Under the pieces are notes generated by a model, which searched no databases, was not told where the DNA came from, and saw only the letters and a program-made list of their open reading frames with translations. DNA of 24,524 bases. Source: Thainema sp. GTDB taxonomy: Bacteria > Cyanobacteriota > Cyanobacteriia > Phormidesmidales > Phormidesmidaceae. The number at the start of each line of letters is the position of its first letter. The first letter of the stretch is position 1. This document shows positions 1 through 24,524 of this stretch, piece after piece. The translations under genes and the position numbers were made by a program. The DNA is taken from positions 1 through 24,524 of the forward strand of contig JBQLZK010000080.1 in NCBI GenBank assembly GCA_052168235.1, read 5' to 3'.

Positions 1-124
1 TTACCTGAACAACCAGCTCAGCCTTAATTCTCTCGCCAGCGGATGACGTGCTCCCTTGTGCAACATACGCACAATATGTGTTTCACAACACATCCCAAAG
101 TCAAGTTGAGCAAACCATCACCAT

Positions 125-1519
125 TTATCGTGTTAGAAATCGAACGCGCAAATTGTCGCGAGGGCGTGGCGTGGGAACTGTTACCAAACTCAGATCCTGA
201 TCGGGCAGCAATTGCCAGTCGTAGTTTTGAGCGAGTAGAGCCGCAAAAATTTTCATTTCTAAGCGAGCAAATTCCTTACCCAAACATTCGCGAATACCGC
301 CACCGAAGGGAACATAGCCATACTTTTGCCGATCCTCCGCCCGCTCTGGGCTAAAGCGATCGGGGTCAAACTGCTCTGGATTTTCGTACAGCTCAGGTTC
401 GTAATGAGTGAGACCAATCTGATAGAGCACTGTCCAGCCAGCGGGGATTTTGTAGCCTTCAAACTCACAGTCTTTCAACACCCGTCGGAAGCCACCGCCG
501 ACAGGAGGCGTAAACCGCAGCACTTCCTTAAGGACTTGCTCCAGATAGGTCATTTGCTTCAGCGTATCCAGGGTTAGGGGCTGATCCTTGAACTGGTCTT
601 GCTCAGCGCGAATTCGATTCAAGATATCTGGATGGAGGGCGGTTTGTAAGCAGAAGGTTGCGATCGCAGATGTTAATGTCTCATGCCCGGCAAACAGCAG
701 CAGCAACACCTGATCTTTCAGTTCTTCAGCGCTGAGCCGGGTGCCGTCCTCGTCTTCAGCTTGAACCAGTAAATCGAGTGCGTCCTGTGCTTTAGCGATC
801 TGCTCATCTGTAGATAAACCAGTGGACTGAGCAAAATGTGCCTGTCTCTGCCGAACAATGGTTTCGATTTCATTGAGTAGCTGGCGGCGAGCCTGCTTCG
901 CCTTGCCGAACCGCGTCCACGGCAGGTTGAGCGGAATCGAAAACAGTCCTTCACACCAGGTTTCAAACACATGACCCAGCGGTGTCTGAGAACCATTGTT
1001 CAGCCCAACCAGTAGTTTGCAGGCTACATCCAAAGTGTAATTCCGCAATTCTGGATACCAGGTAACCGTTCCCTGGCTCAGCCAACGCTGACAGTAAGCT
1101 GTCGTAACCTCAGTCATGGCATCGACATAAGTTGAGAGCGCGCGTGGCATGAACGCTTGTGCCAACAGCTTGCGCCGAGTTTGGTGAGTGCCACCCGTTT
1201 GCAGCGCCAGCGACAGTTCACCCAGTAGCACCGACGTGCTGGGCGGCCAGCTTACCTGAAAGTATTCATTTTCATGAGTCAGCACAAACCGATTGGCCTC
1301 TGCTCCCCGAATAAAAATGGTTGGACTACCCAGCAGCTTAGTTTTAAAGGCGCTGCTCTGGTACTTTTGAAAGCGCTTCTTGGCGAAATTCGAATCACCA
1401 AAGAAATCGAGCGTTTCGCCTAAGAAGGGCAAACCCATCTCGCCAGGAGGCAGCTTAGCCTGAGACTGTGAAGGATTTGGCTGCGGTTGGTTCGAATCAG
1501 GAGTTTCGGTAACAGTCAC
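125..1519 (-). CDS. Cytochrome P450, CYP120-like (cyanobacterial retinoid/apocarotenoid hydroxylase family)
   Basis: 464 aa ORF with N-terminal LPPGxxGLPFLGE, I-helix AGHETLT, K-helix EVLR, PDRF and heme-binding FGGGIRECLG. GTG start. Confidence 0.93.
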   Translation of the reverse strand: MTVTETPDSNQPQPNPSQSQAKLPPGEMGLPFLGETLDFFGDSNFAKKRFQKYQSSAFKTKLLGSPTIFIRGAEANRFVLTHENEYFQVSWPPSTSVLLGELSLALQTGGTHQTRRKLLAQAFMPRALSTYVDAMTEVTTAYCQRWLSQGTVTWYPELRNYTLDVACKLLVGLNNGSQTPLGHVFETWCEGLFSIPLNLPWTRFGKAKQARRQLLNEIETIVRQRQAHFAQSTGLSTDEQIAKAQDALDLLVQAEDEDGTRLSAEELKDQVLLLLFAGHETLTSAIATFCLQTALHPDILNRIRAEQDQFKDQPLTLDTLKQMTYLEQVLKEVLRFTPPVGGGFRRVLKDCEFEGYKIPAGWTVLYQIGLTHYEPELYENPEQFDPDRFSPERAEDRQKYGYVPFGGGIRECLGKEFARLEMKIFAALLAQNYDWQLLPDQDLSLVTVPTPRPRDNLRVRFLTR

Positions 1520-1573
1520 GGTGTCGATATGAACCCTATGGTTGCTTCAATAACCTACCGTTGGTCAATAAGC

Positions 1574-4177
1574 TTAGCTAACGACGAAATTCACTAACTT
1601 ACCCGGCACCACAATCACCTTACGGATTGTCTTGCCTTCAATATAGCGCTGCGCCACTTCTGATTCGCGAGCATAGGTTTCCAGGTCATCCTTACCGGAA
1701 TCGGCAGGCACCTCAATTGTGCCCCGCGTCTTACCCATAATCTGAATGACCAGCGTAATCTCATCCGCCACGAGAGCTTCGGGATCATAGATCGGCCAGC
1801 TTGCATGGTGAATCGAATCCGAATGCCCCAGCAGTTGCCACAGTTCCTCGGCAACGTGGGGCGCAAAGGGAGCTAGCAGCAGCAAGAGGGTTTGAATGCC
1901 CTCAGCGTAAATCGGAGCGTCAGCGGCTTTGAAATCTGACAGCGCATTGCTCAGCTTCATCAGCTCAGAAACTGCCGTATTGAACTGGTAGTCGCCCTCT
2001 AAGTCCTCGGTGACTTCCTTGATCGCCGTATGAATCGCCCGCCGCAGGGTTTTCTCATCTTTAGATAAGCCCTCGGCATTTTGCTCCTGAAGCTGCACTA
2101 AAGCCGGAATCTGCGCTAGATACTCCTGCTGCTGAGTAGCAAATTCGCTCACCAACCGCCACACGCGATTGAGGAAGCGATATTGGCCTTCAACATCCGC
2201 GTCATCCCACTCCAAATCCTTCTCTGGCGGAGCCTTAAACAGGATGAACATGCGGGCCGTATCTGCGCCGTATTTCTCCAGCACCAGCGCCGGATCGATG
2301 CCGTTGTACTTCGACTTCGACATCTTCTCGTAGAAGACCTCCAGCGGATCGCCCGTGGCCGGATCTTTCGGGTCGTCGGCATTCACCTCAGCGGGCGGAA
2401 TGTACTTGCCCGTCTTGGGATTCTTATAGGTCAGACCCTGCACCATGCCCTGCGTCAGCAACCGCTTAAACGGTTCGTCTACATTGAGCAAGTTGCGATC
2501 GCGCAAGAATTTGGTAAAGAAACGCGAGTAGAGCAGGTGCAAAATCGCGTGCTCAATCCCGCCCACATACTGATCGACCGCCATCCAGTCATTCGTCTTC
2601 GTCGGATCAAAGACCTCGCTTTCATTACCCGCATCGGGATAGCGCAGGAAATACCAGGACGAGTCAATAAACGTGTCCATCGTGTCAGTTTCCCGCTTGG
2701 CAGGTTCGCCACAGGAAGGACACTTGACGTTAATCCAGTCGTCCAACTGGGCCAATGGCGATGGGCCACGCCCCGAAAACTGAACGTCCTCCGGCAGTTG
2801 CACCGGAAGCTGATCATCCGGAACGGGCACCGCACCACAGCTCGGACAGTGAATAATTGGAATCGGTGCGCCCCAGTAGCGCTGACGAGAGATTAGCCAG
2901 TCCCGCAGACGGAAGTTGACCTGCTGCTCGCCTTTGCCCTCTTTTTCGAGATATGCGATCGCAGCTTCGACGCTTTCGCCTTCCCCTTTACCAGCGGTCA
3001 CGCCATCCAAGGGGCCAGAGTTGACCATCACCCCCTCACCGGGCCAAGCCTGGGTCATCGTGTCGCCATTCAGAGTCTGATCGGCAGGCTGCACAACGGC
3101 TTTTACGGGCAAGTCAAACTTGCGGGCAAATTCAAAGTCCCGCTGATCATGGGCTGGTACTGCCATAATCGCACCCGTACCGTAGCCCATGAGGACGTAA
3201 TCCGCGATCCAGATGGGAATTTTTTCACTGTTGACGGGATTGACGGCGTAACTGCCTGTCCACACGCCAGTTTTCTCGCGATCTTCAGCAGTCCGATCAA
3301 TTTCGCTTTTGCCAGCCGCTTCTTCCTGATATGCCTCAACCGTCGCCTTCTGCTCGGCTGTCGTCAACTGTTCAACCAGTGGATGCTCTGGCGACAGCAC
3401 CATAAACGTGGCACCCCAGAGCGTATCCGGGCGCGTCGTGAATACGGGCAGCTCGTCACCCGCTTCGGTTTTGAAAACGACCCGTGCGCCAGTGGACTTG
3501 CCGATCCAGTTTTCCTGCATCAGCTTCACCCGTTCCGGCCAGCCGTCTAGCGTCTGTAGGTCGTCCAAAAGCTGATCGGCGTAGTCGGTAATCTTGAGGA
3601 ACCACTGGCGCAGCATCTTGCGCTCCACTTTCGCGCCAGAGCGCCAGGAATAGCCCTCGCTATCCACCTGCTCGTTCGCCAGTACGGTTTGATCCACCGG
3701 GTCCCAGTTGACGGCGGATTCCTTCTGGTAGGCCAAACCCGCTTTGAAAAACTCTAGGAAAATCCACTGCGTCCAGCGGTAGTAATCCGGCGAACAGGTG
3801 GCAACTTCCTTCGACCAGTCAATCGAGAAGCCCAACTGCTGAAGCTGTTCCCGCATCTGATCAATGTTTTGATATGTCCATTTGGCCGGATGAACACCCC
3901 GATCAATGGCTGCGTTCTCAGCAGGTAAACCAAAGGCATCCCAACCCATCGGATGCAGCACCCGATAGCCCTTCATTCGCTGCACGCGGGCAATCACGTC
4001 CGTGATCGTGTAGTTGCGGACGTGCCCCATGTGTAGTTTGCCAGACGGATAGGGAAACATCGACAGCGCATAAAATTTGGGCTTATCGCTGTTCTCAGGG
4101 GTTTGATAAATGCCCTGTTCGGCCCAATGCTGTTGCCACTTTTGCTCAATATTGGCGGGGTTATATCGAGACTCCAC
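1574..4177 (-). CDS. leuS: Leucine--tRNA ligase
   Basis: [13 protein letters not shown] (HIGH motif), KMSKS, CP1 editing motifs FTTRPDT and [16 protein letters not shown]-terminal VPGKLVNFV. Start placed at GTG 4177 (VESRYNP...), which has AGGAG upstream, rather than the ORF-track start at 4261. Confidence 0.98.
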
Positions 4178-4457
4178 GCGCAGAATGCTCCTACTTCTCA
4201 ATCGGCTGGGAATACAACTATAGCGTTGATCGATAACGCTGATAGATCGCTGACAGCCCATGTACCGTGAAACGGCAAACGGCTGATTTTATCGGCAATC
4301 TGATCAACCTCAATTGTAATCGTTCATGCGTAATTGCAAACTCTAGGTGACATGCCACTCCTAGGATCTGCGATCGCAACAACCATCACACATAACCATC
4401 ACATTAATACCCAGCGAAGATTAGACGGCTCCGCGCAAATTTTACTCACCCGCTCCC

Positions 4458-4943
4458 TTAAAATGTCGGGTCGTGCTGATAGTCCCAACACGAATCGTCT
4501 TGCCACAGACGTCCGCTTCTTTCACAGCTTGCTTGATCAGATTCAAAGGGAACAATTGTCGGGGCAGCCGGAGCAGTAAACCAGTTTGGAAGATGATGCG
4601 TTGCCAGCAGCCCCAGCGTGAGCAGAAGTGGACTGCTGGCTAGCAGGATGCCAGCAAAGACCAAGATATTAGCCTTCGTCCAGATGGGATGCTTAGTGCG
4701 CTCTTGTCGGCGACGATAGATTGACCGCAGTTCTCGTCCAGCTAAAACAACCAGATAAAACCGCGATCGCACTCCCGGAAATGTTAATCGAATATTGACA
4801 GTATGCGGTCGCGATTGTAAGGCTTGCTGCAACGCTTCTAGCTGCTTGATGTTAAACGTAGCCGCCATCTTTGGATCCATTCTTAACAGCAGTTGATCTG
4901 TAACAGAGGGTTGTGCTGACGATTGTTTAATCGAATATTTCAT
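4458..4943 (-). CDS. Conserved hypothetical membrane protein
   Basis: ORF with AGGAG before ATG 4943 (longer start at 4970 possible). One hydrophobic segment (ILVFAGILLASSPLLLTLGLL) and a C-terminal Cys pair (CERSGRLWQDDSC). Confidence 0.7.
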   Translation of the reverse strand: MKYSIKQSSAQPSVTDQLLLRMDPKMAATFNIKQLEALQQALQSRPHTVNIRLTFPGVRSRFYLVVLAGRELRSIYRRRQERTKHPIWTKANILVFAGILLASSPLLLTLGLLATHHLPNWFTAPAAPTIVPFESDQASCERSGRLWQDDSCWDYQHDPTF

Positions 4944-5376
4944 GTTCTCTCCTGAAAAAGATATAGCCATTCAGTTACGCCAAAATAGTCAAATAGCTAT
5001 ATGACTAAAATAACAATGATGATAACCAAACTCCATCCGCTGAATCACTGACCGCAAAAAAATGAGCAATAATATTCTTAATAATTGCCGCTATTCTTAT
5101 AGCCATTTAAATCAGCTAAATCAATCGATGTACTGCCCTAAAGCTGATACAGAATCCGCTCAAAAAGCAGACTGAACTGCCGTGCAAAAGCCAGGTATAG
5201 CTTGACTTTTACACAGCAGTAATTTAGATTATTTATACTTAATCTCTTCCTGTTTATAGCCATCGCCGCTTCGGTTGAGACATTTAAGAAATCCAATGTT
5301 TAAACGTTTGAACGTTTTCGGAGTTTTCCAATGTCCTAATCGACGTGGCTACTGCTATAGATTCAACATGAGGGCT

Positions 5377-5422
5377 AACGGAAAGTCGTTTTTATATCAA
5401 ACGGAAAGTCGTTTTTATATCA
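5377..5422. repeat. Exact 23-bp tandem duplication (AACGGAAAGTCGTTTTTATATCA x2)
   Basis: Read directly: copies at 5377-5399 and 5400-5422. Confidence 0.9.
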
Positions 5423-5469
5423 AATTGATAACAAAAGAATAACGACTCACTGTAGAGGGTTTATATCAA

Positions 5470-8049
5470 TCACTCCCAACGGCGAGGCTGGCTGAGGAAG
5501 TGAACCATGTTTTGCTGAGACAACGGTTTAGCGAAATAGTAGCCCTGGCCATACTCACACTGAAGGCGTTTGAGAATACCAACCTGGGCCTGACTCTCCA
5601 CACCCTCCGCCACAATTTCCATACCAAGATTGTGACCTAGCGAGATAATCGTTTGGACAATTTCGTGATTTTCATTGTCTTCTTCCATACGGCTGATAAA
5701 AGACTGATCAATTTTCAGCGTATCCATTGGAAATCGATGTAGATAGCTCAGGGAAGAATATCCCGTGCCAAAGTCATCAATGCTCAGTTTAAAGTTAAGG
5801 GCTTTTAGGCTCAGCATTAAATCAATGGCTGCTTCCACATCACTCATCACCATGCTTTCTGTAATTTCAATCCGGATATATTCGCCGCTAATGCCAACTT
5901 CTTCTAGAATTCGGCCTAACTGTCCGGCTAAATCTGCATGGGTAAACTGCCGACCAGATAAGTTAATGCTCATAGAGAGCGTCGGATAGTGAGGAAACTG
6001 CTTTTGCCATTTATAAATTTGTTGGCACGCTTCCCGGAAAATCCACTCGCCCAAGGGCACAATTAATCCCGTTTCTTCCGCCACTGGAATAAATGCACCG
6101 GGTGACACAAAGCCCCGCTGGTGGTGACGCCATCGTGCAAGTGCCTCAAAACCTGAAATGACTCCAGACTCTAAATGAATAATCGGCTGATAGTGCAGCG
6201 AAAATTCCTGATGCTGTAGCCCCTGCCGCAGATCGCTTTCCATCTGGAGGCGGTCGATTACTTCAGTGAGCATACCCGCCGCAAACACCTCGTGTCGGGC
6301 CTTACCGAGGGCTTTCGCTCGATACATCGCTGTATGGGCATCTCGCAAAAAGTTCTCGGGACGATGGGCATATCCCTGTTGGGCGAGGGCAATACCAATA
6401 CTGACGGAGGTAGATACTTCCCGATTATCAAGTGAAAAGGGGGCACTAAGCTGCTGCTGCAAATCGTCAGCAAAATCCGATACTTCAGTCCCTGCATGAT
6501 AGGGAAACAAAATTGCGAATTCATCTCCGCCAACGCGAGCAAGCTGGGCGGCAGAGGGCAGCAACGACTGAATTCGATGCACAATGCGGTTCAGGAACTG
6601 AGTTCCTACATCCTGCCCCACACTTTCACTGATAATTTTAAACCGCTCCAAATTCAAAAACATTACGGCAACCGACTGATCTTTTTTACGCCGTTGGGAG
6701 CGATTCAAGAATTTTTGGACGCGGCGGATGAACTCGTCTCGGTTGGGCAATCCGGTTGTCCAATCACGGGAGGTACTGTAGGACAACCGATAGCTGATGA
6801 CTAAAATGCCGCTGGCCAGAAGCGTCACAATCGGTGTGATCAGCGGAATCCAAAGATTGAAGTTAAAGCTCAACCAGCCAACTCCCAGGATAACGCATAG
6901 ACTCGCGGCACCTGCGATCGCAAGCCAACGCGGATTATGTACCCACCAACCAATAATGCCGCCAGCCACAGCACAGGCCCACAGCCACAGCCACTCTCCC
7001 CAGTACGGCCAAAAGGCGAAAAGGGACTGCTGACCCTCAACCGTAGAGAGAACCTGGCTAATCATCTGGGCATGGACAAACACACCCGGCATTTCGCTCC
7101 GCTGATAGGTAGTGTAAGGCGTTGGGAACAAATCCTTCAAGCTGGGAGCCGTCACGCCGATCAGCACAATTTTGCCTTCAATCCAAGCCGGATCGTAGCG
7201 GCCAGTCAGCACATCAGTCACGCTAATTTGACGCGCGACCTGATTGCGATCGCGATAGTTTGCCATCACCTGGTAGCCGCTGGCATCCGCTTTCGCATAT
7301 CCGCCTGCATAGTTTGGCAATCGCGGAAACGGCACGTCGTTGATATAGATCGCCTGCTGATCAAAACGAAATAACTGTTCCGCCCCTGGAGGTGACTCCG
7401 CAGTCTGCTGACTGGCCAAATAAGCCAAACTCACCCGCAGACCAAACGAATAGAAATCCTGATTAGCGGTCGGGACGAATAACAAATTGCGGCGCACAAT
7501 GCCGCTCTGATCCAGCACCAAATCGTTAAATCCAATTCGCTGTTCTGGAACAGTCGGCGGCGGTTCAACAGCTGCAACCTCAGATCCCCCCACATTGGTA
7601 ATCGCAATTAAATTATCGGCCTGTAGCTGCTGCCGGAGTTGGTCGTTGCCGGGCGGATGAGGCACATTGCGATAGATATCAAGGCCCACAACGGCAGGCT
7701 GATGGCTTTGTAGCGTCGCCAGCACATCAGCTAAAACCTGATCATTCAGCGGCCACTGCTCCTGAATCGCCAAATCTTCTTCTGTAATGCCAACCACCAG
7801 CAGACGCGGATCGATACCGTCATCCTGCTGCAGCCACGTCATCGTGTCGTAGGCATAAAACTCGGATGGTTCAAAAATACCAAACAACTCAGCTGTTCCA
7901 CCAACGACAGCCGTGATTGCAATGCTGGACAGCAACACAGAACGTGCGCCCAGTTTCGCCATCGGCCTCCTCATCAAGGAGGTGCGATCGCAATTCGGCC
8001 AGGTTGTTTTAATAGTCCGGCGAATTCGCTGTACAAAAGTAGCAATCAC
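5470..8049 (-). CDS. CHASE2-TM-GGDEF-EAL protein, probable c-di-GMP phosphodiesterase
   Basis: CHASE2 motifs (DPRLLVVGITEED, VGLDIYR, GKIVLIG, MPGVFVHAQ), three TM helices, RVGGDEF, EAL domain with FEALARW, EITES, DDFGTGYSS and AEGVE. An alternative ATG start at 7962 has a GAGGAGG RBS. Confidence 0.93.
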   Translation of the reverse strand: MIATFVQRIRRTIKTTWPNCDRTSLMRRPMAKLGARSVLLSSIAITAVVGGTAELFGIFEPSEFYAYDTMTWLQQDDGIDPRLLVVGITEEDLAIQEQWPLNDQVLADVLATLQSHQPAVVGLDIYRNVPHPPGNDQLRQQLQADNLIAITNVGGSEVAAVEPPPTVPEQRIGFNDLVLDQSGIVRRNLLFVPTANQDFYSFGLRVSLAYLASQQTAESPPGAEQLFRFDQQAIYINDVPFPRLPNYAGGYAKADASGYQVMANYRDRNQVARQISVTDVLTGRYDPAWIEGKIVLIGVTAPSLKDLFPTPYTTYQRSEMPGVFVHAQMISQVLSTVEGQQSLFAFWPYWGEWLWLWACAVAGGIIGWWVHNPRWLAIAGAASLCVILGVGWLSFNFNLWIPLITPIVTLLASGILVISYRLSYSTSRDWTTGLPNRDEFIRRVQKFLNRSQRRKKDQSVAVMFLNLERFKIISESVGQDVGTQFLNRIVHRIQSLLPSAAQLARVGGDEFAILFPYHAGTEVSDFADDLQQQLSAPFSLDNREVSTSVSIGIALAQQGYAHRPENFLRDAHTAMYRAKALGKARHEVFAAGMLTEVIDRLQMESDLRQGLQHQEFSLHYQPIIHLESGVISGFEALARWRHHQRGFVSPGAFIPVAEETGLIVPLGEWIFREACQQIYKWQKQFPHYPTLSMSINLSGRQFTHADLAGQLGRILEEVGISGEYIRIEITESMVMSDVEAAIDLMLSLKALNFKLSIDDFGTGYSSLSYLHRFPMDTLKIDQSFISRMEEDNENHEIVQTIISLGHNLGMEIVAEGVESQAQVGILKRLQCEYGQGYYFAKPLSQQNMVHFLSQPRRWE

Positions 8050-8389
8050 GACAGTTCGTTGAATGAAATACTAGCAATCACAATGATATGTTGAACAAAG
8101 TACAGAGCCTATTTCCTGAAATCGCGCCGAATTCACCACACTTAATAAATAAGATCAGACTGATATCAAGTTGGCTAATGAAGTATAAATTTGATCAGGT
8201 TTAATCGTCATTTGTTCAATGGTTATTGGGCAGAACAATGCTTCTGTTTTCCAGTATTTACAGCATAGCTTCAGCCCGCTCGGGACACTTTCTCAAGATA
8301 TATGACCGAAATTGAGAGAAATCGTATTTAGCTATTCTGCCAAACTGCTTTGTCAAGTTGAGTAGATGCCAGCAATTAAACTTAAACAG

Positions 8390-8432
8390 ACCCAATCGGG
8401 GGATGCCCCTCAGGGGCATCCCCCGATTGGGT
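8390..8432. repeat. Perfect 43-bp palindrome (21-bp arms, 1-nt centre) flanked by a 9-bp direct repeat
   Basis: ACCCAATCGGGGGATGCCCCT-C-AGGGGCATCCCCCGATTGGGT, with TTAAACTTA at 8376-8384 and 8432-8440. Confidence 0.9.
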
Positions 8433-8951
8433 TAAACTTATTGACACCAACCTACTGCATGACATTAAGCTCAATTAATGGCAGCAAAATCATATCAATT
8501 GCTTAGGTTAGAGATTGAGACTTCCCACAATAAAACTCTATGCTTAACATGAATTTGATTGACAAGGTTGAATTTTTGATGGGGAAAATCCGCTAACTCA
8601 CCTTAAACTAAGGATAATGATGGCGTTTCAACCAGATGACCTAATAACTTGTCATATAACTTGTCATGTAAAAAAGAGATTCAGATTCGGATTCGGGTCG
8701 AATTACTCCCAATCTTGTACCAAAACCCAAAGCGACTGTTTGGTCGCCGCAGCGCGACGGTACAGTGAATCTTCTAGGGTATTGATTGGCAAGGTACAAG
8801 ATATGGAGATTAACGATTTTTGAGACGCAGCCCTGAATTGCCGATGCGCTGATTCATTCTTCAGCATGCCCATAATTTTTGACTTGATATCACGTTCACC
8901 TTACTTTCTGTTTGAATCACTGCAGCAGGCAAGCACGAAAATTTTTGTATT

Positions 8952-9009
8952 AACCCCCAACAGGTGAGTTTGCTGCTGATTACAGCAGCAAACTCACCTG
9001 TTGGGGGTT
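8952..9009 (-). terminator. Perfect 27-bp-stem hairpin downstream of the ABC substrate-binding gene (terminator, 3' stabiliser or REP-like element)
   Basis: AACCCCCAACAGGTGAGTTTGCTGCTG-ATTA-CAGCAGCAAACTCACCTGTTGGGGGTT, 22 bp after the stop at 9032. The structure is certain; the function is inferred. Confidence 0.6.
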
Positions 9010-9031
9010 TCCCATACGATGACTCAATCAG

Positions 9032-9952
9032 CTACTGAATCAGCCCAGCCTGCTCCAGAAATTCCCGTGCTACAGCCGCAGGTTCCCGTTGATTACCGCT
9101 GACCTCATAGTTGAGCTGCTGCATCGTTTCATCCGTCAGTTGAGGTGCGATCGCATTTAAAGCCTCAGCCAGCGTCGGATAAGCGTCTAGAATTTCCTGG
9201 CGCACCACCGGAGCAACCTGATAGGGCGGGAACAGATTTTGATCATCGGCCAAAACGACTAAATCATAGGCAGCAATTTCGCCATCGGTGCCAAACGCCG
9301 CAGCCACATCGGCTTCTCCATCCACCAAAGCGGTATAGCGTAATCCAGGATCAACAGCCTTATAGGCTTTTAATGCAAAATCTCCATAGGCCGACTTCAA
9401 ACCAGGCAAGCCATCCTCCCGCACTTCAAACTCCGGTGGGCCAACCATTGTCAATTGATCCGCTTTGGCCGCCATCTCTGAAATAGTCGCGATCCCCAAG
9501 CTTTCTGACTGTTCTCGCGTCATGGCCAGCGCCTGGGTATTATTCATCGGCGCAGGCTCCAGCCAAACCAGATTAAATTGCTCCTGATATTGCTCAGCAA
9601 CGGTTTGATACACAGCTGCTGGATCACTATTGGCCGGCTGCTTGAGCACAGTTAATAACCCCGTGCCCGTGTATTCGGGATACAGATCAATCTCGCCGCT
9701 AGTCAACGCGGCTTGTGCCACTGGCGTGCCGCCTAAATTCAGCTTACGTTCTACGGGCAAACCGCTATTTTCCAACACCAAGGCGTACATTTCGCCAATA
9801 ATAAACTGCTCGGTAAAATCCTTTGAGCCAACTCGAATCGTCGGATTTTGGTTGGTTGACGCACTGTTATTACAGGCAACGACTGCTACTGTTGCCACCA
9901 TTGCCAAGCAAAGCATGACAACAAACCGCCACATTGACCGGACACGCACCAT
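9032..9952 (-). CDS. Glycine betaine/osmoprotectant ABC transporter substrate-binding lipoprotein (OsmF/OpuBC-like)
   Basis: Signal peptide with lipobox VVAC; IRVGSKDFTEQ, GEIDLYPEYTGT, NNTQALA, REDGLPGL and LADDQNLFPPYQ motifs. Start placed at ATG 9952 (AAAGGTG upstream). Confidence 0.92.
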   Translation of the reverse strand: MVRVRSMWRFVVMLCLAMVATVAVVACNNSASTNQNPTIRVGSKDFTEQFIIGEMYALVLENSGLPVERKLNLGGTPVAQAALTSGEIDLYPEYTGTGLLTVLKQPANSDPAAVYQTVAEQYQEQFNLVWLEPAPMNNTQALAMTREQSESLGIATISEMAAKADQLTMVGPPEFEVREDGLPGLKSAYGDFALKAYKAVDPGLRYTALVDGEADVAAAFGTDGEIAAYDLVVLADDQNLFPPYQVAPVVRQEILDAYPTLAEALNAIAPQLTDETMQQLNYEVSGNQREPAAVAREFLEQAGLIQ

Positions 9953-10138
9953 ACAATCACCTTTATTTTGAGGTCTGTTCTGAGGTATATCCATTGGCTG
10001 ACGCTGTTCAACCGCCAGCCAAATAAACTTAACGTTTGATAACGCAGCTGTTACCACCATAAGCTCACTCAAAACTGGGAGAGGCCCCCTGCCAAGGTAC
10101 TTCCCAGTTTTAGGTCAGTCTATAAATCCCAGCCTCGA

Positions 10139-10157
10139 CAAACCGATTATCGGTTTG
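10139..10157. promoter_or_regulatory. Palindromic candidate operator CAAACCGAT-T-ATCGGTTTG between divergent genes
   Basis: Perfect 9-1-9 palindrome in the intergenic region between the ABC SBP and GT2 genes. A second stem, AAAACTGGGA...TCCCAGTTTT, lies at 10071-10111. Confidence 0.35.
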
Positions 10158-10240
10158 CCTGTTATCCTGAGCTACAGCCTGTCTATACTAAGCGTATTGC
10201 GCGTGATGCCTTTTGGCCCAGCCGTCTCATTCTCTTACCC

Positions 10241-11242
10241 ATGCGGTTTAGTATCGTTATCACCACCTACAACCGGGTTGACTTGCTGAAGCGAGCCATT
10301 GCTTCTGCCCTTTCGCAGACGATTTCCTGTGAAGTGGTGGTGGTGGATGACTGCTCGTCAGACGGCACGGAGGACTATGTGCGCAGCTTGGGCAATCAGG
10401 TGGTTTACCATCGCAACGCTAAGAATTTAGGACATTCTAAATCAGTTAACCTCGGTGTCCAGCTAGCCAGCGGTGATTGGGTTAAACCCTTCGATGATGA
10501 TGATTACATCGCACCCAATTGCATTGAGTGGATGCAAACTGCGATCGCACGTTGTCCAAACCCTGTCCTCTGTTCTTGCCAAGCCGCTCAGGTTGATCTC
10601 AACGAAAAGATCCTCAGCCGCACGATTAGAGCAGGCTCCGGCAAAGTTTTTTATATTCCGCAATCCGATGTCCACTTCGCCATGCTGCTGGAGCGAGTGC
10701 CGCTTGGCACTCCCATCCAAGTTGCGTTTCAGCGTGAAGCCTTTCTCAAAACGGGCGGCTGGAATCCTGACTTTGACGTCAACTCCGATGACTCCGACTC
10801 TTGGATTCGCATTGCTCAACATGGTGATGTCATTTTCATCAATGAATGTTTGGCCTATCGCACCATATGGCCGGGAGCCTATAACTATCGCGTCTCAATT
10901 CGCGATCGCTTGAGAACAAACCTGCTGGTCAAAGAGCGTATTTACCCACTCGTGCAGTCCAAGTATCAAACTGTCACGCCGTCTCATGCCGACATTGCCG
11001 CTTATCTATCGCTCCACTGGGGCCTGGTGGCCTGCAAACACCACAAGTTTCCAGATGGACTACAGCTCATTTTGCCCAACCTTTTCAACATTACCGCTTG
11101 GCGAATTCTCTACCAAGCGATCCAATTTCGCCATCATCAAACCCCCCATCCTCTGATTGAAACCTGTGTTGTCATAGAAGACAATGTTCTGCCGTCCCAA
11201 GCAGCCATTCAGTCCCCCATCATTGAACCCTCTTCTCACTGA
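10241..11242 (+). CDS. Glycosyltransferase family 2
   Basis: FSIVITTYNR, EVVVVDDCSSDGT, NLGHSKSVNLG, DDDD (DxD), GGWN...DDSDSWIR. Confidence 0.92.
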   Translation: MRFSIVITTYNRVDLLKRAIASALSQTISCEVVVVDDCSSDGTEDYVRSLGNQVVYHRNAKNLGHSKSVNLGVQLASGDWVKPFDDDDYIAPNCIEWMQTAIARCPNPVLCSCQAAQVDLNEKILSRTIRAGSGKVFYIPQSDVHFAMLLERVPLGTPIQVAFQREAFLKTGGWNPDFDVNSDDSDSWIRIAQHGDVIFINECLAYRTIWPGAYNYRVSIRDRLRTNLLVKERIYPLVQSKYQTVTPSHADIAAYLSLHWGLVACKHHKFPDGLQLILPNLFNITAWRILYQAIQFRHHQTPHPLIETCVVIEDNVLPSQAAIQSPIIEPSSH

Positions 11243-11243
11243 G

Positions 11244-11276
11244 TTACCAGAGCCACAAAGCTTGCGGCTCTGGTAA
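11244..11276. terminator. Probable bidirectional terminator hairpin between convergent genes
   Basis: TTACCAGAGCC...GGCTCTGGTAA (11-bp stem) between the stops at 11242 (+) and 11288 (-). Confidence 0.65.
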
Positions 11277-11287
11277 TACATTTGGCC

Positions 11288-14200
11288 CTAAGCCATAATC
11301 TCAATCTGGTTTGCTTGCAGATTGTCGTAACCGTTGGTGAACGTCGCAAGAGTTCGAGCAACGTCACTGCCCATACCATCCTCATCAAAACTGAGAGTAT
11401 GGGTACTGGTATTGAAGAGGAATGTTCCCATATTTGTTGTCGCCACAGGATTACTGCTTCTGATAAAGCGGCTGTTGTCCAAATTCATTCCAGACACCAA
11501 ACCACCATCAAAGCCCGTAGCAGATACCACAATCCAATCATCGACACTAAAATCAGTAATCGTATCCGGCCCATCGTTAGGATTGAGGTAGACAAATCGA
11601 TCCGCACCTCCATTACCTGTCAGCACATCACTATCAAAACCGCTAGTAATTCGGTCGTCATAGGTGCTGCCAATCAGCTGAGTGACATCGCTAAATGATT
11701 CAGGATTCATCACCTCCTCGTACCATAGGTCACCCAATCGGTCATAACCCGATGCTGTGGGATGTACGCCATCGTTAATATCAGCTAGCGTCAATCCTCC
11801 CCCGGCATTCACGAAGAAAACGTTCATTCCAGCAGCAACTTTGTCGGCCACGAGTCCAGGTAAGCGGCTGTTAACTTCATTGGCCACAGCCACTTCACTA
11901 GCATTAGTTTTGTCAGTGCTAGCATCCAGCGGCGTTAGGGATGAAACCAATACAATGTTGTCATTGCGCGATGCATCATCAATCAGACTGCTCAACCGAC
12001 TGAGCACACTATCGGCGTTGCTACCCTGCAGAACATCATTGGTGCCCAACATCACCATGACAACATCAGGATCATAGTTATCAATCACACTGTCGCTGCC
12101 GCTTAATCTGCGATCGCGCATGTTATTGATTGTCCAACCGCGATGACCTTCGTGATCTTTATCTCCTAGCGCATCCGGTGCATCAGAATCAAAGGCGCTA
12201 CCTACAAAATCGATCCGCAGCGTCGGATCGTCGGTAATCAGGCCATCTGCGATCGCGCGTTGCCAAAACTGGGTGCGGTAAGAACCCGGCACAGGGTCGA
12301 TACTGTGATCTCCCTCCGTGATAGAGTCGCCCATTGGCATCAGTTTAGGCGCGGCTAAGTTGCCATACACAGGCTGCAGCACAGTTTGAGTCCGCAGATT
12401 GGCAATAATGCCGTTGCTGGCTAGACTATAGTCGCGCAGACCTCCGCTACTGGGGTCGCTGACCACAATCGATACGGTGGCAGTATCCGTCCCACCGCTA
12501 CCGTCGCTAACGGTATAGGTAAAGCTATCGGTGCCAGTAAAATCACCAGTTGGTATGTAAGTATAAGTTCCATCACCATTATCATTGAGCACCCCATTAG
12601 CAGGATCGGTCACGCTAATCAGTGTTAGCGGATCGCCATCCGCATCACTATCGTTACTCAATAAATCCGCGATAGACACTGATAATGATGTATTTGGATT
12701 AGTCACGAACACATCATTGGTAGCTGTCGGATCATCATCAACAGCCGTAACAGTTATGGTTACTATTTCAGTTGAGGTACCCTCATTTTCATCGCTGACG
12801 GTATAGGTAAAGCTATCGGTGCCGCTAAAGTTAGCAGCAGGTGTATAGGTAAAGCTGCCGTTAGCATTCATCACAACGGTGCCGCCCGAGGCAGAAGTCG
12901 TGTCGTACGCACTAACGCTGAGCGGACTATTTTCCGGATCGCTGTCGTTGCTAAGCACGCCCGTCGCCGCGTTGATCACCAGCTCTGTATCCTCAGCGGT
13001 ACTGTAGCTATCTGGCTGAGCAAGAGGCTGTTCATTAGCTGGGCCAACTGGAATAAACTCGATGTAGTCAACCCGCGCATTCTCACCTTGTGGATCTTGC
13101 AGACCAACAAGCTCAATTAAATCACCTGTATTGACCGTCAGTTCTGTCGCGACGGTGCGCAGCGTGAAGTTTTTAGCTTCAGCACGTGTACCACCAGGGC
13201 TGTTATCAAAGGCCCAACTATCGATTGAGCTGCCACCAATGTTGACGGTTAGCGTCGCTTCACCATCGCTTTCATCGTAGTAGCCAACAATGACTTTGTA
13301 CGTACCCGTTGCGCCTGTGAAAGCGGTGGATGCTGTACCCGTTGCACCTGTTAAGCCAATGTATTCACCCGCTGAGGCAAAGCTTTTGGCTTCGACACCA
13401 TAGCTGCTACTGAGGGCCATATCTTCCGCTTCCAAGCGAATGGGATCGAGGGAAACAGGCGGCTGTGGATCAACGGTTACCGTTACGATCGCAGTATCAA
13501 CACCGCCATTGCCGTCATTGACGGTATACGTGAAGCTGTCTGTACCTGTAAACCCTGAGTTAGGCGTGTAGCTATACGTGCCGTTGCCATTATTGGTCAG
13601 CGTTCCATTGGAGGGGTTGCCAACGCTGATGCTCAACGAATCACCATCAATATCGCTGTCATTACCCAGTAGCTCGGCTGTTGACAGTACTAACTCCGTT
13701 TCTGCCACGGTGCTAAAGGTATCATCGGTAGCCGCAGGTTGATCATTTACAGCGGTAACGGTGACGGTAACCGTCGCTGTATCCGTATCACCATTTCCGT
13801 CATCAATGGTGTAGGTGAAGCTATCTGTACCGCTGAAGTTCGCATTCGGTGTGTAGGTGTACGTGCCGTTGCCATTATTGGTCAGCGAACCGTGGCTGGG
13901 CTGGGTCAGGTTGCTAATCGTCAAGGTCTGCCCATCCGCATCCATATCGTTACCCAGCAGAGTCGCTGGAGAAATAGCGAGCGGGGTATCTTCATCCGTT
14001 GCGATCGCATCATTCCCAGCCACTGGTGGCGTATTGACAAAATTGACCGCAATATTAACGGTTGCTGTAGCGGTTCCACCGTTGCCATCATTCACCGTGT
14101 AGGTAAAGCTATCAACGCCGCTGAAGCCACTGCTAGGTGTGTAAGTGAATGTGCCATCACCGTTGTTGATCACAGTACCATTAGCCGGATTTGTAAAGCT

Positions 14201-15829
14201 CTCCAGCGCTAAGGCATCTCCGTCAATGTCGCTGTCGTTGCTGAATAGATCAGCAGCAGAAAAGGTCAGTGGGGTATTAGAGCCGGTATTCAAAGTATCG
14301 TCAGCGGCAACAGGCACATCATTAGCCGCACTGACGGCGATCGTCACCGTTTCCGTTGCCGTACCACCATTCTCATCGCTGATGGTGTAGGTAAAGCTAT
14401 CGGTGCCGTTGAAGTTAGCAGCAGGCGTATAGGTAAAGCTGCCATTAGCATTCATCACAACGCTGCCACCCGAGGCAGAAGTGGTGTCGTAAGCGCTGAT
14501 GCTAAATGCGTCTCCTTCCGGATCGCTATCGTTGCTTAAAACGCCTGTAGCTGCATTGATAACTAATGCAGTCTCTTCAGCCGTGCTGTAGCTATCCGAC
14601 TGGGCGTTTGGAGCTGCGTTAGCGGGGCCAACTGGAATAAATTCGATGTAGTCAACCCGCGCATTCTCACCGCTTTCTTGGTAGCCAATCAGTTCAATCA
14701 GGCTACCGTTTGTGACAGTTACTTCGGCGGCAACAATCCGTTCAACAAAGTTTCTCTCTTCAGCCCGAGTTCCGCCCAGCGATTGGTCAAATACCCAGCT
14801 ATCTAGAGTTTGTCCACCAACTTTAACCGTAAGTGGAGATTTACCATCGTTTTCATCGTAGTAGCCAACGACAACCTTGTAAGTACCTGTCGCGCCAGTA
14901 AAGGTCGCAGAGGCAGTGCCACTTGGCCCACTCAGGCCGATATACTCACCCGCTGAGGCAAAGTTTTTGGCTTCAACCCCATAACTACCGCCTAGGGTCA
15001 TATCTTCTGCCTCAATCCGCAGTGGATCACCCGTAGGAACTGGATCTTCACTGGGCGGATCTTCGCTCGGCAGTACTGGATTAACGGTTAGCGTAACGGT
15101 ACCCGTGTCGGTGCCACCATTGCCATCCGTCAGCGTATAGATAAAGCTATCGGTGCCCGAAAACCCGTTCTCGGGAGTATAAGTAAAAGAACCATTCGAG
15201 CTAAGCGTTAAAGTTCCGTGACTGACGCCCTGATTCAAAACGACACTCAGCGCATCCCCGTTCCCATCTACATCATTGGCAATGACACCATTAGCAGTTG
15301 ACACGGCGAGCGTGTTGCCCGCATCGACCATGTAGCTATCTGCGATCGCATCTGGCGCAGTATTCGTATCCTCTGGAGGCGTTGGTGGTTCTTCCGATGG
15401 ATTGGTCGTATCGTTTACAACCAGATCGATATAGTCAAGCCGAGCGTTTTCACCCGCATCTTGTGTGCCTTCAATAGTTAAAACATCACCCTCTGCCAGG
15501 GTAACGCCCTCCAGCCGAAAGACATAGCGATTATTGGCTGAGGCACGAGTACTGCCTGAGGTGGAATCAAACACCCAGGCACTTCCCGGCAGTTCAACAC
15601 CGTTGAGCAAAATTCTTGCGGTCGATTGACCATCTTTTTCATCAAAATAGGCAACTTCAATGTCATAGGTGCCGACTTCAGCAGCACTAATTACTTTTGA
15701 AACTGTCCCAGATTCGCCCGTCAGCTTAACAATTGAATCGTTAGAGGCAAATTCAGCGATATCGCCATTAGTCTCAACACTATAGCCACTGAGAATCAGT
15801 GACTCAGCTTCGAAGCGAAGTCTATCCAT
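11288..15829 (-). CDS. Large secreted/surface protein: 3 CBM6/35-like modules, 7 cadherin-like Ig repeats, SGNH hydrolase domain, RTX-like C-terminus
   Basis: Three R.EAE...ARxDYI modules; seven N..P.A..D...NDxDxDG...GxFTYTP..F.GTDSFTYT..DG.GG repeats; SGNH blocks MGDSIT, GHRGWT, LGTND and DGVHP; C-terminal DVLTGNGGADRF...DTITDF; no signal peptide, consistent with type I secretion. Confidence 0.85.
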   Translation of the reverse strand: MDRLRFEAESLILSGYSVETNGDIAEFASNDSIVKLTGESGTVSKVISAAEVGTYDIEVAYFDEKDGQSTARILLNGVELPGSAWVFDSTSGSTRASANNRYVFRLEGVTLAEGDVLTIEGTQDAGENARLDYIDLVVNDTTNPSEEPPTPPEDTNTAPDAIADSYMVDAGNTLAVSTANGVIANDVDGNGDALSVVLNQGVSHGTLTLSSNGSFTYTPENGFSGTDSFIYTLTDGNGGTDTGTVTLTVNPVLPSEDPPSEDPVPTGDPLRIEAEDMTLGGSYGVEAKNFASAGEYIGLSGPSGTASATFTGATGTYKVVVGYYDENDGKSPLTVKVGGQTLDSWVFDQSLGGTRAEERNFVERIVAAEVTVTNGSLIELIGYQESGENARVDYIEFIPVGPANAAPNAQSDSYSTAEETALVINAATGVLSNDSDPEGDAFSISAYDTTSASGGSVVMNANGSFTYTPAANFNGTDSFTYTISDENGGTATETVTIAVSAANDVPVAADDTLNTGSNTPLTFSAADLFSNDSDIDGDALALESFTNPANGTVINNGDGTFTYTPSSGFSGVDSFTYTVNDGNGGTATATVNIAVNFVNTPPVAGNDAIATDEDTPLAISPATLLGNDMDADGQTLTISNLTQPSHGSLTNNGNGTYTYTPNANFSGTDSFTYTIDDGNGDTDTATVTVTVTAVNDQPAATDDTFSTVAETELVLSTAELLGNDSDIDGDSLSISVGNPSNGTLTNNGNGTYSYTPNSGFTGTDSFTYTVNDGNGGVDTAIVTVTVDPQPPVSLDPIRLEAEDMALSSSYGVEAKSFASAGEYIGLTGATGTASTAFTGATGTYKVIVGYYDESDGEATLTVNIGGSSIDSWAFDNSPGGTRAEAKNFTLRTVATELTVNTGDLIELVGLQDPQGENARVDYIEFIPVGPANEQPLAQPDSYSTAEDTELVINAATGVLSNDSDPENSPLSVSAYDTTSASGGTVVMNANGSFTYTPAANFSGTDSFTYTVSDENEGTSTEIVTITVTAVDDDPTATNDVFVTNPNTSLSVSIADLLSNDSDADGDPLTLISVTDPANGVLNDNGDGTYTYIPTGDFTGTDSFTYTVSDGSGGTDTATVSIVVSDPSSGGLRDYSLASNGIIANLRTQTVLQPVYGNLAAPKLMPMGDSITEGDHSIDPVPGSYRTQFWQRAIADGLITDDPTLRIDFVGSAFDSDAPDALGDKDHEGHRGWTINNMRDRRLSGSDSVIDNYDPDVVMVMLGTNDVLQGSNADSVLSRLSSLIDDASRNDNIVLVSSLTPLDASTDKTNASEVAVANEVNSRLPGLVADKVAAGMNVFFVNAGGGLTLADINDGVHPTASGYDRLGDLWYEEVMNPESFSDVTQLIGSTYDDRITSGFDSDVLTGNGGADRFVYLNPNDGPDTITDFSVDDWIVVSATGFDGGLVSGMNLDNSRFIRSSNPVATTNMGTFLFNTSTHTLSFDEDGMGSDVARTLATFTNGYDNLQANQIEIMA

Positions 15830-16324
15830 TAATGAGAATCTCCAAATCGTTTTGTAGATGTACGACTGAGCCGCAATTTAGCTGAGAAAACCATGAAATC
15901 TGAAAGGCAACGGCAGATGCAGCGACTGAAAGCCAGAAAATTCCGAATAGCTTGTGGCCCGAATCAAACTGTATGAACCGATTAGGGCTACGTTTCACAC
16001 CATCAGCAGGTCAATTTAAGAAAATCTGGAGATAAAATAAAAGTTGGGCATGGGTTTGTGATGACTATCATGACTGGTAGTTATCGTAAATACACTGAAA
16101 GCAAGTAAGTCTCCATGCCTTTTTCTCATTTCTGCCTCATAGGCAACAACAAATTCTCAGCGAGTTAATCAACTTTTTATACAAATCCTCGATTAATTAG
16201 CGTAAGTTCACGCATAAGCCAACCCATTCGTACCGCGTTTACACATCTACGTCGGAGAAGGATCACTGCACTTATACCTAGGGCGCGTCATCAATTAGGG
16301 TTAGAAACCTTTTAACATTGATGA

Positions 16325-18169
16325 ATGTTTGCACGGACACAACCTCCAGACATGCTGTATCCGCTGAGTGCATTTGTAGAAGATAAATTTTCGGTCGATG
16401 GGGCAACATCGACAGCCGCAACCTATTGGTACGTCGGTATTTGCCCCCAGCAGCAAGTGACGCGGCAACTGCCTCGTACCCCACAAGCGGAAACGGTGGC
16501 GCGAAGTCTGATGGCCCAGTTAACGACCGATCAGCGCTATAGTCGCGAAGCCAAGATGTACGGCGTTTTGCTCGTTCACACCGCCACAGGAGACGTGGGC
16601 GTGCTCAAAGCCTTCTCTGGCCTGCTAAACGGCTGCAGTGTGATCGCAGGCTGGGTGCCACCGATTCCGGGTCGCGATCGCATTTCTATCGCTGAGGCTC
16701 AAACCCTGACTCAACTGGAAGCGATTAAGCAAGAATTAATTCAGCTTAGCCAACTTCCAGCCCGCCAGCAGCTCGATCAGCGAGCAGCAGATTTTGCCGA
16801 ACAATTGAGATCGCAGGCGGCAGACCATCGCGATCGCAAACAGCAGCGCCACCAGTTGCGCCACCAATTGCAAGCCACGCTTAGCGGCAGCGAACTGGCC
16901 GCCGCTCTGGCAAACTTAGATCGTCAGAGCCAGCAAGACGGAATCGCCCGCCGTCGCCTCAAACAGCAGCGCGATGCGGCCCTAAAACCTCTGCAAGATG
17001 AGGTCAATGCCGCAGATGCCACAATGCATCAGCTCAAACAGCAGCGCAAACAAATTTCGCGTCAGCTCCAAGACCAAATGCACGCGGCCTATCAGCTCAC
17101 CAATTTTGCCGGAGAGTCAGTTAGCCTAGATCAACTAATGCCCGCTCTGCCGACGGGTACAGGCGATTGCTGCGCCCCTAAGCTGTTGCACTATGCTGCG
17201 ACCCACGGATTGAAACCATTGGCAATGGCCGAATTCTGGTGGGACGGGACGTTTAAGACTGATACTAATCGTGATGCTAATCGTAACGGTATAACCGAGA
17301 GCGATACGGACAATAGCGGGAAGCAGTCAGGTTGCTTCTATGGGGCCTGCACTGAACGCTGTCAGCCGATTATGGGCTTTTTGCTATCGGGGCTGACGCA
17401 TTTTGCCGATGTAGTGGTTAGCTCTCATCCTAAATCCCTCTCCCACGGGGAGAGGGACTTTGAGGTTCCTGCACCTTTGCTGGACATCATTTATGAAGAT
17501 GCCGATTTGATTGCCGTCAATAAACCTGCGGGTCTTTTATCAGTACCCGGTCGCTATCTTCACAATCAAGATAGCGTGCTCAGTCGCTTACGCTGTCAGT
17601 ATCAAGAGGGTGAACCCAATAGTGAACCCAATCATGATGGCCTTAGCGCTGTGCATCGCCTTGATCAGGATACATCCGGCATTTTGCTGATTGCTCGTCA
17701 TGCCGCCGCTGCCCGTCATCTCCGTCAGCAGTTTCAGCAGCGCCAAGTACACAAGCGGTACGTCGCTATTCTTGCAGGTCAGGTATTGGCCCAATCCGGG
17801 GTGATTGAACTACCGCTCCGCGCCGATCCGACCGATCGACCTCGACAGATTGTGGACTGGCAACAGGGCAAGCCTTGTGTCACCAAGTTTCAGGTGTTAG
17901 CTTCCGTACAAATCGCAGAGGGCTACCGTACAGAGGTTGAGTTTTTTCCAGTTACCGGACGTACCCATCAACTGCGAGTCCACGCTGCGGCACCAGAGGG
18001 TTTGAATGCGCCGATTTTGTGCGATCGCATTTACGGTACCCAAACTGTCGCTCACAGCGATCGGCTGTATCTACACGCCCAATCCCTGCAAATACAGCAT
18101 CCCCGTACTGACAAGTGGCTGCACCTACAAACGCCAGGACCTTGGCCTGATTGGAAAAGTGAGGAGTGA
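16325..18169 (+). CDS. RluA-family pseudouridine synthase with long N-terminal/coiled-coil extension
   Basis: VNKPAGLLSVPG, catalytic HRLDQDTSG, TGRTHQLRVH, RLYLHA; N-terminal KMYGVL, LKAFSG and GTGDCCAPKLL of the long RluA subtype. The start may be ATG 16352. Confidence 0.92.
   Translation: MFARTQPPDMLYPLSAFVEDKFSVDGATSTAATYWYVGICPQQQVTRQLPRTPQAETVARSLMAQLTTDQRYSREAKMYGVLLVHTATGDVGVLKAFSGLLNGCSVIAGWVPPIPGRDRISIAEAQTLTQLEAIKQELIQLSQLPARQQLDQRAADFAEQLRSQAADHRDRKQQRHQLRHQLQATLSGSELAAALANLDRQSQQDGIARRRLKQQRDAALKPLQDEVNAADATMHQLKQQRKQISRQLQDQMHAAYQLTNFAGESVSLDQLMPALPTGTGDCCAPKLLHYAATHGLKPLAMAEFWWDGTFKTDTNRDANRNGITESDTDNSGKQSGCFYGACTERCQPIMGFLLSGLTHFADVVVSSHPKSLSHGERDFEVPAPLLDIIYEDADLIAVNKPAGLLSVPGRYLHNQDSVLSRLRCQYQEGEPNSEPNHDGLSAVHRLDQDTSGILLIARHAAAARHLRQQFQQRQVHKRYVAILAGQVLAQSGVIELPLRADPTDRPRQIVDWQQGKPCVTKFQVLASVQIAEGYRTEVEFFPVTGRTHQLRVHAAAPEGLNAPILCDRIYGTQTVAHSDRLYLHAQSLQIQHPRTDKWLHLQTPGPWPDWKSEE
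17422..17464. repeat. Cyanobacterial-type small palindromic dispersed repeat embedded in-frame in the RluA gene
   Basis: CTCTCATCCTAAA-TCCCTCTCCC-ACG-GGGAGAGGGA-CTTTGAG (10-bp stem), lying in the interdomain linker (SHPKSLSHGERDFE). Confidence 0.6.
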
Positions 18170-18230
18170 AGAGTGAGGCGAGAGGAATTAGGAGTGAGGC
18201 GTAAATTCAATCTCACTCAGCACTCAGCAC
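18158..18230. repeat. STRR-like heptamer tandem repeats in opposed orientation between convergent genes
   Basis: AGTGAGG AGTGAAG AGTGAGG CGAGAGG AATTAGG AGTGAGG (18158-18199), followed by TCTCACT CAGCACT CAGCAC (18211-18230). Confidence 0.7.
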
Positions 18231-18238
18231 GTTTCTCC

Positions 18239-18538
18239 CTAATGGCCATGCGTGGGACAGGGTGGCGCAGAAATTGAGCGATCGAGCCAGCCTGTAGCCT
18301 GCTGTAGACGAGCGAGGGCTTCTTCCGGCTGATTGTTGAGCAGATAGACTAATGCTGATGCCGCTTGCTCTTGGGCGCGGGCTTTGCGGTTGCCCTTGAG
18401 GCGGTGCCAATCATTCGGTGCGATCGCAAGTTTTTCAGCCAGAACTTGAGCCAGCACAGCGGGGTCAGCCTGCCGCAAATCGTTTAGGTCAGGAGTCGGA
18501 ACCGATTGGGGTACAGATTGAACAGTGGAGTCAGCCAT
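18239..18538 (-). CDS. Small conserved cyanobacterial hypothetical protein (DUF6439-like)
   Basis: LAIAPNDWHRLKGNR...A.EQ...WLDRSISAPPCPTHG. The family name is from memory and was not verified. Start placed at ATG 18538. Confidence 0.75.
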   Translation of the reverse strand: MADSTVQSVPQSVPTPDLNDLRQADPAVLAQVLAEKLAIAPNDWHRLKGNRKARAQEQAASALVYLLNNQPEEALARLQQATGWLDRSISAPPCPTHGH

Positions 18539-18724
18539 AATATTTGTGAGAATGTGCTTTGCCATCAATATGCTGACTTCATTGTGACGTAGATTTTGCG
18601 CCTTGCGTCACTGGATTGAAAACGGGGCAAAGTGTGACGTTCTTTTTCAAAACAGTGAATTCAATCGCCAATTTAGACTATGTATAGATGGCCGTGCTGA
18701 ACATAACGCTAAATAACGCCTTAC

Positions 18725-19135
18725 ATGTCTGCATCTCCACCTCCCTCCAACCCTGAATCACCAGAACCCAACGCTCCGGTTGAAGGATGGGATGAACTCG
18801 TAGCACAACTGCAAGCAACCGAGCAGTCGCTTCAAGAATTGCGGTTGCGGTTCGAACAGGTGGAAACTAGCTATCAGCACCAACAATATCTAGAGCAGCA
18901 GCAGCAGCGAGCCAAACAGGATCTAAAGCAGGCCAGTGACGAACAGCAGCAATCCCGGCAGCAAGAGCTAAAACAAGAACTCAAGCGGGTGCAGCAGCAG
19001 CTTGATGAAGTGGAACTCGCGCTGGAAAGCCGCTTGTTCTCGTGGCGTAGTTTTCGGGAACCCTTTTGGCAAGCCGTTCGATTTGGTGGTATCGGGGTGA
19101 TATTAGGCTGGATTTTAAAGTCTTGTGCTGGCTAG
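18725..19135 (+). CDS. Conserved hypothetical coiled-coil protein with C-terminal membrane anchor
   Basis: Q/E-rich heptads followed by LESRLFSW...FWQAVRFGGIGVILGWILK. Confidence 0.8.
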   Translation: MSASPPPSNPESPEPNAPVEGWDELVAQLQATEQSLQELRLRFEQVETSYQHQQYLEQQQQRAKQDLKQASDEQQQSRQQELKQELKRVQQQLDEVELALESRLFSWRSFREPFWQAVRFGGIGVILGWILKSCAG

Positions 19136-19183
19136 TTTGGCACTTGATTAGGCCATTAATTTGGTACTACAGCGGGATAACAC

Positions 19184-21463
19184 ATGCAGATCGACTGGCG
19201 GCACCTGATTTGGCGATGGCGCGGAGCCTTGATTGCAGCACCCAGCATGGCTGGGCTAGTTATCCTGCTGCGCCTCATGGGCCTACTGCAACCCTGGGAA
19301 TGGAGTGCCTACGACTGGATGTTGCGATCGCGCCCATCAGAATCAATCCGCGATCGCATTGTCATTGTCGGAATTAACGAAGCAGATATTCAGGCATTCG
19401 GGCAAGCCAGCCTGCCGGATGCAGTCTATGCCGAAGCACTAGACATCCTGATAGCTCAACAGCCCCGCGCCATTGGGCTCGATATTTATCGAGATGTGCC
19501 CGTAGAACCGGGTCATACAGAACTCGTCCAGATCTTTGAGTCTACGCCCAATCTGATTGGCATTCAGAAAGTGGTCGGAGATGCCGAGCAGGATGTGGTT
19601 GCACCACCGCCTGCGCTGCAAGCTAAGGGCCAGGTGGGTGCAAACGACATTATTCTGGACGCCGACGGTCGAGTGCGACGCGGCTTCATTTCGGTCACGG
19701 GCGCAGCAGGAAACGAGGTATTTAGCCTCGGTGCCTATCTGGCGCTGCTGTACTTGAATGCAGAAGGGATTGGGTTTGACATAGTTGATGAGCAGTCTTG
19801 GTGGCTGGGGGACAGCTTATTCACACCGCTAGAAGCCAATGACGGCAGCTACGTCCGTACCGATGCCGGAGGCTATCAGATTGTGCTCAACTACCATCAT
19901 CCAGATCATTCCACCAGATCATCCGACACAATATTTGACACGGTTTCCTTAACCGCCGTGCTCAACCAGCAAATTCCTCCAGACTGGGGCCGCGATCGCA
20001 TTATTCTCATCGGCAATCTTAGTGAAAGCTCCAAAGATGCCTTTTTTACGCCCTACAGCGGCGGAGTATTGGGTTCACCCCGACCGATGATGGGAGTAGA
20101 AATTCATGCCCATCTCACCAGCCAAATCCTGAGCGCTGCGCTGGATGGCCGCTCCCTCATCCAAGTGTGGCCAGATAGCGTGGAAAACTTGTGGATTGTG
20201 ATCTGGTCAAGCGTTGGTGCACTGCTAGCGTGGCGATTCCGCTTACCCACTCAGCATCGGTTACGAGTAGCCGAGCGGATAGGAACTTTGGCGATCGCAA
20301 TTCTCAGTCTGATCACCATCGGCTACGGCGCACTGGTTGCAGGCTGGTGGATTCCCGTCGTACCGCCGCTGTTAGGCTTGGTCGGATCTGCGATCGCAGT
20401 TATGGGTTACGTGGCCTATACGGCTAGCGATATTCGCCGCACGTTTGGTCGCTATCTCAGTGATGACGTGGTGGCGACGCTGCTGGAGCAGCCCGGTGGG
20501 CTGCAACTAGGCGGCGAACGACGCACCATCACAATTTTGACCTCCGACCTGCGCGGTTTTACCACCGTCTCGGCTCAGCTCTCGCCGGAAATGGTGATCC
20601 GAGTGCTCAACTTTTATCTGGGCCGGATGGCCGATGTGATTACGGCCTACGGCGGCACAATTGACGAGTTTATGGGCGATGGCATTCTGGTGCTGTTTGG
20701 TGCGCCAACGCAGCATGAGGACGACGTGGAGCGGGCGGTGGCCTGTGCGATCGCAATGCAGCAGGCCATTCCCCAAGTTAATCAACAGATTACTGACTGG
20801 CAACTTTCACCTTTGGCAATGGGAATTGCGGTGCATCTGGGTGAGGTGGTGGTGGGCAATATCGGTTCTGAGAAGCGCGCAAAGTATGGTGTGGTAGGCA
20901 GCGCGGTGAATCTCACCTATCGGATTGAGTCCTACACCACGGGAGGACAAGTACTGGTGTCGGATGCGGTGCTGGCAGCGGTGCCTGATCTGCTCCAGAT
21001 TGACAAGTCGTTTGAGATTCAGCCCAAGGGAGTGGCGGAACCGATTCAGATTCATAGCGTTCGGGGGGTGGCCGGAACGCATCAGCTCTATTTACCGACG
21101 ACCGAGGAAACCTGGCAAGATTTGACAGAACCCGTGGCGGTTCAATATGCCGTTTTGGTCGGCAAGCAGGTGCAGCCGCATCAGTTTACGGGACAAATTC
21201 TGCGCCTTTCCCAACAGGGGGCTTTGATTCAAGGTAATCCCACAATTCGGCGCTCGGCGTTAGATCCAAGCGGTATGGCAATTGCGATGCGTCCCTATCT
21301 CAATCTCAAAATCAGCTTTGTCTCAACTCATCCGCTGCTGCAAAATTTGGAAATCTATGCCAAAGTCCGCGATAAAAAGGCGAAAGCGGGCCAGTTTTTT
21401 GTCGAATTTACCAGTCCGTCTACGGCGTTGGCTCAATATGTAACATTGCGATCGCAGAAGTAG
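19184..21463 (+). CDS. CHASE2-domain class III nucleotidyl cyclase (Cya2-like, probable guanylyl cyclase) with PilZ-like C-terminus
   Basis: CHASE2 (DRIVIVGINEADI, IGLDIYRD, MMGVEIHA), three TM helices, cyclase motifs SDLRGFT, IDEFMGDG, GNIGS and YGVVGSAVNLTYRIE. Confidence 0.9.
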   Translation: MQIDWRHLIWRWRGALIAAPSMAGLVILLRLMGLLQPWEWSAYDWMLRSRPSESIRDRIVIVGINEADIQAFGQASLPDAVYAEALDILIAQQPRAIGLDIYRDVPVEPGHTELVQIFESTPNLIGIQKVVGDAEQDVVAPPPALQAKGQVGANDIILDADGRVRRGFISVTGAAGNEVFSLGAYLALLYLNAEGIGFDIVDEQSWWLGDSLFTPLEANDGSYVRTDAGGYQIVLNYHHPDHSTRSSDTIFDTVSLTAVLNQQIPPDWGRDRIILIGNLSESSKDAFFTPYSGGVLGSPRPMMGVEIHAHLTSQILSAALDGRSLIQVWPDSVENLWIVIWSSVGALLAWRFRLPTQHRLRVAERIGTLAIAILSLITIGYGALVAGWWIPVVPPLLGLVGSAIAVMGYVAYTASDIRRTFGRYLSDDVVATLLEQPGGLQLGGERRTITILTSDLRGFTTVSAQLSPEMVIRVLNFYLGRMADVITAYGGTIDEFMGDGILVLFGAPTQHEDDVERAVACAIAMQQAIPQVNQQITDWQLSPLAMGIAVHLGEVVVGNIGSEKRAKYGVVGSAVNLTYRIESYTTGGQVLVSDAVLAAVPDLLQIDKSFEIQPKGVAEPIQIHSVRGVAGTHQLYLPTTEETWQDLTEPVAVQYAVLVGKQVQPHQFTGQILRLSQQGALIQGNPTIRRSALDPSGMAIAMRPYLNLKISFVSTHPLLQNLEIYAKVRDKKAKAGQFFVEFTSPSTALAQYVTLRSQK

Positions 21464-21553
21464 TTGAAGTCACGCTTGATGGAAATGGTGCGTTCTAATC
21501 AACTGCGCTACAAACAGCAAAGGTTGTATTAAGGAAAGCATCCTACAAGAACT

Positions 21554-21561
21554 GCGATCGC
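21554..21561. repeat. HIP1 octamer GCGATCGC, last copy in the window, abutting the terminal attC
   Basis: Read directly. Other copies include 660, 4370, 10541, 14001, 18021 and 21448; none was found in 21562-24524. Confidence 0.9.
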
Positions 21562-21646
21562 ACTAACGGTTCGGGTGAGCGGTTGCCAGAACCTTTGCAA
21601 CTCAGCAAGTGGCTTAGGTAAATCTGCTGCACCCGAATTGTTAGAT
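21561..21646 (-). other. attC recombination site (closes the orphan-gene cassette)
   Basis: Minus strand ATCTAAC-AATTCGGGTG(C)AGCAG...CCGCTCACCCGAACC-GTTAGTG with one extrahelical base (G on the + / bottom strand); starts 18 bp after the stop at 21665. Confidence 0.88.
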
Positions 21647-21664
21647 TGCTGGAAAGTGCCTTGA

Positions 21665-22288
21665 TTAAGGGCAACCCCATGATGTCACAGCCAACAAACT
21701 TGCGCCTTCGCTTTTTACCTTTTCTAAAGCTCTTGGAATAGCATAAAGAGCATCTGAAACATCCTTTGCTGCGTGATCATCAAATCCCGCATAATCTAAC
21801 ACCAGCTTTGATCGCTCAAAATAAGCCTCCCAGTCAACATCAAGAATACGTGAGACAGATGCTAGCGTTGTCTCAACTTCACTTGCATGAATTAGCATAT
21901 TGCCGAGATGACCTGGAAGCTGAGCAAACCTTTCACTACCAATTCCCATTAGCAGAATAGCGGGCGGAGCTACGCGAGATTGCATGACCATCTCAACAAT
22001 ACTTTCAGGAGATAAAGGGAACTCCTCCTGCAAGATTCGACAACCTATCTCGTTGAAAGGTTCGTGATAGAGACTGGAACTCAAGTCTCCTCCTGCCAAT
22101 ACACCTTCTAGCACTGAGTAAGCATAATCCTCAGTTACAGGAATGGGTGGGTTCTTGGGTCGAGGTGCAAGGTTTGGCACTTCAGGAAGATCAGGTACTC
22201 CTTGCATTGCTTGCTCGAATTCTGACTGCACGACTGAAAATTCAGATTCCTCAACCTTACAAAACCACCAGAAAACATCAACGCCCAT
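21665..22288 (-). CDS. Hypothetical protein, integron cassette gene (207 aa, acidic)
   Basis: ORF fills the cassette between two attC sites. ATG 22288 (MGVDVFWW...) is preceded by AAGGGA. No recognisable family. Confidence 0.75.
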   Translation of the reverse strand: MGVDVFWWFCKVEESEFSVVQSEFEQAMQGVPDLPEVPNLAPRPKNPPIPVTEDYAYSVLEGVLAGGDLSSSLYHEPFNEIGCRILQEEFPLSPESIVEMVMQSRVAPPAILLMGIGSERFAQLPGHLGNMLIHASEVETTLASVSRILDVDWEAYFERSKLVLDYAGFDDHAAKDVSDALYAIPRALEKVKSEGASLLAVTSWGCP

Positions 22289-22406
22289 ATTTTCCCTTGA
22301 GTAGCAGAACTTTGAATTATGCTTCCCAATCTGCCTCAGCAATTAACTTTACTTTGAGAGCCAGGACAGACAGCTTTGAAGTATGTCTTTACCCAAAAAT
22401 TAAGCG

Positions 22407-22493
22407 ATCTAACGGTTTGGTTGAGCGGCTGTTCGTAACCTTTGCATCCTTGCCAGCAACGTTTGGTAGTCCGCTCCAACCGAATTGTTAGAC
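22407..22493 (-). other. attC recombination site (closes the TIR/nuclease cassette)
   Basis: Minus strand GTCTAAC-AATTCGGTTG(G)AGCGG...CCGCTCAACCAAACC-GTTAGAT; starts 8 bp after the stop at 22502. Confidence 0.9.
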
Positions 22494-22501
22494 ACGTTTG
22501 T

Positions 22502-23041
22502 CTATTCATGCTGCAAGTAGAATCTTTCAACGAGATCGACTATTAAATCACATGGATCTTCACCCCGTTCTTTGATAAAAAGCATTTCCTTGAGATGTTC
22601 TTTAGTCATAAAAAGAATTACCTTCCCATGTCGACTATATATAGTGTTTCGTTGTATATGAGCACCATTGTCGGGAAGCTTGCTACATATCATAATTGCA
22701 AGCCTACCCATAGGTTCAGTCAGGTAATTATCAGTTTGGATTACCTCTTCATGTCCGATATCTGTTGTTCCATAGTTTTTGAACTCAAAAAGTACCATCC
22801 TTGCTTCTAATTCCCGAAGCAGCAACCCCCAACCATGCTTCTCATCAAAGTTGCGATTAGGAAATACAGCGTCTCGGCGATTTGTACCAGAGTATGTTCG
22901 AGGCTGAGTGATTGGTTTAACCAATGGTGGAACAAATAAGAATTCAAGAACTTCTGTGCATAAGTCCTCAAATTCTCGCCAACCTCTTTCTCCGGCAGGG
23001 CAGTTATCAAGCCGATTGACCAAATCAGTAATTCGGCTCAT
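22502..23041 (-). CDS. PD-(D/E)xK restriction-endonuclease-like protein, coupled to the upstream TIR gene
   Basis: EFEDLC...RRDAVFPN...LFEFKNY motif order (E, D, ExK); ATGA overlap with 23038..23910. Confidence 0.72.
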   Translation of the reverse strand: MSRITDLVNRLDNCPAGERGWREFEDLCTEVLEFLFVPPLVKPITQPRTYSGTNRRDAVFPNRNFDEKHGWGLLLRELEARMVLFEFKNYGTTDIGHEEVIQTDNYLTEPMGRLAIMICSKLPDNGAHIQRNTIYSRHGKVILFMTKEHLKEMLFIKERGEDPCDLIVDLVERFYLQHE

Positions 23042-23910
23042 GAGGCGTTGCTCAAGCTGGGAGGAAAGTATTTGGAGACCAAATCAGTATTTTGTAGGAG
23101 AAGTCTTTTCAACTCCGTCCCATCAATGACACGGATTGAAATACCAAGGTTTTGGGGGGCATTATTTACCCAATCAAGAGCAGCAGATGTAAGGTTCCCA
23201 TTTGTAACAAGAAGCGCTTTATTGATTTTGGGATCGCTTTTAGCAATTCCAACTAGCTGTCTAAGTGCTGGTAAATCTGCGCGAGAATGACGATAAAGCT
23301 TAGTTTCGACAGCGTAAACATCACGAGTTTCAGCACCAAATGGGTCTTTTTGGCGAAACTCAACAACAGCATCAAACCCCCTGTCTCTTTGTTGCATCTC
23401 CAGATGCAAATTAACAAAACCAAGTTTTTGGAGAAGATCTACGACTAGTTGCTCAAAAATTTGTGGAGATAATTTTTCAAAATCAATTTTGGGAGTGGCC
23501 TTTAAAGCTTCAGCAAGTTCCTCTAAATTCTCTTTAACTCCGCTTCTCATATCAAAAAATTGATACATAGCAAGAGAGGGCGGAATATCACAGTCCTCTA
23601 AAAGCACAGGTATGAAGGTAACGTCTCGACTTTGTAACTCCTTTAATGCAGCATCAACTTCATAATTCATCCAAGAAGAACGTACCAAATTTTTAGACAG
23701 TAGAAGTAGAAAATAAGCACTGGCTGAAATGGCAGTGCGAATAGATTCAGCCCAATGATTTCCTGGACGAAGTTCATCAGTATCTAGCCACACTTTGAGA
23801 TCCAGCGAACACAACCCTTCCACAATCGATTTTGCAGTCGCACTGTCTGCGCTTGCATAGGTTACAAAAACTTGTGGTCTTTGTTGTGAGTTGCGTTCAA
23901 GAGTGTTCAT
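23038..23910 (-). CDS. TIR domain-Mrr-like restriction endonuclease fusion
   Basis: TIR: VFVTYASAD, VWLD...LRPG..W...I..AI, SSWMNYE (catalytic Glu position), FIPVLLEDC. Mrr_cat: FEQLVVDLL..LGF, DRGFD, VETKLY, LLVTN, VIDGTELKRLL. Confidence 0.88.
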   Translation of the reverse strand: MNTLERNSQQRPQVFVTYASADSATAKSIVEGLCSLDLKVWLDTDELRPGNHWAESIRTAISASAYFLLLLSKNLVRSSWMNYEVDAALKELQSRDVTFIPVLLEDCDIPPSLAMYQFFDMRSGVKENLEELAEALKATPKIDFEKLSPQIFEQLVVDLLQKLGFVNLHLEMQQRDRGFDAVVEFRQKDPFGAETRDVYAVETKLYRHSRADLPALRQLVGIAKSDPKINKALLVTNGNLTSAALDWVNNAPQNLGISIRVIDGTELKRLLLQNTDLVSKYFPPSLSNAS

Positions 23911-24055
23911 AATCCAATCCCTATGGGAAAGAGGAGCATTCAGGTAGGTATGCGCAGGACTAGCTTCACCTAAAATCTTAACTCATCGTAATAACAGCAC
24001 TTGCAATTCCCCAATTAAGGCTAAAACGTAATTCTTCTAACCTTGGGGCTGAGGT

Positions 24056-24141
24056 GTCTAACAATGAAGTTGAGCCGCGAACGACGCTTAGTCAGCGTCG
24101 TCGGGCTAACGGCGTTCGTCGGCTCCAACGAGTAGTTAAGT
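24056..24141 (-). other. attC recombination site (closes the ORF-less first cassette)
   Basis: Minus strand ACTTAAC-TACTC-GTTG(G)AGCCG(A)CGAACG...CGTTCGCGGCTCAAC-TTCATT-GTTAGAC, with two extrahelical bases and an inner hairpin ACGACGCT/AGCGTCGT. Confidence 0.88.
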
Positions 24142-24230
24142 CGTGGCGGAGATCGCTCTTTTAGGATTCCCAAGCACTAACAGACAACTGCTATATTTGC
24201 CTTATAAAATAACCTTTGAATCCGCTATCG

Positions 24231-24249
24231 ATTTAACTATTTATTAGAG
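24231..24249 (-). other. Putative attI simple site
   Basis: Minus strand CTCTAAT-AAATA-GTTAAAT: inverse box, 5-bp A-rich spacer, GTTRRRY, the same layout as attI1 (CCCTAAA-ACAAA-GTTRRRY). Confidence 0.55.
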
Positions 24250-24255
24250 TGAAAC

Positions 24256-24394
24256 TTTCTGCCTAATACCCCTATTCGGATGATTAGGCAGAAATACGTC
24301 AGCCTAACACGCCTATTTGGGTCATTAGGTAGAAATACGTCAGCCTAACACCCTGATTTGGGTGATTAGGCAGAAAAATTCAGTATAATCACCC
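24256..24394. repeat. Three ~41-bp tandem repeats of inverted GCCTAAY/ATTAGGY boxes
   Basis: Units at 24261-24301, 24302-24342 and 24343-24382, plus a partial fourth (GTATAATCACCC). Confidence 0.85.
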
Positions 24395-24524
24395 CTACAA
24401 CTCCAGGCTCACGCTGTTTAGAGAGTATTTATTATCCTTCAATATATATTCACTCCATGCAGCCGTCTCAGGGCACTGGTCGTCTAGAGGGTGATTGCTA
24501 AAATGGATGTGATGCATTGGTTTT

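Follow-up and report, generated by a model that had tools for sequence, protein, structure and literature searches.

The right-hand end of the window, a 24,524-nucleotide stretch of Thainema sp. DNA that makes up the whole of contig C80 (genome of 7.5 Mb in 205 contigs, with 1.19 HIP1 sites per kb), carries what is almost certainly a genuine integron array of three cassettes, extending from position 21561 to 24249 and continuing into the platform upstream of it. The array is probably a dispersed attI landing pad that was loaded in trans, its own integrase gene having been cut before the present set of cassettes was complete. Without a working intI it falls under what IntegronFinder defines as a CALIN (PMC4889954): its three attC sites cluster within 2.6 kb, where the definition asks for at least two, and the only intI sequence nearby is a five-codon stub, with none found beyond the adjoining insertion sequence on contig C77. 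It nevertheless exceeds a bare attC cluster, since an attI site, a probable Pc promoter and the intI stub are still attached; of the components of a complete integron it has the attC sites, the attI and mobile cassettes but not an intact intI beside the attI. The proposal of a sedentary integron or CALIN, made in the sequence-only reading of this DNA, is thus supported in the form of a CALIN with attI, probable Pc and intI stub.

The three hairpins on which that proposal was built are located at 21561–21646 (attC of cassette B, the last site of the array), 22407–22493 (attC of cassette A) and 24056–24141 (attC of a gene-less cassette, with an identical copy on contig C41). Each lies on the minus (top) strand with AAC...GTT ends and has the R''/L''/L'/R' hairpin organization with extrahelical bases; the folding, plus (bottom) strands of the three sites give −19.2, −16.8 and −20.5 kcal/mol with DNA parameters. 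The ends follow the claimed RYYYAAC...GTTRRRY pattern overall, except that the final two letters of the last core, GTTAGTG, break RRRY. The reported distances of 8 and 18 bp between stop codon and attC are correct, as is the complementarity between the entry core of a cassette and its own exit core, which spans 9 bp for the cassette at 22413–24061 and 7 bp for that at 21567–22412. A covariance model was built from 16 sites of 85–87 bp in relatives with intact intI, with the genome of the window and its sister species excluded from training; 9 of its 16 base pairs change on both sides, and none of 500 shuffles reaches the covariation score. This model recovers all three sites on the plus strand (57.5, 68.2 and 35.6 bits for cassette B, cassette A and the gene-less cassette; E values of 4e-14 to 1e-6), and its other two matches in the window, of five in total, fall at two of these sites on the reverse strand. 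That the hairpins are instead terminators or REP-like repeats with chance complementarity at their ends deserves hardly any credence. A loose home-made scan did return 87 candidates genome-wide, mostly noise, but the independent model matches the sites, their borders recur in other organisms, no terminator-like site occurs in 23850–24524, and an Rfam scan of 18000–24524 gave no match. Genome-wide, the attC model identifies at least 20 sites in this genome and at least 14 in the sister species, both lower bounds with 150 candidates scored per genome.

The platform occupies 24231–24471, within the last 290 bases of the window. Its attI simple site (24231–24249, minus strand) has a left box at 24243–24249, a 5-bp spacer and a crossover point G|TT between 24237 and 24236, directly upstream of the first cassette. 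BLAST finds the platform stretch on eight other contigs, and the nine copies placed side by side are alike up to the GTT (24237–24235 in the window) and then diverge; the exception is C41, which has the same first cassette as C80. The intact integrons of relatives show the same platform design upstream of intI, and a profile made from 18 such integrons gives the window attI its top score among 61 genomes (51.8 bits). Upstream of the simple site lie three 41-bp repeats (24258–24380, minus strand), each an inverted pair of boxes resembling those of attI. Autocorrelation over 33 platforms peaks at a lag of 41, with R-type boxes at −31, −72 and −113 and L-type boxes at −52, −93 and −134 from the crossover. 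Across genera, the arms of the repeat units covary (24 cells with a change on either side at once, versus 12.8 in shuffles), and the left box of the unit tracks the true L box (108 matches versus 96.2 ± 3.7, the kin compared being non-independent). The attI1 of class 1 integrons likewise has L and R boxes, accessory sites upstream and a crossover in the R box (PMC4792948, PMC8946536), and by analogy with its DR1 and DR2 the 41-bp repeats may be accessory integrase-binding sites; attI1, however, carries these two direct repeats in about 65 bp, whereas the platforms of this genome have one to three inverted-box units of 41 bp, or about four helical turns, each. The sequence-only reading had overlooked the attI with its 41-bp repeats, the cassette without a gene that comes first, the stub of intI and the end of the IS1 element.

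A TATACT hexamer at 24382–24387, on the minus strand and facing the array, is the putative −10 box of Pc. The assignment draws on recurrence across platforms: the hexamer is present in eight of the nine platforms compared in this genome and, outside it, in 7 of 27, and a promoter consensus scan did not flag it. From this position Pc is predicted to transcribe the array.

The platform ends in the first five codons of an intI (MQPSQ; 24457–24471, plus strand, divergent from the array), which agree in position, and almost entirely in sequence, with the beginning of IntI on C41 and in relatives. There the open reading frame is interrupted by the end of an insertion sequence (24472–24524, plus strand) that runs to the contig end and is common to eight other contig ends; from an InsA-like zinc-ribbon ORF on contig C191, judged by eye, we take this element to be of the IS1 family. 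Its other flank is on C77, where the opposite IS end is followed by a 7–8 bp target duplication and immediately by a HIP1 site, with no intI sequence. The intI was thus already gone when the element arrived, and the target duplication marks a simple insertion at this locus. The same junction of codon 5 with HIP1 is found at C36 and, in the sister species, at the orthologue of C36 and one further locus, which indicates that the platform was truncated first and then copied in its cut form. A small ORF beyond the stub on C77 proved to be a member of a 14-copy repeat family and was dropped as a platform gene.

The absence of any IntI from the genome had been named in advance as evidence against an integron, and the genome comes close to it, the only pieces elsewhere being two N-terminal remnants, 70 and about 37 codons long, on C41 and C71. 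An intact intI was found neither here nor in the sister species with the TIGR02249 profile and tblastn searches using the full IntI of relatives, in draft assemblies of 205 and about 190 contigs, respectively. TIGR02249 yields a single 62-position N-terminal match in this genome, on C41, and nothing over its cut-off in the sister species or in genomes G027 and G060; among five PF00589 matches in the genome, only that on C104 (29% over 69 aa) also appears in the IntI tblastn. The idea that intI is itself a cassette or has a fixed downstream end was rejected, as the 260 bases past the intI match at 29 loci share no end by eye, and a metagenome scan for the stub–promoter pattern gave no matches.

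A profile of platform ends locates ten attI platforms in the genome, on C1, C4, C36, C41, C56, C60, C71, C80, C125 and C170, at E ≤ 6.4e-6 against a best reversed-genome control of 2.1. Four of these (C41, C1, C36 and C60) have orthologues in the sister species. In all four pairs the intI-side junction is common to both species, within single alignments of 464, 3002, 182 and 2892 bp, and in all four the first cassette differs from G|TT onward; synteny extends to the downstream flank at C1 and C36, and for C36 it rests on that flank. Because a change exactly at G|TT is made only by an integrase, the comparison of these two species suggests that an integrase used the pads after the intI in cis had been lost. 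The simplest alternative, decay in place, holds that the intI of a complete integron brought in all three cassettes before being deleted, and that the attI has been dead since. Loss of intI is indeed a listed origin of CALINs (PMC4889954), part-deleted intI copies are many in relatives, and Xanthomonas strains that share an intI lesion usually have identical arrays (10.1101/2025.06.18.660453). We nonetheless regard decay in place as unlikely: the codon-5/HIP1 junction recurs at three platforms located elsewhere, the gene-less cassette has 99% identity with its copy on C41, a platform whose intI lesion predates the split of the two species, and the cassettes have changed at four of four orthologous pads.

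In the scenario that we favor, loading in trans, a chromosomal platform with Pc and a repeat-extended attI, one of ten such pads in the genome, would have had its intI cut to five codons first and come to hold three cassettes. The integrase would have been supplied from elsewhere in the cell, either by a copy since lost or unassembled or by one arriving on foreign DNA, and would have joined the folded plus strand of attC to the double-stranded attI at G|TT. Against this stands the fact that the trans-acting enzyme was not found in the genome or in the sister species, both of them drafts. For C80 itself loading in trans is carried over from the other loci, because this platform has no orthologue, the sister locus being empty. 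Since no intact intI turned up, the array is by now probably frozen.

The sequence-only reading had named identical gene content at this locus in relatives, and a lack of covariance-model matches, as outcomes that would speak against an integron; neither was observed. In the sister species the genes on the C77 side and the C80 side lie about 260 bp apart, and the whole array and the adjacent CHASE2-cyclase gene are both missing; with that neighbor also gone the gap is unalignable, and an exact empty site was not found there.

The pair C80 and C41 bears on how pads and cassettes spread. The two loci match over 416 bp at 95%, with 18 of 237 bases differing in the platform and 1 of 173 in the shared gene-less cassette, a gradient of 12/90, 6/147 and 1/173 mismatches. 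This suggests that the gene-less cassette moved recently or was copied by gene conversion, which the gradient fits as well. Conversion from C41 is one form of a broader alternative in which the block was copied without an integrase, the others being HIP1-assisted or homologous recombination and transposition of an IS1 composite. HIP1 sites lie on both sides of the block, HIP1 has been tied to recombination of both the site-specific and the illegitimate kind (PMC4390886), the duplicated pads of genome G043 (described below) have IS1 at their flanks, and the 416-bp match is itself as expected of a copied block. The match ends, however, 4 bp past the attC G|TT, which is the cut point of an integrase, the IS1 element here has the target duplication of a simple insertion, and HIP1 cores close to attC ends are few (see below). 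As an account of the loaded array block copying is therefore quite improbable; it probably does account for the spread of the pads, and in that role it is compatible with the landing-pad reading.

The right border of the array with host DNA is formed by a HIP1 octamer (21554–21561) that begins 3 bp beyond the GTT of the final attC. Among 133 attC sites, a HIP1 core occurs within 12 bp after GTT at five, where about 2.3 are expected (19 sites of G043 being counted apart and 14 that do not start with GTT omitted); four of the five share one offset, with a background of 0.11%, and three of these four are in this genome. A general rule that arrays end at HIP1 was dropped on these counts. Within the array, the earlier claims of low GC and of missing HIP1 sites are borne out: GC is 0.43 versus 0.51 to the left, a value in the bottom 3% when 2701 windows of 2.7 kb across the genome are ranked, and no HIP1 site occurs in 2909 bp, which has a chance of about 0.03 at the genome rate and is a modest sign alone. 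Because the array stops in host DNA right after G|TT, and because IntI inserts cassettes at short GWT sites in genomes (10.1101/2022.09.11.507474), we also considered serial insertion at chance genomic GTT sites (attG), with no platform involved. A full attI, its repeats and the intI stub lie directly upstream in canonical orientation, which makes this very improbable for the array; an attG-derived CALIN or SALIN is refuted for the upstream end by the attI platform.

In 61 sampled cyanobacterial genomes TIGR02249 scores over its cut-off in 30, often with several and part-deleted copies, and the attI profile matches at least 48, including at least 17 of the 23 that lack an IntI match at E ≤ 1e-20. 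These counts, for which 82 candidates were scored per genome, come from a search with no non-cyanobacterial control set and from a profile whose training drew on 17 of the searched genomes; the profile misses seven genomes in which IntI is matched. Of 27 attI loci in five genomes that are closed or nearly so (five intI-linked loci of G005 being omitted from this count), two lie beside a full intI, five beside an N-terminal remnant and one 1.7 kb from a C-terminal intI piece, and 19 have no intI within 2.5 kb. The complete genome G043 has one intact intI and, elsewhere, four orphan attI copies that lie between IS1-like elements, share about 99% identity over 470 bp and are followed by four different first cassettes. 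Not every cyanobacterial CALIN has an attI: an attI-core match is found at only 5 of 40 attC-led loci of relatives, where the upstream reach was short, and of the 20 attC matches in the present genome 9 lie downstream of a recognized platform and 11 do not, some of these at contig ends. We consider it evenly balanced whether many cyanobacteria run a distributed integron, in which scattered attI and Pc pads with 41-bp-phased boxes would be copied without intI, as IS1 composites and segments bounded by HIP1, would be retained through selection and would receive cassettes in trans from one integrase or a passing one.

Contigs from other sequencing runs cover each of the cassettes and stop near cassette borders, and the borders fall at the crossover point. 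Cassette A (22413–24061, minus strand, 1649 bp) is covered at 22431–24062 by one such contig and has been mobile, as it occurs at attI in two other cyanobacteria: in L071 it ends in an attC, in L072 it begins at attI, and in both the homology starts exactly at the attI G|TT. Cassette B (21567–22412, minus strand, 846 bp) is covered at 21641–22416 by a contig that continues into unlike sequence. Neither an excised circle nor a clean joint skipping a cassette occurs among the contigs of four DNA runs, and no contig reaches across the whole stretch; a search of sequencing runs listed no RNA run with this sequence.

Cassette A carries two genes that are translationally coupled, the stop codon of the first overlapping the start of the second. 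The first (23038–23910, minus strand) encodes a 290-aa fusion of TIR_2 and Mrr_cat domains, both above the Pfam cut-off; the TIR glutamate is not invariant among 10 aligned homologues. The second (22502–23041, minus strand) encodes a 179-aa protein with a PD-(D/E)xK nuclease-like fold, invariant Asp57, Glu86 and Lys88, and 932 homologues of very constant length. Its predicted structure (pLDDT 92.5) has restriction nucleases as neighbors, the best being MspJI at E = 1.3e-3 and none reaching E ≤ 0.001. A TIR-Mrr gene lies directly upstream of the 179-aa homologue at 29 of 30 loci, spread over cyanobacteria, other bacteria and archaea, and an attC model match is present at only 1 of the 30; thus, the pair is often not a cassette. 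The domains make cassette A a candidate anti-phage module. It shares TIR_2, Mrr_cat and a restriction-nuclease-fold partner with Thoeris ThsB, type IV restriction enzymes and PADLOC PDC-M36A, but comparison with curated defense systems gave no full-length match to any named one (NCBIfam far below cut-off; a partial PADLOC match of the 179-aa protein to PDC-M36A at E = 5e-15). No description of the TIR-Mrr pair was found in a literature search that covered mostly open-access papers without supplements.

The single gene of cassette B (21665–22288, minus strand) has no family match and 27 homologues, the named ones cyanobacterial; its 225-aa ORF most likely starts 18 codons later, giving the 207 aa that agree with the length of the best homologues. 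The first cassette (24062–24236, minus strand, 175 bp) has no gene and contains a long terminal inverted repeat. It occurs at seven loci in six genomes and is first after attI at all seven (three short matches of 22–28 bp left out). Its long terminal stem shows no net covariation (+0.69), so no claim is made for a structured RNA. Gene-less cassettes with promoter activity, likewise an attC without an ORF, have been described (10.1101/2023.11.21.568050); the present one is known from sequence alone and is consistently first in its array.

The CALIN type and cyanobacterial attC sites (PMC8352920) are known. Like other CALINs, the present one is a short array of genes of unknown function with two or more attC sites and no recognizable intI close by (PMC4889954); it differs in keeping its attI and probable Pc, and in being one of ten platforms in its genome. 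The same source describes attI as unknown and unsearchable for most integrons, whereas the cyanobacterial attI is profiled here. The sedentary integrons of Xanthomonas with inactivated intI resemble the present case in their chromosomal platform, intI lesions and vertical inheritance at a fixed locus (10.1101/2025.06.18.660453). There, however, one ancestral locus is involved and the same lesion usually goes with the same array; here there are many loci of one to three cassettes each, and arrays differ at four of four loci with a shared junction, between two species rather than strains. An existing proposal is that the cassettes of CALINs can be mobilized in trans (PMC4889954, 10.1101/2025.06.18.660453). 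A cyanobacterial attI with 41-bp phasing was not found described, including in the parts consulted of PMC8618304, 10.1101/2025.07.23.666183 and PMC12901181, nor, in mostly open-access literature and supplements aside, was a layout of many pads and few integrases with sequence signs of continued use. The supplements of PMC4889954 and PMC8352920 may list cyanobacterial arrays.

For CALINs, PMC4889954 leaves four routes of origin and an open question of continued use, unsettled in part since searches for attI are impossible for most integrons. With a profile of the cyanobacterial attI, both become testable. If orphan pads are loaded in trans, an integron platform and its integrase can be decoupled, and the pads would be natural, promoter-equipped landing sites for the engineering of cyanobacteria. 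Cassette A is meanwhile a ready candidate anti-phage module, with relatives in cyanobacteria, other bacteria and archaea. Should the distributed integron prove true, a share of cyanobacterial CALINs would be live sites of capture and expression rather than relics, and their pads would recruit unnamed defense modules such as the TIR-Mrr and nuclease pair.

The three-cassette array is adjoined by a gene for a CHASE2 and adenylate/guanylate cyclase protein (window positions 19184-21463, + strand). No orthologue of this gene is present at the corresponding locus of the sister species; the top match is 36%. Also encoded in the window, on the - strand (11288-15829), is a 1513-aa protein with what we take, by eye, to be many cadherin/Ig-like repeats and an SGNH-like domain at its C-terminus. 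The start of the HIP1 core (HIP1 is an octamer) lies at an identical offset past the attC GTT at 4 of 133 sites, against a background of 0.11% per site; these are in the window (21554-21567), on contigs C4 (33623) and C51 (14195) of the same genome, and at locus L138 of another genome (5506).

The TIR-Mrr/nuclease pair of cassette A also occurs on two archaeal contigs, where inspection by eye reveals flanking attC-like hairpins (L093, 5540-5630; L097, 1590-1680); the covariance model built from cyanobacterial attC sites gives no score to these hairpins.

A family of small-ORF repeats (∼64 codons) is present in 14 copies of 79-100% identity in the Thainema genome, at C77 27297-27509, at C36 55632-55844, and on 12 more contigs. 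At both C77 and C36, one copy is situated just past the intI stub. The start of contig C41 (1-85) consists of two IS ends paired back to back in a perfect palindrome, which is probably an assembly artefact.

In the complete relative genome G043, four near-identical orphan attI (L110, L111, L113, and L114) each lie behind IS1-like elements, and two of the four have >2.5 kb of upstream DNA in common, containing a PIN-like gene and a truncated methyltransferase-like gene (both named by eye). The attI platform at C170 922-1019 of the Thainema genome has a core GTT that is apparently interrupted a few bases short of the crossover. Within an intact integron, L061 contains a second attI-like end (∼12366-12400) immediately after the first attC, which resembles the delta-attI cassettes of PMC12901181.

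Follow-up and report, generated by a model that had tools for sequence, protein, structure and literature searches.

What function is served by a small cassette that couples a TIR domain to two nuclease folds? The cassette lies on contig JBQLZK010000080.1 of Thainema sp. (assembly GCA_052168235.1), of which positions 1 to 24,524 were analyzed; "the window" below refers to this whole stretch of 24,524 nucleotides. The initial annotation, made from the sequence alone, proposed a candidate anti-phage system in which DNA sensing or cleavage by the nuclease folds drives TIR oligomerisation and depletion of NAD+. We find that the two genes form a real and conserved pair, an unnamed candidate variant of TIR-based defence. 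That the cassette is a self-contained, two-subunit anti-phage module of the abortive-infection type, consisting of a nuclease core and a swappable TIR effector, is a reading to which we give roughly even chances.

Organization of the cassette

The cassette and its surroundings contain the following features.

24466..24524, plus strand: putative start of an integron-integrase-like gene, cut off by the contig end and divergent from the cassettes
24055..24137, minus strand: attC-like site upstream of the cassette (pattern match)
23911..24000, minus strand: putative leader or promoter preceding gene 1, non-coding (conserved blocks)
23038..23910, minus strand: gene 1, an ORF for a 290-aa TIR-Mrr fusion protein
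23038..23041, minus strand: stop of gene 1 and start of gene 2, overlapping in ATGA (direct sequence reading)
22502..23041, minus strand: gene 2, an ORF for a 179-aa single-domain, predicted FokI-like PD-(D/E)xK protein with E25, D57 and E86-x-K88
22407..22493, minus strand: attC-like site downstream of gene 2 (relaxed scan and pattern match; GTCTAAC ... GTTAGAT on the minus strand)
about 21561-21646: third attC-like site (relaxed scan, pattern search, direct reading)

The plus strand reads tcat at 23038-23041, hence ATGA in the direction of the genes, and the stop of gene 1 overlaps the start of gene 2; the description of two genes joined within one cassette is thus accurate. At related loci the junction ranges from an overlap of 1-8 bases to a gap of a few bases. 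Homologues at E <= 1e-3 number 932 for gene 2 and 111 for gene 1, and therefore neither is a chance ORF. The pair spans 1.4 kb, or 1.65 kb with the attC and leader, and the GC content of the cassette is 41-43%, compared to about 48-56% over most of the window.

An integron setting, proposed at the outset, is borne out by the attC-like sites that flank the pair. The ends of the cassette, 22413 and 24061, are each the G of a GTTAGA-type core site, in two attC-like inverted repeats that have RYYYAAC/GTTRRRY cores and arms that pair, with an extra base. The extra base in attC sets the orientation of a cassette; here it is found on the minus-strand 5' arm, in agreement with the orientation of the genes. 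The same attC-like site follows gene 2 at another locus (L001), and the site at 24055-24137 has an identical copy on a second contig of the same genome (C41), to which the window is ~97% identical from 24055 to about 24470. The continuation of that contig carries a 107-aa ORF, the N-terminus of which matches positions 1-62 of the integrase_gron profile (E 1.2e-18, below cut-off). Nowhere in the genome was the cut-off of this profile for an integron integrase exceeded. In the leader, the blocks GAGTTAAGCT, ATACCTAC and CTCCTC are shared with the region preceding gene 1 at cyanobacterial loci whose flanks differ. A neighbouring cassette ORF of 225 aa matched no family in Pfam, NCBIfam or PADLOC. 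The locus adds one more chromosomal integron cassette with a candidate defence system.

Domains of gene 1

The gene 1 protein has two domains.

23515..23871, minus strand: TIR domain, residues 14-132 (Pfam TIR_2, E 5.4e-26), with the E84 codon at 23659-23661
23098..23478, minus strand: Mrr_cat PD-(D/E)xK domain, residues 145-271 (Pfam, E 2.7e-17), with D180, E202 and K204

These assignments agree with the initial description of a TIR domain with a glutamate in SSWMNYE, fused to an Mrr-like nuclease with D..FD and ETK motifs. The SSWMNYE motif ends at E84, which we take to be the catalytic glutamate; D180 lies in DRGFD, and VETK holds E202 and K204. Among the gene-1 partners, E84, D180 and K204 are conserved in at least 90%, and E202 does not vary among 26 partners. 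An AF2 model of the protein (pLDDT 83.7, pTM 0.82) placed the TIR fold near AbTir (8g83, Z 13.2) and Cat1 (9mud, Z 12.7), and the Mrr fold near AF1548 (1y88, Z 13.1), AspBHI (Z 12.4) and MspJI (Z 11.8). PADLOC profiles scored the TIR region at 1.3e-11 for SAVED_TIR and 1.8e-10 for Aga_TIR, versus 8e-7 for ThsB. By these comparisons, to PADLOC profiles and to AbTir and Cat1 in the PDB, the TIR domain appears closest to effector TIRs that consume NAD+. The N-terminus of the protein is the TIR domain itself, and neither Pfam nor fold comparison found a DNA-recognition or modification-reader domain in gene 1.

Fold and family of gene 2

The motifs first read as E...D...EFK are present as E25, D57 and E86-F-K88, and 19 relatives of gene 2 all retain D57, E86 and K88. 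Gene 2 matched no family in Pfam or NCBIfam, and a PDB sequence search with its profile returned a single match at chance level (E 1.2). Because a Foldseek comparison with the PDB gave nothing at E <= 0.001 (best 1.2e-3, MspJI), a VIA-align wide search was used with the AF2 model (pLDDT 92.9). The fold neighbours were N.BspD6I (2ewf, Z 12.0), the R.BspD6I small subunit (2p14_A, Z 11.9, rmsd 3.8, 154 aligned of 186) and FokI (2fok, Z 11.7). A single nuclease fold spans all of gene 2, with residues 4-179 of the model aligned to 1-173 of 2p14. Sequence identity to the BspD6I and FokI enzymes is only 9-12%; the modelled likeness, which is one of fold only, refines the earlier PD-(D/E)xK call to a predicted cleavage domain of the FokI or BspD6I-small-subunit type. 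Profile-profile comparison of gene 2 with the Mrr domain of gene 1 was not significant (probability 1.2%, E 0.043), though the catalytic motifs align.

Grouped at 50% identity, the gene-2 domain family comprises at least 1,529 clusters. Gene 2 identities are 51-95% across phyla and into the archaea, versus 26-83% for gene 1. Gene 2 is thus unusually conserved for a defence protein, a fact that counts against the defence reading.

Co-inheritance and predicted complex

Conserved pairing of the two genes, on which the initial proposal depended, is evident in several kinds of data. A gene-1 relative lies directly upstream of a gene-2 relative in 51 of 59 genome loci, and TIR_2 and Mrr_cat were both detected at E <= 0.001 in 36 of the 37 upstream ORFs scanned, which were drawn from 49 loci with an abutting ORF. 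Pairwise distances for gene 1 and gene 2 are correlated (r 0.88, 48 pairs; Mantel 0/999), and the TIR, Mrr and gene-2 domains occur in a single chain in two proteins, P0238 and P0239. In Bacillus siamensis (L045) the pair is kept though Pfam detects no TIR part. Downstream of gene 2 we found recurring ORFs of 260-280 aa, which are mutually unrelated (APH, LpxA-like, CN hydrolase, ABC-2 and others) and were rejected as a third conserved gene.

The wider family suggests which part of gene 1 is the true partner. Of 40 representatives scanned, 18 have the gene-2 domain downstream of Mrr_cat, Mrr_cat without a TIR domain precedes it more often, and the core-only Mrr-gene2 protein is the commonest architecture. 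P0345 and a paralogue within the Thainema sp. genome have an HNH domain in place of the TIR, and in the paralogue HNH and a PD-(D/E)xK region precede the gene-2 domain; a NACHT/AAA_16 NTPase is fused upstream at L054, and P0307 is a fusion with a C5 methyltransferase. Throughout these sequences, the gene-2 domain has the Mrr-type domain, and not the TIR domain, as its constant partner. Since the gene-2 domain often follows Mrr_cat with no TIR, or follows HNH, the core is probably a two-part nuclease on which the TIR is a swappable effector; and since the TIR is undetected at L045 and absent from most members of the wider family, the core cannot depend on depletion of NAD+.

Structure prediction is consistent with direct contact between the subunits. 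Predictions of the complex of gene 1 and gene 2 gave ipSAE values of 0.75, 0.75 and 0.73, against 0.00 for the best control; of 157 solved complexes 116 attain the mark, as do 2 of 215 mismatched pairs, and the score is the model's own confidence, with the alignments supplied here lying outside its calibration. Between runs, 87% or more of the contacts agree, and the pLDDT of the partners is no lower than 82. In the predicted interface, near-invariant C-terminal helices of gene 2 face Mrr residues 206-214 and 238-247 of gene 1. The heteromer proposed for the two proteins is plausible on the strength of these models. The domain identities, intact catalytic motifs, co-inheritance, fusion forms and predicted interface are computed results.

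Proposed mechanism

The defence role, DNA trigger, NADase activity and order of events that we infer would be as follows. The Mrr-type domain of gene 1 and the FokI-like gene 2 would bind one another to form a heteromeric nuclease or DNA-engaging core, by analogy with R.BspD6I and its large and small subunits or with the dimer of FokI cleavage domains, and the N-terminal TIR domain would be a swappable effector on that core. When the core meets a DNA trigger and assembles, the TIR domains would be gathered and NAD+ consumed; DNA may be cut as well, by the paired nuclease sites. Were the module anti-phage, it would add a TIR system in which the TIR protein is paired with half of a split restriction-type nuclease and not with a signal receptor, an Argonaute or a cyclase. 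The module would tie the restriction-enzyme architecture of separate FokI/BspD6I-type cleavage subunits to immunity by NAD+ depletion, and would provide a function for a widespread domain that is absent from Pfam and NCBIfam.

A broader proposal, tentative and in our estimate doubtful, is that the Mrr-like and FokI-like pair is a new DNA-engaging sensor core, which on assembly (from two genes here, as fusions in many genomes) would activate exchangeable N-terminal effectors, whether TIR, HNH or NACHT-coupled. If true, the gene-2 domain would define a large un-annotated family of immune modules in bacteria and archaea, and the extreme conservation of gene 2 would reflect simultaneous interfaces with its partner, with DNA and with itself.

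Comparison with known systems and alternative explanations

The same two nuclease folds could instead serve restriction, of a Type IV-like or DNA-directed kind, with Mrr and gene 2 cutting one strand each and the TIR domain acting as a scaffold or regulator and not as an NADase. The Mrr_cat family and the structural neighbours are restriction enzymes (MspJI, AspBHI, LlaBIII, FokI, BspD6I), the commonest architecture is Mrr-gene2 without other domains, a C5 methyltransferase is fused in P0307, and related clusters are automatically named 'Restriction endonuclease type IV Mrr domain-containing protein' in the ESM Atlas (score 0.97). Like the 186-aa small subunit of R.BspD6I, gene 2 is a stand-alone, single-domain PD-(D/E)xK subunit of ~180 aa; its predicted fold also matches the FokI cleavage domain, and complex modelling joins it to a second nuclease domain on a larger partner. 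The partner differs, however, in that gene 1 has a TIR domain and no DNA-recognition domain, and the cassette has no cognate methyltransferase. With the Type IV enzymes Mrr, MspJI and AspBHI, gene 1 shares an Mrr_cat domain with D...ExK and the fold of the catalytic domain (Z 11.8-12.4), but a TIR domain stands in place of the N-terminal reader of DNA or its modifications, and the cassette module is predicted to need a second nuclease subunit. The TIR glutamate, retained by at least 90% of partners, speaks for an active TIR domain, and the lack of a modification-reader or sequence-recognition domain, together with a methyltransferase near the pair at only 1 of 21 loci examined (L001), also argues against restriction, which we consider unlikely.

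Thoeris systems (types I-XI and putative types) suggest a different division of labour, in which infection would cause the gene 1 TIR to make an ADPR-derived signal and gene 2 would be the nuclease effector that the signal activates. The cassette resembles them as a two-gene operon with a TIR protein, bearing the catalytic-position glutamate, beside a conserved putative effector, here a predicted DNase, and in its patchy distribution; a variable gene 1 and conserved gene 2 parallel the variable ThsB and its conserved effector, and there are weak matches to ThsB_TIR and Thoeris profiles. DNase effectors are included among the 29 putative Thoeris types of a 2025 preprint (10.64898/2025.12.03.692087), which lists them in a figure and a table; its running text, the part searched, contains no 'Mrr', 'nuclease' or 'endonuclease'. 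In contrast to Thoeris effectors, gene 2 is filled entirely by the nuclease fold and has no recognized ligand-sensor domain (SLOG, Macro or others; no Pfam, NCBIfam or PADLOC match). The gene-2 domain tracks Mrr_cat, to which it is fused in some genomes, and often no TIR is present; the single-chain fusions and the predicted direct interface favour a physical complex over a diffusible signal, and the gene 1 TIR scores higher against effector-type TIRs than against ThsB. We judge a Thoeris-like pair to be quite improbable.

In chromosomal integrons, cassettes with two genes frequently encode a toxin and its antitoxin, and two small overlapping genes with the more conserved one downstream, in a cassette that appears to have its own conserved upstream leader, might suggest an addiction cassette that stabilizes the integron array, with gene 2 as a nuclease toxin restrained by gene 1 and no dedicated anti-phage role, but most relatives lie outside recognizable cassettes in varied contexts, the single-chain forms fit poorly with a labile antitoxin, and no known toxin-antitoxin family was matched in Pfam, PADLOC or NCBIfam, making this explanation very improbable indeed.

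The two-subunit anti-phage module that we favour can also be compared with SPARTA and the short pAgo (Mrr-)TIR-APAZ proteins, which likewise combine an NADase-effector-type TIR with an Mrr-type domain, SPARTA being a nucleic-acid-triggered defence. The differences are that the cassette has neither an APAZ domain nor a pAgo gene, that the partner is a FokI-like nuclease, and that the order is TIR then Mrr in gene 1 as opposed to Mrr then TIR in SPARTA. The PADLOC profiles Aga_TIR and Aga_REase-TIR match the TIR region of gene 1, and the Aga_TIR match is confined to that region (profile positions 2-134 of 430).

More generally, family searches of the cassette with Pfam, NCBIfam and PADLOC found no methyltransferase, cyclase, pAgo or ThsA-type partner, as had been noted from the sequence. 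No named PADLOC system was matched, and the only PADLOC matches to candidate systems (PDC) were at the level of domains, which upholds the initial placement of the pair outside named systems. The C-terminal 144 positions of PDC-M36A match gene 2 (E 5e-15), but the match is confined to profile positions 301-444 of 457 (or 176-307 of 330), and no PDC-M36 model matches gene 1. PDC-S66 matches the gene 1 TIR (E 1.5e-14), and PDC-M58A and PDC-S02 match the Mrr domain. All four are candidate systems, and no model spans either protein end to end. In the literature searched we found no mention of 'PDC-M36' and no co-mention of 'Mrr_cat' and 'TIR_2', and the terms 'TIR-Mrr', 'Mrr-TIR', 'TIR-REase' and 'REase-TIR' were found only in work related to pAgo or SPARTA. 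In the part of PMC9503650 that was covered, REase effectors are mentioned only in another context.

Genomic neighbourhoods and distribution

Some homologues lie near known defence genes. Specific known-defence neighbours were present at only about 5 of the 21 loci examined, as a raw count: bSEFIR (L036), DRT RT_UG21 (L039), RmrA-like (L040), a methyltransferase (L001) and CHAT (L017). This evidence is modest, and the remaining PADLOC matches among neighbours are generic ATPase, kinase or TnpB-like.

Flanking genes are unrelated from locus to locus, and the cassette module was found in none of 60 related genomes at 1e-10; together with the integron setting and the lower GC content, these observations point to mobility. 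As to carriage by phages, tblastn against 50,697 phage records yielded no match, and IMG/VR viral contigs yielded none either. No RNA data set was listed for the cassette, and the shares in all 22 runs are small (at most 0.15). Homologues of the module occur in bacteria and archaea, including Bacillus, Marinobacter, Rhodoferax and a member of the Paenibacillaceae (L028). The module is small and apparently self-contained, and with relatives in the three named genera it is directly testable in laboratory hosts. Plasmid matches (n = 94) all fall below 60% identity, with a maximum of 35.3% among the 20 matches listed, and the two that were inspected lie within larger proteins of 373 and 689 aa.

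Conservation of the gene pair

The two genes form a real, conserved and horizontally mobile module, for which a split Mrr/FokI-type nuclease bearing a putative TIR effector is the best description; as far as could be checked, it is unnamed. The source is a cyanobacterial assembly of 7.54 Mb in 205 contigs, and the window is one complete contig (C80). Its relevant features are:

~21561-21646: attC-like site belonging to the neighbouring cassette
21665-22342, minus strand: neighbouring cassette ORF, 225 aa
22407-22493: attC-like inverted repeat
22502-23041, minus strand: gene 2, ORF of 179 aa
23038-23910, minus strand: gene 1, ORF of 290 aa
24055-24137: attC-like inverted repeat
~24466, plus strand: start of an integron-integrase-like gene, divergent from the cassettes and truncated by the contig end

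The ATGA junction described in the initial annotation is present: positions 23038-23041 read tcat on the plus strand and ATGA on the minus strand, and the gene 1 TGA overlaps the gene 2 ATG. All of the motifs it named were likewise found. In gene 1, SSWMNYE ends at E84, D180 lies in DRGFD, and E202 and K204 lie in VETK; in gene 2 they are E25, D57 and E86-F-K88. Pfam places TIR_2 at gene 1 residues 14-132 (E 5.4e-26) and Mrr_cat at 145-271 (E 2.7e-17).

At E <= 1e-3, 932 homologues of gene 2 were detected, almost always with a length of exactly 179 aa; the best 120 of them show 64-89% identity and belong to Cyanobacteria, Acidobacteriota, Clostridium and Euryarchaeota. When a single genome was scanned for each species, 59 gene 2 loci emerged, and the homologues co-occur as expected of the two-gene system that had been proposed: by tblastn, 51 of the 59 carry a gene 1 relative on the same strand, at most 150 bases upstream. 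Among the eight remaining loci, L021 is disrupted (346-base gap), gene 2 lies at a contig edge in L041, L055 and L057, only gene 2 fragments occur in L056, L058 and L059, and in L052 an incomplete gene 2 sits at the end of a contig whose 3.7 kb upstream hold no partner. An ORF script detected an abutting upstream ORF at 49 loci. Pfam was applied to 37 of these, the other 12 being close cyanobacterial near-duplicates, and both TIR_2 and Mrr_cat were present (E <= 0.001) in 36; the exception, from Bacillus siamensis (L045), matched Mrr_cat only. On an Armatimonadetes chromosome (L054:3030-5996) the partner is a 988-aa protein with an AAA_16/NACHT N-terminus followed by TIR and Mrr_cat, indicating that a STAND-type NTPase has taken on the TIR-Mrr/gene 2 unit as its output.

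Across 48 complete pairs, the pairwise distances of gene 1 correlate with those of gene 2 (Pearson 0.88; reached by 0 of 999 Mantel permutations). Kinship among the sequences inflates such tests, but the correlation fits inheritance of both genes as one unit. Gene 1 diverges about 1.8 times as fast as gene 2 (mean p-distance 0.56 versus 0.32 in the 48 pairs), and gene 2 retains at least 51% identity overall where gene 1 falls to 26%. Conservation this high is unusual for a putative defence gene. The immediate neighbours of the pair vary between loci. None of 60 related genomes (one of the same genus, 35 of the same family) contained gene 2 at 1e-10, and searches of phage records and viral contigs did not detect the module.

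Predicted folds and domain architecture

Neither Pfam (best E 0.085) nor NCBIfam assigns gene 2 to a family; the sole PADLOC match is the C-terminal domain of the candidate PDC-M36A (profile positions 301-444 of 457, E 5e-15). Its AlphaFold2 model, built from an alignment of 88 sequences, is confident (pLDDT 92.9, pTM 0.89). Foldseek gave weak matches only, and folds were compared by an exhaustive VIA-align search. The top matches were the catalytic domain of the nickase N.BspD6I (2ewf_A, Z 12.0), the 186-aa small subunit of heterodimeric R.BspD6I (2p14_A, Z 11.9; 154 aligned, model residues 4-179) and the FokI cleavage domain (2fok_A, Z 11.7), followed by the LlaBIII, EcoT38I, AspBHI and MspJI nuclease domains (Z 8.9-10.3). 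Gene 2 is therefore predicted to be a stand-alone FokI-type cleavage subunit, and the modelled fold leaves no space for a separate ligand-sensor domain. D57 and E86-x-K88 are invariant among 19 gene 2 relatives. The C-terminal YLQHE is almost invariant across bacteria and archaea (alignment A1).

The gene 1 model (pLDDT 83.7, pTM 0.82) resembles AbTir (8g83, Z 13.2), Cat1 (Z 12.7) and other TIRs in its TIR half. Its C-terminal half resembles the Mrr-like AF1548 (1y88, Z 13.1), AspBHI (12.4), MspJI (11.8), LlaBIII (11.3) and the BspD6I small subunit (10.3). Across 26 gene 1-type partners drawn from many phyla, conservation reaches at least 90% at E84, D180 and K204 and is complete at E202; an alignment of 61 sequences gave the same picture. 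In TIR domains, the Glu within S-x-W-x-x-x-E serves as the catalytic residue for NADase activity. The gene 1 TIR is closer by sequence score to effector-type TIRs (PADLOC SAVED_TIR 1.3e-11, Aga_TIR 1.8e-10; NCBIfam retron-TIR 2e-12; PDB sequences of AbTir 5.6e-7 and Cat1 3.7e-6) than to ThsB, whose models reach 8e-7 at best.

Predictions of the proposed heteromer support binding between the two proteins. With user-supplied alignments, three runs gave ipSAE values of 0.75, 0.75 and 0.73, whereas the best of three controls scored 0.00; the runs share at least 87% of contacts, with partner pLDDT of at least 82. Of 157 solved complexes 116 reach the ipSAE mark, as do 2 of 215 mismatched pairs, counts that are only rough with user alignments, and the score could derive partly from likeness to solved nuclease dimers. 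The confidently predicted interface joins two parts of gene 2, the helix at its N-terminus (5-12) and the near-invariant helices at its C-terminus (149-176), to Mrr residues 206-214 and 238-247 of gene 1, with further contacts to TIR residues 55-63 and 91-96.

The two genes also occur fused, as the initial annotation had considered. An exhaustive profile-free search at E <= 1e-3 gave 1,529 cluster representatives, for the most part longer proteins with the gene 2 domain at the C-terminus. Representatives P0238 (464 aa) and P0239 (471 aa) carry TIR_2, Mrr_cat and the gene 2 domain in a single chain. Among 40 scanned with Pfam from the 150 listed, Mrr_cat lies upstream of the gene 2 domain in 18, eight of which are ~315-350 aa with little else. 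P0345 combines HNH, Mrr_cat and the gene 2 domain; others place KTSC, HTH_3, a C5 DNA methylase, a QueC-like region or HEAT repeats beside it, and 12 of the 40 had no Pfam match at all. The Thainema genome itself encodes a 401-aa paralogue (34% identity to gene 2) with HNH, a PD-(D/E)xK region (weak HSDR_N_2 match) and the gene 2 domain:

G000:C1:271972-273177 (L063 3473-4678), plus strand: HNH paralogue, in an ordinary context, flanked by a TetR/MatE pair and by a PIN-domain gene

The constant link in the wider family is therefore that of an Mrr-type domain to the gene 2 domain, and the N-terminal slot is variable, filled by TIR or HNH.

Proposed mode of action and known systems

We give about an even chance to a heteromeric module with a nuclease core and a TIR effector. 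The Mrr domain and gene 2 would form a two-part nuclease or DNA-engaging core comparable to BspD6I or to a dimer of FokI; the TIR would be an attached NAD+-consuming effector, switched on once the core assembles on a DNA trigger, and the core's nuclease sites may cut as well. FokI cleavage domains must dimerise, and Mva1269I has two different catalytic domains in tandem. This reading draws support from effector swapping between TIR and HNH, from the form fused to NACHT and from a TIR sequence of effector type; against it count a TIR that is dispensable in the wider family and degenerate in L045, and the lack of a reader domain that would define the trigger. A restriction-type nuclease with a non-catalytic TIR is unlikely given the conservation of E84. 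Thoeris-like signalling by TIR and gene 2 is slightly less likely still, since a sensor domain is absent, single-chain fusions exist and gene 2 is tied to Mrr, not TIR. A toxin-antitoxin pair stabilising the cassette array is very unlikely in view of the fused forms and the many non-cassette contexts.

The initial annotation had not recognised the pair as a named system, and no PADLOC named system matches it end to end. In the literature searched, 'TIR-Mrr', 'Mrr-TIR', 'TIR-REase' and 'REase-TIR' occur only for short pAgo systems, and neither PDC-M36 nor Mrr_cat together with TIR_2 is mentioned. One preprint (10.64898/2025.12.03.692087) describes 29 putative Thoeris types, whose predicted effectors include DNases, and validates types V-XI. 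Its main text does not contain the words Mrr, nuclease or endonuclease; our pair may be among its unvalidated predictions.

PADLOC models (E <= 1e-10) matched 14 of 144 neighbouring ORFs, in 11 of 21 loci. Specific defence neighbours were bSEFIR (L036, E 5.9e-52), the DRT RT_UG21 (L039, E 1e-160), an RmrA-like protein (L040), a Type II MTase (L001) and CHAT (L017), the remainder being generic (ABC or SMC ATPases, kinases, DinG, TnpB-like proteins). As a raw count, these matches lend modest backing to a defence role. The candidate module would extend TIR-based and nuclease-based defence rather than found a new category.

Integron context

The interval taken as one cassette, 22413..24061, indeed ends within two attC-like inverted repeats, at their core sites. 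In attC sites, cassette orientation usually follows from which arm carries an extra base; here the extra unpaired base lies on the minus-strand 5' arm, and the cassettes are thus oriented on the minus strand, like the genes. GC content is 41-43% across the cassette versus ~48-56% for most of the window. The 225-aa neighbouring ORF has no Pfam, PADLOC or NCBIfam match. Storage of defence systems in integrons is already known.

From 24055 to ~24470 the window is ~97% identical to part of contig C41 of the same genome (L060 ~1390-2400). The shared stretch, present in two copies, runs from an attC-like site through a spacer rich in repeats to the first part of the integrase-like gene. The C41 copy continues into a 107-aa remnant ORF whose N-terminus matches integron-integrase model positions 1-62 (E 1.2e-18, below cut-off), and no integron integrase above cut-off occurs in the genome. 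The cassette with the pair therefore belongs to an integron with a seemingly degraded or incompletely assembled integrase, and the two copies suggest either that the genome has two integron platforms, both degraded, or that the assembly broke at a repeat.

Three tandem 41-nt repeats (24258-24380; copies 78-100% identical to the first), each holding an inverted CCTAAT/ATTAGG element, separate the start of the integrase-like gene from the first attC-like site and could be attI-region repeats. Upstream of gene 1, a non-coding stretch of ~80 nt (window 23911-24000, minus strand) is conserved in cyanobacterial loci with otherwise differing flanks (L001-L008, L006, L017), with blocks GAGTTAAGCT, ATACCTAC and CTCCTC, and may serve the module as a promoter, operator or leader of its own.
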